A stretch of DNA of 64,000 nucleotides, from positions 1,504,001 through 1,568,000 of the forward strand of contig CBDCJH010000002.1 of the NCBI GenBank assembly GCA_965217775.1, written 5' to 3'. The stretch comes from Acidobacteriota bacterium (lineage in GTDB: Bacteria; Acidobacteriota; UBA6911; RPQK01; JAJDTT01). This document shows, piece after piece, positions 1-64,000 of this stretch. A model generated the notes under the pieces. That model ran no database searches. It saw only the letters and a list, made by a program, of their open reading frames with translations, and was not told the origin of the DNA. Numbering within the stretch: position 1 is the stretch's first letter; every line of letters begins with the position of its first letter. The translations under genes were made by a program, and so were the position numbers.

Positions 1-2122
1 CCTGCCTCAGAGCCGTGGGAAAACCCAACTCGATGCTCTCGGGGATGTCCAGGGGCAGGGTAGGGCCTCCCCGGGTACGGTCCAGGGCTCCACTGATGGC
101 CAGCACGGAATCGCGAAAGGATTCCGCCTCCAGCCGGCGGCGATTGGTCCGCCACAGCAGGCGGTTGTCCGGGTCGACCTCGTGCCCTTTCAGCTTGTGA
201 CGGCTGGCCTGGCGGTAGGTTCGCGTGAGAACGATTTCCCGGATCATGCGCTTGACGGACCATTCCTGCTCGACAAAACGGGAGGCGAGGTGGTCGAGCA
301 ATTCCGGATGGCTGGGAGGCTCTCCTCCCGCGCCGAAATTGTCGACCGTTCGGACCAGGCCGGTGCCGAAGAGATGGTGCCAAATCCGGTTGACCATGAC
401 TCTGGACAGCAGGCGGTGCTGCGGGTCGATGAGCCACTCGGCCAGCTCCAGGCGGCCACTCGATTTCTGGAATCCCTCATACAACCCTTTCAGATTTCGA
501 TGGCTGTCGATTCGACCGGCCGGCGAGGGCGAAGCCACTGATAGAAATCCGCGCGGAACTTCTTCGCCAAGGTTGTGCGGGTCCCCACCGACGTTGACGT
601 GACAGTCTTCGGGGACCTCCCGATCCTGGACGGCGATCGCCATTGCCGGACCCGGTCTGCGGAACTCCAGCAGTCTGATCCGGTCCTTCGCTTCCTTGAG
701 CTTCTTCTCGATTTCCTTGATTTCTTTCTCGAGCTCCTCGTTGGTTTCGGTTCCTGCCTCTTCGAGCGCCTTCTGTTGGTCGGTCAAGCGCTTCTTTTCG
801 GATTCGACGGCTTCGTACTCACTCAGGTACTTGTCCAGGGCCTCCTGATATTCCTCCGTGGCCAGGGCGCGTTTCCTCAGCTCGGACGGGGTCTCCGGCA
901 GCAACACCCGGTTGACGTCGCTGAAACCGCCGCTCATGCGGCCGTTGAGCGTTCGAGTACTTCGGAATATTCCCGCCAGTGCATAGTATTCGCGGGTGGA
1001 GATGGGATCGAATTTGTGGTCGTGGCAGCGCGCGCAACCGAGGGTCAATCCCTGAAGGGCCCGGCCCAGGGTATCGAGTTGGTGGTCCACGACATCCATG
1101 CGGAGTTTCTCTTTGTCGGCGTCCACGACCGCCCAGGGCCCGATGGCCAGGAAGCCCGTGGCCACGATCTGCTCACGGCGCTGGTCGTCGGTTTTCCAGG
1201 GCAGGACATCTCCCGAGATCTGCTCTTGAACGAAGCGATCGTAGGGCTTGTCGGAATTGAACGCATTGATGACGTAGTCGCGATATCTCCAAGCCTCCCT
1301 TGCCGGGATGCGGCGACCCTGGCCCAGGCTGTCAGCATAGCTCGTCAAATCTAGCCAGTGCCGTCCCCAGCGTTCGCCGAATCCAGGAGATCGAAGAAGC
1401 CGATCGACGACCTTCTCGAAGGCAAGGTCGGAATCGTCGTTGACGAATGACTCAATGTCTTCGGGCTCCGGAGGGAGGCCGATGAGATCAAAGTGAACCC
1501 GTCGTAACAAGGTGTAACGGTCAGCGTCGGCGGACGGGTTCAGACCCTCGGCCTCCAGCTTCTGCAGAATGAAGTTGTCAATGGGATCGGCAGGCCAGGA
1601 TTTGTCCCGGACCGCGGGCGGGGAGGCCTTCTGCGCCGGCTTCCAGGCCCAATAACTCTGACTCGCGGCTAGTTTCTTGTGCTCGTTGGCGGTCTTGACG
1701 CCGCTGGCAACGTCAGATTCCGGCCAGGGCGCACCCATCTCGATCCATTTGACCAGCACCTCGATCTGATCCTCCGATAACCTTCCGGCCGGAGGCATTT
1801 CAAGGTTCTTGTATCGGACTGCTTGAATAAGAGGGCTTGAGTTCGGGTCGCCGGGGACGATTGACGGCCCCCGAATGCCTCCATTCAGCAAGGCGTCCCG
1901 ACCGTCCACGCGCAAGTTCGAGTACAGGATCTTGGCCTGCTCGCTGTGGCACTCGTAGCAGTTTCTTGCGAGTAGCGGCCTGACCTTGGACTCGAAGAAC
2001 TCGGCCTGTTCGGTTGTGGGCCGGACACCCAGAAGAGCACTAGCAGTGAGCAATATGATTCCTAGTATCGCCGCGAGACGTCGCAAGAACGGGTGGGCAA
2101 CGTCTCGTCGGCAGGGGCTCAC
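1..2122 (-). CDS. PSD1 / planctomycete cytochrome c domain protein (DUF1549/DUF1553 type); 3' part runs off the window start
   Basis: Not in the ORF track because it is open at the window edge. Manual translation from GTG 2122: signal-like LAAILGIILLTASALLG, then EFFESKVRPLLARNCYECH (CxxCH haem motif), IVPGDPNSSPLI, WIEMGAPWP, and later FGERWGRHWLD. Confidence 0.85.
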   Translation of the reverse strand, partial: MSPCRRDVAHPFLRRLAAILGIILLTASALLGVRPTTEQAEFFESKVRPLLARNCYECHSEQAKILYSNLRVDGRDALLNGGIRGPSIVPGDPNSSPLIQAVRYKNLEMPPAGRLSEDQIEVLVKWIEMGAPWPESDVASGVKTANEHKKLAASQSYWAWKPAQKASPPAVRDKSWPADPIDNFILQKLEAEGLNPSADADRYTLLRRVHFDLIGLPPEPEDIESFVNDDSDLAFEKVVDRLLRSPGFGERWGRHWLDLTSYADSLGQGRRIPAREAWRYRDYVINAFNSDKPYDRFVQEQISGDVLPWKTDDQRREQIVATGFLAIGPWAVVDADKEKLRMDVVDHQLDTLGRALQGLTLGCARCHDHKFDPISTREYYALAGIFRSTRTLNGRMSGGFSDVNRVLLPETPSELRKRALATEEYQEALDKYLSEYEAVESEKKRLTDQQKALEEAGTETNEELEKEIKEIEKKLKEAKDRIRLLEFRRPGPAMAIAVQDREVPEDCHVNVGGDPHNLGEEVPRGFLSVASPSPAGRIDSHRNLKGLYEGFQKSSGRLELAEWLIDPQHRLLSRVMVNRIWHHLFGTGLVRTVDNFGAGGEPPSHPELLDHLASRFVEQEWSVKRMIREIVLTRTYRQASRHKLKGHEVDPDNRLLWRTNRRRLEAESFRDSVLAISGALDRTRGGPTLPLDIPESIELGFPTALRQ

Positions 2123-2608
2123 CTGAAATCATCCCCCGGAATCTGTCCGATATGGCTGGCGTGAACAGAAAATATTCTGCAACAGCAATAAACTATCAGA
2201 ATGCTACCTTCAATGCCTGGCTCCGGCAACTGGCCGGTTGTGGGTTAAAGACATCTGTCCATCCACATGTCGACGTTGGACGATATGAGACTTGCTCAAA
2301 CCGATATTGAAACCTGCCGACCGGAGTCTGGTAACCAGTATAATCAGGCGGGAATAGGGGACAATCACCGTGTCTACCGCTGTGCTCGCTCCGGCGGCGC
2401 TCTTCTTCCCTAAAGCGGCATACAAGCCATATGGGTGGGTCCCACAAGTTGTCATGGTACAACCGACAGGCGTGTCGGCCCCATTGCGGCCCTGGCTTCG
2501 GTGATATCGCTTCCATCATTCGAAGCGTGGCTACGAAATCGGGTCGAGCCCTATCCTTTTCCCTACTAACAATCGGTTCGGCACTCCATCTAAGTATTCC
2601 TAACTTCT

Positions 2609-4387
2609 TCAGGGTACAGGTTCCCTCCTGAAATCATCTAGACCCGAAAGAAGGGAAAGCATGCTCTCCGGGATCTCGTCTTTCCTCATCACCCTCACAA
2701 TGGTCAGAGCTGTTAAGGTCACGGAATAGCGTTCTTGCAGCTCTTGATTGAGCGCTGCAAGGAGTTGCTTGCCTGGCACTATGCGAAGACGCCCTTCGAG
2801 ATTCTGCCAGACTGTATCGAGTTCCTCCAGAGTCTTCTCAGCGATTGTCGCCGAATCTAGCTTCGAATTGGTTTTCCTCAAGAACTTATCTCTCTTGGTT
2901 ACGTACTGAACCTCAATTTTTCTCTTCATGCTGCCAGAAAGCATTCGAAGCATCTTCTCAACATCGCCACAACTCTGTTCCTCCATACTGCTTCTTTTTG
3001 CCCGTTCTTGGACTTTCCTTGTAAGGGCACGTTGCATCGCGCTGGGTACAAGTAGGTAGTTCTCGATCTCTTTGCACTCATGGATGTGTGCAAGCGAAGC
3101 GAACGTACGGAACTCCCGTAATTGTTGTTTTACTTCCTCGTCTGATCGGAAATCCCTGTCAAGAATGACGGCCTTCAACACCTTCACTCCCAGCGTGGCT
3201 TCAATCCCTGACGACAAATCCTTTATACGTTTGGGATTGAATCCACCGACAGGTATGATGGCGAAATCCGACTGATTTGCGACAGACTGGATGCCCACCC
3301 TTCTTGAGAATGCCGCCAGCAACTTGAAATCTTTCCCTTCGACGAAGACGACCCTTCTTGACTTGGCAAGTTGAGTTAAGGTCGGATTTAGATTCGATCC
3401 AAGCACCTCGAAGATCGGCGGCAGTTGCAGTTGACTCTTTATTCTCCTGGCGCTGCGTTTCCTTTTGTCAACCACTAACAGGTCGCCAGGATTGGCCTCT
3501 GAGATGATCTCTGTGGAGTGCGTAGCAAGCAGTACATCGGGAGTGGAATTCCTTAGGACCTCTACGAGTTGGCGCTGCAGGTCTGAATGGAGATATATGT
3601 CCGGTTCATCGATTACCAAGAGGGACGCTTCACGAGCCCGAACAATATAAGTAAGCATCTGACACCATACCTGAAAGCCGAATCCGGACCAGAAAATCTC
3701 TCTCGGGTATCTATTTTCAGGACAAAACATATACAGAAGTCGTTTCTTGTATGAGTAATCCACTTGTATCTGGGGCCGCTCGACATCCATGCCAGGCCAA
3801 GTCTCATTCACTAGGGCGCGGAATTCCTCAAACTCGTTCGGGTAGTGGTACCAGATATTCCTGAAATTCCTAGATGCCCGGTGTGTAAGTAAAGCTAGAC
3901 GTGCTGCCTCTTTTTTGTACAGCCTTTCGTTGTGTTCGACTGGGCCTAGCACAGGGACGAATCTGATCGTGGCATCGTAGACTTTCCTGAACTTACTAGG
4001 TGTCCAAACACGCTTTCCTTGGGGAATGGAAACCAAATAGCATAAGTTGTTCTCAGGGAAGATTAACCGCAGCTTGTCCTTTGACGCCAGAGTGAACTCT
4101 ATTGTAGCTGGTTTGGAGTCGTCGTAGTCAGTAAAAATCGCTTCCGAGGCCAACGGCAAGTCGCTAAGCGGAACTTGGTAGCCCCATGATCGGATGGACT
4201 CGTGAGACTTCGGCTTTCTGGAGTTCGCGATCCTCATGCCTTCTGACAGGATTCGAAACGCGCCGATGATGGTTGATTTGCCTGAGTTGTTCGGTCCGAC
4301 TAGGACGTTAAAATCCTTTAGGGTAACCGAAAATTGCCGAAAGGCCTTGTACCTTGAAAAGACGACTCGGGTAAATTGATTCATCAC
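2609..4387 (-). CDS. OLD-family-like ATP-dependent nuclease (ABC ATPase + TOPRIM), stand-alone
   Basis: Walker A GPNNSGKS, Walker B LLVIDEPDIYLH, H-loop ATHS; TOPRIM-like VFVEGKD...ILDRD...KEIENYLL. Visibly lower GC than its neighbours. Confidence 0.8.
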   Translation of the reverse strand: MMNQFTRVVFSRYKAFRQFSVTLKDFNVLVGPNNSGKSTIIGAFRILSEGMRIANSRKPKSHESIRSWGYQVPLSDLPLASEAIFTDYDDSKPATIEFTLASKDKLRLIFPENNLCYLVSIPQGKRVWTPSKFRKVYDATIRFVPVLGPVEHNERLYKKEAARLALLTHRASRNFRNIWYHYPNEFEEFRALVNETWPGMDVERPQIQVDYSYKKRLLYMFCPENRYPREIFWSGFGFQVWCQMLTYIVRAREASLLVIDEPDIYLHSDLQRQLVEVLRNSTPDVLLATHSTEIISEANPGDLLVVDKRKRSARRIKSQLQLPPIFEVLGSNLNPTLTQLAKSRRVVFVEGKDFKLLAAFSRRVGIQSVANQSDFAIIPVGGFNPKRIKDLSSGIEATLGVKVLKAVILDRDFRSDEEVKQQLREFRTFASLAHIHECKEIENYLLVPSAMQRALTRKVQERAKRSSMEEQSCGDVEKMLRMLSGSMKRKIEVQYVTKRDKFLRKTNSKLDSATIAEKTLEELDTVWQNLEGRLRIVPGKQLLAALNQELQERYSVTLTALTIVRVMRKDEIPESMLSLLSGLDDFRREPVP

Positions 4388-4529
4388 TTTGTCGACTCTG
4401 TGTCGGACTTAAGTTTTGGGGATGGAGGGATGGTTACCTTCGATGCTACCGGCGTTATGAAAAGTCGGCGGCGGCAGAGCCGATGATTGCGTTAGCTTAA
4501 ACATCGCGCCTTCGGATGCGACATACAAT

Positions 4530-7037
4530 TCACCGGATCTGAAATCCGTAGAGATCAGAATTCTGAATGAAAAACCGAAGACGAACCGGTTGGCCCCGTA
4601 TCGCTGCCAGATCCGAGTTTCCGCGCCACGCGACCTTTTGCTGAGTGCTGTCGAAAGCCTCCAATTGACACTCCGTCCGGCCGTAACCCGGCAGAGGCCT
4701 GCCTCCTTCGTCCAAGACCTCCACCACAACTCGACCCTCGCTGGCTGCGGCATTCACCGTCAATCGGCTCCCCTGGAAGATCAACGGGTGGGTCGTCAGC
4801 ACACCTTCCTGTTCCCCGGCCCGCCTCGATGCGAACCCATTGGTGCGAAACTCCACCCGGAACGGCACGATTTCGTACTCCCGGCTCTTCTCCACGTGGT
4901 TACTCCGATTCTGCCCCGTGTTCGCCTCCAACTCGGCCCAGAAGGCCTCCCGTATTTCCTCCATCGTCTGGCTGCACCGAGGTCGTCGCCAGCTCCAGAA
5001 GCAGTCGTACATGGCCCATCCCGGCCCCACCGGCGCCGGCGGCGACAGGTAGGGTCGCCCGTTGTAGGTCTTCTCGTCGAAGATCTTGGAGGCCGGCACC
5101 GGAGGATCATCCAGCCCACCCCGCAACCGGCTCAGGATCCAGGCGTTGAAGTGCAGGGTGTTCGTCCCGTGGTAGAAAGCCTCGGACCGGTCCCCCTCCA
5201 CCGGACCGTCGATGAGGCTGTAGACGATCCCATGATCGAAGCTGCCGTCGGGTCCATTGGGGATCCAGGCTTGGTCCCCTCCCACATCCTCCCAGTGGAT
5301 CCCGTTCCGGCTTACCCAGATATGGACATCCATCTGCTGCGTCTCGCAATCGTAGAGGGGAAAGAACGCCACGTAGAGGTCGCCGATCTGCTTCACCCGC
5401 TGCATTCCGTAACTCTGGTGCTTCGGATGTTCCCGCGGCGGTGCCCAGATGTAGCTGCGGTGCCAGTTCACGCCGTCTCGCGTGGTCATGCGCCCCAAGT
5501 TCCGCGAGACCGCCCATTTGTTGTCGTATCGCACCAGCCCCCGCCCCTTGGCCGGAGGATGCGGGGCGAAGTACAACACCAGCTCACCCGTCCGCTCGTC
5601 GTAGAACATGGGTCCGAGGTTGTCGTTGGGGTTGTCCAACGACTCCAACTGCGAGTGATGCCGCATGAAGGGCCGTTCCGTGGTGAGATACCGGACCCCA
5701 TCCGAGTCCCGGACCATCAGGTACGTTCCCCGGAGGAAGAACATGTCTTCGGTCTTGGGGGTGAAGACCATGCTGGCGGTTCGAAGATCAGGCACCCCGC
5801 GAGTCCGGTAATCCCACAGTCCCCCGAAGTTTCCGCTCGCTTCCACGTTGCTCCCGCGGGGAATGATCTCCAGAATGTTGTTGGCCCGGGATCCCTCGAA
5901 CTCCACCAGACCCAGATCCGGTTTGGTCCAACGCACGCCGTCGCTGGAGACGGCCAGCAACCGATAGCGGCTCAGGCTGATGTATTCCAGTTCGTATCGG
6001 TTCTCCTTCTCGTTGAATTCGTATCTCGACCCTACGGGCACCATGACCGCGTGCCCCTCCCAGGGGCGGTCCGCACGGACAAGCGGTTGAGCGTCCAGCT
6101 TGCGAGCCGGATGGAAGACCCGCTGGAGATTCTGCTGTTCGTCGATCAGGAAGTCGTCCAGGAACAACTGGGGCGCCACCGGGATCTCGATTGGCGGCTC
6201 CGGTTTGGGCGGCGGACCGTTCCGGAACACGTAGAGAGCCCGGCGGACACCGTCGTCCCAGAGACGGCCGTCGATCCGGGGCCGGACCCGAACGTGATAG
6301 GTCGCTGACTCCAGGTCGGTCAGGTCGAAGGCCACCCGGATCTTGTCCCGGGTCAGGCGGACCGGAGTGGAGGAGGATCGCCGGCTGCCGGTCCGGGCTT
6401 CAACGAGATCCACTTCGACCGGCAGCTCCGTGACGGGTGCGCCTTTCTCCAGCCAGAGCTCCGCCTCGGCCGCGTTGTCGTCGATGTAGGCCAAGCGGTC
6501 CAGGTCCGATCCCACCCAGTTCTGGACCGGGAGCCGCAGGTCGGTCGTGAACAGGGTCTCGCCATCCCGCACCCGTCTTGCCATGACGGTCACGAGATAT
6601 TTGCCCGGGTCCTGGGTATCGACCCACCAGCCGGTGCGCAAGGGACGCCAGCTCCTGGCCTGAGGCCCCTTTCGGGTGTAGGCGGGGATCGGACGATAGG
6701 GTCCGTGGGCGAGCAGGGGCCCCAGATCGAACACGACTTGAGCATCTTCCGGACCTGGTTCCAGAAGTCGACGGAGGGTTCGAGCTCCCCCCGCCGGATA
6801 CCCCACCGATACCTGCAGCTCGACGGCGTCCTGGGCTCCGTATTGGAATTGGAGCCGGTGGCTGGCCTTGCCGGCGTAGGTCAGTTGGAATCCGGATGGA
6901 CCCGGATCCTCTGCTTTCGGCTGCACGAGGTAGGGGGTCAGGTCGACGGGAGTGGGCGAGTCCTGGGAACGCACATCCTGTGCCAGGCACAGGCAGACCA
7001 GGATCGGGGCCACGAGCCAACGGGTGTTCGTCATCAT
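4530..7037 (-). CDS. Secreted glycoside-hydrolase-like beta-propeller protein with N-terminal extension
   Basis: Signal peptide MMTNTRWLVAPILVCLCLA; QLFLDD, ADRPWEG, SSDGVRWTKP, SRNGIHW and C-terminal VRLRFFIQNSDLYGFQI. Paralogous to 33404-34981. Start placed at ATG 7037. Confidence 0.65.
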   Translation of the reverse strand: MMTNTRWLVAPILVCLCLAQDVRSQDSPTPVDLTPYLVQPKAEDPGPSGFQLTYAGKASHRLQFQYGAQDAVELQVSVGYPAGGARTLRRLLEPGPEDAQVVFDLGPLLAHGPYRPIPAYTRKGPQARSWRPLRTGWWVDTQDPGKYLVTVMARRVRDGETLFTTDLRLPVQNWVGSDLDRLAYIDDNAAEAELWLEKGAPVTELPVEVDLVEARTGSRRSSSTPVRLTRDKIRVAFDLTDLESATYHVRVRPRIDGRLWDDGVRRALYVFRNGPPPKPEPPIEIPVAPQLFLDDFLIDEQQNLQRVFHPARKLDAQPLVRADRPWEGHAVMVPVGSRYEFNEKENRYELEYISLSRYRLLAVSSDGVRWTKPDLGLVEFEGSRANNILEIIPRGSNVEASGNFGGLWDYRTRGVPDLRTASMVFTPKTEDMFFLRGTYLMVRDSDGVRYLTTERPFMRHHSQLESLDNPNDNLGPMFYDERTGELVLYFAPHPPAKGRGLVRYDNKWAVSRNLGRMTTRDGVNWHRSYIWAPPREHPKHQSYGMQRVKQIGDLYVAFFPLYDCETQQMDVHIWVSRNGIHWEDVGGDQAWIPNGPDGSFDHGIVYSLIDGPVEGDRSEAFYHGTNTLHFNAWILSRLRGGLDDPPVPASKIFDEKTYNGRPYLSPPAPVGPGWAMYDCFWSWRRPRCSQTMEEIREAFWAELEANTGQNRSNHVEKSREYEIVPFRVEFRTNGFASRRAGEQEGVLTTHPLIFQGSRLTVNAAASEGRVVVEVLDEGGRPLPGYGRTECQLEAFDSTQQKVAWRGNSDLAAIRGQPVRLRFFIQNSDLYGFQIR

Positions 7038-7282
7038 TACGGATCCTCCGCAGATCGTTGAGCCTTCGGATTCGGCGATCCCGGCTCGGACTCCTTCGGT
7101 GGTGAACGTCCCACGGTACGGGGACCGCGGTGTGGGTTTCCGGACCAAGTGAGGCACGGGAGCATTCTAGCCCGTATGGGGTCGAGCGGCTATGACGTCC
7201 GCCAGGATAGGGATAGCGGCAGCTTTCTTGCCGCCGATTAGGGGGTAGGGGGGATGGAGGTCCCCCCGGTCAGTCCGGAGCA

Positions 7283-7440
7283 GGCGACAAGAAAGTCGCC
7301 TGTCCCAGTGGGCGGCAAGAAAGCCGCCCCTCCTAGCGGGCGACAAGAAAGTCGCTCCCCCCCAGCGGGTGACAGGAAAATCACCTCTTCCAGAGGGCTG
7401 AAAGAAAATCGCCTCCCAATGGGGGACAAGAATGTCGTCC
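7283..7440. repeat. Tandem cluster of six REP-like palindromes, period about 28 bp
   Basis: Units at 7283, 7311, 7339, 7368, 7396, 7422: GGCGACAAGAAAGTCGCC, GGCGGCAAGAAAGCCGCC, GGCGACAAGAAAGTCGCT, GGTGACAGGAAAATCACC, GGCTGAAAGAAAATCGCC, GGGGACAAGAATGTCGTCC. Confidence 0.8.
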
Positions 7441-7460
7441 CTCCAATCGGGTAGTCTTTA

Positions 7461-8927
7461 GTGATGCCGTTGGGAAAGACGATCCTTTCTTTGTTGTTTT
7501 TCACCTGCGCCGCAAGCGCGTCGGACTGGACGCGGTTCCGGGGGCCGAACGGAACCGGCGTCGCTGAAGAGGGGCCGCTGCCCGTGGTCTTCGGACCCGG
7601 CTCCAACGTGATTTGGGAGACGTCGTTGCCTCCGGGCAAGTCCTCGCCGATCCTGACGGACAGCAGAATCTTCCTGACCGGGCATGACAACGGAAAGCTC
7701 CTCACGATCGCGCTCGACCGCTCGACCGGCAGGGAGATTTGGCGCAGGGCCGCACCTACCAATCGGGTCGAGCGGATGCACCGTCTGAACGACGAGGCCG
7801 CGCCGACTCCGGTCACCGATGGGAGGAACGTCTACGCGTTCTTCGGCGGGTACGGTCTGGTCGCCTACGGTGCGGACGGAACCGAGCTCTGGACGCTGCC
7901 TTTGGGACCGTTCACCAATTTCCACGGCATGGGGGCTTCCCCGATCCTGATCGATGGCAAGCTCGTCCAGGTCTGTGACCAGGATCTCGACGCCTTCGTC
8001 ATCGCGGTGGATCCGTCCGACGGCAAGGTTCTCTGGAAACAGGCGCGGCCCGACTTCGTGCACAGTTTCTCCACGCCCGTTGTCCACGACCGGGGGCAGG
8101 GAAGCCCCGAGATCATCGTGCCGGGTTCGTACCGCATGACCAGCTACGCGGTGGACGGCCGCGAACTCTGGCGGCTCGACGGACTGACCTACCAGGTCAA
8201 ATCCGTTCCCATCGTGGACGGGGACCGGCTCTACTTCAACGGGTGGGCTCCCGGGGGAGAGCCGGCGGTTCGCCTTGAGTTGCCGCCGTTCGAGGAGATG
8301 CGCGCCCAGTTCGACACGAACGGCGATTCGGAACTGACCAAGCAGGAGATCCCCGCCGACTGGCTGCCCCGTGGCTGGGAGATGCACGACCGGAACAAGA
8401 ACGGCACCATGAACGCACGGGACTGGGAACACTACCGGGCCCGCCGGGTCTCCGAGAACGGCTGCATGGCCATTCGCCTCGGTGGCCGGGGGAACGTGAC
8501 CAGGTCTCACCTGCTCTGGCGCCATCAGAAATCCCTACCCGACGTTGCTTCTCCGATCCTCTATCGCGGGCTTCTCTACCTCGTTCGCAACGGCGGCATC
8601 GTGACGGCCTTGGATCCGGCCAGCGGAAAAGTTCTCAAGCAGGGCCGGCTGCGGGAAGCGATCGACGGTTACTACGCCTCGCCCGTGGCCGGGGACGGCA
8701 AGATCTACATGGTGAGCGACGCCGGAAAGGCCGTCGTGCTCGAGCCCGGGCCGGACTGGAAGGTGCTGCAGACGAACGACTTGAACGAAGACGTGTATTC
8801 GACCCCGGCGATTGCCGGCGGACGTCTGTTCATTCGAACGCAGAGCCGGCTCTATTGCTTTGGCGCGTCTGACGGGATTGCGTCGATCGAGGGGAGCTCT
8901 GCCGACGCCGCAGCCGTACGCCGCTGA
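7461..8927 (+). CDS. PQQ-binding-like (BamB-type) beta-propeller protein with EF-hand-like insert
   Basis: Signal peptide, DWTRFRGPNGTG, repeated SSP/ASP...G..LW blades, DTNGDSELTKQE and DRNKNGTMNARD EF-hand-like loops. Confidence 0.85.
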   Translation: MMPLGKTILSLLFFTCAASASDWTRFRGPNGTGVAEEGPLPVVFGPGSNVIWETSLPPGKSSPILTDSRIFLTGHDNGKLLTIALDRSTGREIWRRAAPTNRVERMHRLNDEAAPTPVTDGRNVYAFFGGYGLVAYGADGTELWTLPLGPFTNFHGMGASPILIDGKLVQVCDQDLDAFVIAVDPSDGKVLWKQARPDFVHSFSTPVVHDRGQGSPEIIVPGSYRMTSYAVDGRELWRLDGLTYQVKSVPIVDGDRLYFNGWAPGGEPAVRLELPPFEEMRAQFDTNGDSELTKQEIPADWLPRGWEMHDRNKNGTMNARDWEHYRARRVSENGCMAIRLGGRGNVTRSHLLWRHQKSLPDVASPILYRGLLYLVRNGGIVTALDPASGKVLKQGRLREAIDGYYASPVAGDGKIYMVSDAGKAVVLEPGPDWKVLQTNDLNEDVYSTPAIAGGRLFIRTQSRLYCFGASDGIASIEGSSADAAAVRR

Positions 8928-9122
8928 CCGCCGCGAGCTCAAGGCGTGCGCCGACTCTTGTTCGAGAAGCGAACGGGGCGCGTACTACCGGACAGGATGA
9001 CTTGGAGGGGACATTCTTGTCCCCATTCCCCTTGTCCTGGTCTCCGATGACTTTCGGTAGTTCGGCGACTCGCGTAAACATGGGCACCGCCGCCGCTACG
9101 TCTGAAGAATCAAGCGCTTGCA

Positions 9123-9884
9123 CTAGAATCGATATCCGACCCCCACTTCGAGAGTTTGGGAGGCACGCGCATCGGCGTAAGCAAACATGACCGAATGACC
9201 CGCTCGCAAGACTACGCGCGGAGCAAGGCTCATGAGCACGCCGGCACGGAGATTGAGTGGCGGGATCGATGATACATTTTTGGATTCCACGAATTCTTCG
9301 GCGCGAACAAGGACGCGGTTTCCATCAGCATTTTCCTGTTCATAAGCTGGTTGATACCGGATCAGTTGACGCTGTTGCTCGAACCCCAGACCGAGGCCGA
9401 TGTAGATCGAAAATCTATCCTTTCGCCACAACCTGACGACGGATGGCAGAATGGAAATCAGTCTCTGCGTCGTAACGTCGTTGTTCTGAATTCCCGGATT
9501 CTGTCTGTAGAACTCGGTGAATGGATGATAGGTATATTGATTGTGCGGCCCCTCATTGACCTCCAGATGGCTCGTGACCCCATCGATCATCAACGCCCAC
9601 TTCGCGCCCAGAGGAAATAGAATGCCGGCTCCGAACTGTGGTTTCCATTCCCCACCCTTCAACAGGTCCCTCCGATTGCCAAAATAGTAGGTCCCTGTCA
9701 GTCCGTAGATCTCGACTGCGGGATCACGCTGCTGCGGAAAGAGCGGCTCCCAACTGAATAATTGCAACGTTGCCACGAGGACGAACACGTACGGACGCCA
9801 AGGAGTCGCCCGCGGCGAGGGTGCCAGTCCCTTAGTCAAGATATTCGTGGATCGCTTTCCGGGGGCTTCGGGAATATTTTTCAT
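9123..9884 (-). CDS. Hypothetical outer-membrane beta-barrel protein
   Basis: Hydrophobic leader, amphipathic strands, C-terminal EVGVGYRF OMP signature. Exact start uncertain. Confidence 0.55.
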   Translation of the reverse strand: MKNIPEAPGKRSTNILTKGLAPSPRATPWRPYVFVLVATLQLFSWEPLFPQQRDPAVEIYGLTGTYYFGNRRDLLKGGEWKPQFGAGILFPLGAKWALMIDGVTSHLEVNEGPHNQYTYHPFTEFYRQNPGIQNNDVTTQRLISILPSVVRLWRKDRFSIYIGLGLGFEQQRQLIRYQPAYEQENADGNRVLVRAEEFVESKNVSSIPPLNLRAGVLMSLAPRVVLRAGHSVMFAYADARASQTLEVGVGYRF

Positions 9885-10830
9885 GGTTTCTCCAAGCTGG
9901 CCATAGACAGATGTGATTTTTTCGCCGGAAGGGGCTCACCCGGCAGAAAAAAGAGGCCCAGCGGTGTGTCCGGCGCGGCAAGACGGGAGTTGAGAAGGTA
10001 ACTGTCCCTTCCCCTTTGGTTCCCCTCGTGTGAAAGAGAGCAGAACAATGCAATCGAGGCTTGCGCCAGCAACAAGGGGATCATGCCCGCTGTGGTCTTC
10101 CTCAGCCATCTGCTTTTATGGCTGGTGAGGCTTTCCATGATTCCGATCTCCTTGAGGTGACTCAGCCAGGCGTGGAAGACGCTTGCAGTCGCCGTCGAAT
10201 CGCCGGTCTCCTGCCCCCCGTGGAACATCCCCACAGAGGGCAGGAGGTACGTATCAATGAATGTGAATTTCTCGCCGGAATCGGCTCACCGGGTTAACAG
10301 CCGGACAAGGGGCCACGTCTGGTGCGGGAAACCGGATGTCCATGGTCCGCTTTCGAGTCCGAAAATGTACTTTGTTCGTACTCGAGGGGACCGGGAGAAG
10401 GGGATTGTTACATTCTCGTACTCGTAGAGTCTTCAACCGACCTCGGGTCGGGCACGGGAACTCTGCTCATGGCTGCCGCTCAGGCCCTGACGCAGCGAAG
10501 CGAAAGAGATTCCAGGCCACGCAGCACGATGCTATTGCGAAAGCGTGGCCGCTCGTTGAGAAGATTGATCTGCGGGAAGCGTTCGAGCAGTGTCTCCAGG
10601 ACGATCCGGCCTTCGAGACGCGCCAGAGGGGCGCCCAGGCAATGATGGATACCGCGTCCGAATGCCAGGTGGTTTCCTTCTCCGCGCTCGAAATCGAGCC
10701 TGTCAGGGTTCTCAAAAACATCCGGATCCCGGTTGGCCGCGCCGAGCAGGACGACGATGTTCTCGCGCTCACGCAAAGGGAAACCGTTGGGGATTATATA
10801 CGTAAGTGCCGAGAATTCAGGCTGATGGGT

Positions 10831-10836
10831 TACAAT
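10831..10836 (+). promoter_or_regulatory. Putative -10 box (TACAAT) for a leaderless tnpB transcript
   Basis: TACAAT ends 7 nt before ATG 10844 and there is no Shine-Dalgarno sequence; no clear -35. Confidence 0.4.
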
Positions 10837-10843
10837 TCCGACC

Positions 10844-12019
10844 ATGAAAGGCCACGCAACTATCCAGTGCAGAGCCAAGCTGTCCAAGGGTGGAATCCGG
10901 CGGTTGGACCGGGTGAGGTCCATCCTGAATCGGCTGTACAACGCTGCACTGGAGGAACGCAGAACGGCCTGGGAATCCGAGCAACGCGGCGTGACCCTGT
11001 ACGATCAGATGAAGGGGTTGACCTCCCAGAGGAAGGACGATCCGGAGGGGCTCGGGTCGGTGGCGGTCAAAGCGGAGCGTGGGATGTTGATGCGGTTGGA
11101 CCGGGCCTTCAAGGCGTTCTTCCGTCGCTGCAAGGCGGGGGAGAAGCCGGGGTATCCTCGATTCCGGCCCATTGCGAGGATGGAGACCATCGACGTCGTC
11201 GACCCGAAGGCGACCCTGGTGAAGAAGCGCGCTCGGGGCTACGCCATCCGGCCCAAGGGCTTCCCGACGATCCGGATCTTTCCGTCCCGGCCGTTGCCGG
11301 ACGGATGCCCGTTGAAAGCGTTGCGGATTGTCCGCAAGCCGAACCGGGTGTATGTGGACCTGACCTACGAGGTGGAGAAGCCGCCGCTACCGAAATGCGA
11401 GTCTTCGGTAGGGATCGACCTGGGCGTCCGCAAGCGAGCGGTGCTGTCCACGGGTGAGAGGATCGAACGGAATAGACGGGACTGGGCGGGGATCCGAAAG
11501 CAGCAGAGAAAGGTCTCCAGGTGCAAGAAGATTTCCAAGACCAGACGGAAGCGGATCGTACAGCTATCTCGGCTCCGTCACCGGGAATCGGTCCGAAACC
11601 GTAATGCCTGCCATCGTCTCTCCAGCAGGATCATTCGTGAGCACGGTCTGATCGCTGTGGAGAAGCTGAACATCCAAGGGATGGTAACGAAGGGCTCGAA
11701 GAAGAAGGGGCTGAATCGAGAAATACTGACGCAATCATGGGGGCTTCTGCGGAATCAACTCCAGTACAAGGCAGAATGGGCCGGTCGGAAGTTCGTAGAA
11801 GTGAATCCCGCATTTACCTCGCAGGACTGCCACCGGTGCGGCGCCCGCCACGATCCAGGACGGAGCGAAACCTTCCGGTGCAGGGCCTGCGGACTTGGAA
11901 TGGACAGGGACCACAATGCCGCCCTGAACATTCTCAGGGCTGGGGTTCTTGCCCTGGGCACCGGAACGTATCTCGTTGGGGAAAGCGTGGTGCCAGAACT
12001 GTATGCCAAGGGCACTTAG
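10844..12019 (+). CDS. tnpB: RNA-guided endonuclease TnpB (IS200/IS605 OrfB family), catalytic motifs intact
   Basis: LYNAALEER, AFKAFFRRCKAGEKPGYPRF; RuvC-I GIDLG, RuvC-II IAVEKL, Zn finger CHRCG/CRACG after TSQ, RuvC-III DRDHNAALNI. Confidence 0.95.
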   Translation: MKGHATIQCRAKLSKGGIRRLDRVRSILNRLYNAALEERRTAWESEQRGVTLYDQMKGLTSQRKDDPEGLGSVAVKAERGMLMRLDRAFKAFFRRCKAGEKPGYPRFRPIARMETIDVVDPKATLVKKRARGYAIRPKGFPTIRIFPSRPLPDGCPLKALRIVRKPNRVYVDLTYEVEKPPLPKCESSVGIDLGVRKRAVLSTGERIERNRRDWAGIRKQQRKVSRCKKISKTRRKRIVQLSRLRHRESVRNRNACHRLSSRIIREHGLIAVEKLNIQGMVTKGSKKKGLNREILTQSWGLLRNQLQYKAEWAGRKFVEVNPAFTSQDCHRCGARHDPGRSETFRCRACGLGMDRDHNAALNILRAGVLALGTGTYLVGESVVPELYAKGT

Positions 12020-12052
12020 GTATATAAGCCCCAAACCGTTTACTTCGCAGTC
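11930..12052 (+). ncRNA. Predicted TnpB omega-RNA (scaffold overlapping the tnpB 3' end and right TIR; guide = TSD plus flank)
   Basis: Stems seen by eye: CAGGGC/GCCCTG (11935-40/11951-56), GGCACC/GGTGCC (11957-62/11989-94), TGTATGCC/GGTATATA (12000-07/12019-26, two G-U pairs). Loop GGGGTT (11942-47) can pair with terminal AGCCCC (12027-32). Boundaries inferred by analogy with IS200/IS605 omega-RNAs. Confidence 0.6.
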
Positions 12053-13392
12053 CTCGAGCACGCGACGCATACTCATTTGTACCGGTGAGTCGAAGCGTAG
12101 CAGCTCCTCGACCGCCGCCGGAACCAAACTCGGATTCTCTCTAAGTTGTTGAAGCTGATCCGGATGACGCAAAAGGGCCAGCATGCTGTTGCCAATCATG
12201 TTGGTCGTGGTCTCATTGCCGGCAATCAGGAGCAGGCGCAGCATATTCAACGTTTCGCGCTCAGTCAGTTGGTTGCCCTCTTCCTCCGCTCGAACCAACG
12301 CGCTCACGATGTTGTCCTGGGGCGCCACGCGGCATTCCTTGATGATCGGCCGGAAATAGCCATCGAAGGCCTCGGAGGTGGCCTCGGCGACCGCGCGATC
12401 ACGGTCGTCTATCGTCGGCTCCAGAAGGCGCGCACGCTGATCCGACCAGATCTTGAATTGGGCGCGGTCCTTTGGCGGCACGCCCAGCATCTCGGCGATG
12501 ACGGTCACCGGCAGCGGTTGGGCCACTGCCTCCATGAGATCGAAGCCGGTGGGATCGTCGATGTCATCCAATAACTCCCCGAGAAGACTTCCGATGCGCG
12601 GCTCCAGGGCGTTCACGGCGCGTGAGATCGCCTTTGCGCGGATCGTTGCTGAAGCGCCTGTGGTCTCGCAGGATGGCATCCACGTCCGCGTGGCGCGTGA
12701 ACACCCAGGCATGCATCAGGCGGCTCCGGTGCACTGGGTCCCGTTCGCGTAGCGCCGCGTAGAGAGGATAGGGATTCTGAACGGTGCCGCTCGACAACGG
12801 ATTGTATGCGACACCGCTCTCCCAACGTTCACGCATGAGCATCGTGCGTGCGGCGACTGTCCGTATCGCGGTGCGAATTGCGTGTGTCATCGACCCCTCA
12901 GTGCGAGTATCCGAGTAAATCTTGCAAGGCGTTCCTGGCAGCCGCCAGGAATTTGTCTAATACAGGCATGCCGAAAGAAGCTTACACTTTTTGCCAAGTA
13001 TCGAGATCTTGCCAATATCACCCTCGATGTTGGCGATTTCTCGTCTGGCGGCCTTCCGGTTTTCGGGTCCCGGAAGTACGCCCGGGGGACCAGACTTCAG
13101 TGACTCCCACAGACTCATTGTTTCGGGCGATCGGTCGAATTTCCTGTCTTCAGAGGAGACGGGGGGATAGTCTTGTCCCCCGATTCCCATCTTCCCGTTC
13201 CGCGATGACGGTCGGCAGTTCGGCATCTGGAAAGCCGCCGTTCCTGGGCGGTGGGGGAGCTTCGATCGTTCCTCCACCGCGCCTTTGATTTGCTGTCGAT
13301 AGCAAATTACTCCCCCGGTTTTGCTATTGATAGCGAATACTTGCGGACGTCAGTCTACGGATCTCGTTCTCTGGTTGGACGATCCGCCTCTT

Positions 13393-14013
13393 CTATCGCG
13401 TCCAGTCGTCCGGGTCCGGGATTCCGCGGCTGGTCAACACCTCCATGCCCGGTTCTTGAGACAACGCGGAGACCGCATCATCGCGGACCCGGACGGCGTC
13501 CGAACGATCTCGCAGGATCCCGCGAATCTGCCCAGTGCGAGGATTGCGCAGGATGGTGACCGGCCGGTCGGTGTCCTGATCCAGCGTGACCGAACCACCG
13601 GGGCCGGAAAGCGTGATGCCGGCCAGAGCTTCAGGCCAATCGGGCTGCACGGGCAGGACGAAGGCGAAGGAGGATCTGCCGTCTCCGTCGGCCACTTTCG
13701 GCATCTCGAAGCTCAAGTCAGAATCGAACAGATCCCGGACGGACTTTCCGTCCGGGTCGTAGACCTAGACCCGAACCTCGGCCGCAGCCTCCGGGTCGAC
13801 GTTGCTGATCACCAACTGCACCGACCATCCCCCTCCATCCACGTAGTCCGGGAAGTACAGGGTTGTCTCGGTGGGTTCTTGGGTCTGACGGGGAATCGAA
13901 TCGTCGCCCGCAGGGCGAGCGGTCTCCATCCGCTCGGCGGGTCGCTGCACCGAATACAAAGCGGGCAACAGAAGGCCAACCAGAAACAGAGCCCAGATTT
14001 TCTTCACGGCCAT
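13393..14013 (-). pseudogene. Remnant of a large secreted protein: in-frame TAG at 13765-13767 and probable large internal deletion
   Basis: Signal peptide plus LYFPDYVDGGGWSVQLVISNV, then TAG; reading continues in frame VYDPDGKSVRDLFDSDLSFEMPKVADGDG...GQIRGILRD. Confidence 0.6.
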
Positions 14014-14325
14014 GCTCGCCTTCTGCTACTCACCCCAGTGAAGCAACCCTCTCCCAGTGGGAATGGCTTCACGGGCCGGAGCATCGACCTTGGTGATCTT
14101 TACCCACGAAGACCGTGATCCTTATTTCATGGATCACGCGGCCGCACGGACCCTACCGGGAAACCGGCGTCAAGCGGCCTATCTTGGCATCTTATGACTT
14201 AGTGACGTTTGGGAAACGAAAACCGGACAGGTCCGCCACGTGAAAAAGAGTTTGGTATCGGAAAAAGTCTGTTCCCGACCGCGCTATAAGGGGTTCGGCC
14301 GACGGGGCTCCATCCTGCGAGAAGG

Positions 14326-14630
14326 TCACCTGCTTGTACTGCAACTCGACGACACTGCAATCGCGGCTCCGTTGCCCAGACCGTCCTTCGGATAGGCTCG
14401 AATCGTCTGCATGGCCACTTTCGAAATTTTCGCCTTCGCGGCGTGCACCCCGAGTTTCATTTGGGTCGTGGACAGGCCTTCAAATTGCCCTACGACCCGA
14501 TCCCCATTCTTCAATTCCACGGTGATGGGCGTCCCAAACCCCAGATTCGAGACTTTCTCCCAGTGGCTGGGGATCACCTCCGCGCGCGTGGGCTGTGAAG
14601 TCAATCCCACGAGGATCAAAATACGGTTGG
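14326..14630 (-). pseudogene. Fragment of a hypothetical protein (HWEKV...TPITVELKNGDRV...), its 5' end abutting a REP
   Basis: Protein-like Sm/LSm-like stretch with no credible start; the 5' end runs into the REP at about 14629. Confidence 0.35.
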
Positions 14631-14768
14631 AGGGGACATTCGTTTCCCCCATTTCCCATCTTCCCGTTCCACACGGGAGGCGGCGACTGGGATCAACTCA
14701 AGCCTGCGTCGCGGCGTTGCAACGAAGCGACTTGGACCGCGTTGTCGAAGTGGGGACAAACGAAGCAC

Positions 14769-14975
14769 TTAACGAATCGATCTGACCAGATGCCAGGAGA
14801 CAACGTGCCGACCCGCCATGCAGCAGGGGAGTGCCTCCCCTTGGCGGATCAGCTTCCTCTCCCGGTGGCGGCAGTCCGATTCGTACACGCCGGGGATTTC
14901 ACAACGCTCACCGGTCTTGGCGATCTGTAGATCCGGCGACTCTCTAATGACAGAAAATCCCTGCGCTTTCGTCAT
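14769..14975 (-). CDS. Small YjzC-like / zinc-ribbon protein (68 aa)
   Basis: AAGGA RBS before ATG 14975; KTGERCEIPGVYESDC..H...GEALPCC...VSW pattern. Confidence 0.55.
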   Translation of the reverse strand: MTKAQGFSVIRESPDLQIAKTGERCEIPGVYESDCRHRERKLIRQGEALPCCMAGRHVVSWHLVRSIR

Positions 14976-15299
14976 TTTCCTTGGACCCCTGCTCCCTGGT
15001 TCCCCCCAGGGTGACTTGTGATCCCTATGCAATGGTGATGGGTTCTCCGCAGAAGATAGCGGTACCAAACGCCACCCACAGCACTGAATGGAAGGCCACC
15101 TCCAAAAATATACAGTGAATAAGTGAATTTTATATGACAATAGGGGCGTATCTACTGACAATACTATGAATTATTATCCGAAGACCCTATCATTGGATCC
15201 CACAGGAGTCCGATGCGTCTCAAACCCGGCTCCTCCATCGAGTCGATGGACCGGAACGCTGAACCGAGGCTCGATCCGGGGTCCGGCAAGGAAAGGCGA

Positions 15300-17654
15300 A
15301 TGCAGCGTCCCGAGGAACTGAGGCGAGAGATCGAAGCACTACGGGAGCGCATCTCCAAGCTGAGCGCGGCCAGTCTGCGCATCAGCTCGAGCCTGGACCT
15401 CAATACCGTCCTGCGCGAGGTTGTGGAAAGCGCCCGCGAGCTCACCGGCGCTCGCTACGGAGCCATCACGATCCTCGACGACTCTAGACAGCCCCAGGAC
15501 TTCGTCACTTCCGGCCTGACTCCCGACGACCACCGCCGGTTGCTGGACTGGTCCGACAGTTGGCGTTTCTTCGAGCACCTACGTGATCTTCCGGGACCGC
15601 TGAGACTGGGGGACCTGCACGGCTACGTCCGATCGCTCGGCTATTCCCCGGACGTGTTGCCGCCGTCCACCTTCCAGGGTACGCCAATGCATCATCAGGG
15701 CGTGCAAGTCGGCAATTTCTTTCTCGGTGGGAAGGAAGACGGACGGGGGTTCACGAGCGAGGATGAAGAGGTCCTGGTGTTGTTCGCGGCGCAGGCGGCG
15801 ACGGCGATTGCGAACGCCCACGCCTTCCGAAACGAACAGCGGGCCCGGGCCGACCTGGAGGCCTTGGTCGACATCTCACCCGTCGGCGTCGCGGTCTTCG
15901 ATGCCAAGTCCGGCAAGGCAGTGTCGTTCAATCGGGAGGTGAATCGGATTCTCGGAGGCCTGCTCTCGCCGGGCCACGGTGTGGAAGAACTGCTGGAGGT
16001 AGTGACGGTGCGCCGCCCTGACGGATGGGAGATCTCGCTGGAAGAATTTCCCCCAGCTCAGGCGATGAGCAACGCTCCGACGATCCGCGCCGAGGAGATC
16101 GTCCTCCAGGTGCCCGACGGCCGGAGTGTCACGACGCTGATGAACACTGCGCCGATCCGGTCCGAGGCCGGCACGATCGAGTCCGTGGTCGTCACGATGC
16201 AGGATTTGGCTCCTCTGGAGGAGTTGGAGCGGTTGCGGGCCGAGTTCCTGGGCATGGTGAGCCACGAACTGCGGGTCCCTCTGGCTTCCATCAGGGGCTT
16301 GGCCATCACCGTGCTGGGTTCGTCGTCGGTTCCCGACCCGGCCGAGATGCTCCAGTTCTTCCGCATCATCGACGAGCAGGCGGAGCACATGCACGGCCTG
16401 ATCAGCGATCTGCTGGATGCGGGCCGCATCGAGGCGGGGACATTGTCGGTCTCCCCGGAGGCGGCGGACGTGGCCGACTTGGTGGACCAGGCCAGAAACA
16501 CGTTCCTGAGTGGCGGCGGCCGGCACACTATCCGCATCGACCTTCCTCCGGACCTGCCCCGGGTGATGGCCGACAAGCGGCGGATCATCCAAGTCTTGAA
16601 CAATCTCTTGTCCAACGCTGCCAGGCACTCTCCCGAGTCGTCCCCCATCCGGGTCGCCGCGGCGCGGGATGGCGTCCACGTGGCGATCTCGGTCGCCGAC
16701 GAAGGCCTGGGAGTGCCTCCGGAACAGTTGCCGCACCTGTTCCGAAAACACGCGCGGGTCGGCGACAATCGCGGGATCGGGGGGTCCGGCCTGGGGCTGG
16801 CCATCTGCAAGGGTCTGGTGGAGGCTCACGGCGGGCGCATCCGGGCCGAGAGTGGCGGGGTGGGCCTGGGAACGCGGTTCACCTTCACGATTCCAGTGGT
16901 CCAAGAGGCCAGCCCCGCAGCCGGGTCCGGCTTCGCCCGGAGTTCGTCCAACGCGTCTCGGGGCGGCCAGGAACGAACTCGCGTCCTGGTGGTGGACGAC
17001 GACCCGCAGACGCTCCGTTACGTTCGTGACACTTTGCTGGGAGCAGGCTACGTGCCGTTCGTGACAGGCGACCCGCGGGAGGTATCCCACCTCATCAAGA
17101 CGAAGCAGCCCCGGCTGGTCCTGTTGGACCTGTTATTTCCCGGGATCGATGGAATCCAATTGATGCAGCATGTCCCCGAAATGGCTGACTTGCCGGTCAT
17201 CTTCATCTCCGGCTACGGCAGGGACGAGACCATCGCCAGGGCCTTGGACGTCGGAGCCGTCGATTACATCGTCAAGCCTTTCTCGCCGACCGAGTTGACG
17301 GCAAGAGTCCGGGCGGCCCTGCGCCGGCGGGACGAGCCGCCGGAACCCTTTCGGTTGCGGGATCTGGCCATCCACTATGAGGCCCGCCGCGTGACCGTGG
17401 CCGGCCGGCCGGTGCGACTTACGGCGACCGAATACGAGCTGCTCCGAACACTCTCGGTCAACGCGGGCCGGATCCTGACGTACGATTCGCTGCTACGCCA
17501 AGTCTGGGACCGGCGGGAATCCACCGACCATCGGGTGGTGCACGCCTACGTGAAGAGGCTCCGCCGCAAGCTGGGCGATGACGCGGCCAGTCCTGTCTAC
17601 ATCTTCACCGAGCGCCAAGTCGGCTACCGCATGCCCAGACCAGGCGACCTGTGA
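15300..17654 (+). CDS. Hybrid sensor: GAF-PAS-HisKA-HATPase-receiver-OmpR-type winged-helix DNA-binding domain
   Basis: VSHELRVPL H-box, NLLSNAARH N-box, GSGLGLAI G2 box, VLVVDDD/LLDL/KPF receiver, LTATEYELL...LRRKLG...GYR wHTH. Start placed at ATG 15300. Confidence 0.9.
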   Translation: MQRPEELRREIEALRERISKLSAASLRISSSLDLNTVLREVVESARELTGARYGAITILDDSRQPQDFVTSGLTPDDHRRLLDWSDSWRFFEHLRDLPGPLRLGDLHGYVRSLGYSPDVLPPSTFQGTPMHHQGVQVGNFFLGGKEDGRGFTSEDEEVLVLFAAQAATAIANAHAFRNEQRARADLEALVDISPVGVAVFDAKSGKAVSFNREVNRILGGLLSPGHGVEELLEVVTVRRPDGWEISLEEFPPAQAMSNAPTIRAEEIVLQVPDGRSVTTLMNTAPIRSEAGTIESVVVTMQDLAPLEELERLRAEFLGMVSHELRVPLASIRGLAITVLGSSSVPDPAEMLQFFRIIDEQAEHMHGLISDLLDAGRIEAGTLSVSPEAADVADLVDQARNTFLSGGGRHTIRIDLPPDLPRVMADKRRIIQVLNNLLSNAARHSPESSPIRVAAARDGVHVAISVADEGLGVPPEQLPHLFRKHARVGDNRGIGGSGLGLAICKGLVEAHGGRIRAESGGVGLGTRFTFTIPVVQEASPAAGSGFARSSSNASRGGQERTRVLVVDDDPQTLRYVRDTLLGAGYVPFVTGDPREVSHLIKTKQPRLVLLDLLFPGIDGIQLMQHVPEMADLPVIFISGYGRDETIARALDVGAVDYIVKPFSPTELTARVRAALRRRDEPPEPFRLRDLAIHYEARRVTVAGRPVRLTATEYELLRTLSVNAGRILTYDSLLRQVWDRRESTDHRVVHAYVKRLRRKLGDDAASPVYIFTERQVGYRMPRPGDL

Positions 17655-18129
17655 GGACCCTCCGTTTGCGATGGAGTCCCACAGGAGGCGATACAGACAT
17701 GGGCTCTCCGGGTTGGGAAAGAGAATGACGGCACAAAGTCACGTCCGGAGCCGGGAAGCGGGGGTCAGGGGTAGGGGATAGCGCTGGTCCTCTCCGTCCG
17801 GACCGCGTTTCCGGCGGCTCAGGGCTAATCCGAGCCCGCCGAAAGAAAGAGGGCGGGAGTAAAGAAAGTAACTGTCCCATTTACCTGCGTTTTCCCATCC
17901 GATTCAACCGGTTAGCTCAAATTCGACGCGTCAAATCCCGGGAACTTCGGTCAAGAACCGTCGAGAGATCGGCCGCCGGTTGATCCGCAGCCACGCCCCA
18001 GTTACCATTATTTTCCGCGCTGAAGAGCAGCTGCGAATGCAAGCCCGTGCGAAGGGGAAGCGCGGTAGCGCGAAACCTTCAGCAATAGGACGCAGCCAGT
18101 AGAACAATTGAGGTACCAGGGGGCGGTTC

Positions 18130-19788
18130 GTGAAGCATATGAAGTGGTGGGGATGGGGAGAAGAGGGCGTCTCTTTCCGCCACGATGACAAGCCGGCATT
18201 CGCACAGTTCATTAAGGATGTGATCGACATCGACGTTACGCTGCCGCCCGTTTCCGTAACGAATCTCGACAGTTTTCCGCTGCCATCCCCATGTGCGCCG
18301 CCTGGATTACAGGCTTCCCTCGAAGCAATAGTTGGAACCGGCAACCTGAAGTGTGATCCGCTGGATCGAGTCGTTCACGCCTACGGAAAGAGCCTGCGGG
18401 ATCTTGTAAGGATTCGACGAGGCGACTTTGGTCGTACTCCCGATCTGGTCACTTACCCCGGATCAGAGGATGAAGTTGTTCGAATCGTGCGGACAGCGCT
18501 CTCTGCGGACGCGGTGGTGATTCCTTTCGGTGGAGGGACGAATATCGCTGGTTGCCTGGAAGCGCCGCGCGGCGAAATCCGTACCGTAATCTCTGTCGAT
18601 ATGTGCCGCATGAACCGTGTGCTGGAGATCGATGAGGTTTCGAGGCTCGCCCGCATTCAACCCGGAGCGCTGGGGCCGGACCTCGAGCGCCAGTTGAATG
18701 CGAGAGGATGGACTCTGGGACATTTCCCGGACAGCTTCAATCACGCCTCTCTGGGCGGCTGGATCGCGACCCGATCTGTCGGAATGCAATCCGACAAATA
18801 CGGCGATTTCGCGGACCTGACAAAGGCCTTCCGCGTGGTGACGCCCGCAGGTGTGCTGGTCACGAGGCCAGTTCCCAGTGCCGCCACGGGCCCCAGCGTC
18901 AAGGAGATGATCCTCGGCAGCGAAGGCCGTCTCGGCATTATCACCGAGGCTACCGTGCATGTGCATCGCGTTCCGCAAAAGCGCCAGATCTATGGATATC
19001 TGTTTCCGGACTGGACTGGCGGATTGGAGGCTATGGCGGCCATTGCGGCAAGCGATGCATTTCCATCCGTCACACGTATATCGGACGTCAACGAGACCCG
19101 TTTCTATTTCGCGACCAAAAAGCATGAAGCGTTGGTTGGACGTATGAAGTCGGCTCTTTCCAGGCTTTACCTTGAACGCGTGAAGCGCTTTGATGTTCGG
19201 CAGATGTGCCTCTCGTTCATTGGCTATGAAGGCTCCGAGAAACACGTGAAATCTCAAAAACGCCTGGTCGATTCAATCGTTGCCGGATATGGAGGTATAT
19301 GCATTGGAACCGGGCCGGGTGAACTCTTTGACCGAAAAAAATTCGACGTTCCCTACATCCGGGATTTCCTGCTCGACCGCGGTGCTCTCGGCGATGTTTC
19401 AGAGACGGCGGCTCCATGGTCTCAACTCGGGTCTCTGTACGACGGTGTGATGAGCAGAGCGGAGAATGCATTCAAGGACATCGGCGTGAAGGGCTATATC
19501 ATGTGCCATCTCTCCCACTCGTATCACTGCGGCGCGTGCCTGTACTTCACGTTTGCTTTCCGGCCATTAAATGAAGCTCGCTCCCTGGAAGAGTACGATG
19601 CGGTCAAGGGAGCCATCCAGCAAGGCTTCATCGACTTCGGCGGTACATTGTCCCACCATCACGCCGTCGGCGTGGAGCACGCGCCATGGTTGGAACAGGA
19701 TATTTCGCCCGCCGGCGTAGCAATGATCCGCTCGCTGCTCGACGGCGTCGATCCACGACATAACTTCAACCCCGGAAAGATAGTCTAA
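18130..19788 (+). CDS. FAD-binding oxidoreductase, alkyl-dihydroxyacetonephosphate synthase-like
   Basis: KWWGWG N-terminus, PFGGGTN, GHFPDSF, GSEGRLGII, CHLSHSY, SHHHAVG, FNPGK. Confidence 0.85.
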   Translation: MKHMKWWGWGEEGVSFRHDDKPAFAQFIKDVIDIDVTLPPVSVTNLDSFPLPSPCAPPGLQASLEAIVGTGNLKCDPLDRVVHAYGKSLRDLVRIRRGDFGRTPDLVTYPGSEDEVVRIVRTALSADAVVIPFGGGTNIAGCLEAPRGEIRTVISVDMCRMNRVLEIDEVSRLARIQPGALGPDLERQLNARGWTLGHFPDSFNHASLGGWIATRSVGMQSDKYGDFADLTKAFRVVTPAGVLVTRPVPSAATGPSVKEMILGSEGRLGIITEATVHVHRVPQKRQIYGYLFPDWTGGLEAMAAIAASDAFPSVTRISDVNETRFYFATKKHEALVGRMKSALSRLYLERVKRFDVRQMCLSFIGYEGSEKHVKSQKRLVDSIVAGYGGICIGTGPGELFDRKKFDVPYIRDFLLDRGALGDVSETAAPWSQLGSLYDGVMSRAENAFKDIGVKGYIMCHLSHSYHCGACLYFTFAFRPLNEARSLEEYDAVKGAIQQGFIDFGGTLSHHHAVGVEHAPWLEQDISPAGVAMIRSLLDGVDPRHNFNPGKIV

Positions 19789-20043
19789 AGACAAGTCGGA
19801 GGGAATCAGGACGGCATCAACGGCTTAGAAGGGACACGCCGGGCGCCGGGCGGGAGAAGGGGACAGTCACTTTCTCTCTTCCTCGGTGCGATGACTGTCG
19901 AATGTTCGGCGGTTGGAAATCCGTATTTCCTGGACGGATGGGACGGCGACGTTTCAACCGGCCGCTCATCCAGGTTTTCGAGCCCTATTGTGACCTTGGG
20001 AGTTCGGGGATTAACAACCCCCGCTCCCAGGAGGTCCCGAACG

Positions 20044-21162
20044 TTACGAGCGGGACCTGGAATCGAACCGGTGGATCGTCGCCGCTTCCATGGCGTCCCA
20101 GTCGATTTCCACGCCCAGGCCGGGCCCGGAAGGCGCGACGACGAGTCCGTCCGGTCCGGTCCGGATCACGTCGTGCATGCCGTACTCGTAGGGTTCCCAG
20201 GGGACGGCCTGCTCGAAGTACGTGCTCAGCCCGGTTCCCAGCATCAGGTGGAGGTTGGCAGATGAGATCAGCGTGGTGCCCCAGGACATGATCTCGCAGC
20301 GCATGCCCGCGGCTTCCACCGCGGACAGATACTTCCGGCCCCCAGTGAAGCCGCCGGCGACCGTGACATCGGTCCGCGCCGCCGTCCAACATCGGGTCGC
20401 CAATGCGTGCCGGAACGCCGTCAGGTCCTGAAGCCAATTCCCCGAGGGAAGGATCGGCACCTCAAGGCTCTGGGTCAGCTCGCGATAACCCGGCAGGTCG
20501 TAGTCAAACAGCGGAGCTTCGAACCAAGTGAATCCCAGGTCGTGCAGCTCGGCGCCGACCCGGTGGGCACTCTGCAGGTCATAGTTGTTCTCAACGTCCA
20601 ACATGAAGGCCACGTCGTCGCCGAATTCCTTGCTGGCGGCGCGGGCCAGCTCGAGGTCCTTTTCCGGCAGACACCAACAGTGGAACTTCACGGCGCGAAA
20701 GCCGCGCTCGATCATTTCTTCGACAAAACGGAGATACGCCGGCACGTCGTCCAGCATCGGCGTGCTGGCATACGACGGGATTCGATCCATTGCCCCTCCC
20801 AAGAGCTGATAGATGGGCTGTCCGGCGGCCTTGCCCCTCAGATCCCACAATGCGATGTCGATGACGGACAGGGCTTGCGGCGGAAGGGGAAAGACCCGCG
20901 GCCACAGACTCTGCCAGATCTCTTCCACCTCCGTCGCATCCTGGCCGATCACCGCAGGGATCAAGTGCCGCAACGTCTCGCAGGTGTAGCGATCGAAATC
21001 GAAGGACGTGCAATTCCACACGCCGCCGACGCCCACGTGGCCGTCCTTCGTCGTGATCCGGACGATGGTATTGGTCATGAACTGTTCGCCCAGGTCGTGC
21101 GACCACGTAAAGCGCTGCACATTGGGCGCCACGACCATGACTTCAACACGCTCTATTTGCAT
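20044..21162 (-). CDS. Mandelate racemase / muconate lactonizing enzyme family (enolase superfamily)
   Basis: IDIALWDLRGK, GFRAVKFH, MLDVEN, WFEAP, PSGPGLGVEID. Confidence 0.9.
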   Translation of the reverse strand: MQIERVEVMVVAPNVQRFTWSHDLGEQFMTNTIVRITTKDGHVGVGGVWNCTSFDFDRYTCETLRHLIPAVIGQDATEVEEIWQSLWPRVFPLPPQALSVIDIALWDLRGKAAGQPIYQLLGGAMDRIPSYASTPMLDDVPAYLRFVEEMIERGFRAVKFHCWCLPEKDLELARAASKEFGDDVAFMLDVENNYDLQSAHRVGAELHDLGFTWFEAPLFDYDLPGYRELTQSLEVPILPSGNWLQDLTAFRHALATRCWTAARTDVTVAGGFTGGRKYLSAVEAAGMRCEIMSWGTTLISSANLHLMLGTGLSTYFEQAVPWEPYEYGMHDVIRTGPDGLVVAPSGPGLGVEIDWDAMEAATIHRFDSRSRS

Positions 21163-21382
21163 GAGGACCGTCCTCGGGAAGCGACCAGGTTCTGTTGTCG
21201 GTGGCCCTTATTCTGGCGGAAGGAGTCGGGGACCGCGAGTCGGGCTTTCCTCGCGGGGAGAAGGTAACTGTCCCCTTCTCTCCTGGTTGGCAGCAGTCTC
21301 CAGAATTGTGGCTGGATCCAGCGCGCCCAGCAGACCCAAGCTCAAAGTTACGGTCAGCAGCGAGGTCGTGGGTCCCCACAGG

Positions 21383-21625
21383 CTAAGATACGAGGTCTTC
21401 GGGGAGTGAACGGGCATCCGGAACGGTTCTTTCGCGGAACTCCTTGGACACGGCCAGCGCATCCTCGATCCGGCTGACACAATCCTGCAGATGACCGATC
21501 TGTGTCTCCAGGCTGGTGATGCGGACATCCAAGCGCAACTCCATCTGTTTTACGAACCGAATCTGGCCCCGGAGGGCGGTGGCCAAGTAAAGAAAGCCTC
21601 CGACGAGAATCAGATTCCAGAGCAT
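21383..21625 (-). CDS. Small protein with N-terminal transmembrane helix and coiled coil (copy 1)
   Basis: 80 aa; open and the same length in a second diverged copy at 22896-23138. Confidence 0.55.
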   Translation of the reverse strand: MLWNLILVGGFLYLATALRGQIRFVKQMELRLDVRITSLETQIGHLQDCVSRIEDALAVSKEFRERTVPDARSLPEDLVS

Positions 21626-21897
21626 TTTTCTATTCTCGAAGTCTCTCCGGTCCTGGCAAACGGGGAGGAGATTCCATCTTGGTCCGTAAACTCCTTACGT
21701 ATTCAGTGATGCGGGGGAACTCCTTTTGGCCGAAGGATCCGCGGGAGAAGGGGACAGTCACCTTCTCTCTTCCTTTGTTTTTTTGCTGAGAGAATCAGGG
21801 ATACCTGGAATCCCAAGAAGGCACCGAGACGGGTGACATCGGTCGATTGCAGCGCCAGTTGAGATTGCCTTCCGCTTCGGCTTCGCGCATAGCGGTG

Positions 21898-22302
21898 TCA
21901 CGCGGACTTCCGCCCCTCCGTCTCGCAATCGTTGCGCACGCCAACGACCTCGGCCAGGCTCACTACTATGAGAACCGCCACAATGCCCCAGAGAACGGCG
22001 GCACCTTTGATGGAAAGAGAAAGGTCCCCGAATAGTAGCCACGCTGATAGAACCAGGGCGCCACAGAGGTTGATCACAACAGCTCCACCGAGCCCAAGAC
22101 CGCGTGAGCGGTCTGCTCCTCGCTGCATCCAAAGCGCGATGCCAATGCCGAAGAGTACAGCGCCAAGAATGTTGGGATAAAACGCAGAGCCGGGCTCTGG
22201 AATCCCGAGGAAGGAAATGAGATCTCGTGGGAACACGAGCAGGAGCACACCCAGCAGTAGGTTGATAAGGCTGTCAATGGTGACCAATAGCGAGCGGTTC
22301 AT
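21898..22302 (-). CDS. Hypothetical 4-TM membrane protein
   Basis: Four hydrophobic segments (IDSLINLLLGVLLLVFP, FYPNILGAVLFGIGIALW, GLGGAVVINLCG...). Confidence 0.7.
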   Translation of the reverse strand: MNRSLLVTIDSLINLLLGVLLLVFPRDLISFLGIPEPGSAFYPNILGAVLFGIGIALWMQRGADRSRGLGLGGAVVINLCGALVLSAWLLFGDLSLSIKGAAVLWGIVAVLIVVSLAEVVGVRNDCETEGRKSA

Positions 22303-22429
22303 GAATCTGCCCATGCTTGTACAAGTACGGTAATCACCTGACACCCGGCCTCACCGAGGTCAGGTCCCGGGAGAAGGGGACAGTCACTTTCTCTCTTCCT
22401 TCGAAGCCGGTGCCGCACCTGCCCGCGCG

Positions 22430-22799
22430 CTTGGTGCGGAGCCCGGACGAGCTCAGCGACTGGCTGTCCGCAGAAGAAGTTCGTAGAGAAGATATAGAAC
22501 CCGCGGGATTGCCCCGAACTCCGAGCCCAACCGCAGCGCTGGTATGAGAGCCGGATTGCGGCGGGCCGAACCTCCTCGCGGATGCGGGCGCCTAAACCGT
22601 CGAGTCCAGGCCCCGGGCGAGCGCCACCTCGCGGGCGCTGGGGTTCACGGAGGGGCGGAAGGGAACCTCGCACACCCGTGCGCGGTCCGGTCGGCCCGGC
22701 TCGCTCGCGTATTCGTCGGGCAACCACACCGTGAGCTCCGTGCCGACGGCCGACTTCCCGGCGGGCACGTGCCCGAGCGCTATGTTGCAGCCCAGCTCG
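22430..22799 (-). pseudogene. Duplicated 3' tail and downstream region of the aminomethyltransferase gene (copy of about 27190-27558)
   Basis: Near-identical sequence including ELGCNIALGHVPAG...ARGLDSTV*; bounded by family-A REPs at 22369 and 22805. Confidence 0.85.
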
Positions 22800-22895
22800 C
22801 GAACGGGAGAAGGGGACAGTCACCTTCTCTCTTCTGCGCCCGGCAGACCCCAGCACAAGGTTACGGTCAGCAGCGAGGCCGTGGATCCCTACCGG

Positions 22896-23138
22896 CTAAG
22901 ATACGAGGTCTTCGGGGAGTGTACGGGCATCCGGAACGGTTCCTCCGCGGCACTCCTTGGACACGGCCAGCGTGTCTTCGATCCGGCTGACGTAATCCCG
23001 CAGATCGCCGATCTGCGTCTCCAGGCTGGTGATTCGGACATCCAAACGCAACTCCATCTGCTTCAGGAACCGAATCTGCGTCCGGAGGGCGACGGCCAAG
23101 TAAAGAACGCCTCCAATGAGAATCAGGTTCCAGATCAT
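22896..23138 (-). CDS. Small protein with N-terminal transmembrane helix and coiled coil (copy 2)
   Basis: Paralog of 21383-21625; the duplicated block is about 22836-23245 vs 21323-21733. Confidence 0.55.
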   Translation of the reverse strand: MIWNLILIGGVLYLAVALRTQIRFLKQMELRLDVRITSLETQIGDLRDYVSRIEDTLAVSKECRGGTVPDARTLPEDLVS

Positions 23139-23422
23139 GTGCCTATTCTCGAAGTCTCTCCGGGCCTGGCAAACGGGGAGGAGATTCCATCTTGGTCCGT
23201 AACTCCTCAGTATTCAGTGATGCGGGGGAGTTCCTTCTGGCCGAAATGAAGAACGGGCCACCGACTCGGCGGATCGGGTCTTGGCCTCGTTTTCGGCCCC
23301 GGTGGGATCACGGGACCGAAAAGCGGGAGAAGGGGACAGTCACCTTCTCCCCTGGTTCCGGTTTCGCCACTGGATTCCCCCGGGGGGGCTTGGATCGCCG
23401 CGGCCCTGTTTTGGTTTCGTCC

Positions 23423-23708
23423 GAAGAGGCTCCGCCGCAAGCTGGGCGATGACGCGACCAGTCCTGCCTACATCTTCACCGAGCGCCAAGTCGGCTACCG
23501 CAGGCCCAGCCCCGGAGACCTGTGAGGACCCTCCATCTGCAATGGAGCTCCACAGGAGGTGACACAGACATGGACTCGTCGGGTTGGGAAAGAGAGTGAC
23601 GGCACAAAGTCACGTCCGGAGAGGGAAAGCGGGGGTCAGGGATGGGGCATAGGGCTGGTCCTCTGCTTCTGGACCGCATTTCCGGGGGCTCAGGGCTGAT
23701 CCGAGTCC
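23423..23708 (+). pseudogene. Diverged duplicate of the hybrid sensor 3' end plus downstream non-coding DNA (copy of about 17552-17837)
   Basis: KRLRRKLGDDATSPAYIFTERQVGYR...GDL* followed by about 180 nt that align with 17655-17837. Confidence 0.8.
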
Positions 23709-23822
23709 CCCGTAGGAAGGGAATCCAGGATTAGAGTCCTGCCTGTTGTTGTGAAGATGCCGCCCAGTTCACATCCTCGGTTTCAAGGGAGCGGTTCGGA
23801 CCTTATGTCCAATCCCGAGCGG

Positions 23823-26800
23823 TTACTGGGCCAAAGGCACCACGGGCAGCGTTGTGAAAATCCGCTTACCGGCATCCATCTCCAAGACCACTCCGCTGAA
23901 CGTTCCTCCATCAGGGGCCGCACAGTGCACGGAGCCTGTGAAATCGGACGTGTCGGTCTGCTTGAAGATCTGGTCGATGAAACCGGCGATCTGGCCGTTG
24001 GGCTCCATATCGATGTCCTCCTGGGCCAACATCCTGCCTTTCTGCAGCAGACTGCAGGTGACCGTCATCGCCTCCGCTTCCAGGTTGTGGATTGCCACAC
24101 CGGTATTGATCCCGTCCTTTTGGCGACGGGCCGGGAAGACGGCGGCCGTGACTGGTGCACTGGCCCCGACACCGGCTACTCCCACGTCCGGGATGTCGAA
24201 GCGCAGGACTCCGCCGATGGGTGCATCCGCTACCACTCTCACCGATCCGGTCTTCAACTCGCCCTCCCCGGTCGTTGTAATCGTCAGCTCGCCCAGCGGT
24301 TGGATCTCCTTCTCGAGGGCAACGGCTCCGCCGTCTGCGACTTCCAGATCATCCGCCCCATCCACCACCGATCCGGCGTCAACGGGATTGCCGTCCGGAT
24401 CGAAAAAGTAGATGGCGGTGCGGACCGCATTGGTCCCCACATTCACCAACACTAAGTCGGAGGCGTTGGAAGCCCCATTGGCAAAGTGGGCAAAGTCCAG
24501 AGTCAGTTCCGGACCTCCGACCGCCGCCGCGTTCAAGGGCACCACGGGCAAGGTAGTGAAGATCCGGGCAGCGGCATCCATCTCCAGAGCCACACCAGTG
24601 AACATTCCGTTCTCAGGAGCGGTGCAGTGCACCGAGCCCGTGAAGTTGGTGGTGTCGGTTTCTTCAAACAGCTCGTGGATGAAAACAGCCTCCTGTCCGT
24701 CTCCTTCCAACGTGATCCGCGCCGTGTCTCGCACGGCGCCGCCCTGCCTCAAGTGGCACGTCACCACGATCGGCTTCTCTCCCCAGTTGCGGATGGCGGC
24801 GCCAGTGTTGATCCCTGACAACCGGCGCCGAGCCGGAAAAATGGCGTCTCGGACGGGTTGGCTGGCTCCCACCCCGGCTACCCCAATGTCCGGGTGGTCA
24901 AAGCGCAGAACCCCGCCGATGGGACCGTTGGAGATCACTCTCACGGACCCGGTCGCCAGCTCCCCTCGGCCGTGGGTCGAAATCGTGAGTTCTCCCAGGA
25001 ATTCCAGCTGCGACCGGATGCCCAGACTTCCATCCTCCCCGAACACCAGACCATCCGTATTCTCGACCACCGATCTCGCCGCAATCGGATCTCCCTGTTT
25101 ATCGTAAAAGTGGAGGGTAGGCTGGATCGGATAGTCAGCCACATTCACCAACACCAAGTCAGAGGTGATGGAAGCCCCATTGGCAAAATGCGCAAAGTCC
25201 AGAGCCCATCGAAGTTCCTCGTAATGCACGTTAACCCCTCGACTATGGAGGAAAGGGATGTGCGTATTGATGGAGCGGGCGCTAAGAGGATTTTCCCAGA
25301 CCACAAGTTCGCCCAAATGGGTCAATTGTGCCAGGGGAAAGAGATCCGACACCGAATTCTCCCCAAGAGCCAAATATTGCAAGTCGGTCAAACCCGCCAG
25401 AGGGGAGAGATCCGAAATGCTGTTGTCGTAAAGCTCCAGGTGTTCTAGGACGGTCAGGCCCACCAGGGGGGAGAGATCCGACACCGAATTCCCCCCAAGA
25501 GCCAAAGAACTCAGGTTGGTCATTCCCGCCACGGGGGAAAGATCCGAAATGCTGTTGTCGTAAAGCTCCAACAGTTCCAGGATCGTCGATCCCGCCAGAG
25601 GTGTGATGTCGCGAATCTGATTCAGGCCCAGGGACAAACTCTTTAGATTAACGGCATGCTCGAGCCCGGTAAGGTCCGCAATCTGGCGAGCTGAGGCTCC
25701 CAGGTACCCCAATTTCAACATATCCAGTTGCGTTACGGCCTCCCCTGTTGCCAACCCGAGGGTTTCCCGCACCGCTGCGGCCAAATTCGCGTCCGGTATC
25801 GACACAATCTCGGGGGTAAGCAGAGCCGTGAGTTCGATTGGATATCGTTGCTCCGTGACATTTCCGTACCCATCGACAACGCGGAGCGTCACCGCATTTC
25901 CGGGGGCATCTGTCACTTCAGATGTGACAAATTCAACGGGGGCGCTTTCGCCATTTGTCGTTTGACAATCAATTGCTTCGCCGGTGCTGTTTTGCAGCTG
26001 CGCTTGATGGAGGCCGTCGGAATCGGTTACCTCGAAGCGGAGGCGGATCGAGTGCGGTGGAACTGGGAGCGGCGAGAGCATCCGAATCGTGGTTGGTTCG
26101 TCTGCATCGGGATAGGTGCGGCCAATATTGAAGTAACGATGGCCATCCAACCATTCGGCGGCACACAATGATGTGACCATCCAGTCGGTATGGTACGAAG
26201 ATGGGGTGCGCGTGGCATTTCTGAGGTGATCATGCGCCAATCCAAAGGCGTGGCCGAGCTCATGGGCAGTAACTGCAACATTGAAACAGCTCCAGCCACG
26301 TTCCCGTTGGAGGACACGGTTGGGAGCGGGCACAAGTACCGCTCCGCCTTCGGGTCCAAGGGATGCGCCTTGCCCGCAATAACCGTCGACGGTTGCGGTA
26401 CTTACATCGAGCAGGACGAGGTAGACATTCCTCGACCGGTCAAACTGTTCAGCCACTTCCGTCCAGATGACTTTGCCGAAAGCGTCCGTGTGATAGTACG
26501 CATCGTCGAACTTCCCCTTCACATGATGAACCACAGCCTTACCGATGGCATCAGTTTCATACCTGAAGGTTCTTCTGCCGAACCCATGGTTTTCCAGTTG
26601 CTCCGCGTATGATTGCTGTACGTCTTTTATCAGTGCATCCAGAATTCGGTCTATGAATGGCTCTGGTTGGCGATCACGTGGGAGAAAGTAGATCAACCGA
26701 ACTGTGCGGGGTTCGCCGACGTCCAAATTTGCCTGCCGCGTGAGGGCACTAGGAGGGCGATCATGCTCCCACTTAAGGAGGTCGACTGGCGAGCAGATAG

Positions 26801-26903
26801 GGACCTTATCGGCCGGCGAGGGCGAAGCATGGACAAACGACAGCGGAAAAAGCAATAGACTGATCAAGGTGGATGGAACCACAATTAAAATGGAGGTGTT
26901 CAT
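23823..26903 (-). CDS. Secreted zinc-metallopeptidase / leucine-rich-repeat protein with two C-terminal repeated domains
   Basis: Signal peptide; HELGHAFGLAH metzincin motif; internalin-like 22-aa LRRs (LELYDNSISDLSPLAGLT, about 25320-25700); duplicated LDFAHFANG...IFTTLPVVPL domains. Confidence 0.85.
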   Translation of the reverse strand: MNTSILIVVPSTLISLLLFPLSFVHASPSPADKVPICSPVDLLKWEHDRPPSALTRQANLDVGEPRTVRLIYFLPRDRQPEPFIDRILDALIKDVQQSYAEQLENHGFGRRTFRYETDAIGKAVVHHVKGKFDDAYYHTDAFGKVIWTEVAEQFDRSRNVYLVLLDVSTATVDGYCGQGASLGPEGGAVLVPAPNRVLQRERGWSCFNVAVTAHELGHAFGLAHDHLRNATRTPSSYHTDWMVTSLCAAEWLDGHRYFNIGRTYPDADEPTTIRMLSPLPVPPHSIRLRFEVTDSDGLHQAQLQNSTGEAIDCQTTNGESAPVEFVTSEVTDAPGNAVTLRVVDGYGNVTEQRYPIELTALLTPEIVSIPDANLAAAVRETLGLATGEAVTQLDMLKLGYLGASARQIADLTGLEHAVNLKSLSLGLNQIRDITPLAGSTILELLELYDNSISDLSPVAGMTNLSSLALGGNSVSDLSPLVGLTVLEHLELYDNSISDLSPLAGLTDLQYLALGENSVSDLFPLAQLTHLGELVVWENPLSARSINTHIPFLHSRGVNVHYEELRWALDFAHFANGASITSDLVLVNVADYPIQPTLHFYDKQGDPIAARSVVENTDGLVFGEDGSLGIRSQLEFLGELTISTHGRGELATGSVRVISNGPIGGVLRFDHPDIGVAGVGASQPVRDAIFPARRRLSGINTGAAIRNWGEKPIVVTCHLRQGGAVRDTARITLEGDGQEAVFIHELFEETDTTNFTGSVHCTAPENGMFTGVALEMDAAARIFTTLPVVPLNAAAVGGPELTLDFAHFANGASNASDLVLVNVGTNAVRTAIYFFDPDGNPVDAGSVVDGADDLEVADGGAVALEKEIQPLGELTITTTGEGELKTGSVRVVADAPIGGVLRFDIPDVGVAGVGASAPVTAAVFPARRQKDGINTGVAIHNLEAEAMTVTCSLLQKGRMLAQEDIDMEPNGQIAGFIDQIFKQTDTSDFTGSVHCAAPDGGTFSGVVLEMDAGKRIFTTLPVVPLAQ

Positions 26904-27350
26904 GTTTTCACCTGTTGATCGCAACTGCCAGAGTCGTCGCGACGGAATCTAATCCCGTCCCGTTGGGCCGCGCGCTTCCTGCTCGCGTACTGACCCGCAG
27001 AGCCTCGCCGCCCAAGATTCAAATCGGCTCCCGATTCGTCTGCCGCCCGTCGGAAAACACAGGGAAACCAGAAGATCTCTTGAACTGTGGCTCTATACTA
27101 CTCGCAAAGCGCTCCCAAAGCGGGTCAATTTCCCATTGGCGTTGTTAGAACGGGAGAAGGGAACAGTCACCTCCTCTCTTCTGCGCGTGCTCGGTGCGGA
27201 GCCCGGACGAACTCAGCGACTGGCTGTCCGCAGAAGAAGTTCGTAGAGAAGAATAGCACCCGCGGGATTGCCCCGAACTCCGAGCCCAACCGCAGCGCTG
27301 GTATGAGAGCCGGATTGCGGCGGGCCGAACCTCCTCGCGGATGCGGGCGC

Positions 27351-28652
27351 CTAAACCGTCGAGTCCAGGCCCCGGGCGAGCGCCACTTCGCGGGCGCTGG
27401 GGTTCACGGAGGGGCGGAAGGGAACCTCGCACACCCGTGCGCGGTCCGGTCGGCCCGGCTCGCTCGCGTATTCGTCGGGCAACCACACCGTGAGCTCCGT
27501 GCCGACGGCCGACTTCCCGGCGGGCACGTGCCCGAGCGCTATGTTGCAGCCCAGCTCGGGGGAGTGCCACGGCGACGTGAGGTAGCCGATCGGGTCGCCG
27601 CCGTCCGCGTCCGACACGAGCCAGAAGTCCGGAGCATAGTCGTCAATGGGGTTTCCGCCCAGCGTCATCCCGATCATGACCATCGCGAACGGACAACGCC
27701 CGGCGTCGAGCTCGGCGCGCTGGCGCTCCAGCACGGCCCGCCCGATGTAGTCTCCCGCCTTCTCGCGCGGCACCTGGTAGGCCAAGTTGCACTGGAACGG
27801 ACTCGTCTCGTGGTCGATGTCCTGTCCCCACGACAGGATCCCGGCCTGGATCCTGCGCTGGTGGCCCGGCGCGATGACCATCAACTGGTGCCTGTCCCCC
27901 GCGTCAAGCACCGCGCGCCACAGCTTCTCGGCGTGCAGGGTGGCGTCCCGAAGATAGATCTCGTACCCCTTCTCGCCCGAGAACCCGGACTGGGAGACCA
28001 CCACGGAACAGCCCGCGATCTGAGCCTCCATGAGCCCGTAGTAGGGGATGTCCCGGACGCCCGCGCCCACCAGGTCGGTCATGAGGTCGAGCGACTTCGG
28101 CCCCTGGATCTGCAACGGACAGACGTCGATCTCGTCGATCTCCACCTCCATCCGAAGCCCGATGTTCACGCCCTGGAGCCAGAACAGGACGTCGGAGTCG
28201 GCAAGCGAGAACCAGAACTCGTCCCTGGAGAGCCGCAGCAGCACCGGGTCGTTGAGGATGCCGCCCTTCTCGTTGCAGAGGATGACGTACTTCGCGTGCA
28301 TCGGCTCGATGCGCGTAGCGTCCCGGGTGATCACGTAGTCGGTGAACCGTTCCGCATCCGGTCCCCTGACCCGGATCTGCCGCTCCACCGCGACGTTCCA
28401 CAGCGTGACGTCCCGGGTCAGCGCTTCGTGCTCTGCCGCCGCGCCGCCGTCCTCGGGCCGCACGTAGCCGCGGGGGTGGTAGATGCGGTTGTACACGGTG
28501 GCCCGCCAGCAGCCCGCTTCATGCGACAGATGCCAATACGGAGACTTCCGGACCCGGGTGGAAATGAGCAGCTCGGTCGGTGTACGGCCGCTCTGGCGAA
28601 GGTTGATCGGGACGATCCTGTCGGACTGGTCCACGCTGATCGGTTGATGCAT
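27351..28652 (-). CDS. Aminomethyltransferase (GcvT/DmdA-like folate-dependent demethylase)
   Basis: VTLWNVAVERQI, GGILNDPVLLR, QIQGPKS, SQSGFSGEKGYEIY, RRIQAGILSWG; GAGGGG RBS before ATG 28652. Confidence 0.85.
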   Translation of the reverse strand: MHQPISVDQSDRIVPINLRQSGRTPTELLISTRVRKSPYWHLSHEAGCWRATVYNRIYHPRGYVRPEDGGAAAEHEALTRDVTLWNVAVERQIRVRGPDAERFTDYVITRDATRIEPMHAKYVILCNEKGGILNDPVLLRLSRDEFWFSLADSDVLFWLQGVNIGLRMEVEIDEIDVCPLQIQGPKSLDLMTDLVGAGVRDIPYYGLMEAQIAGCSVVVSQSGFSGEKGYEIYLRDATLHAEKLWRAVLDAGDRHQLMVIAPGHQRRIQAGILSWGQDIDHETSPFQCNLAYQVPREKAGDYIGRAVLERQRAELDAGRCPFAMVMIGMTLGGNPIDDYAPDFWLVSDADGGDPIGYLTSPWHSPELGCNIALGHVPAGKSAVGTELTVWLPDEYASEPGRPDRARVCEVPFRPSVNPSAREVALARGLDSTV

Positions 28653-28883
28653 GGTCGATCCCCTCAATCCATTGTGACCGGCCCGGAGCATGCGCTACCG
28701 CAACGGCTCCGGGCATCCGTGCGTTGAGCCCCCAGAGGACGTGAACTTTTCCGAGCATTAGGTGCGCTTTTCCTCCGTGTGTCAAGCACCGGGCCCGGGC
28801 CGGCGCCCTTGACAAAGCCCTGCGCTTTCAAGCACGCTGCAACGCAAGAAACCCTGTTCGGGAGAGTGACAAGCATGCGCAAT

Positions 28884-29471
28884 ATGGCAACGTCGAGCGG
28901 TACTACGGTGAGCTTCACCAGTATGGCGGACGGCACCCGCGAGGACTACGAGCTGCTCGGGCGCCATGAGGAGGAGTTCGCCGCCGGCACCGCCGACCGA
29001 GTGTTGGCGTATCTTCGCGAGTTGTCCGGTTCGCTCGCCGGCTACCAGGTCGACCGGCTGGAGCATTCTCTGCAGACCGCGACCCGCGCCTATCGCGACG
29101 ACGCGGAAGAGGAGCTGGTGGTGGCGGCGCTCCTGCACGACATCGACGACATGCTGGCCCCGCACAGCCACGGCGAGCTGTCCGCGCTGCTGCTGCGCCC
29201 GTACGTGACCGAGCGAACGTACTGGATCGTCCAGCACCACGGCCTGTTCCAGTACTACTACTACGCCCACCACGTGGGCGGCGACCGCAATGCGCGCGAC
29301 AAGTATCGCGACCATCCCTGGTATCGGGACGCCGTGGACTTCTGTCACCGCTGGGACCAGTGCGCGTTCGATCCCGACTACGATTCGCTGCCGCTGGAGT
29401 TCTTCGAGCCGATTGTGCGCCGTGTGTTCGCGCGCGAACCGTTCAGTCTGGCGCCGAGGGAGCATTCCTGA
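28884..29471 (+). CDS. HD-domain protein, PhnZ/TmpB-like di-iron oxygenase clade
   Basis: VSFTSMADGTREDY, RLEHSLQTATRA, ALLHDI, SHG, HHGLFQ, WDQCAFDPDY. Confidence 0.75.
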   Translation: MATSSGTTVSFTSMADGTREDYELLGRHEEEFAAGTADRVLAYLRELSGSLAGYQVDRLEHSLQTATRAYRDDAEEELVVAALLHDIDDMLAPHSHGELSALLLRPYVTERTYWIVQHHGLFQYYYYAHHVGGDRNARDKYRDHPWYRDAVDFCHRWDQCAFDPDYDSLPLEFFEPIVRRVFAREPFSLAPREHS

Positions 29472-29511
29472 CCGTGGAGCACGAGGATTCCGGTGATGGG
29501 CTTCTGGCCCA

Positions 29512-30303
29512 TCAGTGCCCGGCAATGACGTCCTGAAGCTGCTTGCCCTTTTCCTTCCAGAACGAGTAGAGGATCCCCAGGTCGCCGCCGAGAATGAAAT
29601 GGCGCACGCCCATGTCCAGGTAGGGACGGGCGTCCTCGGGTGAATGGATTCCCACCTTCGGATGAACCCCCATCTTCAGGGAGGTTCGGATCACCCGGTT
29701 CCGGGCCGCGGTGATCTCGGGGTCGTCCCACTGGCCCGGCTTGCCGATGTTCAAGGAGAAATCGGCAGCGCCGAACTGGACCATGTCGATTCCCCCCACG
29801 TCCAGGATCGCCTCCAGGTTGTCCACGGCGGACTTCTTCTCGATCATGAGGGCCACGACCGAGTTCTCCAGAATGTTCACGTAGGTGTCCGGACCGTCCA
29901 GGAAGTACCGGGCCACGCGCCGGTCTCCATAGCCCTGATGCCCCACCGATCCCGGGGTCTCGGGTTTCATGGCGGCGACGCATTGCCGGGCTTCCTCGGG
30001 AGTGCGGACGTCGGCGAAGAGGACGTTCTGGATGCCGGCCCCGATCGCCCGGGCGGCCATGAAGGTCCTGGGCTCCTGGTCGATCTTGATCATGGCGGAC
30101 AGATGGGGGAACAGCTCCGTGACGCGGGCGAAGTGGTCCATCCAATGCAGGTCGTAGGGGACGTACTCGGCCTCGAATTCGACGTAGTCGAAGGTTCCGG
30201 CGTGTCCCAGCATCTCCACCACGTCGGGTGAAGAGGTGTAGATGTTGGTGGACACCGTGGTCTCACCGGCGTCGAGCTTCTGGCGCAGTCGGTTGGGTTT
30301 CAT
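29512..30303 (-). CDS. HpcH/HpaI aldolase family protein
   Basis: MKPNRLRQKL, FDYVEFEAEY, LMIEKKSAVDNLEAIL, QFGAADFS. Confidence 0.85.
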   Translation of the reverse strand: MKPNRLRQKLDAGETTVSTNIYTSSPDVVEMLGHAGTFDYVEFEAEYVPYDLHWMDHFARVTELFPHLSAMIKIDQEPRTFMAARAIGAGIQNVLFADVRTPEEARQCVAAMKPETPGSVGHQGYGDRRVARYFLDGPDTYVNILENSVVALMIEKKSAVDNLEAILDVGGIDMVQFGAADFSLNIGKPGQWDDPEITAARNRVIRTSLKMGVHPKVGIHSPEDARPYLDMGVRHFILGGDLGILYSFWKEKGKQLQDVIAGH

Positions 30304-30388
30304 TCTGTCTCCTTTTCTGGCGGCAAGGATGACAGAACAATCTGTCATTATGGTTCCCGCTCTCCGACAGACTGGACAGGAACAGACC

Positions 30389-31441
30389 ATGCCTTCCGCA
30401 CCTCTCCGTGGCCGCGGCGCCGCCGAGAATCCGGCCAATCGTTTCGAGTCGATCCACTACGTTCCCGACCCGGAAGGCGAAGAGACTCACCCGGATACCC
30501 GTCTCTACAGGGACACCAGCCGGACCATCCTGGCCCGGAACCAGAGCCCGGACGTCGGTTTCGAATTCAGCATCAACCCCTACCGGGGCTGCGAGCATGG
30601 CTGCAGCTACTGTTACGCCCGCCCCTACCACGAATATCTGGGGCTCTCGGCGGGACTGGATTTCGAGACCCGGATCCTGGTCAAGGAGGACGCCCCCCAG
30701 TTGCTGCGGCAGGAACTCCTGTCCCCCAAATGGGAACCGCAGACTATCGCCATCAGCGGCGTCACCGACGCCTATCAGCCCGCGGAACGCCGGTTGGGCA
30801 TCACCCGGGCCTGTCTGGAGGTCCTGGTGGAGTTCGCCAATCCTGCGGCCGTCGTCACCAAGAACTACCTGGTGACCCGGGATGCCGACCTGCTCTCGGA
30901 ACTGGCGGAAAAGGACGCGGCTTCGGTGAATCTCTCCATCACCACGCTGGATCCCAAGCTTCAGAGATCGATGGAGCCTCGGGCCTCCACCCCGTCGGCA
31001 CGGTTGGCGGCCGTTCGAGAACTCTCCGAGCAGGGAATTCCGGTCCGGGTGATGGTGGGTCCCGTCATCCCCGGTCTCACCGACCATGAGATTCCCTCGA
31101 TTCTGAAGGCGGCCTCCGAGGCGGGGGCCATCGCGGCCGCCTACATCCTGCTGCGGCTCCCATACGGCGTGAAGGAAATCTTCGAGGCCTGGCTGGAACG
31201 CTGCTACCCGGAAAGGAAGCAGCGGGTCCTGAACCGGGTCCGGGAAACACGGGGCGGAAGTCTCTACTCCTCCGAGTTTCACGAGCGCATGAAGGGCACC
31301 GGCGTCTACGCCCGCCAGATCGGCGAGCTGTTTCAGGTCAGTTGCCGCCGCCTGGGGCTGAACCGTCAGTCCATGGCCCTTTCGGCCGCCGCCTTTCGCC
31401 GCCCTGGAGAGAAGCGGCAGTTGGACCTGTTTGCCGGTTAG
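30389..31441 (+). CDS. Radical SAM protein, PA0069 / SplB-like family
   Basis: RGRGAAENPANRF, SINPYRGCEHGCSYCYARP, SGVTDAYQP. Confidence 0.92.
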   Translation: MPSAPLRGRGAAENPANRFESIHYVPDPEGEETHPDTRLYRDTSRTILARNQSPDVGFEFSINPYRGCEHGCSYCYARPYHEYLGLSAGLDFETRILVKEDAPQLLRQELLSPKWEPQTIAISGVTDAYQPAERRLGITRACLEVLVEFANPAAVVTKNYLVTRDADLLSELAEKDAASVNLSITTLDPKLQRSMEPRASTPSARLAAVRELSEQGIPVRVMVGPVIPGLTDHEIPSILKAASEAGAIAAAYILLRLPYGVKEIFEAWLERCYPERKQRVLNRVRETRGGSLYSSEFHERMKGTGVYARQIGELFQVSCRRLGLNRQSMALSAAAFRRPGEKRQLDLFAG

Positions 31442-31599
31442 AAAAAGTCGGACAGTGTGACAAAATAGTCGGTCAGAGAATGGGGCGAGCAGATTTCCTG
31501 GTGTTACTCGCGGGTAAATCGACGCAAACCACCGAATGAGGCTTGGTCAGTCCCGCGCTGATCCGCCACTGCCGTGACCAGAAACGAACGTCACGAGCA

Positions 31600-31869
31600 T
31601 CAATCGGGGTCCTTCGCCACTTTGCGGCGACTGCGTGTTTCTCTCTTCGCACGGATAAACTCCGCGACATCCATGGTTGTTCGAGCGGCGCCATGATGGA
31701 CCAGGAGGCCTTTCTTGCGTATCAGCGACGGCGCGCCGCCGACCTTACGTAACGTCAGGCCCTCCGCAGTCGCTTCAATCTCCAACTCTGTCCCAGCCAC
31801 CAGATCCAAGTGATCGCGGAGCGGTTTCGGCACCACCACTCTCCCGTTCCGGTCAATAGTAGTAATCAC
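31600..31869 (-). CDS. AbrB/MazE/SpoVT-family DNA-binding protein (antitoxin-like), no toxin gene seen
   Basis: TTIDRNGRVVVPKPLRDHLDLVAGTELEI signature. Confidence 0.8.
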   Translation of the reverse strand: MITTIDRNGRVVVPKPLRDHLDLVAGTELEIEATAEGLTLRKVGGAPSLIRKKGLLVHHGAARTTMDVAEFIRAKRETRSRRKVAKDPD

Positions 31870-32143
31870 GGCATCATGGTGTGAATAATGGCGCTCCTCG
31901 TCAAGGTGTCCCGGAAAGGAAGCGGCCGGCTCCGTCGGGGAAACGCCGGTGACCCCCGGGAATGACGAGTTCTCCCAAAGGTCGGCTCAATCCAGGGAGA
32001 ACCCGGGGTTGTCCGGGAGCGGGGGCTTTCTTGCTGCAAAACTCCTAACCTGGCATAGGCGGAACCAAAATTTCTGCGCCGGAGCGGCAGCTTTCCAGGC
32101 GCCGACTTTTCATCTGGCCCCATCGTGCTCCGCTTTGGACCGA

Positions 32144-32262
32144 AGAGGGCGCCCACAAGGGGCGCCCCTACCGAATATCTTCGTCTATTTGCACAAGAAT
32201 TCTAGATTAAGGAACAAGAAAGGGCGGAGGAAGAATGGGGGACAAGAATGTCCCCCCTCCTA
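32144..32262. repeat. REP-like family C (GTAGGGGCGCCCCTTGTGGGCGCCCTCT) next to a family-B copy (GGAGGGGGGACATTCTTGTCCCCC)
   Basis: Family C also at 35022, 35131(-), 42653 and degenerate at 58459. Family B also at about 7421, 9004, 13161, 14629, 43049, 44547. Confidence 0.8.
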
Positions 32263-32322
32263 CCGCTCATAGTAGACTGGGCGCCGCCGATACCGGCTGA
32301 TTCAAAATTTGGGAGTACCAGC

Positions 32323-33378
32323 ATGAGCAAAAAGCACACCCTCCTCACCGCGTTGATCGGGCTCTTCGCGGCGGCCGTCATGGTCGCCGCCGTCATGCCG
32401 CCCTCATCACACGCCAAGAAGTGGCAGGCGGGGAAGGGGTGGGGTTGGGTCTGGGGCAAGGACGACGAGGTGGGGGCGCTCAATGAAATGACTGATGCCT
32501 CCCGGCTCGCCGCCCTGAAAATGGTCAGGGAGGGCAGGGTCTTCGATCTGGGACTGAGCTACGACCGGACATCCTACAAGTGGCCCGGCCACAGTCCGGG
32601 GGAGATCATCATGTTCCGGTCTCCCGACGGCGTGAAGAGCCAGAAGGACATTCCGGGGGTGATCCAGGACAACCCGTCGTTGACCGCGTGGCACAGTTGC
32701 GCGCTCTTCATCAACGACAACGTGGCGACCCAGATCGACGGGCTCGGCCACGCCACCCAGGGGAAGGACAACCACTGGTACAACGGCTTCAAGGAGTCGG
32801 ACTCGGCGGGCGACTGGGGGATCCGCAAATGCGATGCCACCACCATTCCTCCCATCGTGGCCCGCGGGGTCATGATCGACGTCGCCGCCTACAAGGGTGT
32901 GAAGGCGTTGCCCTCCAACTATGAGATCACTCCGGCGGACCTTCAGGGTGCGCTCAAGAAGCAGGGAACCACTATCCGGTTCGGAGACGTGGTTCTGGTC
33001 CGGACCGGGACGACCCAATTCTGGGGGACGGCCGGGTCGGATCACGAAACCATCGACCGGCACGACTCGGCCGGCATCAATCTGGACTCGGCCCGCTGGC
33101 TGGTGGAGGAGAAGGGAGCCATGATGGTCGGCGGGGACACCAGCGGCGTGGAATACAAGCCCACGGCGGCGGACAACAAGGCCTACCGCGATAAATATGG
33201 CTCATTCATGCCGGTCCACAACTACCTGCTCATCGAACAGGGAGTCCACATCGCGGAGTTTCACGTCTTGGAGGAGCTCTCTCGCAACCGCGTCTACGAG
33301 TTCACCTATGTCTGCACCGTGAACAAGATCCGGGGCACCGTGGCGGGGTTCGCCCTGCGCCCCATCGCCATCATCTGA
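32323..33378 (+). CDS. Secreted cyclase-family (kynurenine formamidase-like) protein
   Basis: WGKDDEVGALN, ATQIDGLGH, RGVMIDV, GDVVLVRTG, VGGDT, PVHNYLL, RPIAI; signal peptide. Confidence 0.85.
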   Translation: MSKKHTLLTALIGLFAAAVMVAAVMPPSSHAKKWQAGKGWGWVWGKDDEVGALNEMTDASRLAALKMVREGRVFDLGLSYDRTSYKWPGHSPGEIIMFRSPDGVKSQKDIPGVIQDNPSLTAWHSCALFINDNVATQIDGLGHATQGKDNHWYNGFKESDSAGDWGIRKCDATTIPPIVARGVMIDVAAYKGVKALPSNYEITPADLQGALKKQGTTIRFGDVVLVRTGTTQFWGTAGSDHETIDRHDSAGINLDSARWLVEEKGAMMVGGDTSGVEYKPTAADNKAYRDKYGSFMPVHNYLLIEQGVHIAEFHVLEELSRNRVYEFTYVCTVNKIRGTVAGFALRPIAII

Positions 33379-33403
33379 GCCTTATCGGGACAAGGAGAAA
33401 GAA

Positions 33404-34981
33404 ATGAGACATCAAGCAACAACGTGGATCATCGGATGGGCTCTGATGCTGGCGGCCGGATCGGCCGCGTCGGGTGAGGGCGGGGGTGGGGGTCTCGCCG
33501 AAATCGGATCCCGGACTCAGCTTTTCGTGGACGACTACATGATTCAGCACCTGTCCCACGCCCGTCAGGTGCTCAATCCGGCCCAGAAGCACCCGAACAA
33601 TCCCCTCATCTCGGCCGACCGTCCGTGGGAGGGCCATTACCTCGGCCTCAGCCGCGTCTACTACAACGAGGAAGAGGGCGTGTTCAAGATGTGGTACCGG
33701 AGCAACAACGGTTTCAAGGTCAAGAAGGGCACCGCCATCACCGACTACAAGTGGACCGATAAGGGCGTGGTTCGCGAAAAGGTCTGGTCGGCGGAGAGCT
33801 ACGGCTTCGAAGGCAACTCCAACGGCGACGATTGGCTTCCCTGTTTCGCCACCTCACGGGACGGTGTGATCTGGGAGAAGCCCAGTCTCGGGAAGGTGGA
33901 ATTCAACGGCTCGACCCGCAACAACATCCTGCCCGAGGAGAGCCGGGTCCCCACCTTCCGGGACCCCAACGCCACCGATCCGAACAAGCGGTACGTCAAC
34001 CTCGGCACCCGTCGCGGCCCCTCCGGACAGCCGGGGTTCATGCTGGACCTGTACCACTCGCCCGACGGGTTCAACTGGACGCCCTACGAGAACAACCCGG
34101 TCCTGGACACCTCTCCGGTGCCGGGACGTTGGGGACCCACCGTGTTCATGGGATGGGATCCCATCCGCAAGGTGTACGCCGCCCACATCGAGAGCTGCAT
34201 CCACCGCGCGTGTCCGCTGGGGAAACGGCTCATCGGCCGGGCCGAGAGTCCCGACCTGATCAATTGGGGCCGGGACCAATTGATCGTCCTGCCCGACGAG
34301 CTGGACCCGCCCGACACCGAGTTCTACGCCATGGCTTCGTTCGACTACGACGGGATCTACCTGTCCATCATCGAGATCTTCCGGACCACCAACACCTGGC
34401 ATTACCCCGAGCTGGCCATGAGCCGCGACGGACTCCACTACGAGCGCAACTACCGGGAACCCTTCATCCGGCTGGGAGACTTCGGGGACTTCGACGAATC
34501 CACCGTCTACGTCTTCCAGGCTCCCATCGTCCACAAGGACAAGGTCCTGGTTTACTACTACGGCGGGAACTGGCGCGGCGCCGATGTGTTGCACGAGAAG
34601 GGTGACAAGGGCATCTTCGCCATCGGTCTGGCCACCGTGCCCCGGGACGGTTTCGTCTCGGTGGACGCCGGCAAGCTCCATCCCGGACGCCTGGTGACCC
34701 GGCCCTTCAGCTTCCAGGGAGGCGGCCTCTACGTGACCATGGAGGCGGCAAAGCACAACTGGGGCTCCGGCGTTCCCGATCTTCGGGTGGAGATCCTGGA
34801 CTCGAACCAGCGTCCGATTCCGGGCTTCACCATGGAGGACTCCGATCCGGTCCGGACCAGCGGCCGTCACCGCATGAGCTGGCAGGGAAGGAAAGACGTG
34901 GGAGGACTGGAGGGCACGGCCGTCCAGCTCAGGTTCCACTTCAAGAACACCAAGCTCTTCTCGTTCCAGTTCCAGCCCTAG
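33404..34981 (+). CDS. Secreted glycoside-hydrolase-like beta-propeller protein
   Basis: Signal peptide; QLFVDD, KHPNNPL, SRDGVIWEKP, SPDGFNW, RDGFVS, VQLRFHFKNTKLFSFQF. Confidence 0.75.
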   Translation: MRHQATTWIIGWALMLAAGSAASGEGGGGGLAEIGSRTQLFVDDYMIQHLSHARQVLNPAQKHPNNPLISADRPWEGHYLGLSRVYYNEEEGVFKMWYRSNNGFKVKKGTAITDYKWTDKGVVREKVWSAESYGFEGNSNGDDWLPCFATSRDGVIWEKPSLGKVEFNGSTRNNILPEESRVPTFRDPNATDPNKRYVNLGTRRGPSGQPGFMLDLYHSPDGFNWTPYENNPVLDTSPVPGRWGPTVFMGWDPIRKVYAAHIESCIHRACPLGKRLIGRAESPDLINWGRDQLIVLPDELDPPDTEFYAMASFDYDGIYLSIIEIFRTTNTWHYPELAMSRDGLHYERNYREPFIRLGDFGDFDESTVYVFQAPIVHKDKVLVYYYGGNWRGADVLHEKGDKGIFAIGLATVPRDGFVSVDAGKLHPGRLVTRPFSFQGGGLYVTMEAAKHNWGSGVPDLRVEILDSNQRPIPGFTMEDSDPVRTSGRHRMSWQGRKDVGGLEGTAVQLRFHFKNTKLFSFQFQP

Positions 34982-35021
34982 GAGCGGCGACCTTCTAGTC
35001 GCCGACGCCGGGCGGTTTTTC

Positions 35022-35158
35022 GTAGGGGCGACCCTTGTGGTCGCCCGCCGCAAGCCGGCAAAGCTGCTCCGCCGGTGGTTCCTGGGTTCCTGGCAAAGGG
35101 CTTGGTAGCGGTTTCGCCTGCAGCGACGAAAGAGGGCGCCCACAAGGGGCGCCCCTAC
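35022..35158. repeat. Inverted doublet of GTAG-type REPs (REPIN-like)
   Basis: GTAGGGGCGACCCTTGTGGTCGCCC at 35022 and the reverse-oriented ...GGGCGCCCACAAGGGGCGCCCCTAC ending at 35158; a further palindrome GGAGCGGCGA...TCGCCG at 34981. Confidence 0.7.
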
Positions 35159-35192
35159 GGGTTTCTCTGACTCGGATGGCACGAACGGACGC

Positions 35193-38100
35193 ATGGCAAA
35201 GGATGCAAAGGCCGGTCTCAAGTTCCTGCTGATCGCCCAGTTCTTCGGAGCTTTCAACGACAACGCCTGGAAACTGATCGTCACCTTCCTGGCGATCAAG
35301 GCTTCGACGGCACACCTGACACCGGGAGGACCCGAGTACCAGTCCGCGGCGCAACTCCAGACCGCCATCGCCTTCTGCGTTCTGACCATTCCACTCATGG
35401 TCTTCTCGCTCCCGGCAGGCCTCGTGGCCGACCGGGTCAGCAAGAGGACCGTCATTATTGCCATGAAGCTGGCAGAGGTCCTGCTCATGGCAGCAGCCGC
35501 ACTCTCGCTCTACGCGGCGCCCGGCTCGACGCTGGCTCCGCTGCTGATTCTCGGGTTCATGGGCCTTCAGAGCGCCCTTTTCAGCCCCGCCAAGTACGGA
35601 ATCCTCCCCGAGATGTTGCCCCATGAGCGGCTCACCGCCGGGAACGCCCACCTGGAAACCTGGACCTTTCTGGCCATCATCCTGGGCACGGCCTCCGGCG
35701 GCCTGCTGCTGGATCTGTCGAGAGAGGCGGCCTGGCTTGCGGCGGCGGTCCTGGTTCCGGCGGCGGTGGTGGGGCTCCTCATCTCCTTGCGGCTTCCCGC
35801 GGTGCCGGCGGCCCGTTCCGAAGGAGACCTGGGAGAAACCATCCGCACGGCATGGCGAGCCATCCGTCAAGAGCGCGTTCTGGGACTGGCCGTAGCCGGG
35901 TCGGTCGTCTACTGGACCATCGCGAGTCTTCTGGGACAGGACATCCTGGTCTACGTCAAGTCGGTGTTGGGGCTTTCCGACACTCATGCGGGGGTCCCTC
36001 TGGCCCTGTTCGGGCTGGGAGTGGGCGGGGGCAGCTTGATCACCGCCCGCCTTTCCCGGGGCAAGGTCGAATACGGCGTGATCCCACTGGGCGCCATCCT
36101 GATGGCAGGGAACTGCCTGCTGTTGGCATGGGTCGTTCCTGGGTTCTACGGCCTGCTGGCTTTTTCGGCCGCCCTGGGCGTGGCCAGCGGCATGATCATC
36201 GTGCCGCTGAACTCCCTGCTTCAATGGCGGGCTCCGGCCCAGCATCGGGGTGCCGTCATCGCGCTGGCCAACGTCTGGATCTTTGCAGGCATAACGGTGG
36301 GATCCCTGGGAGCGGCAGGCCTGGCCGCGCTGGGGCTCTCCCCGGTCTCCATCCTGCTGGTGGCGGCATTGGCGCTCTCGGCGGGAATGTTCTGGGCGGT
36401 CTCCCTGCTTCCCGACGTGCTGCTGCGTCTGCTGCTGGTCCTGGCCACGCACTCCCTGTATCGGCTCCGGGTCGTGGGCCGGGAACAGGTCCCGGAAAAG
36501 GGAGGGGCGCTCCTGGTCCCCAATCACGTCTCCTTCATCGATTTCGTCCTGCTGCTCGCCGTGATCGACCGTCCGATCCGATTTATCGTTCATCGAGAAT
36601 ACTATGAACGTTTCTACTTCAAGCCCTTTATGAAGTCGTTGGGGTGTATTCCCATCTCCTCCTCGGAGGGTCCTCGGGAGATTCTGAGAGCACTGCGGAA
36701 CGCCGGGAAACGGCTGGACCAGGGTGAGCTGGTCTGTATCTTTCCGGAGGGTCAGATCAGCCGAACCGGCACTCTGCTGCCCTTCAACCGGGGCCTGGAG
36801 CGGATCGTGAGGAAGCGGCAGGCACCCATCATTCCCGTCTACCTGGACCAACTCTGGGGGAGCATCTTCAGTTACGAGCGAAACCGGTTCGTCTTCAAGA
36901 TTCCGCGGGAGATCCCCTACCAGGTCACTCTGGCCTTCGGCGCCCCGTTGCCTTCGAAAACCAACGTGGGAACGATCCGCCAAGCTGTCCAGGAGCTGTC
37001 CTGTGCCGCGTGGAACCGCCGTCAGGAGGGTGTTCGTCCCTTGCACCGGGCCTTCGTGCGCAGGGCCAGGACGCGTCCGCTGGCTCTCGCCTATGCCGAG
37101 GAAAGCCGGCCGCGTCTGAACCGCATCAAGGCCCTGACCGGAGCCGTGGCCCTTGCCCGGGCGCTGAAATCGGAATGGGCCGGACAGGAGAGAGTCGGGA
37201 TACTACTGCCACCCACCGTCGCTGCGGCCCTGATGAATCTGGCCTCGGCCCTGGCCTGCAGGGTGACCGTCAACCTGAACTACACCGCAGGCTGGCGCGG
37301 GATGGAGTCGGCCGTGGAACAAGCGGGTCTCAAGACCGTCGTCACCAGCCGCACGTTTCTGCAGAAGGCGGACCTGACCCCTCCCGGAAACGTCCGGCTC
37401 ATCTATCTGGAGGAGCTGGCCGAAGGCATCGGCGCCGGACTTCGAACCTCCAGCCTGGCGGCGGCTCTTCTGCTTCCCTCCCGCTGGTTGGAAAAGCTGT
37501 GCGGAGCCACCCGGGTCCCCGGCCCTCAGGACCTCATGACCATCATCTTCAGCAGCGGAAGCACGGGCAATCCCAAGGGGGTGATGCTGACCCAGTTCAA
37601 CCTGGATTCCAACATCGCCGCCGTCGATCAGGTGCTCCGGACGCAACCGGCGGACCGGGTCCTGGGCATCCTGCCCTTCTTCCATTCCTTCGGCTACATG
37701 GTCTTCTGGTTCGCGGCCAAGAAGGGGTTGGCTCTGCCCCTGCATCCCAATCCGCGGGACGGTCCGGCGGTCGGCCGGCTGGTGGAGCGCTACCGGGTGA
37801 GCATCATGCCGGCCACGCCGACCTTCCTTCGGACCTACATGCGTTTGTGCTCTCCAGGCCAACTCGGATCGGTGCGGTTGTTGTTGACCGGCGCGGAGAA
37901 GCTGCCGGAAAAGCTGGCAGCGGCCTTCCAGGAGCAATTCGGCCTGCGGCCGTTGGAGGGTTACGGGACCACAGAATGCGCGCCCGTAGTATCCGTGGGC
38001 GTCCCCGACTACCGGGCTCCCGGATTCTTCCAGGCCGGCTCGCGGCCGGGTCACGTGGGCCAGCCCCTGCCGGGCGTGGCGGTGCGGGTGGTGGACCCCG

Positions 38101-38300
38101 ACAGTTTCGAGCCCGTGCCGGTAGGGACTCCCGGCATGTTGCTGGTCAAGGGACCCAGCGTGATGCGGGGCTATCTGAGCCGCGACGACCTGACCCGGAA
38201 GGCGATCCGGGACGGCTGGTACGTGACCGGAGACATCGGCCTGATGAGCGAGGACGGTTTCGTGAAGATCACCGATCGGCACTCCCGGTTCAAGAGATGA
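35193..38300 (+). CDS. aas: MFS (LplT) - acyltransferase - acyl-ACP synthetase fusion (Aas-like), apparently C-terminally truncated
   Basis: AQFFGAFNDN and FSPAKYGILPE (LplT); NHVSFID and FPEG (PlsC); FSSGSTGNPKG, EGYGTTE, WYVTGDI (ANL). Stops at TDRHSRFKR. Confidence 0.85.
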   Translation: MAKDAKAGLKFLLIAQFFGAFNDNAWKLIVTFLAIKASTAHLTPGGPEYQSAAQLQTAIAFCVLTIPLMVFSLPAGLVADRVSKRTVIIAMKLAEVLLMAAAALSLYAAPGSTLAPLLILGFMGLQSALFSPAKYGILPEMLPHERLTAGNAHLETWTFLAIILGTASGGLLLDLSREAAWLAAAVLVPAAVVGLLISLRLPAVPAARSEGDLGETIRTAWRAIRQERVLGLAVAGSVVYWTIASLLGQDILVYVKSVLGLSDTHAGVPLALFGLGVGGGSLITARLSRGKVEYGVIPLGAILMAGNCLLLAWVVPGFYGLLAFSAALGVASGMIIVPLNSLLQWRAPAQHRGAVIALANVWIFAGITVGSLGAAGLAALGLSPVSILLVAALALSAGMFWAVSLLPDVLLRLLLVLATHSLYRLRVVGREQVPEKGGALLVPNHVSFIDFVLLLAVIDRPIRFIVHREYYERFYFKPFMKSLGCIPISSSEGPREILRALRNAGKRLDQGELVCIFPEGQISRTGTLLPFNRGLERIVRKRQAPIIPVYLDQLWGSIFSYERNRFVFKIPREIPYQVTLAFGAPLPSKTNVGTIRQAVQELSCAAWNRRQEGVRPLHRAFVRRARTRPLALAYAEESRPRLNRIKALTGAVALARALKSEWAGQERVGILLPPTVAAALMNLASALACRVTVNLNYTAGWRGMESAVEQAGLKTVVTSRTFLQKADLTPPGNVRLIYLEELAEGIGAGLRTSSLAAALLLPSRWLEKLCGATRVPGPQDLMTIIFSSGSTGNPKGVMLTQFNLDSNIAAVDQVLRTQPADRVLGILPFFHSFGYMVFWFAAKKGLALPLHPNPRDGPAVGRLVERYRVSIMPATPTFLRTYMRLCSPGQLGSVRLLLTGAEKLPEKLAAAFQEQFGLRPLEGYGTTECAPVVSVGVPDYRAPGFFQAGSRPGHVGQPLPGVAVRVVDPDSFEPVPVGTPGMLLVKGPSVMRGYLSRDDLTRKAIRDGWYVTGDIGLMSEDGFVKITDRHSRFKR

Positions 38301-39603
38301 AGACGTAACGGGCGATGAAGACGACCGCCAGGACGTCGACCAGCCAATGCACTTCGTGGCCCTTCCCGCTCAGCCGCTTGATGATGGGATAGGAGATGAA
38401 ACCCAGAGCCAACCCGTCGGCGATGCTGAAGGTCAGCGGGATGGCGATCAGGGTGAGGAAGGCCGGCACCGCCTCCGAGACGTCGCTCCATCGGATCCGC
38501 GCGGCAGCGCCCATCATCAACACGCCTGTCACCACCAGCGCCGGGGCAGCGGCGAACGTGGGCACCGACTGAACCAACGGCGTCAGGAACAACGCGGCGG
38601 CGAACAGACCACTGACCACCACGCTGGAGAAACCGGTCCGGGCGCCGGAAGAGATGCCGGCGGCGCTCTCGATATAGGTGGTCACGGTCGAAGTGCCGAT
38701 GACGCTGCCGCAGACGGTTCCCACCGAGTCGGAAAGAAGCGCGCGGTTGGCCCGGGGCAGGCGTCCCCGCTCGTCCAGAAAACCGGATCGTTCCGACAAT
38801 CCCAATAGCGTCCCCATAGTGTCGAAGAGGTCGACGAAGAGCAGGGCAAGGATGATTTCGATGAAGGCCACGTTCAGGGTCTGGGGCAGGTGGCGAACCG
38901 CTTCACCGAAGAGATGAACGGGCCAGACCGGCATGCTGACCAAACCCGTGGGCCACGGCGTTGCGCCGAAGATCATGGCCAGCAGGGTCACGCCCATCAT
39001 GCCCAGCAGAATCGCGCCCCGTATTCCGCGCGCCATCATCACGCCGATCCCCAGCAGCCCCAACAGGGCCAGCCCGACGGACCAGGAACGCACGTCGCCC
39101 AGGCTGACCAGGGTGGCCGGATTGTCGACGATGAGGCCCGCGTTCTTCAGCCCGATGAAGGCAATAAAGAGACCGATTCCGGCCGCAACGGCTCGCTTCA
39201 GCGGGTCCGGTACCGCGTTGATGATCGCTTCGCGGACTCGCAAGACGGTCAACAGCAGAAACAGCAGACCCGACGCCAAGACCACGCCCAAGGCGAGTTT
39301 CCAGTCCACGCCCATGCCCAGGACGATGGAGTAGGCGAAAAATGCGTTGAGGCCCATTCCGGGCGCCAGGGCGAAGGGATAGTTGGCCAGGAGGCCCATC
39401 AGGAGCGTGGCGAGGGCGGCCGCCGCACAGGTGGCGAACAACAACTCGCCGAGCAGCTCCTTTCCCAGGGCGTCGGACAGGATGGCGGGATTCACGACGA
39501 CGATATAGGCCATGGTCATGAAGGTGGTCGCGCCGCCGGTGGCCTCGATCCGCCAGTTCGTGTTCTCCTCTTCGAATTTGAAGAATTCGGCTATCTTTTT
39601 CAT
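38290..39603 (-). CDS. NCS2/AzgA-family nucleobase (guanine/hypoxanthine) permease
   Basis: TTFMTMAYIVVVNPAIL, ALAPGMGLNAFF, DLFDTMGTL, TVTTYIESAAG. Confidence 0.92.
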   Translation of the reverse strand: MKKIAEFFKFEEENTNWRIEATGGATTFMTMAYIVVVNPAILSDALGKELLGELLFATCAAAALATLLMGLLANYPFALAPGMGLNAFFAYSIVLGMGVDWKLALGVVLASGLLFLLLTVLRVREAIINAVPDPLKRAVAAGIGLFIAFIGLKNAGLIVDNPATLVSLGDVRSWSVGLALLGLLGIGVMMARGIRGAILLGMMGVTLLAMIFGATPWPTGLVSMPVWPVHLFGEAVRHLPQTLNVAFIEIILALLFVDLFDTMGTLLGLSERSGFLDERGRLPRANRALLSDSVGTVCGSVIGTSTVTTYIESAAGISSGARTGFSSVVVSGLFAAALFLTPLVQSVPTFAAAPALVVTGVLMMGAAARIRWSDVSEAVPAFLTLIAIPLTFSIADGLALGFISYPIIKRLSGKGHEVHWLVDVLAVVFIARYVFIS

Positions 39604-39757
39604 TGGAGTGTTGTCTTAGATATTACAGGATATATATCTATGAAATAAGAGATATTTGATGGGATTACACCAGAATTTCCAAACTGGAGGGAGGGTTTTC
39701 CAAATTCTGTTATTTGAAAAGGGGAAGAAGAAGGGGACTGCAAGTCCCCTCTCCCGG

Positions 39758-42586
39758 CTAGTGATAACTGATGGAGACCGACTCCAGGACCGGTGAGTTT
39801 GCCGAACCGGGACTGAGGAGGCTGGCCTTGTACTGGATCCAACGGGTCCCCTCGCCGGGGTCCGGCAATTGGGAGCCGGACTGCTTGTAGTAGCTACCCG
39901 GGCCCTCCGGTCCGGTCCAGGTGGCCGACTCCAATCCCTCCCGGGTGGCAGCCCAGCGCACCTGGAATTCCAGGCCGGTGCGGAATGGGGTCTCCCCTTC
40001 CCAGGTGATGGTTCCGAAGCGCTCCACGGAACCGGCGTCGAATGGCGGAGAAACGTAGTCGTAGCGATGGCCCCGATCATAGGCATGACCCGGATCGGAG
40101 GCAAGATGGTGGGGTCCCAGGACCGGCAGGGAAGTCCGGCGCTCGGTGGAGAAACCCTCGGGGCCGCCCCAGTAGAGGAAGGCGTCGTTCCTGTGGTTCC
40201 CCTGCTTGGAGTGGCAGCCGAACAGGATGTCCACGTGGCCGTCCAGGTCGAAGTCGTTGGCGATGACCCCGGAAGCGGAGTTGCTGGGGATCTCCATCTT
40301 GCGGGAGGGATCGAAGCCGGAGGGACCGTTCCAATAGATTCTTGAGGGGTGGCTGCGCGTGTAACCGGCATGGTAACTGCTCAGGACCATGTCCAGGAAT
40401 CCGTTCCCGTTCAAGTCGGCCACGGCGGCGGCGGAGTTTCCCACCGAGGGCAGGATGGTCCGGTTCGATTCAGCGTAGCCTTGGGCACCGCCCCAATAGA
40501 TGAAGGTGTCTCCCTCCGCGGAGCCGCCGAAGGATCGGGACTTGCCTGGCTCCGGGTCCCGGTCGTAGAGGTTGCTGGCGATCACTTCCAGAAAGCCGTT
40601 CCCGTCCAGATCGGCCACCTCGACTCCGACCGAAACCCGGGAAGGCAAATCCGTCTTGCGGTCATTGTCGAATCCCAGCGGACTGTTCCAGTAGACCACC
40701 ACCTTGTTGAGGGTCCCGCTGAAGATCACATCGATCCAACCATCACGATTCAGGTCGCCGATGGTGTGCTCCCGGATGCTGCCGATCCGGAAGATGAAGC
40801 GGTTGTCGTTCGAGAATCCCTCCGGCCCGCCCCAGAAGAGGCTGGTGGCCTCGGTGCCCGGGCGCCACTGGGTGAAGGAGGCGTCCAGGTAACCGTCCCG
40901 GTTGAAGTCGGCGAGCCGGGAAGAAAAGCTGATCTCGGTCTCGAGGACGGTCCGATTGGACGCGGAGTACCCGGAAACCGACCCCCAGTAGATGGCCGGA
41001 CTCGGGCTCTTTCTGTAGATGGAGGGGAACAGGAGATCCACATGGCCGTCGCGGTTGATGTCCGCGCTGGAGCAGTATCCGTTGCCTGTGGGCAACAATT
41101 GTCGGCGAGCCGGCTCGAATCGCCCCTTGGGGCCGCCCCAGTAGATGTAAGCCGGGATGCCGTGGGTGGTGTCGGCGGCATGGACGAAGACGAGGTCCTT
41201 GCTGCCGTCTCCGTCCAGGTCTCCTGCCTGGACCCCGGTGGCCTCGTAAGTGGGCAACTCGGTCCGCCACTCGGTCGAGTAACCCTCCGGGCCGCCCCAA
41301 TAGACGTATGCCCGGGGATTCCTGTGTGTCGGCGAACCTTGCTGCGAGAAGACCACTTCGGGGTAGCCGTCCTCGTTCAGATCCTCCACCAGGCAACGGG
41401 TCGGCGACAGCGTGGGAATCAACGTCCGCCGATGGGAGCGATAGCCGTCGGACGATCCCCAGTAGATGAAGGACGCCAAACCGGATTTGTTGGCGAAGAC
41501 CAGATCGGGGTGGCCGTCCCGGTTCAGGTCTCCCGCCGCCACGTCCGAGGCCCCTACGGTGGGCAGAAACGTTCTGGAATCGGTCGAGTATCCATTGGCC
41601 GAACCCCAGTAGATGGACGAGGGCACGCTGACCGTGTCCACGATGTTGTACATGCCCATCTCCCGGGTCTTGAGCCGGTAGGCGTTGGCCAGGACGATCT
41701 CCGGGAAACCGTCGCCGTTCAGGTCGGCGACTTCGACTGCCGAGGACCGGTCACCGGGAAGCTGGACCGCCTCGCGGCGGGTGTAGTCTCCGTCCGCCGT
41801 GCCCCAGTAGAGGAGGGCGCCCCCCTCCGCGTCCGTATTCCCCTCGTTGGCGAAAACCAGGTCCAGGTGCCCGTCCCGGTCCAGGTCGGCCACCTCCACG
41901 TCCCGGCCGTTCACGGTCCTGAGCACTTGCCGCCGTTCGGCGGAGTAACCATCCGGCGACCCCCAATAGACGAAGGATTCATTGTGCGGGTCCACCGTCA
42001 CGTGGTAGTCCAATCCGCTGTTGGCGAAGACGATATCCGGGTGTCCGTCCCGGTTCAGATCCTCCACTGCCACCGTCCGGGCGCCCCGGGTGGGGAGGCC
42101 GCTGCGGCCGGCGGCCTGAGGTCCCCCCTTGGCGCCGCGGTAGATGAAAGATTCCAGGTCGGTGCGGGTTCCGTTGAAGTTGTTGGCCACGATCAACTCG
42201 GCGTTGCCGTCTCCGTCGAGATCGGCGATGGCGCCGTCATGTCCCCCGTTGGTGGGCAGCCGGCTCTGGCGTCGGGGCGAGTATCCCTCGCCTCCCCCCC
42301 AGTAGATGAAAAGGTCCGCCCGCTCGTGGGGATCGTGGTCATTGGGGAAAATGATGTCGACACGTCCGTCCTGATTCAGGTCTAGGAGCTTGATGAGGAC
42401 CACCTGACCTTGAGCGGTGACGTAGGTGTTGACGCCTCCGTCGCTGAAGCTCCCGTCGGCGAAATCGAGGAAGGAGGATGACGTCCAGGCCTTCTCCCCG
42501 GCCGCGAGAGGCGGAGCGGCCCAGATCAACGCCAGCACGGTCAACACTCGAACCGAAGCCGTTTGAATCGAGTTCCCAAGGATCAT
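39758..42586 (-). CDS. Secreted FG-GAP/VCBS repeat protein
   Basis: More than ten (A)DL(N/D)xDGxxD(L/I)VF...(I/V)YWG repeats; signal peptide. Confidence 0.9.
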   Translation of the reverse strand: MILGNSIQTASVRVLTVLALIWAAPPLAAGEKAWTSSSFLDFADGSFSDGGVNTYVTAQGQVVLIKLLDLNQDGRVDIIFPNDHDPHERADLFIYWGGGEGYSPRRQSRLPTNGGHDGAIADLDGDGNAELIVANNFNGTRTDLESFIYRGAKGGPQAAGRSGLPTRGARTVAVEDLNRDGHPDIVFANSGLDYHVTVDPHNESFVYWGSPDGYSAERRQVLRTVNGRDVEVADLDRDGHLDLVFANEGNTDAEGGALLYWGTADGDYTRREAVQLPGDRSSAVEVADLNGDGFPEIVLANAYRLKTREMGMYNIVDTVSVPSSIYWGSANGYSTDSRTFLPTVGASDVAAGDLNRDGHPDLVFANKSGLASFIYWGSSDGYRSHRRTLIPTLSPTRCLVEDLNEDGYPEVVFSQQGSPTHRNPRAYVYWGGPEGYSTEWRTELPTYEATGVQAGDLDGDGSKDLVFVHAADTTHGIPAYIYWGGPKGRFEPARRQLLPTGNGYCSSADINRDGHVDLLFPSIYRKSPSPAIYWGSVSGYSASNRTVLETEISFSSRLADFNRDGYLDASFTQWRPGTEATSLFWGGPEGFSNDNRFIFRIGSIREHTIGDLNRDGWIDVIFSGTLNKVVVYWNSPLGFDNDRKTDLPSRVSVGVEVADLDGNGFLEVIASNLYDRDPEPGKSRSFGGSAEGDTFIYWGGAQGYAESNRTILPSVGNSAAAVADLNGNGFLDMVLSSYHAGYTRSHPSRIYWNGPSGFDPSRKMEIPSNSASGVIANDFDLDGHVDILFGCHSKQGNHRNDAFLYWGGPEGFSTERRTSLPVLGPHHLASDPGHAYDRGHRYDYVSPPFDAGSVERFGTITWEGETPFRTGLEFQVRWAATREGLESATWTGPEGPGSYYKQSGSQLPDPGEGTRWIQYKASLLSPGSANSPVLESVSISYH

Positions 42587-42691
42587 GACGGTATTTCCTT
42601 TCTGTCGGCACCCGGAAGTATGTGGCGCCTAGTCTACACCGGAGACACAGGCGTAGGGGCACCCCTTGTGGGTGCCCTCTTTGGCGCTTGG

Positions 42692-43030
42692 TCACTTGGG
42701 AGGAAGGGACTCGGCATAGGTGGCGGCCCGCTTGACCCACGTTTCCAGATCATGGTCAGACTCGATTCCGGCCGGCTCGACCAGGGCCCACCCCTTCATC
42801 ACCCGGCCTGTGATGTCCGCCGGCTTCGTGTGCGGTTCCGCCAGCGTCCTGTCGTGGTCCTTCTTGTCCAGCCGCACGATGAGCGAACCCCTCCAGGTGC
42901 CGACGCACATGTTGCCGTGGATCATGAAACAGATGCCGCCGAACATTTTTCTTTCGGAAACGCCCTCACGTCCCGAGAGAACCTCACGGACCCGATCTGC
43001 CAGAACGCCGTCGTCCAACTCCGCACGCAT
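42692..43030 (-). CDS. TfoX/Sxy N-terminal family protein
   Basis: ERKMFGGICFMIHGNMCVG...GRVMKGW...SLPPK. Confidence 0.88.
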   Translation of the reverse strand: MRAELDDGVLADRVREVLSGREGVSERKMFGGICFMIHGNMCVGTWRGSLIVRLDKKDHDRTLAEPHTKPADITGRVMKGWALVEPAGIESDHDLETWVKRAATYAESLPPK

Positions 43031-43062
43031 CCGTTCTATTTACCCGATTGGAGGGGGGACTG

Positions 43063-43779
43063 TTAGTCCCCCATTCTTCTTTCGCCCGTTCGCTTGTTGC
43101 CCTGCTGTGTCTCTGGAGTTCGGCGATTGGAAGTCGCCGCTCGTATTCGGCGACTGTAAATCGCCGCTTCCCGCGACTTGGGAATCGGCAGCCCACCCCA
43201 GACGCGCAAGACCTGACCTGACATCGTTCCCTCGATGGCCTGGACGTACAATTCAGCGCACTGCTCTGCTGTCACCGCTCCCCGTCCTTCACGTCCAGGC
43301 TCGACCACGGGGCCCGGACTTACGACGTTGACCCGAATGCCACGAGGCCAAAACCGGGCCGTGTGTTCCACGAAGGTTTCGAGCGCCGCATTGAACGGTC
43401 CCGTGGCGATACCGCGCCGGTATGAGTAGTGGCTCAGGAATCCGCTGGTCAACGTAAACGAGCCGCCGTCTTGAATCGTCGGTTGCCCCAACGTCATTAA
43501 CCGGATCTGGGACAGGAACTTCCTCTCGAATCCGTAGCGATAGTCGTCATCGACCAAATCATCGAACGGGAGAAATCGACTATCGTCGCCCACGGCCGAG
43601 ACGAGCGCATCGTAGGCCCCGACTGTTGCGAACATGCTACGCACCGACTCTGTATCGGTATAGTCACACTGCACGTCACCGTCTGCCAGCCCGACTCGAA
43701 CCACTTGATGTTTGGCGGATACGGCCTTGTCGACCCCACGACCGATCTTGCCGGATGCCCCGACGAGGATCACTTTCAT
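43063..43779 (-). CDS. Short-chain dehydrogenase with a REP-derived C-terminal extension
   Basis: MKVILVGASGKIG, GGSFTLTSG, GIRVNVVSPG; the tail after GQVLRVWGG runs through palindromic repeats. Confidence 0.8.
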   Translation of the reverse strand: MKVILVGASGKIGRGVDKAVSAKHQVVRVGLADGDVQCDYTDTESVRSMFATVGAYDALVSAVGDDSRFLPFDDLVDDDYRYGFERKFLSQIRLMTLGQPTIQDGGSFTLTSGFLSHYSYRRGIATGPFNAALETFVEHTARFWPRGIRVNVVSPGPVVEPGREGRGAVTAEQCAELYVQAIEGTMSGQVLRVWGGLPIPKSREAAIYSRRIRAATSNRRTPETQQGNKRTGERRMGD

Positions 43780-43794
43780 CTCAAGATCTCCTGA

Positions 43795-44502
43795 TCAGAC
43801 GGATCGCGTGATTCCTCCATCGACACGAATATTCTGTCCCGTGATGTAGGCACCGCCGTCGGAGGCCAGAAAGGCGATGACCTCGGCAATCTCCTCCGTC
43901 GTGCCGTAGCGCTGCAGCGGGATGCGGTCGCGATACTCCCGGTTCTCGGGAAAATTGTTGATGAACCCGGGTAGGACGTTGTTCATGCGAATGTTATCAG
44001 AGGCGTACTTGTCCGAAAACAGTTTCGCAAAGGCCGCCAATCCGGCCCGGAACACCCCGGAGGTCGGAAAAGCAGATTCCGGCTCGAACGCGGCGAAGGT
44101 GGAGATGTTGACGATCACCCCACACTTCTGCCGCTGCATGATGGGTGTGACCAAGCGTGTCGGACGAACGGCACTAAGGAAATAGACCTCCATACCTTGG
44201 TGCCAGTCGTTATCCGAGAGTTCGAGGATCGGCGCTCTCGGACCGTGTCCTGCGCTGTTCACCAGCACGTCGACCCGGCCCCATCTTTCCATGGTGAGAT
44301 CCACGAGGCGCTTCAGGTCGTCATTTGACTGATTGGACCCCGTAACACCGACGCCGCCGAGCTTCGTTGCCAGGGCTTCCCCTTTGCCCGAGGAAGACAG
44401 GATGGAGACGCTAAATCCGTCAGCGGCGAACCTCCGCGCCGTAGCGGCTCCCATGCCACTTCCCCCAGCAGTGACGATCACGACTTTTTTTCCGTTGTCC
44501 AT
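43795..44502 (-). CDS. SDR family oxidoreductase
   Basis: TAGGSGMG, LVNSAG, NNVLPG, YITGQNIRVDGG. Confidence 0.9.
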   Translation of the reverse strand: MDNGKKVVIVTAGGSGMGAATARRFAADGFSVSILSSSGKGEALATKLGGVGVTGSNQSNDDLKRLVDLTMERWGRVDVLVNSAGHGPRAPILELSDNDWHQGMEVYFLSAVRPTRLVTPIMQRQKCGVIVNISTFAAFEPESAFPTSGVFRAGLAAFAKLFSDKYASDNIRMNNVLPGFINNFPENREYRDRIPLQRYGTTEEIAEVIAFLASDGGAYITGQNIRVDGGITRSV

Positions 44503-44768
44503 TTCTGCACGCATCGGTTCATTATTACTCGATTAGAGGAGCAACTGGGAGGGGACTTTTAGTCCTTACTGTCCCTCAGTCAACTACTAACAAACATTAA
44601 CGTTTTCAGTTATTTACCGGGTTCTTCGCCGAATCGGTAAGGTAGTTGACTCGCTATGTATGAGGTGCTGAACAGGCAGCAGATTTCGCGCTTCCCCGTT
44701 TCCCTTCTCCGTTCTGTTCCGCTGCTCGGAACCATTGTGAATTCGGTCTGTCGACCAATTGCCAACCC

Positions 44769-45045
44769 ATGAAGGACCGTCTGCCATCCATAGTTGATTT
44801 TCGTCGGGGACTACGTGAGATCGATCAGTGTCCACTTGATGACGCTGGCCGAACGGGGTGCCTACGTCCATCTACGATGCCTGAATCGGCAAGACGGAAG
44901 ATTGCAAGAATACCCCAAAAAACTTGCGAAACGAACGGCAGATGTTGGCCGCGCACTGTCGGGAATGGGCCGCAAAATTGGACGGTCAGATCGGACTCCG
45001 GTCAAGGACCGCCGCCGCCACTTCCTCGCCTCCGATCCGCCCTAA
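44769..45045 (+). pseudogene. Frameshifted remnant of a DUF1376/YdaU-like phage replication protein
   Basis: MKDRLP.. then a shifted frame IFVGDYVRSISVHLMTLAERGAYVHL...DGRL...KKLAK, resembling the YVGDY...LSxxExGAY pattern. Confidence 0.5.
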
Positions 45046-45084
45046 CGGACAGAGGATGCTTAGAGAATGCTCAGTACCAAACGG

Positions 45085-45957
45085 CTACGTTTTTGGCAAC
45101 GACTTAAACAGTTCGTAAATGCGAGCATTGAGTTGGGCGGCTCCACCAGGAGCGCTACGGACGAAGGACTGGTCCAGAAGATTGACCAAAGGTCCACATC
45201 GGCCTCCGCAGAGGACAGTATCCACGCCGAACTCTCGACTCCAGTCGAATGTCAATTTTGCGCCGCATTTTGGACAGCTCTCGTAAGAGAAGGAGAGTTC
45301 CCGCCGTCTATTTTTGGGCAATTTTCTGAGTGCGTCCTCGATGGCTTCTTGGTGTGTCACATCCACAACAACAGACAAGCCGGGAAGAAGGCCGCGCTCC
45401 GTATCCTCAGGCACGTGTTGGACTAAGGTACCGATGATCCGGGGTCCGTTAGGTGTCAAACAAAAGACAGGACCACCACTGACGCCGGCGACACTGGTCC
45501 CATGTACCCAGTAGCGATTTTGCTCTGTGTCTACTGCACTGATGCACCCACGGAAGAAACACGGGCTAGTGATGGGGACTGGCAGTGCGGGGTAGCCGAG
45601 CCAACCAACCTCAATTCCTGGCTTGATGAGACCTTTCTCTTCGCTCTTTATGGTTGGTACGGAAGCCTTTGGCATCGCGTGGTCGATTACGGCCAATCCT
45701 ATAGAGTCCAATGGGCTCTTAGGCGTTAGGAGGATAGCCTGTTCCTTTGGGGTAGTGATGGGATGTACCCCCAAGGCATGAATTATGTATAGCCTCGGCG
45801 TTTCTTGGAAAGGCTCCAGTACATGAGGAGCCGTTGCAATACAACGGGAGCCTCCTTTTGTTGCGTAGTGAATAAAACCTGTCCCTATGCGTGAGACCGT
45901 GTGCAGCTTCACGACTTGCGGAGTAACTTGTGCTATGAGTGACGACCAATCAGGCAT
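45085..45957 (-). CDS. Trypsin-like serine protease with C-terminal Cys cluster
   Basis: GTGF...IATAPHV (His), DSIG (Asp), GVSGGPVF (Ser); C-terminal CPKCG...CGGRCG; no signal peptide. Confidence 0.75.
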   Translation of the reverse strand: MPDWSSLIAQVTPQVVKLHTVSRIGTGFIHYATKGGSRCIATAPHVLEPFQETPRLYIIHALGVHPITTPKEQAILLTPKSPLDSIGLAVIDHAMPKASVPTIKSEEKGLIKPGIEVGWLGYPALPVPITSPCFFRGCISAVDTEQNRYWVHGTSVAGVSGGPVFCLTPNGPRIIGTLVQHVPEDTERGLLPGLSVVVDVTHQEAIEDALRKLPKNRRRELSFSYESCPKCGAKLTFDWSREFGVDTVLCGGRCGPLVNLLDQSFVRSAPGGAAQLNARIYELFKSLPKT

Positions 45958-46018
45958 AGCTTGCTGCCGGTTTGGAAACGATGAAAGTAGGCGACGTCGG
46001 TAACCCCACACGTCCTGT

Positions 46019-46474
46019 TCAACCTTCATAATGCAGAGTCTTGTAGACAGGCTCGCCCTTCGTGCCGTCTTTATAGAGCGGGGTCTGTTTTATTTCGTAG
46101 GTAGTGTCAGGTTCAAGGTATGTAATTTCACACCAGTCAAGGGGCGTTTTGAAGCCGATACTCCACTGCTCAGTGCCCTTCTTCCGCAATTGGACTATCC
46201 AGACGCATGTAGAGTACAGATCAAAAGCGTAGGGGAGTGTTTCTGTTAGTTCAAACTCGGTCAGGGTTATCTCGAATGCCCACTTGGTATTATTCCAGGT
46301 GATGGGAGGAGTTTTTGGCTTTCGCAACTGAACGGCGTTATTGGGTAGCATGTTTTGTTCCTTCCGCATGCTGGCTTCGGGTATAGGGACAGCACAGCCT
46401 CTCCCATACCGCCAGCCTATCGACGGCCCCTGACGCATGCTTGCAGGCTGTCTGCGCATAGTCTCCGACTTCAT
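46019..46474 (-). CDS. Hypothetical protein with a fibronectin-III-like C-terminal half
   Basis: VQLRKKGTEQW...CEITYLEPDTTYEI...GTKGEP resembles the FN3 consensus; start uncertain. Confidence 0.45.
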   Translation of the reverse strand: MKSETMRRQPASMRQGPSIGWRYGRGCAVPIPEASMRKEQNMLPNNAVQLRKPKTPPITWNNTKWAFEITLTEFELTETLPYAFDLYSTCVWIVQLRKKGTEQWSIGFKTPLDWCEITYLEPDTTYEIKQTPLYKDGTKGEPVYKTLHYEG

Positions 46475-47676
46475 TCCGTGAACAAGTGAAGGATGTAGCC
46501 GATAAGCTGCCCGCTCATAATTCCTCAGGGAATCATCACGCTGGGAGAGCAGGTCCTGGTAGCGACTACATCCTGTCTATCTTACGACGGGAATCAGGTA
46601 GAAGGTGTTATAATCGGACACGGTTTCGGTTATCCCGTTCTTCTCTCCTGCGGTAGAGATGCAACTGCTTGCGGTAAATTTCGCAATCGGCGTCGCCGGG
46701 AGAGAGGAAGAGTTTCGATTGTCCGTTTCCTCTACCTTACTTTACCAGACAGGGGTGACTCAGGAGGGATCGGCTCTTGGGTTCGTTAGTCAAGTTTATA
46801 ATCCCCCTCTATAGCGGACCAGCCCATTGATCCGACGCGCTCGGTGCGGGGAATCTCGGGAGCCTGGACACCCGAACCGATCCAGGCGTCCATGAGCTAC
46901 GAGCGGACCTGCGCCGGATGGCGAGACTATCGGGTCGGGCCAGGTGAGCAGGATTGCGAACGCTACGGGGCGGTCGCGGAGACAGTTCCGCACTTGGCAG
47001 TCGCAAAGGTTTCCGGCGACTCGTTTCGGCTGGGCGCAACGGGGGTTTCGTGCCGATCCAGGAGTGTGAATGGGACACGCCGGGTAGATTCACAAATGGC
47101 GGTCCCAGTCATTCACAAATACGCTTTCCCCGATCTCTTTGCCTTTCAGGCAGTTACGGCCCCATAACCCCGGGTCCGCGGTGCCGATCGGGGAGAACGG
47201 AGGTGGACGGGAGCGACCCCCCCCCTTTTTTCCTCCCGGATCAGCATCTTGGCAGGCGCTGGTTTCACACGCGCCGCGTCGCCTGGGGGGGGGCGCTCCC
47301 GTCCCAATTATCCCTGGCGGGAAGGCCAGAAATGACACCTGTGGTGTGGCAGGCTAGGATCCGATGAGCGCCCGGAACGGCAACTTGGAACGGTCCCTCC
47401 ATCAGGCGGCCAAGGCGCTGCCGTAGACGGCCTCTGATGGCCTGGAACGAACCGACGAAAGGTTAGGTAAGCACTCCCCGACCCAACACTCCACCGCCTC
47501 GATCCGCACCCGACGGCTCACCGCCAGCCGGTCGATCTCATGCAATTGTCTTTTCACTACGTCGGTCATGGCCTCCGGGTCCGCCGTCGCGGAGCGAGCT
47601 GCGGGAGTGGGGCTCCATAGGAGGTTTTAAGAGTCCCTTGCTTCGGTCGAGGATCTTTTGCAATCCCGGGCCAAAC

Positions 47677-48849
47677 TCAAGGCCCATGCTGTTGGTTGGA
47701 GCGCCATTGATCGACCATCCAATCCATGACACTGATGAATTCAGTCAATCGACCACTCCTGACGAGTTCCGAAAGGTTGATGGCAGGCCATCCTGTCATG
47801 CCTGCTCTGCTGAGCGAAAATCCAGGGATTCCAATTAGCTTCTCCCGAAGCGAATCCCTGACTTCCTCCCGGTCAAACGGTGCGCGACGCCGTAAGGCTG
47901 TCATGCACAGCCACGTCGCCCTTGCGCTTTTCTCCATCTGGAGCAACGCTACTGATCCGGGAAGCCGGATCAGGCACTGTGGTCCGCGAGTCGTGGTTTC
48001 GAACGTGAGATCGAGGTCCGCCTTCCTCGACCAAGCAAGGATCTCGCGCACTGCCTGCAATACGTTTCCGTCTCGGTCTGCGTGGGTACGAACAGCATTC
48101 AGGAAGGTCTCTTCTTCCATGGCAACTCGTCCTGGTCTCGGTCGCTGTATCTGCTTGGCTTGCCTCCTCGCCTCCGTTTGTCCCGTAACTCTTGGGACCA
48201 AGACTCTGACTCCCTCGCCCGTAAACTGGGGAATCTCAACCGCAAGCGCTTCCGTAGGAGTCATCACCTCGTTGAGGAACTCAATGATCTGCCGCAGCTC
48301 TGTGGGAATCGTATTCGCTACGAAAAGCAGCCGAATTCTCTTGTCGCGAAGATTGCTCTCCACGGCATCCCAAAAGTGATCCACATAGGATTCATCCGCT
48401 TCGCTGGCGCGTCCGAGAAAATCCTGAAGTTTCGAACTCGCGTTCTCGCCGTCTCTTCTGCAACCTTCCTCGAATTGCGACCGAACCCAGCCGACAGGCC
48501 AGTGCACTGTTGAGTTTGCCGCATAGTCGAGCATCTGTCCGACGACCTCTCGACGGATCCTGCTGTCCGAACTCCGCTTGACCTCGACGAGCGTGGGGAT
48601 GCCATCCTGATCGAGAAACAGGTGGTCGAGCGACCATCGGCCCACACCCGTGTCGTCGTGGACGGTCATTTCACGCGCGACTAGCAGAAACCTGCGGGGA
48701 GAATCGGGATTGATCTGTTCGCCGCCGAGGAGATCCGGATGCTCAGCCAGGATGGTCTGTAGCAAGTCCTCGGAGTCGTACTCTGCCTCGTCCAATGGGG
48801 TAAGTTCATTGTTCGGGTGCAGCAAAAAAATCCGGCCACTTTGCGTCAT
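47677..48849 (-). CDS. PD-(D/E)xK nuclease, NucS/DUF91-like N-terminal domain
   Basis: SEDLLQ...HPDLL, WSLDHLFLDQDGIPTLVEVKR...RREVVGQMLDYAAN. Confidence 0.75.
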   Translation of the reverse strand: MTQSGRIFLLHPNNELTPLDEAEYDSEDLLQTILAEHPDLLGGEQINPDSPRRFLLVAREMTVHDDTGVGRWSLDHLFLDQDGIPTLVEVKRSSDSRIRREVVGQMLDYAANSTVHWPVGWVRSQFEEGCRRDGENASSKLQDFLGRASEADESYVDHFWDAVESNLRDKRIRLLFVANTIPTELRQIIEFLNEVMTPTEALAVEIPQFTGEGVRVLVPRVTGQTEARRQAKQIQRPRPGRVAMEEETFLNAVRTHADRDGNVLQAVREILAWSRKADLDLTFETTTRGPQCLIRLPGSVALLQMEKSARATWLCMTALRRRAPFDREEVRDSLREKLIGIPGFSLSRAGMTGWPAINLSELVRSGRLTEFISVMDWMVDQWRSNQQHGP

Positions 48850-48873
48850 GCGAGTCAATTCGTCCGCTGTCGG

Positions 48874-49703
48874 TCAAACTCTTCGGAGCAAGCTCTGCGA
48901 GCAAGAGTCAGCTTGCCAACGGTTTCGCCATTCTATCGGATCCAGAAGTGACAGGAAGCGCCGATCCTGAAACACGAACGGGTTGAGGTCTGCAGGATCG
49001 ATACCGATGGCAACCAAATCATCGTCACTGAAGCTGACATGGCCGCTCGATTCAGCGACCGTTGAAGTGCTTACGGTAATCTTCTCCCGCGGTCTGCTTG
49101 TCGTGCGAGAATTCCGCGCGATCCCGGTGCGATCAGCAATAGATTCACTCAACCGTAGCAAGGCCATGACATGCCGCAACGTTTGCATCACCCAAGGCCG
49201 TTCTGCGAGGCGTAGCAACGTCTCGACACAGACCTGCACATAGTCTGCGTTGCTTTGCCAACGGCCTTCGAACAACCGGGCGTTTCCGAACCACGTCCCC
49301 ACGTTCGAGACGAAGACGTCTTCGACGGGAACCTCAAGCTGTGATACGGGGTCGTTGAAGACCGCCCCGTTCAGCCACTCGCACAAATGTTGCAGGCTCG
49401 GCTCTTTGTTCTCGCGGCAGGCGAGTGCCGCAAGATGGATCAATGCTTCAATCCGGGTGGTCGCGCTGTGATTCTCCGGCCGGGTCAGCAGTCCGGCCAG
49501 AGGGGCCGCACCACAGGGAAGGTGAATTCCTTTAGATGCCCCAGCAGCTTGCCGAGGCGCACGGCCATACCTCTGATTTCGCGCAACTCACCAGTTGCGG
49601 CGTTCGCCATGAGCGTGGCGGCAACCTCGCCATGCATATCGAGCGATGTCCTTCTCAAGGACGGCGTTCCTCCGAGGGACGGTCGGCCGATCTTTTCCGC
49701 CAA
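48874..49703 (-). pseudogene. Frameshifted, truncated N-terminal part of a larger hypothetical protein
   Basis: ORF 49485-49703 shifts frame near 49500 into LAGLLTRPENHSATTRIEALIHLAALAC..., continuous with ORF 48874-49443. Confidence 0.5.
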
Positions 49704-49947
49704 CCTTGCAAGTCAAGTCTGGAGAACCGGGACACGATGTGTGATCGCTACGGCGCATGTTGGCCCGCGACCTGCAGGGCAAGTCTAGCAGTCCGTGGTG
49801 AAAGTCCCGCGAGCACCGAGACCGTTCCTGCGCCCGCCGGACAAGGCGCTTCGGAGGGAGCATACCGGGAGTATGTGAGCCGATAGCAACGCAGTCCGCC
49901 GGGATGCAGGGACGGTCGAATGCCGTGGCGACTTTTGCCACGGGCTG

Positions 49948-50466
49948 CTAGCCTCCTTTGGCGAGGCGGTGCGTTCCGAAATTGAAAAAGTGGGCTGTTT
50001 GCCGTTGCCACCAGGTCACGGCAACCTGCTCTTTCTCGTCGGCATAACCCATTGCCCGCAGCAGGTCATTGTGGCAGAGCACGTCGAGCACCTGCATGAC
50101 GGGAGGTTCCAAGGCCTCCAGATCCAGACGTTCCTGGGTGACGGCCTTGACCGTCTCCTCGGAGGCATCGGTGCGGAGCCGCTTTTCGAGCAGTGTGAAG
50201 TCCCTGACGAACTGGGCATGTTGGGTCGCCTTGACGGCAAAGGCGAAGACGAGCTTGAGGCTGGAAACGAGCGCAACCCCTAGTCCCAATCCCAGAATCC
50301 ACGACGCACGGTCCTGGACCGCCAAAGCGACCGTTCCGGAGCCGAACAGCAGCAGCAAGAAATTGGTCCATCGATTCACGCCCTCGAAGAACGCTTGGCG
50401 TCTGGAATGGTAGCGGATCGAGCGGCGGACACCGAAAAGGAGATCATCGTATTCGTGGGTCTTCAT
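49948..50466 (-). CDS. 2-TM SLATT-like membrane protein (copy A, 172 aa)
   Basis: DLLFGVRRSIRYHSRRQAFF followed by two TM helices and a helical tail; GAGGAG RBS. Confidence 0.6.
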   Translation of the reverse strand: MKTHEYDDLLFGVRRSIRYHSRRQAFFEGVNRWTNFLLLLFGSGTVALAVQDRASWILGLGLGVALVSSLKLVFAFAVKATQHAQFVRDFTLLEKRLRTDASEETVKAVTQERLDLEALEPPVMQVLDVLCHNDLLRAMGYADEKEQVAVTWWQRQTAHFFNFGTHRLAKGG

Positions 50467-50497
50467 TTCATCACGGCTCCTCATGCTGGCCTCGGGA

Positions 50498-50686
50498 TCA
50501 GGAGCCGCCCTTTCCCGAGCCCTTGCTACCTCCAGGTTTGTCCGCTGACGGTGGAGACACGGTGTCGCGGACCGCTATGTCCTGGGACCGGTTGAAGGCG
50601 GTTGTGGTCTTTTTCCCGGAGGCGGCTGCCTTCCTGGCCGCCCGCCGGGTGGGTCTCCCCGCCGAGGTCGTCTTTTCGGCGCTCAC
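50498..50686 (-). CDS. Small basic, low-complexity peptide upstream of SLATT-like copy A
   Basis: GTG start with GGAG upstream; ...FNRSQDIAVRDTVSPPSADKPGGSKGSGKGGS. Confidence 0.35.
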   Translation of the reverse strand: MSAEKTTSAGRPTRRAARKAAASGKKTTTAFNRSQDIAVRDTVSPPSADKPGGSKGSGKGGS

Positions 50687-50825
50687 AAGGCTGCGTTGAT
50701 CTCCAGTATGTTCGAGGAGGCCAGGAGAAATCCACACCGCCTGACCCGGCACCCGTTCTCCTCCGCTACCCGAACCTGTGCTTGAGTCCCTACTCTGATC
50801 GAGAGTACGGGGCCGCGGCAGGCTC

Positions 50826-51344
50826 TCAATCTTCCTTGGCGAGGCGGTGTATCCCGAGATTGAAGAAGTGGGCCGTCACCCGTTGCCACCAAGCCACGGC
50901 AATCGGATCTTTCTTGCCGGCACGGCCCATTGTCCGCAACAGGGTGTTGTGGCAGAGCGCCCAGACCACATCCTTTCCCGTAGGCGCCAGGAACTCCAGG
51001 TCCATATACTCCTCCATGATGGCCTTGACCGTCTTCCGGGAGGAACTGGCGTAGAGCCGCCTGACGAGCACCGTGTAGTCCCGGTGCAACTCGGCATGCC
51101 GGACCACCTTGACTTCAGAAGCGAAGACGAGCTTGAGAATGGAAACGAGCGCAATCCCCAGTCCCGATCCGAAAATCCACAGCGAACCATCCTGGACCGT
51201 CAGCGCAGCTGTTCCGGCGCCGAGCAGCAACAGCGGGAGGTTGGTCCACCGACCGAGGACCTGGAAGAAGAACAGGCGTCTGGCATGGTAGCAACTCGAA
51301 ATGCGGACCTGGAAAAGAAGATCGTTGTGTTCCTGGTTTTTCAT
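50826..51344 (-). CDS. 2-TM SLATT-like membrane protein (copy B, 172 aa)
   Basis: Collinear paralog of 49948-50466 (NDLLFQVRISSCYHARR...WWQRVTAHFFNLG). Confidence 0.6.
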   Translation of the reverse strand: MKNQEHNDLLFQVRISSCYHARRLFFFQVLGRWTNLPLLLLGAGTAALTVQDGSLWIFGSGLGIALVSILKLVFASEVKVVRHAELHRDYTVLVRRLYASSSRKTVKAIMEEYMDLEFLAPTGKDVVWALCHNTLLRTMGRAGKKDPIAVAWWQRVTAHFFNLGIHRLAKED

Positions 51345-51557
51345 TTTTTCACTTCTCCCGAAGCCGGAATCCCCACCCTCCGGATCTCGCACCTGTGTCT
51401 GAGTCCCTGTTTGAAGTTAACGATCGCATGCCAAGAAAGACGAGTTTCAATCGGTGCCGTTACGCCGTTTCTTCTCTCACTCGCCACTCTTACCCCTCGT
51501 CTTGCGAATAGGCGTTCCGGTTTGCAAGAATGACCCCCCAGCCGAAAGGCGGATTTC

Positions 51558-52394
51558 ATGGTCGAGTCCCTGCTGAAGCGCTTGGATGAAAACGGGTGGC
51601 TCCTGTTGGAGGACGTGATTCCCGCGGACCGTGTGGACGCCGTCCGACGGAACGTTCTAGCCGCACGGGACCGCTCTCTGGAGACAGAGGAAGCCAAGCT
51701 CGTGGCCAAAGACGCCCGGGTCACCACCCGGGGTGGCGCCGTGGTGGGACTCATCAACCTGGACCAGTCCATCGCGCCCTATCTGGCGGACCCGAGGGTC
51801 CTGGCCGTCATCGAGCGGCTCTGGGGAGACTACACCCGGATCGTCTCCCTCGGCGGGCTGATCAGCGATCCGGGCCACCGGGACCGGGTGTGGCACGCGG
51901 ACTGGCCCTTCAACCAGACCAACGCCGCCCATATCCCGGCACCTTATCCCGACTCGGTCCAGGTCCTGACCGGGATCTTCATGCTGACACCCTTTACGGC
52001 CGAGACGGGGGGCACCTTCGTGGTGCCGCGAAGCCACCGCTCTTCCAACAACCCGACAGGAGACAACGGCGTCGACCGCGGGGCGCCCCATCCCACGGAG
52101 GTCCAGGTGACCGGGGAGGCGGGAAGCCTGCTCCTGTTCGACAGCCGCATTTGGCACTCGGCAGCTCCCGTCCTGAGCCGTGAGGCTCGGGTGGCGGCCG
52201 TGGTCCGATACGCCCCCTGGTGGATCAACCTGAATCCGGTGCTGCTCGGCACCGACGACCATTCCCGAATCGTGGCCGAAACCAACGGCAAGCCCTACCT
52301 GGTGCCGCTGGTCAAACGGGAAGTTTTCGAGTCCCTGCCTGATACGGTCCAGCCGCTGTTCCGGCATTGGGTTGACCGCGGAGCCCAACGATAG
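51558..52394 (+). CDS. Phytanoyl-CoA dioxygenase (PhyH) family Fe(II)/2OG oxygenase
   Basis: WHADWP (HxD), GGTFVVPRSH, LFDSRIWH. Confidence 0.88.
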   Translation: MVESLLKRLDENGWLLLEDVIPADRVDAVRRNVLAARDRSLETEEAKLVAKDARVTTRGGAVVGLINLDQSIAPYLADPRVLAVIERLWGDYTRIVSLGGLISDPGHRDRVWHADWPFNQTNAAHIPAPYPDSVQVLTGIFMLTPFTAETGGTFVVPRSHRSSNNPTGDNGVDRGAPHPTEVQVTGEAGSLLLFDSRIWHSAAPVLSREARVAAVVRYAPWWINLNPVLLGTDDHSRIVAETNGKPYLVPLVKREVFESLPDTVQPLFRHWVDRGAQR

Positions 52395-52422
52395 CGCCAC
52401 CGATCGGGGAAATTCCCGCGAC

Positions 52423-54063
52423 TCACCAGAAAACGTAGAAAACGAGGGTCAGGGAAGCGGCCGTCACCACACTGGCCCAGAGGACGGGACGGGCCCACAA
52501 CGGCACGGCGCGGCCGTGCGCCTCGAAGGGAGAATTCACCAGATCGGGCACGCCCTGGCGGGACCGGTCCAGCCAGCCTCCAACCCGCCCCCGGGGCAGG
52601 GCAGACGCCGGATCCCGGCCCAGAATCAGGGAGGTCAGGATCATGGCCCCTGACGTGGCGACGATGCTCCAGACGTAGGCCGCGAACTTGTCGGTGAACC
52701 AGACCGGAAACAGATCCAGGCCGGACCCCACCAGCGCCAGGACGCCGTAGCCGGAACCGACCGCCAGGCCGACGATCCCGCTCCGCCGGTGGACTCGCGT
52801 GAAGACCCCCATCAGGTAGACGGTCATGAGAGGAATGACGAACACGCTGGTGACGCGGATGAAGAAACCGGCGATGTTCTCGAAGCGGAGAATAAAGGGA
52901 ATGTAGGCGAAGGAGGCGGCCACGACGAAGGGGGTCACCCAGCGGCTGACGCGGAAATAGTGGCTGTCTTCCCGGTCCCGGACGAAGAGACGGGCGTAGA
53001 TGTCCCGGGTGAAGAGGGCGGCCAGAGCCGAGCCGATCCCTTCGTAGGTGGTGATCGCCGCCGCAATCACTCCGGCCACCACGATTCCCTTCAGCCCCGG
53101 TCCCAGGAATTCGTTCACGAGGAGAGGGTAGATCTGATCGGGTCGTTGCAGGGTCTCGGGCCAGACGGCCCGGCCCAGGATCCCCAGGGTCCCGTTGAAG
53201 TACATCAGGACTATGGTCATCCCCGAGGCCAGGAGAACGGACATCTTCACGTCCCAAAGCGACCGGGCGCCGAACAGCTTCATGGTCTCGCTGTGGTTCA
53301 CGATGGGGTACGCGGCTCCGATGATGAGCCACGCCGCGGTCACCACCAGGGGATCGGGGCTGCCTGGCCGCGAGACGCCGATATGCAGCAGATAGCCGGG
53401 CAGGTCGGCTCCCCCCTTGAGGGCCAGTTTCTCCATGGCGCCCGACCAGCCGCCGGCCACGTTCCAGAGCACGGACCACAAGACCAGGACCCCCGTGACC
53501 ATGGCCACCGTCAGGAGCGCGTCGACCCAGGCGATGGTCTTGAGTCCTCCCCGGGCCGAGTACAGGGTGGCCATGGCCGCAAACGCCGCCACGGCGATCC
53601 AGGCCCAGGTCTCGTCCAGACCCATGACCAGCGTGAGCGTCAGTTGGAGGGAGATGGCGATTCCCGCCAGGATGTTGGTTCGGTACTGAAACTGCACCAG
53701 GGCGCTGACCACCCGGGCCGCCGGTCCGAATCGATACTCCAGGTATTCGGCGTTGGTGAACAACCCGGCCCGGTACATGGGAGGCAATACGAAGAAGGCT
53801 GCGATGGTGTACCCCGTCACCACTCCCAGCCACCAGGTCGTGAGGACGGAAATGCCCTCGACGTAGGTCATCCCGTTGACCCCCACGATGTCCCCGCTGT
53901 CGACGGAGGTGGCGAACAGGGAGATGGCCACGATCCAGAAGGGGAGACTGCGGCCGCCCAGGAACCAGTCGAGATTCGTCTTGGTTTCCCGCGAACGCAC
54001 CAAGCCGTAGCCGAAGACCAACAGGTTGAGGCCGAGGACGATGACCCAGTCTATGGTGGACAT
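52423..54063 (-). CDS. Sodium:solute symporter (SLC5/SSF)
   Basis: FLGGRSLP, SLFAT, TNAEYLEYRF, YSARGGLK, GPGLKGIVVAG. Confidence 0.9.
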   Translation of the reverse strand: MSTIDWVIVLGLNLLVFGYGLVRSRETKTNLDWFLGGRSLPFWIVAISLFATSVDSGDIVGVNGMTYVEGISVLTTWWLGVVTGYTIAAFFVLPPMYRAGLFTNAEYLEYRFGPAARVVSALVQFQYRTNILAGIAISLQLTLTLVMGLDETWAWIAVAAFAAMATLYSARGGLKTIAWVDALLTVAMVTGVLVLWSVLWNVAGGWSGAMEKLALKGGADLPGYLLHIGVSRPGSPDPLVVTAAWLIIGAAYPIVNHSETMKLFGARSLWDVKMSVLLASGMTIVLMYFNGTLGILGRAVWPETLQRPDQIYPLLVNEFLGPGLKGIVVAGVIAAAITTYEGIGSALAALFTRDIYARLFVRDREDSHYFRVSRWVTPFVVAASFAYIPFILRFENIAGFFIRVTSVFVIPLMTVYLMGVFTRVHRRSGIVGLAVGSGYGVLALVGSGLDLFPVWFTDKFAAYVWSIVATSGAMILTSLILGRDPASALPRGRVGGWLDRSRQGVPDLVNSPFEAHGRAVPLWARPVLWASVVTAASLTLVFYVFW

Positions 54064-54102
54064 TTCAATTCAGCCCCTATTCCCGGCGGAGGCCCGCAGG
54101 TT

Positions 54103-55215
54103 TCAGAGAGCAGGCCGGCTCCGCTCCGCGTACCCGGTCAATTCCACGTACCCCTGTCCCAGCCGGACGCCCGTCGGCGTCTCGATCTTCACCGGACCCT
54201 CCCAGTAGGCGAGTCCCGGCAGGAGCCGGCTCACATTCTCGGAGTCGGGAAGCTCCGGCGTCACCATCATCTCCAGTCCCTCGTCCGGGAGTCCCACCCG
54301 CCACCCGGCGGGATAGCGGGCGCCGTTGTGAGGACTCGTCCAGGAGCCGGTGGCCCGGACCCACCACATCTCCGGTCCCAGGTACCGGGTTTGTCCTTCC
54401 TTGGAGATCAACGTCCCGTGGACGAAATCCGCCCGGTTGTCCAGATCCCTCAGAACGTAGAGCATCAGGTCGCGGCCGTCGTCCAACTGCAGGCTGAACC
54501 AGTCCCATCCGATCTGACGGGCTCCCAACTGATTGGAGCCGAACTCCTTGTCCATCCAGGAGACGCCTTCCACAGCGTGTTCCTCGCCTCCGATGGAAAT
54601 GCGGCCGCGGGTCGCCATCCGGGTGAAGCTGTAGTATTGGCTCGCGGAGCCGTCCTCTCCCCCCTTGATACTGTAGCCGTTGGGACCCTGAAAAATCGGG
54701 CCCTTGGTCCCACGCGTCTTGAGCCGGAAGGAAAAGTCCTGGCTCTCGTCCGAGGCAGCGAGGTCAAAGCCTTCGCCGTTCCAGTGCAGGCTCCAGCGGC
54801 CGGAACTGCCGGCGGGAGCCCGGCTCCAAGCGATGAGCGGCCCCGATCCGTCCCCGAATTCTCCCAACAGCGGCATGGCTCGATAGAGGATCTCGGAGAA
54901 GAGATGCCGCTTGCCCGTCAGGTCGGTCACGGCCGCGTGCCCCATGATGACATCCCGGGACGTCCAGGCGGAGTCCAACGGCGGCGACGAGGGCTGGAGA
55001 CCGACCCGGAAGAAGGTGAACTGGTAGCCGAACCGGCGCGGGGTCTCCTCCCCGGTCTGCAGGTGTCCCGTGAAGTACCACCATTCGGTGCGATAGCCGG
55101 TTCGGGCCCAGTGATCCTGGGGGAAGGACCAGGCGTAGTCGGGGCGGGCCGGCTTCCAATCGAGGGGCGCCCCCAGCAGACTCAGGAAAACCAGAGCTCC
55201 GGCAAGGAATGGCAT
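54103..55215 (-). CDS. Lipocalin-like / CrtC-AttH family secreted protein
   Basis: FPQDH...TEWWYFTG, GYQFTFFR, SYYSF-like QYYSFTR, WMDKEF, GWDWF, YWEG, GYVELTGY. Confidence 0.88.
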   Translation of the reverse strand: MPFLAGALVFLSLLGAPLDWKPARPDYAWSFPQDHWARTGYRTEWWYFTGHLQTGEETPRRFGYQFTFFRVGLQPSSPPLDSAWTSRDVIMGHAAVTDLTGKRHLFSEILYRAMPLLGEFGDGSGPLIAWSRAPAGSSGRWSLHWNGEGFDLAASDESQDFSFRLKTRGTKGPIFQGPNGYSIKGGEDGSASQYYSFTRMATRGRISIGGEEHAVEGVSWMDKEFGSNQLGARQIGWDWFSLQLDDGRDLMLYVLRDLDNRADFVHGTLISKEGQTRYLGPEMWWVRATGSWTSPHNGARYPAGWRVGLPDEGLEMMVTPELPDSENVSRLLPGLAYWEGPVKIETPTGVRLGQGYVELTGYAERSRPAL

Positions 55216-55220
55216 CTGCG

Positions 55221-57743
55221 TTAAAGGTCCTCTCGGCTGAGCTGTGTCGCCGGTGTCCGGCTGGCCGCCAGCGCCGGGTACACGCTCGCCAGCACCGCCG
55301 CTGCCAGGATGGTCGCGGACTGGGCCAAGACCGTTCCCCACGGCCAGTGGACCTGGATGGTCCACCCGAAGTAGGCCCGGTTGATGACGAAGACCAGGAT
55401 GGCGGCCAGGATGATTCCACCAGCGAGACCGAGGGCGAGACCGGTGACGCCCATCCCCAACCCCTTGCCCACGAAGATCCGAAAGAGCTGAGACCGCCGG
55501 GCGCCGAGGGAACGGTAGAGGGCCAGCTCGGCCGACTCTTCCCGGGCCAGCACCAACAACGTCAATATGATCCCCGCGACGGCGATCAGCAGGCTCGTCC
55601 CCTGCAGCAGACGGGTGACGGCAAAGGTCTGGTCGAAGATCTCCATCACCTCCTGGCGCAGTTTCCGGTTGCTTCGAAACAGGAGAGATTCTCCTGCGTG
55701 CGCCGCCCGGAGGCGGTCGACGGTCTCGCCGGTGTCGGCTCCCGGCCTCAGGTAGAGGGCCATGCTTTGGACGGGCCCCGGACCAAAGAAATTCTCCAGG
55801 GTCTCCAGCCCGACCACGGCCAGTCCCGTTCCGGGCTGATAGTCGTAGTAGATGCCGGCGATGGGAAGGCTCACGGCACCCTCTGGTGTCGCCAATGGGA
55901 GGCGATCCCCCGGCTCCAGACCGCGCCGCCGGGCCAGAGTCTCGCCCACTAATGCTGCGCCATCGTCCCGGAACTGCCTGTAGACGGCGTCCGGATCCCC
56001 ACCCGCAAGAGGGAATCGAGCCTCTCCCCCGGGAAGTCCGGTCTCGACGCCGGCCAGAAAGATGCGCTCACTCCCGGATTGGACCGTCAGCCTCCGGTAA
56101 CGGTCGAAGGCCACGACATCCTCGCCACGAGACAATTCGGAAACCAGCTCCGGGCTCAGGGCGGCCTCGTCGCCTCTGCCCCTCCAGGACTCGGTCTTGA
56201 CGTAGACATCCGCCTGGACCGAGGTCTGCAACCAGACTTCCAAGGTTTTACGAAAGCTGCTGGTCTTGAGGGTCACGCCGACCATCATGCTGACCGCGAT
56301 GGCCAGCGAGGAGGCCGTGAAGACGGTGGTGGTCCAGCGCCCCGCCAGGGATCGGAAACCGTATCCCACGCCCAGCCCGGACAGGGGCAGCAGCGATGCC
56401 GCCCGGACCAGGAGGGGAGTAAACAGCGGGATGGCCACCAACAGAGCGATCCCCAGAACGAAGCCGGCCGGGCGCCAGTCCGCGGCGAACCGGTACCAGA
56501 CCGCCGCCAGCGCCAGAATACCGGTCCCGGCCAGCGCCAGGGGAATCGCCGACGTCCGCACCTTCTCCTGCAGGAGGCGGGAAGAGAGGAGCGACCTGGG
56601 AGGGGAGAGACAGAGGTCCAGGGCAGGGAGCAGGGTCCCGGCCAGCGCGGCGCCCATGCCGGCCGCGGCGCCCGCCAGGTAGACCCACGGCGGAACCTGC
56701 AGGGAGGTGATCTCGTTCAGGAGATAGACCTGCGTCAGAGTGGCGCTGACGGCGTCCACGTTGGCTCTGGCGGCCCAATAGCCCAAGCCGGTTCCCAGGA
56801 CGACTCCCAGCGCACCCACCAAGGCCGCTTCGAAGGTGATGAGGCCCAATAGTTGGGCTCTGGTCGCTCCCACGGCCCGGAGCACACCGAACTCGCGCCT
56901 CCGGCGCACCAGCAGCGCCTGGGAGCTAGTGTAGACGACGAAGCTGCCGACGAAGAGGCTGATCAGGCTCAGCGCCGTCAGGTTCAGGCGGAACGCGCTC
57001 AGGAGACCGGCCGCCTCGTCCTCTCTCTGCGTCGGAGTCAAAACTTCCACCGAAGGACCCAGGCGCCGTTCCAGGAGCACCTTGAGATCTGCGCGATCTT
57101 CAGCCGCTGCCTCGACATGGATCTCGTGCAACTCGCCCGGCCGGCCCAGCAGGCCCTGGACCTGGGAGATGTCCATGACGGCCAGCTTGGCCCCGGCCAG
57201 GGTCGTGACTCGAGCGAAGTCCACCAGGGCGCCGATGACCAGGCGGGCCTCCCGCGGGCCGCAGGAAACCTCGATCGAATCTCCCACCGACCAGCCTTGG
57301 GTCCGGGCAAGCTCCGGAGTCACGGCCATCCAACCGGGTTGGGTCAATGCCTCGGACGCTTTCTCCCGGCCCAGCAGCTTCAGACTCTCTCTCGAGGCCG
57401 GAGCAAGGAGATCGATGCCCATCACTTCCAGGAGCAATGAATCCGAGCCCTTGACCGCCACGTCCAGCCGGTAGACGGGCCAGGCTCCCCGGACGCCCCG
57501 GGTGCCGAGCACTTCCGGAAAGAGGCTCTCGTTCAGGGTCTGGTTCAAGCCCCGGACGGTGAGGTCCGCTTCCGATCCCACGGCCCGGAGGGCTCCCCGG
57601 AACGCGGCCACGGCGCTCAGGTTGATGATCTGGACCGAGAGGACCGAGGCGACGCCCAGGGCGACGCCGAAGACCGTCAAGGCATAGAGCGACCGGCCCG
57701 CCCGGAGGCGCGTCTTCAACGTGGGCAGCAGGTAGCGCCTCAT
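55221..57743 (-). CDS. ABC transporter permease (FtsX/MacB-like, duplicated)
   Basis: GVALGVA, RRREFGVLRAVGA, second repeat ALYRSLGA; ATGA overlap with the ATPase gene. Confidence 0.9.
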   Translation of the reverse strand: MRRYLLPTLKTRLRAGRSLYALTVFGVALGVASVLSVQIINLSAVAAFRGALRAVGSEADLTVRGLNQTLNESLFPEVLGTRGVRGAWPVYRLDVAVKGSDSLLLEVMGIDLLAPASRESLKLLGREKASEALTQPGWMAVTPELARTQGWSVGDSIEVSCGPREARLVIGALVDFARVTTLAGAKLAVMDISQVQGLLGRPGELHEIHVEAAAEDRADLKVLLERRLGPSVEVLTPTQREDEAAGLLSAFRLNLTALSLISLFVGSFVVYTSSQALLVRRRREFGVLRAVGATRAQLLGLITFEAALVGALGVVLGTGLGYWAARANVDAVSATLTQVYLLNEITSLQVPPWVYLAGAAAGMGAALAGTLLPALDLCLSPPRSLLSSRLLQEKVRTSAIPLALAGTGILALAAVWYRFAADWRPAGFVLGIALLVAIPLFTPLLVRAASLLPLSGLGVGYGFRSLAGRWTTTVFTASSLAIAVSMMVGVTLKTSSFRKTLEVWLQTSVQADVYVKTESWRGRGDEAALSPELVSELSRGEDVVAFDRYRRLTVQSGSERIFLAGVETGLPGGEARFPLAGGDPDAVYRQFRDDGAALVGETLARRRGLEPGDRLPLATPEGAVSLPIAGIYYDYQPGTGLAVVGLETLENFFGPGPVQSMALYLRPGADTGETVDRLRAAHAGESLLFRSNRKLRQEVMEIFDQTFAVTRLLQGTSLLIAVAGIILTLLVLAREESAELALYRSLGARRSQLFRIFVGKGLGMGVTGLALGLAGGIILAAILVFVINRAYFGWTIQVHWPWGTVLAQSATILAAAVLASVYPALAASRTPATQLSREDL

Positions 57744-58420
57744 GCGGCGTCCAGGACCCCACTGTGGATCTGCCAAACGTCATCGGCCAGCCCCGCCAGT
57801 TCCCGGCTGTGGGTGACGTAGAGCAGTGTCGCGCCCTCCTGAGTCACCAGTTCCAGCATCAGTTCCAGGACGAGCCACGAATTCTCGTCGTCCAGGTTCC
57901 CTGTGGGCTCGTCGGCGAGAATGAGCCGGGGACGTTGCAAGAGAGCCCGGCAAATGGCGACGCGCTGCATCTCTCCGCCGCTCAGGTTGCTGACCGGATC
58001 CTCGGCGCGATCGGCCAGGCCGACCCGTTCCAACAACTTCAGCACCCGGGGTTCGAAATCACGTTGTTTCGCACCGGCCACCAGTGCCGGGAGAGCTACG
58101 TTCTCCCGGACCGGCAGGTGAGGCAGGAGATGGAAGAACTGGAAGACGAGGCCGATCTCGTTTCTGCGCAACAGGGTCCGGTCACGGTCCGAGAAGCGGG
58201 TCAGGTCCTTGCCCAGAACCTCGACCCGGCCGCGGGTCGGAAGGTCGATGCCTGCGGCCAGATGAAGGAGGGTGGATTTGCCGCTGCCGCTTCGGCCCAC
58301 GATGGCGACGCGGCGTCCGGGCGGCACCTGAAAGGAGACGTCGTGAAGCGCCGTCAGCCCTCCTCCGGCGGATTCCCCGTAGGTCTTCGAGACGTGTGAA
58401 AACGCCAGGATGGGAGTCAT
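57740..58420 (-). CDS. ABC transporter ATP-binding protein (LolD/MacB type), copy 1
   Basis: [33 protein letters not shown]. Confidence 0.92.
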
Positions 58421-58745
58421 CTCGGTGCTTGGATCATGGATGGCTTTGTGGCGTTCCCGCAGGGGCGTCCCTTGTGGGTCCGTTTCTTGGGTTCCCTTGG
58501 AGATCATGCTTATCGGTTTGGATACCATTGGCTCCAAGCTTGAGTGCTCAGCATGAGATCATCCTGGCAGTCGATTGCCGGCATGTTTTTACCGCCGACT
58601 GCTAAAATACAAGGATCGCACCCATGGAAACACCTGTGACACACATCCGTGGTCCGCGGCGAATCCCCGCGTGATGTCGTAAATTGCCCCTCGACAGGCA
58701 CGGCGAAGCGAATGAAATGAACACCGGAATAATGGACCGCATCGA

Positions 58746-60662
58746 ATGCGGATAACTCGAATCAGTATCCGGAACTTCCGATCGATACGGCATCTCGTCG
58801 TGGACTTGGGGGAGACAACGGTGTTCGTCGGTCCGAACAACGCTGGAAAGACGGCAATCCTCGACGCGCTGCGCATCGCACTGACCCGCCGCTGGGGGCA
58901 GCACGGGACCGGATTCACCGAATACGACGTGCATCTTGACAGCGACATCGTTGATCCGAAGAACTCGCCCGGTGTGAGCATCGAGCTTAGCGCGGAGGAA
59001 TCGTTGCCGGGGGAGTGGCCGGATGCTGTCTCCCAAGCTCTCGGTCAGATTGTACAACTGGACCCCGCCACCGGTCTTCGCTCCATTGGACTGCGAACGC
59101 GCTGTGCGTGGAGCGAGGAAAGCGGCGCTTTCGAGCCGAGTTGGGAATTTCTTGATGCGGCGCGCATGCCGCTCGTCGGACGGAGCGCCCGCCGCGTCAA
59201 CCTGGAGCAATTTTGGCGCTATCTGCCGGTATTCTATTTGGGTGCGCTTCGGGACGTGGGCGACGAGTTCTCGCCCCGTTCGAAATTCTGGGGCCGCCTA
59301 CTCAAGGCGTTGGAGATTCCTGCCGGCCTGGAGGCGCGGGCACAGCGGGTGCTCGGGCTGCTCAACCGCCACCTGCTGCAGGCGGACCCGCGTCTGCGGA
59401 AGATTGCCGATACGTTGTCCAGTGCCACCAGAATCGCGGCCCGCGACCGGGACGGCAGCGTGGATTTGAGTATGGTGCCGCTTAAGACCTGGGATCTGCT
59501 CTCCAAGGCCGAGATCATCCTGCGAAACGAACCCGATTCTCCGTGGCTGCCCCTCCGGCGCCAGGGACAAGGGATCCAAAGCCTTTCGGTCATCTTCCTG
59601 TTCCAGGCGTTCGTCGAGCATCTCTTGCGCGAGCTGTACGAGCGGCACAGCGAACCGGTGCTTGCCTTGGAGGAGCCGGAGACCCACCTCCACCCCCAAG
59701 CCACGCGCACGCTATGGCGACACGTCAACAAGCTGCCCGGCCAGAAGATTGTGACGACCCACTCGCCGTATTTCGTCCAGCATGTACCCTTCAGGGATAT
59801 TCGTCTGGTCCGTCTCGGCAGGCACGGAACGGAGGTGCGATCTCTCCCGGCGAGTTTCTCTGTTGCGCTTCCGGACCTTGACGGACTCAATGCCGTGATG
59901 AACCAATCGGGCGGACGGCTGCATTACGAGAAGGCATCGGAAACCCTTACCGTCGATGGCGCACTCGACGAAAGGAGCTACCGCGCGCTGCTCAGGTGCT
60001 GCGGACAGCACGACGATCGGGCCGATCTCGAAATGGTGTTGAAGGATTTACGGGATCGGTCCTCCCGGTACATCGACGACGACGAGCTTCGGTCGCTTGA
60101 AACCTACGCCCTGCGCATGCGCGGCGAGATCTTCTTCGCCGAGCGTTGGATGATCGTGGAAGGGCAAGCCGATTTCCTGATTCTCCATGCGCTGGCGAGT
60201 GCGATGGACTACGACTTCGACGAGCACGGTGTATCCGTCATCGACGCTCAGAACAACGGCAATCCCGCCACGTTCGCAGCGCTCGCCCGGGCACTCGACA
60301 TTCCCTGGTTGGCCGCGTTCGACGGTGACAATGCGGGGCGGGGTTACGTGCAGGCCGTCGCTAGGCGCGGGTTCAGTGGCGAAGAACTGAGAAGACGATG
60401 CCGAACGCATGACGCCGGTGATCTGGAAGCACAGCTCGTTGCCGATGGGATTGCCCCGGAGTTGCGCGAAATCCTGACCGAATTGGGTGTCCCAGTTGCG
60501 GCCGCTACGACGGACGAAGCGCTCCTTCAGCGATTGAGAGGCGACAAGAAGACCGCTTACGCGGCGGCGCTCGCCGCCCGTTTTCGCACCGATCGGAGCC
60601 TGGTACAGCGTGCGCCGAGGGCGTTCCGGGCGGCCATCGAGCAGTTGCCGGGGCTGACGTGA
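58746..60662 (+). CDS. OLD-family ATP-dependent endonuclease (GajA-like)
   Basis: IRNFRSI, GPNNAGKT, QGQGIQSL, LEEPETHLHP, TTHSP; TOPRIM EIFFAERWMIVEGQAD and FDGD. Confidence 0.85.
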   Translation: MRITRISIRNFRSIRHLVVDLGETTVFVGPNNAGKTAILDALRIALTRRWGQHGTGFTEYDVHLDSDIVDPKNSPGVSIELSAEESLPGEWPDAVSQALGQIVQLDPATGLRSIGLRTRCAWSEESGAFEPSWEFLDAARMPLVGRSARRVNLEQFWRYLPVFYLGALRDVGDEFSPRSKFWGRLLKALEIPAGLEARAQRVLGLLNRHLLQADPRLRKIADTLSSATRIAARDRDGSVDLSMVPLKTWDLLSKAEIILRNEPDSPWLPLRRQGQGIQSLSVIFLFQAFVEHLLRELYERHSEPVLALEEPETHLHPQATRTLWRHVNKLPGQKIVTTHSPYFVQHVPFRDIRLVRLGRHGTEVRSLPASFSVALPDLDGLNAVMNQSGGRLHYEKASETLTVDGALDERSYRALLRCCGQHDDRADLEMVLKDLRDRSSRYIDDDELRSLETYALRMRGEIFFAERWMIVEGQADFLILHALASAMDYDFDEHGVSVIDAQNNGNPATFAALARALDIPWLAAFDGDNAGRGYVQAVARRGFSGEELRRRCRTHDAGDLEAQLVADGIAPELREILTELGVPVAAATTDEALLQRLRGDKKTAYAAALAARFRTDRSLVQRAPRAFRAAIEQLPGLT

Positions 60663-62575
60663 TGGACAATCCCCTCAAAGCGTCCCTCCAGGAACTGACC
60701 GACATTCAGCGCCAAGCCGTCGGTTGGGGCGACGGCGCCTTGCTCGTGCTGGCCGGACCGGGCTCCGGCAAGACACGGGTGCTCACTTGCCGCATTGCCC
60801 GGCTGCTGGATTCGTCCCGGGATCAACGCTTTCGTATCCTCGCCCTGACGTTCACCAACAAGGCGGCGAACGAGATGGCGGTCCGGGTGTCCTCCCTCGT
60901 GCCTGGACTCGAAGGACGGGCCGACATCGACACGTTTCACGGTTTCTGCGCACAGGTTCTGCGGCAGCATGGCGTGCATCTGGGCATCAAACCGGACTTC
61001 GCGATCTATTCGCAGGCCGCGGACCGGCAGGCGGTGATGGAAGACGCGCTCCGCCGCGGCTGTGCTCAGGCGGCGAGCCGCGAAGATACACAGCTTCTAC
61101 CGTTGATCGATCGCCTGAAGGCGCAACTCATTGCACCTGACCAAGCGGAGTCGCGTATCGCGGCCATGAACGGCGTCACGGCCAAGGACGCCGGCCGGGT
61201 TGCCCGCGCTTACCGCCTGTACGAGGACGAGCTCCGCCGCGCCAACGCGCTGGACTTCAATTCGCTCATCCTCGAGGCGCACCGGCTGTTCGCCTATCCA
61301 GCGATGGCACGACACTACCAGACCGTCTACCCGTACTGGCTGATCGACGAGTTTCAGGATACCAACGGCGCTCAGTACACGCTGCTGCGCCGCATGGCCG
61401 CAGTCGGTTTTCGCGAGGTCTTTGCCGTCGCGGACGACGACCAGACCATCTTCGAATGGAATGGCGCGAACGTTCGCCGAATCGGCGACTTGGTAGAGGA
61501 TTTCTCCTGCGACGTGATTCAACTGCCGACGAACTTCCGTTGTCCGCCGCGTATAGTCGAAGCCGCGAACCGCCTCGTCGTCTACAACTCCCGCCGCGTA
61601 CGGTCGAAGCAACCCGCCATCCCGGCCTCGGGCAATTCCTCGGTTTCAGCCGAGGGACAGATTCAGTGCCGCGAATTCGACACGGAAGGGGAGGAAGTTG
61701 CCGGAATCGCTGGTGAAATTGCGTCCCTGGACACCAATACTCGCGACCGGACTGCCGTGTTGGCCAGAAACCGTTTCCTCCTGGAAGCAATGCACAAAGC
61801 TCTTAAAGCGAAGGGTGTACCTGCGATGCTCACGATGCGTCGCGACGACTTCGCGTCGCCGCAGATGCGCTGGCTGGTCGCCTGCCTGAAGCAGATCAAC
61901 CGGCCGCTGGATCAGCGCAACATGGCTGTGTTGGTCGATGCGTTCGACAGGTTCGCGCCTTCGCCCCTGGATTGGGACGATCTTGTATCGCGATCGGAGG
62001 CCGATGGGATCACTTGTCTGACTGCATGGACGGATGCCGTGCGTAAGGCCGAGATGCCGCACCCTGTGGCCGAATTGGCTGACGTGATCGCGACGCTTGC
62101 CTCCGGGGGCATCAAGCTCGTTACCGCGATCGACCAGATTCTTGACCGCTTCGGCAACAACGATGCCGACCACGATCTACAGGACGATATCAATGCGTGG
62201 CGAAGGATTGAACGTGAGATCGGGGACATGCAGAGGCTCCCGTCGCTCGATCGATTTCTGCAGGAGCTGCAACTGCGGTCCAAGGAGCCGGTTCCGGTGC
62301 CCGGAACGGTATCCCTGACGACCATCCACGGCGCCAAGGGACGGGAGTTCGATACGGTGTACCTGATCGGCTTGGCGGAGGAGGTCTTGCCGTCCTGGCA
62401 TAGTGTGAAGAAAGGCAACGGCAGCGCCGCGCTCGAGGAAGAGCGCCGCGGGTGTTTCGTCGCCGTCACCCGTACCAGAAAGCGCCTGATCCTGTCGCGG
62501 GCGCGACAATATCGGGGATGGCCGAAGCGGCCTTCACGGTTTCTCCAGGAGATGGGCTGCCTCGGCAACCAATGA
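60659..62575 (+). CDS. UvrD/Rep-family helicase (GajB-like), translationally coupled to the OLD nuclease
   Basis: AGPGSGKT, TFTNKAA, IDEFQD, DDDQTIF, NFRC, TIHGAKGREF, EERR..FVAVTR; 4-bp GTGA overlap. Confidence 0.88.
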   Translation: MMDNPLKASLQELTDIQRQAVGWGDGALLVLAGPGSGKTRVLTCRIARLLDSSRDQRFRILALTFTNKAANEMAVRVSSLVPGLEGRADIDTFHGFCAQVLRQHGVHLGIKPDFAIYSQAADRQAVMEDALRRGCAQAASREDTQLLPLIDRLKAQLIAPDQAESRIAAMNGVTAKDAGRVARAYRLYEDELRRANALDFNSLILEAHRLFAYPAMARHYQTVYPYWLIDEFQDTNGAQYTLLRRMAAVGFREVFAVADDDQTIFEWNGANVRRIGDLVEDFSCDVIQLPTNFRCPPRIVEAANRLVVYNSRRVRSKQPAIPASGNSSVSAEGQIQCREFDTEGEEVAGIAGEIASLDTNTRDRTAVLARNRFLLEAMHKALKAKGVPAMLTMRRDDFASPQMRWLVACLKQINRPLDQRNMAVLVDAFDRFAPSPLDWDDLVSRSEADGITCLTAWTDAVRKAEMPHPVAELADVIATLASGGIKLVTAIDQILDRFGNNDADHDLQDDINAWRRIEREIGDMQRLPSLDRFLQELQLRSKEPVPVPGTVSLTTIHGAKGREFDTVYLIGLAEEVLPSWHSVKKGNGSAALEEERRGCFVAVTRTRKRLILSRARQYRGWPKRPSRFLQEMGCLGNQ

Positions 62576-62654
62576 CTTGGCGCCGGCCGTATCGGATGAC
62601 GAGGAGTGGCCGCCGGACGATCGAGGAGTGGGAGTGATGTGGTCCTGGTCCTTT

Positions 62655-63324
62655 GGACCAGCGCGCTGTTGATCCGACAAGTCTCATCGGCCAGCCCCGC
62701 CAGCTCCCGGCTGTGGGTGACGTAGAGCAGAGTGGCGTTCTCCTGGGTCACCAGCTCCAGCATCAGCTCCAGGACCAGCCACGAGTTCTCGTCGTCCAGG
62801 TTCCCCGTGGGCTCATCCGCCAGGATCAGCCGCGGACGTTGCAGGAGAGCCCGGCAGATGGCGACCCGCTGCATCTCTCCGCCGCTCAGGTTGCTGACCG
62901 GATCATCGGCGCGATCGGCCAGGCCGACCCGTTCCAACAACTGCAGCACCCGCGGTTCGAAGTCACGTCGTCTCCCGTTGGCGACCAGTGCCGGGAGAGC
63001 CACGTTCTCCCGGACCGACAAGTGGGGCAGGAGATGGAAGAACTGGAAGACGAGTCCGATCTCGTTCCTGCGCAACAGGGTCCGGTCGCGGTCCGAATAG
63101 CGGGACAAGTCCTTGCCCAGAACCTCGACTCGACCATGGGTCGGAAGATCGATGCCCGCGGCCAGATGAAGGAGTGTGGACTTGCCGCTGCCACTTCGGC
63201 CCACGATGGCGACGCGGCGTCCGGACGGCACCTGGAAGGAGACGTCGTGAAGGGCCGTCAGGCCCGCTCCGGCGGATTCCTCATAGGTCTTCGAGACGTG
63301 TGAAAACGCCAGGATGGGAGTCAT
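62655..63324 (-). pseudogene. Second copy of the ABC ATPase gene, lacking its stop codon (reads on antisense into the helicase)
   Basis: 62684-63327 aligns without gaps to 57780-58423 (offset 4904); all motifs are kept, but the native DAA* end is missing. Confidence 0.7.
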
Positions 63325-63521
63325 CTCAATAGAACAGGTTATGGGCAACAACGGAATGAATTCAACAGATTCCGGCGGATTTTCCGGTTCCCGGAGATTT
63401 GTGGGAATGGTTGCTCAGCGGGGGCGGGCGAAGGTACCGGCATCTCAGTCAGGCACTATTTCGACATATAAAGCACTGAATAATCTGGGGGATTATATAC
63501 GAAAGTGCCCAAACCTGAGCA

Positions 63522-63704
63522 TTAACGCCGGTTCCGTGGCCGGTCTATCCATCTGATATTCACGGGCTGGACCAATGCACGGGCCAGCTCCTCGAAGTCT
63601 GCTTCCACGCGCATATCCTGTTCCAGTTCGGCCTTGGTCGGTTGGTAGGAATCCTTGACCAGTTCGATGGTGGGATGTTGGGGATTGTGTCTGGGTTTCT
63701 TCAT
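63522..63704 (-). CDS. Small hypothetical protein (YQPTKAELEQD motif) inside the second element
   Basis: 60 aa; ATGA overlap with the upstream gene; ends 12 bp from the TIR. Confidence 0.6.
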   Translation of the reverse strand: MKKPRHNPQHPTIELVKDSYQPTKAELEQDMRVEADFEELARALVQPVNIRWIDRPRNRR

Positions 63705-64000
63705 GCGGCCCTCGGCATCCTAGGTTGTTTCCCCTCAAAGGAGTCTTCCGCCGTGTAGATTTGAATCTTGGGCAGGTCCATGAAGCGTCCGGCGTTGACG
63801 GCGGCATTTCTCATGCCGTTGGTCACTCGGTCTCGAAAGCAGGTGAAGATGCCGAGATCAGCTCCGGCCTGTCGACGTGCGCCGTTGAAGGCTTGGACGT
63901 GTCCAGGATTGGTAGAGCCGCCTTTGACCTGAGAAACGATGTCAATGAACCGGCCCTGGCGGATCGGGAGCCGTCCCACGCCGTCAATTCCGCCATCCCG
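63701..64000 (-). CDS. C-terminal Mrr-like restriction endonuclease domain (possibly fused to a DNA methyltransferase outside the window), partial
   Basis: RDGGIDGVGR...IVSQVKGG...ADLGIFTCF matches the Mrr DGGID...QxK pattern. Confidence 0.7.
   Translation of the reverse strand, partial: RDGGIDGVGRLPIRQGRFIDIVSQVKGGSTNPGHVQAFNGARRQAGADLGIFTCFRDRVTNGMRNAAVNAGRFMDLPKIQIYTAEDSFEGKQPRMPRAA

Follow-up and report, generated by a model that had tools for sequence, protein, structure and literature searches.

TnpB nucleases have been linked to DDE-type transposons before. The main text of Altae-Tran et al. 2023 PNAS (PMC10691335) sets out six DDE-associated TnpB branches (DDE-1 to DDE-6) with inverted terminal repeats (ITRs), together with solo TnpBs that have the same ends and were probably moved in trans, and passages of a 2026 review list ISL2, IS630 and IS1031 with TnpB, not IS1595 (PMC13565253). 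The same review makes the case that OMEGA nucleases should be of little benefit to DDE cut-and-paste elements, and at stake is whether these nucleases help transposons other than IS605 and IS607. The guide-RNA scaffolds of Fanzors are described as containing TIR and TSD (Yoon et al. 2023, PMC10711439), and homing by cleavage of vacant sites has also been reported (10.1101/2023.11.20.567912).

Here we describe a tnpB element in an Acidobacteriota genome (the window is the whole 64,000-nucleotide stretch of DNA analysed). The initial annotation put it forward as a candidate new class of TnpB transposon, on the premise that TnpB normally travels only in IS200/IS605 or IS607 elements. That premise is out of date because ITR-flanked, DDE-associated TnpBs have been reported (PMC10691335), and the element is not a new class; the asymmetry of its insertion sites is the newer part. 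From comparison of sequences we think it quite probable that this is a non-autonomous IS1595 element with ISNwi1-like ends, which has tnpB and its scaffold as its only cargo, is moved in trans and is retained through TnpB.

Structure of the element and its insertion site

The layout of the insertion can be read from the sequence as TSD, 22-bp TIR, 33-bp spacer, intact tnpB, TIR and TSD, and every detail of it given previously was reproduced, including the match of the right TIR, in reverse complement, to the left TIR at 20/22 positions. The tnpB unit (window 10789-12032) is 1,244 bp long, and the features of the region are as follows.

10480-10788, minus strand: C-terminal part of the interrupted cytochrome P450 gene with the heme-binding FGRGIHHCLG, within the ORF 10480-10941
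10780, plus strand: G that directly precedes the left TSD on its 5' side, a candidate for the TAM position; this base would tell the empty from the occupied site
10781-10788, no strand: left TSD copy, AAACCGTT, occurring once at the unoccupied sites of G013 and G012
10789-10810, plus strand: left TIR, GGGGATTATATACGTAAGTGCC, 20/22 against the right TIR and 21/22 against the autonomous IS TIR
10811-10843: spacer of 33 bp between the left TIR and tnpB
10831-10836, plus strand: TACAAT hexamer 7 nt upstream of the ATG, found by eye, a possible but weak -10 box
10844-12019, plus strand: tnpB, 391 aa, intact, from Pfam, NCBIfam and ISDra2 similarity
11935-12032, plus strand: omegaRNA-like scaffold, minimum extent, predicted by RNAalifold and covariation
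11935-40/11951-56, 11957-62/11989-94, 11966-74/11979-88 and 12001-07/12019-25, plus strand: predicted scaffold helices
12011-12032, minus strand: right TIR, reverse complement GGGGCTTATATACCTAAGTGCC, overlapping the tnpB stop codon and RNA helix 4
12033-12040, no strand: right TSD copy, AAACCGTT, from the sequence and the empty-allele comparison
12033-12052, plus strand: candidate guide-encoding flank (TSD and host DNA); copies stop being alike exactly at 12032
12041-12890, minus strand: N-terminal part of the P450 gene, also with a ~100-bp deletion and frameshift near 12620

The tnpB stop codon lies inside the right TIR and the ORF listing leaves no room for a second gene, so that, as had been noted, no transposase is encoded in the element. 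Having no DDE transposase of its own, it is strictly speaking not an IS but a derivative that carries only a passenger. It is also not of the IS200/IS605 type, as it has 22-bp TIRs and 8-bp TSDs and no Y1 TnpA, and the protein scores 165 bits with NF038281 (IS200_TnpB), under the cut-off of 425; the same anatomy, the absence of a serine recombinase gene and a score of 127 bits with NF038280 (IS607_TnpB; cut-off 350) set it apart from IS607. Scanning for the sigma-70 consensus turned up no complete promoter on the plus strand, which is the tnpB strand, and a consensus scan for terminators found none on that strand.

Scripted removal of 10789-12040 leaves an open minus-strand P450 frame reading ...RRVLEDCEVNGFPLRERENIV..., as the initial annotation had stated, and uninterrupted alleles are present in two genomes of the same genus, G013 and G012. 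In these the empty site reads ...cacgcaaaggg-AAACCGTT-tacttcgcag..., where the 8-mer occurs once, and the boundaries agree with those of the insertion. The P450 deletion is seen in the same comparison as ~102 extra bases in G013 and G012 between query positions 592 and 585.

Copies and relatives of the element

Judged by its copies, the element is mobile. There are 12 full-length copies in the source genome (G000), 94-100% identical to the window copy and with exact boundaries at A/T-rich target 8-mers; ten have perfect 8-bp TSDs, all different, one has a TSD with one mismatch, and one is without a TSD. Ten of the 12 have open tnpB ORFs. Among nine genomes of the genus this main family is found only in G000 and, in two copies, in G012. 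Two metagenome scans with the left TIR gave no matches and then two, on one uninformative contig.

One explanation for such a locus is a single nested event in which an IS605/IS607-type tnpB landed inside a MITE. Nothing was found in favour of this, and it is refuted by the 12 copies of identical internal structure, and the same layout is kept in subfamilies at 71-86% nucleotide identity and repeated in homologues from other phyla. All 39 TIR matches in the source genome are tnpB elements, IS1595 ISs or lone remnants, and none is a tnpB-less MITE with these TIRs. We put the probability of a nested insertion at practically nil.

Related TnpBs at 37-87% identity, from four phyla, form one clade with ends GGG(G/A)ATTATA, and this TnpB lineage has retained IS1595-type ends across those phyla. 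In a tree of 75 rows the ten that have such ends are all placed within a single group of 11 (SH-aLRT 99). Sister TnpB lineages adjoin IS200-type TnpA, and at the outgroup loci eight of the ten upstream ORFs picked are clear Y1_Tnp. A scan of 80 related loci found a perfect 8-bp TSD together with TIRs (at least 12/16) in five, with none in each of five flank shuffles; locus L041 (genome G004) is counted in these TIR/TSD tallies and left out of the tree, and none of our claims depends on it. The elements are 1,228-1,445 bp long, and none of the ~60 examined has a transposase inside. G001 has five copies and G002 (Caldilineaceae, one chromosome of 5.06 Mb) at least 25. Nothing that had been named in advance as counting against a TIR-flanked tnpB element was observed: other copies with different TSDs, empty alleles and a cluster of TIR-flanked homologues all exist.

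There are two side observations on these relatives. Homologues carry the name Bryobacterales, and a second end type, GGTAGTGGGTCAGTTT, occurs in Acidimicrobiales, where one element with a TSD is available. For these second ends, the IS1595 transposase loci in G005 are without them, and none of the ORFs beside isolated ends in G005 and G006 is a transposase candidate.

An autonomous IS1595-family IS as the likely partner

The source genome also has five copies of an autonomous IS of 1,762 bp, whose TIR matches that of the tnpB element at 21/22 positions on the left and 19/22 on the right. It encodes a 334-aa transposase with DDE_Tnp_IS1595 (PF12762; 132 bits) and Zn_ribbon_IS1595 (PF12760) domains, which scores 177 bits with NF033547, as well as a 109-aa Mrr_cat/NA-iREase1-like ORF. 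Perfect 8-bp TSDs flank 16/16 copies examined. One copy runs into the end of the window.

63488-64000, plus strand: autonomous IS copy, first 513 bp, the rest being cut off by the window end; likely transposase source

The whole of this copy lies at G000:C2:1567488-1569249, with TIR GGGGATTATATACGAAAGTGCC and TSD ATAATCTG. At ≥98% identity the IS is present in three of the nine genus genomes (G000, G012 and G008), and the main tnpB family is found only in genomes that hold it. The autonomous IS of the source genome is the likely source of transposase for the tnpB element. The earlier assignment of the ends and the 8-bp TSD to IS1595 is borne out by an IS of the same genome that has both. Of the proposal that TnpB was recruited by a DDE family and is mobilised in trans, the recruitment and trans movement are supported by the shared ends, the autonomous IS and the mobile copies, and only the claim to a new class falls away.

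A resident partner is not always present, since the only trace of an IS1595 transposase in G002 is a 62-residue remnant and in G001 there is only a broken gene; a search for TIRs and TSDs found no perfect TSD around the IS1595 transposase genes of G001, G003 and G005. The abundance of the element in G002 (at least 25 copies, with every IS1595 transposase gene incomplete) would fit the old IS1341 idea, in which TnpB-only ISs are transposed by TnpB itself; the resemblance of the ends to those of IS1595 would then be a coincidence. However, a coincidence would have to extend to a TIR matching at 21/22 positions in an IS1595 IS of the same genome, to an 8-bp TSD in both, and to the confinement of the main family to genomes with the autonomous IS. 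No TIR- or TSD-forming activity is known for a RuvC-only TnpB, and we find this explanation scarcely credible.

TnpB and its probable guide-RNA scaffold

The protein matches OrfB_IS605 (PF01385; 65 bits) and Cas12f1-like_TNB (PF07282; 89 bits) in Pfam and the NCBIfam model NF040570 (guided_TnpB) at 216 bits, where the cut-off is 100, and aligns with ISDra2 TnpB (8bf8; E 1.4e-32) over residues 26-375. The RuvC residues D192, E273 and D354 are invariant among 25 homologues, and the zinc-finger cysteines C329, C332, C346 and C349 are nearly so. The gene is under purifying selection (dN/dS 0.15-0.40) and looks active.

The 3' end of tnpB and the right TIR are predicted to encode a conserved four-helix RNA, which is probably the omegaRNA scaffold. 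RNAalifold places 27 pairs in an alignment of nine Acidobacteriota sequences (five more distant ones aligned too poorly and were left out), with 97.9% of cells paired and 14 pairs with changes on both sides. These values are reached in 0/500 shuffles, slid controls are 30-48% paired, and the conserved G-U pairs are compatible only with the tnpB strand. An Rfam scan of 10700-12150 at E ≤ 1 matched no family. In its TnpB domains, its catalytic residues and this predicted 3' RNA scaffold, the locus is like those of OMEGA nucleases.

A G residue before the left TSD

We compared type-A insertion sites whose TSDs have at most one mismatch (n=41). The base at -1 of the left TSD is G in 41/41 of these, and there is an A at +1 in 35/41. 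Of the sites of the autonomous IS, 3/16 have a G there when read in one orientation and 7/16 in the other (Fisher p = 2e-10 and 1e-6). The base that stands in the equivalent place next to the right TSD is the element's terminal C. In the G002 and G003 families the left and right TIRs are identical and the asymmetry holds there too, so that in those families the transposase has no means of sensing the orientation of the cargo.

We read the invariant G as a TAM-like filter, and the one-sided signature of the sites suggests that the nuclease helps tnpB-bearing copies to persist. Reasoning from the guide RNAs described for TnpB and Fanzor (PMC10711439), we infer that read-through transcription of the flank would supply the guide. 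In the mechanism that we propose, an IS1595 transposase would bind the TIRs and move the tnpB element in trans by cut-and-paste, and transcription through the right end would give an omegaRNA with the TSD and host flank at its 3' end. TnpB with this omegaRNA would recognise the vacated site, reading the G, the TSD and the right flank, while the occupied site would be spared because the 8-mer there follows the terminal C of the element. The vacated site would then be cleaved and repaired from the sister copy, which would put the element back. Only G-adjacent copies would leave a copy behind on moving, which would account for the invariant G. Cut-and-paste excision by a DDE transposase itself makes a double-strand break, so that, as the review argues, the benefit from TnpB is less obvious than for IS605 (PMC13565253).

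A simple alternative is that TnpB is passive cargo captured once between IS1595 ends, like the passenger of an ISNwi1-type 'transporter IS', and that the G has another cause. The IS1595-family ISs here do carry passengers, such as the 109-aa ORF of the autonomous IS, and the break made by DDE excision itself (PMC13565253) would fit. Passive carriage accounts poorly, however, for an association that a single TnpB clade has preserved in four phyla, for purifying selection on TnpB, and for an RNA scaffold that is fused to the right TIR and has compensatory changes; nor does it predict a one-sided G at 41/41 sites that is absent from the transposase-bearing IS and persists where the TIRs are identical. 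We regard it as unlikely.

The G might also be set at insertion, if TnpB, with or without its RNA, were to position or orient the IS1595 transpososome at a G-flanked, A/T-rich site. This would amount to nuclease-directed transposition in a primitive form, at the level of the TAM. The bias has no exception (41/41), not even among the 12 source-genome copies, whose 94-100% identity leaves little time for a filter after insertion, and it is orientation-specific; insertion is likewise orientation-specific in Cas12k-guided Tn7-like elements. Against such a role, no DDE transposase is known to interact with TnpB. A single base provides hardly any information for targeting, a new site cannot be specified by guides that derive from the flank of the old one, and retention after insertion covers the same data without a new activity. 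We give insertion-stage selection only a slim chance.

Returning to retention, that the G is this clade's TAM and decides which DDE-element insertions become permanent is a serious possibility, which we hold tentatively and stop short of calling probable. Studied TnpBs have a TAM of 4-5 nt, which is longer than the one fixed base here. In a bolder form of the proposal TnpB might also dock at its own left junction and regulate or tether the element there, since the guide would always begin with the TSD and the junction would offer the G and an 8-nt match.

If the retention model is true, a G-adjacent copy would be restored after each excision and so behave as copy-and-paste, with other copies simply moving on, and a natural experiment would be at hand in the two kinds of element, TnpB-bearing and TnpB-less, that the same transposase moves in one genome. 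This would also provide the first genomic evidence of RNA-guided homing for a prokaryotic DDE transposon, and of homing that shapes its distribution. One transposase family serves two kinds of element in the same genomes, with a strict one-sided base only in the TnpB-bearing kind, and because the two kinds stand side by side the question is directly testable in a small bacterial system. The TnpB is compact (391 aa) with a possibly minimal TAM.

Comparison with known systems

The ends of the tnpB element read GGGGATTAT and would fit ggnnatTAT, reportedly the ISfinder end consensus of the ISNwi1 subgroup; a literature search found no source for that consensus. The ISNwi1 group of the IS1595 family reportedly includes members with passenger genes, as Siguier, Gagnevin and Chandler are said to have described in 2009 and ISfinder to record. 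The 8-bp TSD is shared with that group, ends beginning GGnnATTAT would be too, and the autonomous partner resembles it in its zinc-ribbon and DDE transposase and its capacity for passengers. The tnpB element differs from the group in that it is without a transposase and its passenger is a putative RNA-guided nuclease whose scaffold takes in the right TIR.

Along almost all of its length the protein is homologous to the TnpB of the IS1341 group and ISDra2 (PDB 8bf8, 8ex9, 8exa), and as in IS200/IS605 TnpB elements the predicted omegaRNA is encoded 3' and extends as far as the element's right end. IS200/IS605 elements have subterminal hairpins and neither TIRs nor TSDs, whereas there are TIRs and an 8-bp TSD here. 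Their TAM is the TnpA target (TTGAT in ISDra2; PMC13565253), whereas the TAM-like signal here is a single G before the TSD.

The DDE-associated TnpBs, as set out in the main text of PMC10691335, are closer. There too tnpB lies between the ITRs of a DDE transposon with its 3' end near the transposon end, movement in trans is presumed for the solo copies, and the elements are judged to be currently mobile; the ITRs around tnpB and ends like those of a transposase-bearing element, by which those branches are recognised, are both found here. That main text names only IS630 (PMC10691335), whereas the partner here is IS1595, which is not named as a TnpB partner in the literature texts searched and may be listed in the supplements of Altae-Tran et al. 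2023. Unlike transposase-linked DDE TnpBs, 0 of ~60 elements have a transposase in cis, and for this reason a neighbourhood-based survey could class the clade as solo TnpB; more generally, TnpB clades that never adjoin their transposase can escape gene-neighbourhood surveys.

Fanzor1 and Fanzor2* elements, as described in PMC10711439, are also alike in having a TnpB homologue in a transposon with TIRs and TSDs and a TIR in the guide-RNA scaffold, and the 5' TSD side contributes to the Fanzor TAM (PMC10711439), as it would for the candidate G here. Fanzors are found in eukaryotes and viruses with TSDs that are mostly short and fixed (PMC10711439), whereas the host here is a bacterium and the TSD is a variable 8-mer.

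Organization of the tnpB element and its host gene

The tnpB element is a 1,244-bp unit that interrupts a minus-strand P450 gene, and its parts are arranged exactly as the initial annotation had read them from the sequence. A domain search finds both TnpB domains in the encoded protein.

Features of the tnpB element and of the nearby autonomous IS (window coordinates)
10781-10788: left TSD, AAACCGTT, read from the window sequence
10789-10810: left TIR (22 bp), GGGGATTATATACGTAAGTGCC, read from the window sequence
Between left TIR and tnpB ORF: spacer, 33 bp
10844-12019: tnpB ORF, 391 codons
12011-12032: right TIR, its reverse complement 20/22 identical to the left TIR; contains the tnpB stop codon
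12033-12040: right TSD, AAACCGTT
63488-64000: autonomous IS copy, cut at the window end and continuing to G000:C2:1569249

When 10789-12040 is removed by script the minus-strand frame is open over the junction (...CEVNGFPLR...), as had been claimed, and the uninterrupted P450 alleles that were sought as a check are present in two other genomes of the genus (G013 and G012). The empty site in both reads ...cacgcaaaggg AAACCGTT tacttcgcag..., with a single 8-mer, so what was inserted is the 1,244-bp unit, with 8 bp of target duplicated. Relative to these alleles the window P450 gene is also missing ~100 bp near 12615-12625, and its N-terminal part is in a different frame; with the tnpB insertion, these changes make it a decaying pseudogene.

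Related copies and a probable partner IS1595 transposase

The window's genome (G000; two contigs, 6.43 Mb) has 12 full-length copies of the element with 94-100% identity, ten of them flanked by perfect and mutually different 8-bp TSDs, one by a TSD with one mismatch, and one by none, which bears out the expectation of further copies at different targets. The tnpB ORF is open in ten of the 12; a stop and indels disrupt another, and an unrelated 160-bp MITE divides the last. There are also two complete tnpB subfamilies (86% and 71% nucleotide identity), each with its own 8-bp TSD, and two 5'-truncated remnants, all with GGGGCTTATA-type ends.

The splitting MITE (G000:C2:4647530-4647689) is palindromic with ends CAGTCCGTGGTGAAAGTCG..., is unrelated to the IS1595 ends, and has 269 BLAST matches across G000 at ~97-100% identity. 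Where the TSDs of a copy mismatch, TSD halves common to two copies (ATTGGTAA, CTATTTTA) are seen in the Caldilineaceae genome G002 (loci L251/L253 and L252/L256) and at G000:C2:1186780-1188023, which suggests inversions or deletions through recombination between copies.

A search of G000 for the TIR (≤5 mismatches) gives 39 sites, accounted for by tnpB elements, seven ISs encoding IS1595-type transposases and two isolated remnants; none of the sites belongs to a MITE that has these TIRs but no tnpB. Five of the seven are copies of one 1,762-bp autonomous IS with both TIRs GGGGATTATATACGAAAGTGCC, matching the tnpB element at 21/22 positions on the left and 19/22 on the right, so that the autonomous relative with the same ends that had been looked for is present. 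Its 334-aa product has an IS1595 zinc ribbon and a DDE domain (NCBIfam transpos_IS1595, 177 bits).

Downstream of the transposase gene is a 109-aa passenger ORF (locus L023:909-1238, minus strand) with weak matches to Mrr_cat (21.6 bits) and NA-iREase1 (31.9 bits), and it resembles a restriction-endonuclease-like passenger that has been truncated. At G008:C1:4122494-4126026, in another genome of the genus, two copies of the autonomous IS (L202, L209) follow each other in a head-to-tail arrangement with 9 bp between them, and their TSDs, AATTAAAA and ATTAAAAA, overlap.

At ≥98% identity the autonomous IS has five copies in G000, seven full and one interrupted in G012, and five in G008. The main tnpB family is seen only alongside it (12 copies in G000 and two in G012; G008 has the IS without the family), although these nine genus genomes are close kin and the co-occurrence is a pattern rather than a statistical test. 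The G002 chromosome carries at least 25 tnpB elements (L246-L275) of several subfamilies with IS1595-type ends, and the only IS1595 transposase found there is a 62-residue remnant; in a further genome, G001, there is only a broken gene. The tnpB elements may thus exist without a resident partner or have outlasted it; alternatively, the helper may be on unassembled DNA.

The TnpB clade and its ends

A search of one genome per species with a profile of 25 homologues found 511 stretches that encode a relative, of which 80 loci were listed. Among the 80, the closest relatives (37-76% amino-acid identity) have GGG(G/A)ATTATATAC ends (type-A) and come from Acidobacteriota, Binatia, Caldilineaceae (Chloroflexota) and Arenicellales (Gammaproteobacteria). 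A TIR of at least 12/16 with a perfect 8-bp TSD is found at five of the 80, one of which, from a genome flagged unpublished, was then set aside, and at none in five flank shuffles. The tree has 75 rows, with seven dropped as short (L036, L087, L099), containing stops (L042, L046, L070) or unpublished (L041). A single group of eleven rows (SH-aLRT 99) contains all ten that have these ends, the eleventh being L038 with unclear ends, so the answer to whether the nearest homologues are consistently TIR-flanked is that they are. In an outgroup sample of ten loci, selected rather than random, each has an ORF of 119-150 aa immediately upstream; eight of these ORFs clearly encode IS200-type Y1 transposases, a ninth is a marginal case and the tenth does not encode one. 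With the TIR ends in one group and Y1 genes adjoining other lineages, the clade seems to have arisen from TnpBs of the ordinary IS605 type. Among ~60 elements examined, none contains a transposase.

Acidimicrobiales TnpBs in a group of their own (support 100; L043, L059, L063, L134, L137, L159, L161) have a second type of end, GGTAGTGGGTCAGTTT. L059 has a perfect 8-bp TSD, genome G006 has 41 such ends versus two for the control, and these ends also bound ~150-bp MITEs (L132, L141, L147, L149). One 473-aa homologue (P0034; 65% identity) has the HTH domain PF13744 listed where OrfB_IS605 is expected, and may have arisen by fusion or rearrangement.

Nuclease and putative RNA scaffold

The RuvC residues D192, E273 and D354 are invariant across 25 homologues and the four zinc-finger cysteines nearly so. 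Among natural proteins with solved structures the best match is ISDra2 TnpB (E 1.4e-32, residues 26-375), and pairwise dN/dS between four subfamilies is 0.15-0.40; the TnpB thus looks functional from its sequence.

Nine Acidobacteriota elements, aligned over their last 150 nt and 20 nt of flank (five distant, poorly aligned sequences were excluded), give a consensus fold of four helices and 27 pairs. Pairing is seen in 97.9% of cells, with changes on both sides in 14 pairs (e.g. CAGGGC/GCCCUG to GGCGGC/GCCGCC, visible by eye), and none of 500 shuffles reaches any of five measures. Partners slid by 1-3 columns are 30-48% paired, a contrast flattered by derivation of the structure from the same sequences. 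The conserved G-U pairs are compatible with the tnpB strand only, and Rfam has no family matching the scaffold. The last helix is formed by 12001-12007 and 12019-12025, and because the latter half is inside the right TIR, the transposase-binding end would double as a putative RNA scaffold. Similarity between copies stops at 12032; an RNA continuing past this point would have a 3' part made of the TSD and host flank, and a guide starting either at the TSD or after it would be compatible with the sequence.

A one-sided signature at insertion sites

We compared every type-A insertion with placeable ends in G000, five relatives and loci in other phyla, among them 25 or more copies from a single Caldilineaceae genome and four from a single Arenicellales genome. 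There are 56 distinct sites, 41 with no more than one TSD mismatch; G is at -1 in 13 of the remaining 15.

Bases at 41 tnpB insertion sites
-1 (just 5' of the left TSD, tnpB-upstream side): G, 41/41
+1 (first TSD base): A, 35/41
+2: A or T, 41/41
+7: A or T, 41/41
+9 (base after the right TSD): unbiased (A13, C12, G10, T6)

At 16 control sites of the autonomous IS (G000, G012 and G008; a further G012 copy had no locus), all with perfect TSDs, G is at -1 in three in one orientation and seven in the other (Fisher's exact p = 2e-10 and 1e-6 versus the tnpB sites). The transposase seems to prefer A/T-rich 8-mers with a G or C flank on either side, and the strict one-sided G is limited to tnpB-carrying elements. 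The asymmetry persists in families with two identical TIRs, and since these give the transposase no cue to cargo orientation, we infer that it must originate in the cargo. We read the -1 G, perhaps with the A/T-rich TSD start, as a candidate TAM. One base is unusually short for a TAM. In a vacated site G would precede the target; in front of this 8-mer an occupied site has the element's terminal C, which would spare that copy. A copy beside a G would then be restored after excision and form a stable source, and a copy elsewhere would move on.

Comparison with known TnpB transposons

The initial annotation had taken TnpB to travel normally in IS200/IS605 or IS607 elements and proposed a candidate new class of transposon. 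A restriction to those families is out of date and the claim of a new class does not hold, as Altae-Tran et al. 2023 (PMC10691335) describe six branches of DDE-associated TnpBs. Inverted terminal repeats are present in all six, and the 3' end of tnpB mostly lies no more than 250 bp from the end of the transposon; the paper also describes solo TnpBs with the same ends that are probably moved in trans. The only DDE partner named in its main text is IS630, and a 2026 review (PMC13565253) names ISL2, IS630 and IS1031. Among the papers matched, judged by title and abstract opening, none links TnpB to IS1595, and none links it to ISXO2, DDE_Tnp_IS1595 or ISNwi1; the 2023 supplements may include the clade; no other relevant work on TnpB with DDE transposases since 2023 is among the matches listed.

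The proposed mechanism, recruitment by IS1595 and mobilization in trans as a non-autonomous unit, is probably right for the most part, given the autonomous IS with matching ends and the elements without a transposase. We conclude from sequence that this TnpB clade is probably an obligate non-autonomous passenger on IS1595-type ends, with its predicted guide-RNA scaffold built into the TIR. Fanzors in TIR/TSD transposons are reported to have the TIR and TSD in the scaffold and the 5' TSD in the TAM (PMC10711439, PMC13565253). A homing benefit is debated for a transposon that already leaves a break (PMC13565253). The TAM-like site signature opens the role of TnpB in DDE transposons to experimental test.

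Follow-up and report, generated by a model that had tools for sequence, protein, structure and literature searches.

A 1,244-bp mobile element at positions 10789-12032 of the window (the whole analysed stretch of 64,000 nucleotides, from an Acidobacteriota genome) is very probably a non-autonomous IS1595-family element in which the omega-RNA scaffold of tnpB, its sole gene, incorporates the right inverted repeat, and the flanking DNA would guide homing of the element. TnpB is the ancestor of Cas12, and what it does naturally is understood in IS605 and IS607 elements, to which homing is useful because their excision is scarless. The presence of TnpB within DDE transposons is already known in outline; the association in bacteria is described as rare and of unclear benefit in the relevant part of a 2026 review (PMC13565253). 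The locus and its relatives point to an answer as to how TnpB serves DDE elements, namely that a transposase-binding repeat has been recoded into a guide-RNA scaffold. They also give a testable lead on whether it serves them, in the form of an orientation-specific G beside the insertion, with occupied and empty alleles coexisting in nature.

The element and the probable source of its transposase

The element is inserted within a cytochrome P450 gene, and its parts are as follows.

10483-10788, minus strand: C-terminal part of the interrupted P450 gene (PF00067, 3.3e-12, profile positions 354-432)
10781-10788, plus strand: left copy of the 8-bp target-site duplication (AAACCGTT), with the identical 8-mer at 12033-12040
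10789-10810, plus strand: left terminal inverted repeat, 22 bp, differing at 1 position from the repeat of the autonomous IS1595 element
10844-12019, plus strand: tnpB, 391 aa, with RuvC residues D192/E273/D356 and a CxxC..CxxC zinc finger intact
12011-12032, plus strand: right terminal inverted repeat, 22 bp, with derived bases, as judged from the autonomous element, at repeat positions 5 and 14
12017-12019, plus strand: tnpB stop codon TAG, within the right inverted repeat and kept in 12/12 of the distinct near-identical right ends listed
12033-12715, minus strand: middle part of the interrupted P450 gene (PF00067, 3.7e-10, profile positions 209-354)
63488-64000, no strand assigned: start of one autonomous 1,762-bp IS1595-family copy, cut by the window end; the repeat was read and the copy is a candidate source of transposase

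The two P450 halves adjoin at position 354 of the Pfam profile (PF00067). A repeat search returned arms at 10787-10810 and 12011-12034 that were complementary at 22/24 positions. Since the outermost 2 nt of each arm are part of the target duplication, the true inverted repeat was trimmed to 22 bp at each end, of which 20 match. The only mismatches lie at repeat positions 5 (G12028) and 14 (G12019), the same two bases by which the preliminary description had distinguished the two repeats. The empty site is seen in runs X5 and X6 as a contig in which 10780 is followed by 12033, with 8 letters shared. The genome contains about 12 near-identical copies of the element (94-100% identity) with differing 8-bp duplications, and the full tnpB open frame is kept in 12 copies. 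Eight-bp target duplications with at most 1 mismatch were found at 21 distinct sites in the genus and at 17 in other phyla. We regard the anatomy and the mobility of the element as established.

To which family does the element belong? It has inverted ends and target duplications. In the relevant sections of PMC13565253, the IS200/IS605 family is defined by the lack of inverted ends and of a target duplication and by insertion 3' of a fixed 4-5-nt motif, and the IS607 family by a serine recombinase, ends in GG, and again no inverted ends or duplication. The element therefore falls outside both families, including the tnpB-only IS1341 group of the former. Its termini are almost identical to those of a resident 1,762-bp insertion sequence of the IS1595 family. 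The 334-aa open reading frame of that insertion sequence matches DDE_Tnp_IS1595 (PF12762) at 1.8e-38 and scores 177 bits against the NCBIfam IS1595 model NF033547 (cut-off 75). This autonomous element is present at 16 distinct insertions in the genus, with an 8-bp duplication. Over the first 22 bp, the left end of the tnpB element has 1 difference from the autonomous repeat and the right end has 3; with the autonomous ends as the reference, it is the right end that has changed at both mismatch positions.

The tnpB element encodes no DDE_Tnp_IS1595 transposase, and tnpB is its only long open reading frame. Because the transposase sits on separate 1,762-bp elements, the tnpB element is a non-autonomous IS1595 derivative, and the resident 1,762-bp element most likely moves it in trans. 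In common with the ISNwi1-like group of the IS1595 family, it has an 8-bp duplication and inverted ends that start GGGG/GGGA-ATTAT; the end consensus of ISNwi1, which we take from ISfinder to be ggnnatTAT with an 8-bp repeat, is of the same kind. Members of the IS1595 family carry a transposase; here tnpB and its putative RNA occupy that place. In a Caldilineaceae genome with about 25 copies of the element, a PF12762 query found no IS1595 transposase above the cut-off (best score 24.7 bits), so mobilisation in trans is not demonstrable in that genome.

TnpB and the fold of the right end

The zinc-ribbon TNB domain (PF07282, 1.8e-25) and the OrfB_IS605 domain (PF01385, 9.7e-18) of the TnpB protein were both detected above cut-off. 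The protein scores 215.9 bits against the guided_TnpB model NF040570 (cut-off 100) and falls below the cut-offs of IS200_TnpB (NF038281, 165 vs 425) and IS607_TnpB (NF038280, 127 vs 350). TnpB of ISDra2 (IS200/IS605; 8bf8/8exa/8h1j) is a homologous nuclease of the same size, and its structure 8bf8 was matched with an E value of 1.4e-32, with residues 26-375 aligned. The RuvC motifs align with the same motifs of the ISDra2-like chain. The catalytic residues D192 (GIDLG), E273 (AVEKL), and D356 (DRDHN), which we take to be the equivalents of D191/E278/D361 of ISDra2, are invariant in 7/7 subfamily proteins. The nuclease motifs are thus intact, and nuclease activity is predicted.

The 3'-terminal ~100 nt (11935-12032), all of which lie within the tnpB frame or just past its end, comprise a loop hairpin, a middle stem, a terminal hairpin, and a pseudoknot, and appear to specify the guide-RNA core scaffold of TnpB.

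11935-11956, plus strand: stem A hairpin, CAGGGC (11935-11940) with GCCCTG (11951-11956), the counterpart of ISDra2 stem 1, whose loop holds the 5' strand of the pseudoknot
11942-11947, plus strand: pseudoknot 5' strand GGGGTT, also codons G367-V368, with its partner at 12027-12032
11957-11994, plus strand: stem B, a composite hairpin (GGCACC/GGTGCC, ACG/CGT, TCTC/GGGA) of 13 pairs, 7 of them with two-sided changes
11995-11999, plus strand: single-stranded linker AGAAC, in which R-GAA is conserved across subfamilies and phyla
12000-12026, plus strand: guide-proximal terminal hairpin, whose 3' arm is the right inverted repeat
12027-12032, plus strand: pseudoknot 3' strand AGCCCC, the final six bases of the element, covarying with GGGGTT

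The preliminary description had drawn stem A, the outer helix of stem B, the terminal hairpin, and the pseudoknot from the letters of this one stretch, and each lies where it was drawn. In stem A, 3 of the 6 pairs are changed on both sides and 100% of the cells are paired; both stem A and stem B were also recovered independently by RNAalifold. The outer helix of stem B joins GGCACC (11957-11962) to GGTGCC (11989-11994) and is followed by the AGAA of the linker, as had been noted. The terminal hairpin folds exactly as proposed, with G12019, the base that makes the tnpB TAG, paired with C12007, with A12018 bulged, and with a GGCA loop. Its folding energy is -9.3 kcal/mol (z -2.31; 5/200 shuffles as good). 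The lower stem of this hairpin is conserved and has a G-U pair that is invariant (22/22), which together with many further G-U pairs is compatible with the plus (tnpB) sense only. The upper stem varies to the point of being unrelated between subfamilies, yet a single hairpin forms in 11/11 subfamilies (z -1.5 to -6.5). G12028, likewise, lets the terminal AGCCCC pair with GGGGTT in the stem A loop, and thereby completes the pseudoknot. Because the 3' arm of the hairpin and the 3' strand of the pseudoknot are the right inverted repeat itself, one DNA stretch would serve as a transposase binding site, as part of an RNA fold, and partly as TnpB coding sequence.

Folding energy was also calculated for a 103-nt stretch, which gave -43.3 kcal/mol on the plus strand (z -2.49; 3/200 shuffles as good) and a z of -1.63 on the reverse strand. 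The minimum-energy structure of this stretch favours a nested alternative over stem A and the pseudoknot. An Rfam scan of 10500-12400 with E up to 1 matched no family.

Further evidence for the fold came from covariation, a kind of check that the preliminary description had proposed. Among 22 distinct relatives, 97.9% of the 678 cells of 31 pairs are paired, and 13/31 pairs show two-sided changes. None of 500 shuffles reached any of five covariation measures, a comparison to be read with the caveat that related sequences can beat shuffles in the absence of any structure. Slid controls, in which relatedness is kept, gave 34-47% pairing and 1-4 compensatory pairs. The pseudoknot keeps at least 5/6 pairs in 45/45 unique right ends and 6/6 in 40/45, as GGGGTT/AGCCCC (17), GGGAAT/ATTCCC (19), GGGACT/AGTCCC (1), or GGGGCT/CGCCCC (1). 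The exceptions are four type-E ends with a U-U mismatch, and type C with one mismatch. Since stem A and its loop are shared with protein coding (RAGV), their invariance is no independent evidence, and only compensatory changes count. Covariation of this kind establishes the predicted RNA fold. The reading of the right repeat as the 3' part of an omega-RNA scaffold is thereby borne out, every drawn helix having a compensatory change and the topology being that of ISDra2.

Two other pairings were scored on the same alignment. A GTTCT/AGAAC pairing, which the preliminary description had entered as a competitor for the same loop, is 88.2% pairable in the 22 sequences, has 0 compensatory changes, is equalled by 464/500 shuffles, and is disrupted in types C and D, which keep the pseudoknot; it was discarded. 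The nested minimum-energy alternative (GGGCT/AGCCC with GGGGT/GCCCT) is 84.5% paired, with 175/500 shuffles as good and 1 compensatory cell, and was likewise rejected.

Could the pairings be mere by-products of an inverted repeat, GC-rich coding, and copy relatedness, with tnpB as passive cargo and no functional RNA at all? The shuffle caveat given above and the modest single-sequence z leave some room for this explanation, which we consider extremely unlikely: the slid controls fall far short of the observed pairing, the two alternative pairings carry no signal on the same alignment, and the pairing persists across phyla despite different sequences. Furthermore, the loop changes that preserve pairing alter a protein residue, that of codon 368, and 12 copies keep an intact open reading frame. 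A very unlikely explanation, too, is that the hairpins act as a 3' stabiliser of the mRNA or as a terminator, or control how the transposase gains access to the right end. A stable hairpin does lie at the very end of the coding part of the transcript and overlaps the transposase-binding repeat, but no run of U follows it, and the long-range pairing of loop and terminus, with its two-sided changes, has no role in a simple terminator. The four-part topology is instead that of the ISDra2 omega-RNA, and the structure is missing from autonomous IS1595 copies, whose repeat is the same. The reading as a guide-RNA scaffold is thus preferred. Because the right inverted repeat supplies the 3' part of the scaffold, which is co-adapted to it, tnpB does not appear to be passive cargo.

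Relatives and known systems

Binatia, Bryobacterales, Dehalococcoidia, SAR202, and Caldilineaceae have TnpB relatives, 45-54% identical, that follow the same design. So does an Alphaproteobacteria locus, for which the partial match has 65% identity. A covariance model made from Acidobacteriota and Bryobacterales ends gave full-length matches in the Alphaproteobacteria, Binatia, and Chloroflexota loci that end exactly at the element end. The same model matched 0 of 22 loci of more distant TnpBs and 0/3 autonomous IS1595 elements. Across phyla, the pseudoknot loop strand, the right end, and the left end vary in step (GGGGTT/AGCCCC, GGGAAT/ATTCCC, GGGACT/AGTCCC), and the loop changes that preserve pairing turn residue 368 into V, N, A, or T. 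Both repeats, the RNA loop, and codon 368 change in concert.

These relatives qualify the preliminary description in three respects. It held the scaffold to be co-adapted to a new end; the co-adaptation stands, and the newness does not, as the design spans several phyla. The stop codon inside the repeat is real at the present element and is lineage-specific rather than general, for tnpB stops earlier, at PEL*, in types D and E, and types B and F have different stops inside the repeat. That both mismatches between the repeats are functional is plausible on indirect grounds: the right end is derived at both positions, but type E retains the ancestral base, with the U-U mismatch in the pseudoknot, and in some copies the left end is altered to match the right end.

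Comparison with ISDra2 places the scaffold among known omega-RNAs. In the parts of PMC10097598 that bear on it, the loop of ISDra2 stem 1 (-103 to -105) forms base pairs with positions -5 to -3, which immediately precede the guide, and the intervening RNA holds stems 2-4. The topology is therefore the same, with a first hairpin that has a pseudoknot loop, central stems, and a guide-adjacent hairpin, and in both elements the scaffold terminates at the element boundary. The mode of movement differs. According to the relevant passages of PMC13565253, ISDra2 lacks inverted ends and a target duplication, is moved by the Y1 transposase TnpA, and inserts after TTGAT, which is also the nuclease motif. 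Unlike ISDra2, the present element has IS1595-type inverted repeats and an 8-bp duplication, the 3' parts of its RNA are the repeat itself, nearly all of its scaffold lies within the open reading frame, and its target is preceded by G only, with no conserved 4-5-nt motif.

TnpBs associated with DDE transposases were surveyed by Altae-Tran et al. (PNAS 2023, PMC10691335). The portions of that paper covered here describe six branches, all with inverted terminal repeats, in which the 3' end of tnpB lies <250 bp from the transposon end. They also describe solo TnpBs whose flanking ends are almost identical to the ends of elements that carry a transposase, which suggests mobilisation in trans and is the situation of the present element. 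IS630 is the only family named in its main text, where IS1595 occurs 0 times, so the present lineage could belong to the six branches or lie outside them; no RNA structure, covariation between pseudoknot and repeat, or asymmetry at the insertion site was found in the sections covered. The corresponding section of the later review (PMC13565253) lists ISL2, IS630, and IS1031 as DDE families with TnpB. Literature searched by title and abstract for TnpB together with IS1595 gave no description of such an element, and literature naming ISNwi1 was unrelated work only.

A similar principle is seen in the reRNAs of Fanzor1 and Fanzor2*, which reside in cut-and-paste transposons of eukaryotes and viruses (Yoon et al., NAR 2023, PMC10711439). 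In that study, ISXfa1 TnpB needs a pseudoknot, one is predicted for Fanzor2*, and none is predicted for Fanzor1 RNAs; the short, fixed duplications of Fanzor elements are absorbed into the scaffold. In contrast to the Fanzor elements, the present element has a bacterial host, keeps the pseudoknot, and builds it on the repeat terminus. Because its duplication is 8 bp long and variable, that duplication would be guide only, except perhaps for its first base.

The flank and the base before the duplication

Two further features concern the insertion site.

10780, plus strand: G directly 5' of the left target duplication, a candidate target-adjacent (TAM-like) base, found in 37/38 insertions
12033-12048, plus strand: right target duplication (12033-12040) and flank, a putative guide segment, with 16 nt assumed by analogy with ISDra2

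A G occupies position -1 in 20/21 distinct insertions of the tnpB element in the genus and in 17/17 in other phyla. At insertions of the autonomous element, the corresponding count is 3/16 or 7/16, depending on the orientation in which it is read (Fisher vs 37/38, 6.6e-9 or 1.9e-5). An A is found at -5 in 21/38 insertions, and there is no longer motif. On the other side of the boundary, the first base of the flank is A at 20/21 sites of the genus, and this base may act as scaffold, in the manner of -1A of ISDra2, or as guide. The autonomous element prefers a G or C adjoining an AT-rich 8-mer (12/16 in either orientation). Two trivial sources of the G were discarded. A 9-bp duplication or a shifted boundary does not produce it, as the right copy is in every case preceded by the C of the repeat. 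Nor does asymmetry of the repeats, as lineages with identical termini at both ends still have G in 17/17 cases. The orientation-specific G hints at a motif imposed by the nuclease.

RNA-library contigs run from tnpB through 12032 into the flanks, at this and other copies, by 18-64 nt, although such contigs may contain DNA. The four RNA runs consist of contigs, from which RNA ends, strand, and level are not readable, although they hint at a 5' end at about 11755. Runs X2 and X5 have no contig cover over 10798-11189 and are uninformative there. One 255-nt contig from the 3' region of a related subfamily has a depth of 1897, vs 9.6-26 for tnpB-body contigs of the same run, and such depth differences are a hint only.

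How would homing work? By analogy with ISDra2, the TnpB RNA would run into the flank, and this segment, beginning with the target duplication, may be used as the guide. TnpB would then cut the unoccupied allele, and an empty allele does exist in related strains. The occupied allele would be spared because the base before its target is the terminal C of the repeat and not G. Repair from the occupied copy would restore or spread the element.

An unlikely alternative is that the scaffold is real and does not serve homing. In this case, TnpB would cleave or repress a fixed sequence, kill cells that lose the element, or aid DDE transposition, and the G would reflect a preference of the transposase or of the insertion site. 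A consideration of this kind is raised in the relevant section of PMC13565253, which speaks against homing here: a homing nuclease should bring little benefit to DDE elements because cut-and-paste excision already leaves a break, making restorative homing less useful. The signal at the insertion site, one strong base with a weak A at -5, is also unlike the 4-5-nt motifs of studied TnpBs, and the preference of the autonomous element for G or C points the same way. But the G follows the orientation of tnpB even where the repeats are terminally identical, and it is not a feature of the tnpB-less partner. Furthermore, the RuvC triad is intact and invariant, unlike that of inactivated regulatory derivatives, and the 3' strand of the RNA finishes exactly at the element boundary, as in systems that take their guide from the flank. 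These observations speak against that alternative.

One possibility, put forward tentatively and as somewhat less than an even chance, goes beyond homing at this element: a TnpB lineage has been refitted for the life of an IS1595-type DDE transposon, with a guide RNA built from the repeat, a guide that starts in the variable duplication, and a motif shrunk to about one G. If so, the excess of G (37/38 vs 3-7/16) would be the trace left at the population level by RNA-guided homing or retention, which would then decide which DDE transposon insertions survive. Cut-and-paste elements would thereby be shown directly to benefit from OMEGA nucleases, and the lineage would point to a compact nuclease that is nearly motif-free. 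If the motif were truly a single G, a nuclease of 391 aa with so little constraint on its targets would be of practical interest as a compact editor.

Left ends that were recovered leniently were left out of the counts of G because they are confounded by a repeat-like sequence inside the 1,445-bp Caldilineaceae variants. At the real left ends among these, which have non-matching duplications, the base is again mostly G.

Anatomy of the tnpB element and its IS1595 partner

A repeat search of the window detected inverted arms at 10787-10810 and 12011-12034 that were complementary at 22 of 24 positions. Comparison of copies narrowed the inverted repeat proper to 22 bp (20 of 22 matching), because the outer 2 bases of the arms belong to the target duplication. 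The sole gene of the element is tnpB.

Features of the window
10781-10788 and 12033-12040: target duplication AAACCGTT, 8 bp
10789-12032: tnpB element, 1,244 bp
10789-10810 and 12011-12032: inverted repeat proper, mismatched at repeat positions 5 (G12028) and 14 (G12019)
10844-12019, + strand: tnpB, 391 aa, TAG at 12017-12019
63488 onwards, truncated where the window stops: copy of the 1,762-bp autonomous element, with duplication ATAATCTG at 63480-63487

The element is mobile. A DNA search of its own genome found ~12 copies at 94-100% identity together with diverged relatives at 71-85%. Every copy starts with GGGGATTATATAC, finishes with GTATATAAGCCCC, and is flanked by its own distinct 8-bp direct repeat. 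These sequences identify the tnpB element as an insertion of DDE type that duplicates 8 bp of its target. The insertion interrupts a minus-strand cytochrome P450 gene whose two halves align to Pfam p450 on either side of profile position 354. One contig in each of two RNA-library runs (X5 and X6) joins 10780 to 12033, skipping 1,252 bases with 8 letters shared. These contigs are the unoccupied allele of a related strain; they carry an uninterrupted P450 gene, and thus occupied and empty alleles coexist in nature. The N-terminal part of the P450 lies in another minus-strand reading frame than the middle part (ORFs 12564..12956 and 11735..12715), and there may be an extra frameshift or assembly indel near 12,6xx-12,7xx.

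Some copies are rearranged. The left and right 8-bp flanks were unmatched in L003 = L030 (G000:C2:1186780-1188023), L028, and L037, probably reflecting recombination between element copies. Two further locus pairs, L014/L018 (G000:C2:5734355-5735332) and L012/L015 (G000:C2:4647309-4648714), comprise a deletion derivative, in which most of the C-terminal half of tnpB is gone and the RNA scaffold and right end are kept, and a copy split by ~160 bp of inserted DNA.

The TnpB protein matches PF01385 and PF07282 in Pfam and the NCBIfam guided_TnpB model (215.9 bits; cut-off 100), and it scores under the cut-offs of the IS200- and IS607-specific TnpB models of NCBIfam. It aligns to ISDra2 TnpB structures (E 1.4e-32). 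The RuvC residues D192, E273, and D356, which we take to be the counterparts of the ISDra2 catalytic residues, were invariant in the 7 subfamily proteins compared, and 12 copies in the genome keep a full open tnpB frame.

A 1,762-bp element shares the terminal motif of the tnpB element; it has 5 copies in the genome and 16 distinct insertion sites in the genus, all with an 8-bp duplication. Its 334-aa ORF is an IS1595-family DDE transposase (PF12762, 1.8e-38; NF033547, 177 bits against a cut-off of 75). Over the first 22 bp, the repeats of the two elements differ at one position on the left and three on the right. These near-identical ends, together with the partner's transposase, mark the tnpB element as a non-autonomous derivative of the IS1595 family that the resident IS1595 element most likely mobilises in trans. 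The ends also resemble the end consensus of the ISNwi1 group (ggnnatTAT, 8-bp repeat). Two more same-strand ORFs of the 1,762-bp element, 127 and 104 aa (in copy L021), had no match in Pfam.

RNA fold of the right end

The preliminary description had read the right end as the 3' scaffold of an omega-RNA, and its sequence details and all four helices were indeed present. The order is stem A (the first hairpin, whose loop is the 5' strand of a pseudoknot), stem B (a composite middle hairpin), a linker, a terminal hairpin (12000-12026), the 3' strand of the pseudoknot, and the flank. It is the same as that of the ISDra2 omega-RNA as far as the available text of PMC10097598 describes it. In that 116-nt scaffold, stem 1 loop nucleotides -103 to -105 pair with -5 to -3 as a pseudoknot, stems 2, 3, and 4 lie in between, and -1A separates the pseudoknot from a 16-nt guide (PMC10097598). 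The scaffold core here is 98 nt (11935-12032).

The terminal hairpin folds as originally drawn (-9.3 kcal/mol, z -2.31). For a 103-nt stretch the folding energy is -43.3 kcal/mol on the + strand (z -2.49, equalled by 3 of 200 shuffles), and the - strand gives z -1.63. The tnpB-element subfamilies of the genus were labelled A-G from their right ends, type A being the window's copy. Covariation was examined in an alignment, A2, of 22 distinct right ends, of which 20 came from the genus and 2 from Bryobacterales, and the structure tested comprised the original fold, two inner stem B helices, and the pseudoknot. Standard pairs made up 97.9% of 678 pair cells, and 13 of 31 pairs had changed on both sides (51 cells). 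None of 500 shuffles matched any of five measures. When the 3' partners were slid by 1-3 columns as a control, 34-47% of cells paired, with 1-4 compensatory pairs.

Table. Pairing in alignment A2 (helix; pairs; pairs changed on both sides; cells paired)
Stem A; 6; 3 (CAGGGC/GCCCTG to GGCGGC/GCCGCC); 100%
Pseudoknot; 6; 2; 96.2%
Stem B, outer helix; 6; 4; 99.2%
Stem B, ACG/CGT helix; 3; 0; 98.5%
Stem B, innermost helix; 4; 3; 100%
Terminal hairpin, lower stem; 6; 1; 94.5%

The innermost helix of stem B is usually GGCC/GGCC and is TCTC/GGGA in type A, with pairing kept. The lower stem of the terminal hairpin contains a G-U pair that is invariant in 22 of 22 ends and several further G-U pairs, all of which fit the tnpB sense only. 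RNAalifold, run blind, recovered stems A and B. The upper part of the terminal hairpin is unalignable between subfamilies; in each of 11 subfamilies, nevertheless, the segment forms one hairpin closed at its own ends (z -1.5 to -6.5).

Two alternative pairings fared poorly on A2. A GTTCT/AGAAC pairing, raised originally as a competitor for the same loop, showed no compensatory changes and was equalled by 464 of 500 shuffles. The nested fold favoured by minimum free energy was equalled by 175 of 500. Shuffle tests are inflated by sequence relatedness; despite this, the slid controls and the failure of both alternatives indicate that the covariation signal is real.

Coupling of the pseudoknot to the terminal repeat

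A protein-pattern scan of one genome per species found TnpB relatives in MAGs labelled Binatia, Bryobacterales, Dehalococcoidia, SAR202, and Caldilineaceae (43-54% identity) and Alphaproteobacteria (L118; 65%, a partial match). IS1595-like end repeats with 8-bp duplications also occur at Binatia, Bryobacterales, Dehalococcoidia, and Caldilineaceae loci (L070, L073-74, L076, L078, and the Caldilineaceae copies). The same terminal motif closes SAR202 L102 and Alphaproteobacteria L118, where it is known from the right end alone; the second SAR202 locus, L077, had no such motif. Among the 76 right ends located, 45 were distinct. In all 45, at least 5 of 6 positions pair between the loop 6-mer and the final 6 nt, and in 40 all 6 do.

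Table. Loop and terminus of distinct right ends (loop/terminus; ends; pairing)
GGGAAT/ATTCCC; 19; all Watson-Crick
GGGGTT/AGCCCC; 17; one G-U
GGGACT/AGTCCC; 1; all Watson-Crick
GGGGCT/CGCCCC; 1
GGGGAT/ATTCCC; 1
GGGGTT/ATCCCC or ATCTCC; 4; U-U mismatch
Other single variants; 2

The left repeat tracks the right one; type D, for example, has GGGAATTATAAAG at both ends. Because the pseudoknot loop sits in the reading frame, TnpB residue 368 (window 11945-11947, after the conserved RAG motif) also tracks the terminal repeat, as V, N, A, or T. In other words, the transposase-binding site dictates a nuclease residue through the pseudoknot. Among the genomes with tnpB relatives, those of Bryobacterales, Dehalococcoidia, and Binatia also encode IS1595 transposases. 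At 3 of 11 transposase loci (Binatia and Bryobacterales genomes), inverted ends beginning as GGGAATTATATAC or GGGGATTATAAC could be resolved together with 8-bp duplications. This indicates that the terminal motif belongs to the transposon family and that the RNA adapted to it.

A search of 40 loci with a covariance model built from A2, the pseudoknot left out, gave full-length matches that stop exactly where the element stops at Alphaproteobacteria L118 (loop GGGAAT, terminus ATTCCC), the Binatia locus, and seven Chloroflexota loci. The model gave no match in 22 loci of remoter TnpBs (28-37% identity) or in 3 autonomous IS1595 elements, and it missed L076, L077, and L102 save for one partial L102 match (E 0.35). 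In a Caldilineaceae genome (G015, L075-L101) there were ~25 tnpB-bearing IS1595-type copies, and the best Pfam score for an IS1595 transposase was 24.7 bits, under the cut-off. Several unmatched duplications there recur at other copies (e.g. L083/L086; L087/L088/L091), which points to recombination between copies.

The two repeat mismatches can be read against the autonomous element. At position 5 it has A at both ends, corresponding to T at 12028; the derived G12028 converts a U-U of the pseudoknot to a U-G pair. This G is common to types A, B, F, and G and Bryobacterales, and type E retains both the ancestral base and the pseudoknot mismatch. The left end has changed as well in types B and F, so there is no repeat mismatch there. 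At position 14 the autonomous element has G at both ends, corresponding to C at 12019; the window's right end is derived, and G12019 pairs with C12007 and completes the TAG. The TAG is retained in 12 of 12 distinct near-identical right ends listed, two of which have a nearby change (1-nt deletion in L005, substitution in L009), and four copies (L010 = L052, L025, L031) have an altered left end that matches the right. Types D and E stop at PEL* just past the linker, with TAG or TAA; at this codon type A reads TAT, and its frame runs five codons further, up to the TAG. Types B and F use different stop codons inside the repeat.

Co-option of the right repeat as an omega-RNA scaffold is well supported. 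A tnpB stop inside the repeat is specific to some lineages and is no family feature. It is reasonable to regard both mismatches as functional, the evidence being one lineage each plus the general pattern. The description of the end as new is wrong in so far as the arrangement is old and widespread.

The flank as putative guide

Evidence that the flank is the guide is indirect. RNA data came as contigs from four of the eight RNA-labelled runs with the stretch; contigs are no proof of RNA ends, strand, or level and may include DNA. Contigs from the tnpB 3' part cross the repeat to 12033/12036 and enter the flank for 64 nt in X1, 47 nt in X5 (another copy's flank), and 18 nt in X6. In X5, a size-fractionated RNA library, a 255-nt contig (record 21) from the 3' region of a related subfamily, lying on window 11755-11969, had a depth of 1897; tnpB-body contigs had depths of 9.6-26, and several short contigs start at 11753-11762. 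These depths and starts are suggestive of an abundant processed RNA of ~255-280 nt.

Read in the orientation of tnpB, the base directly before the left duplication copy (-1) is nearly always G.

Table. G at -1 in distinct insertion sites
tnpB elements, genus: 20/21
tnpB elements, other phyla: 17/17
Autonomous 1,762-bp element: 3/16 or 7/16, by orientation

For the difference between tnpB and autonomous elements, Fisher's exact test gave 6.6e-9 in one orientation and 1.9e-5 in the other. On the far side of the right copy, the mirror position is C in only 10/21 genus sites and 2/17 in other phyla, and the first duplication base is A in 20/21 and 11/17. The genus count began with 34 loci, 3 without a recognisable tail; the rest gave 31 distinct right ends, 10 of which had no left end with a matching duplication. 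Re-examination of the dropped ends gave one more matching site (L033), with G, and four left ends with unmatched duplications, with G, G, G, and A. The count for other phyla began with 33 loci, 4 without a tail and 12 without a left end by pattern. In the empty allele, G directly precedes the sequence that a flank-derived guide would match, and in the occupied allele this position is the terminal C of the repeat. This is a lead suggesting the logic of a target-adjacent motif with self-protection.

The principle is already known. The available text of Altae-Tran et al. 2023 (PMC10691335) describes six branches of DDE-associated TnpBs, each bearing inverted terminal repeats, and solo TnpBs with the same ends that suggest trans-mobilisation; IS630 is the sole family named in its main text, and "IS1595" occurs 0 times. 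The present lineage may be among those six. A 2026 review, in the part available, lists ISL2, IS630, and IS1031 and calls prokaryotic DDE association rare and its benefit uncertain (PMC13565253). The accessible text of Yoon et al. 2023 (PMC10711439) reports that the pseudoknot is required in an IS607 TnpB and that inverted repeats and duplications of Fanzor elements of eukaryotes and viruses are predicted to be recoded into the scaffold. Literature on TnpB-IS1595 and ISNwi1, searched by title or abstract, held no description of the arrangement. As far as could be seen, five features are undescribed: the IS1595 partnership; a retained pseudoknot built on the end of the repeat; the joint change of the loop, the two repeats, and codon 368; a variable 8-bp duplication in which the guide would start; and the single-G asymmetry.

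The proposed mechanism would run as follows. The IS1595 transposase would move the tnpB element in trans. TnpB would process or bind an RNA with a scaffold that reaches to the boundary of the element and a guide that begins in the duplication, and it would cut the unoccupied allele where G precedes the target. Recombinational repair would then copy the element in, or cells without it would be disfavoured. What the sequences show directly is the anatomy and mobility of the element, the RNA fold, the intact nuclease motifs, and the existence of both alleles. Less likely explanations are that the nuclease has another role, that the fold is a 3' structure of the mRNA, or that the arrangement has no function.

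At position -5 before the duplication, A is over-represented (21/38 sites; 12/21 in the genus and 9/17 in other phyla).
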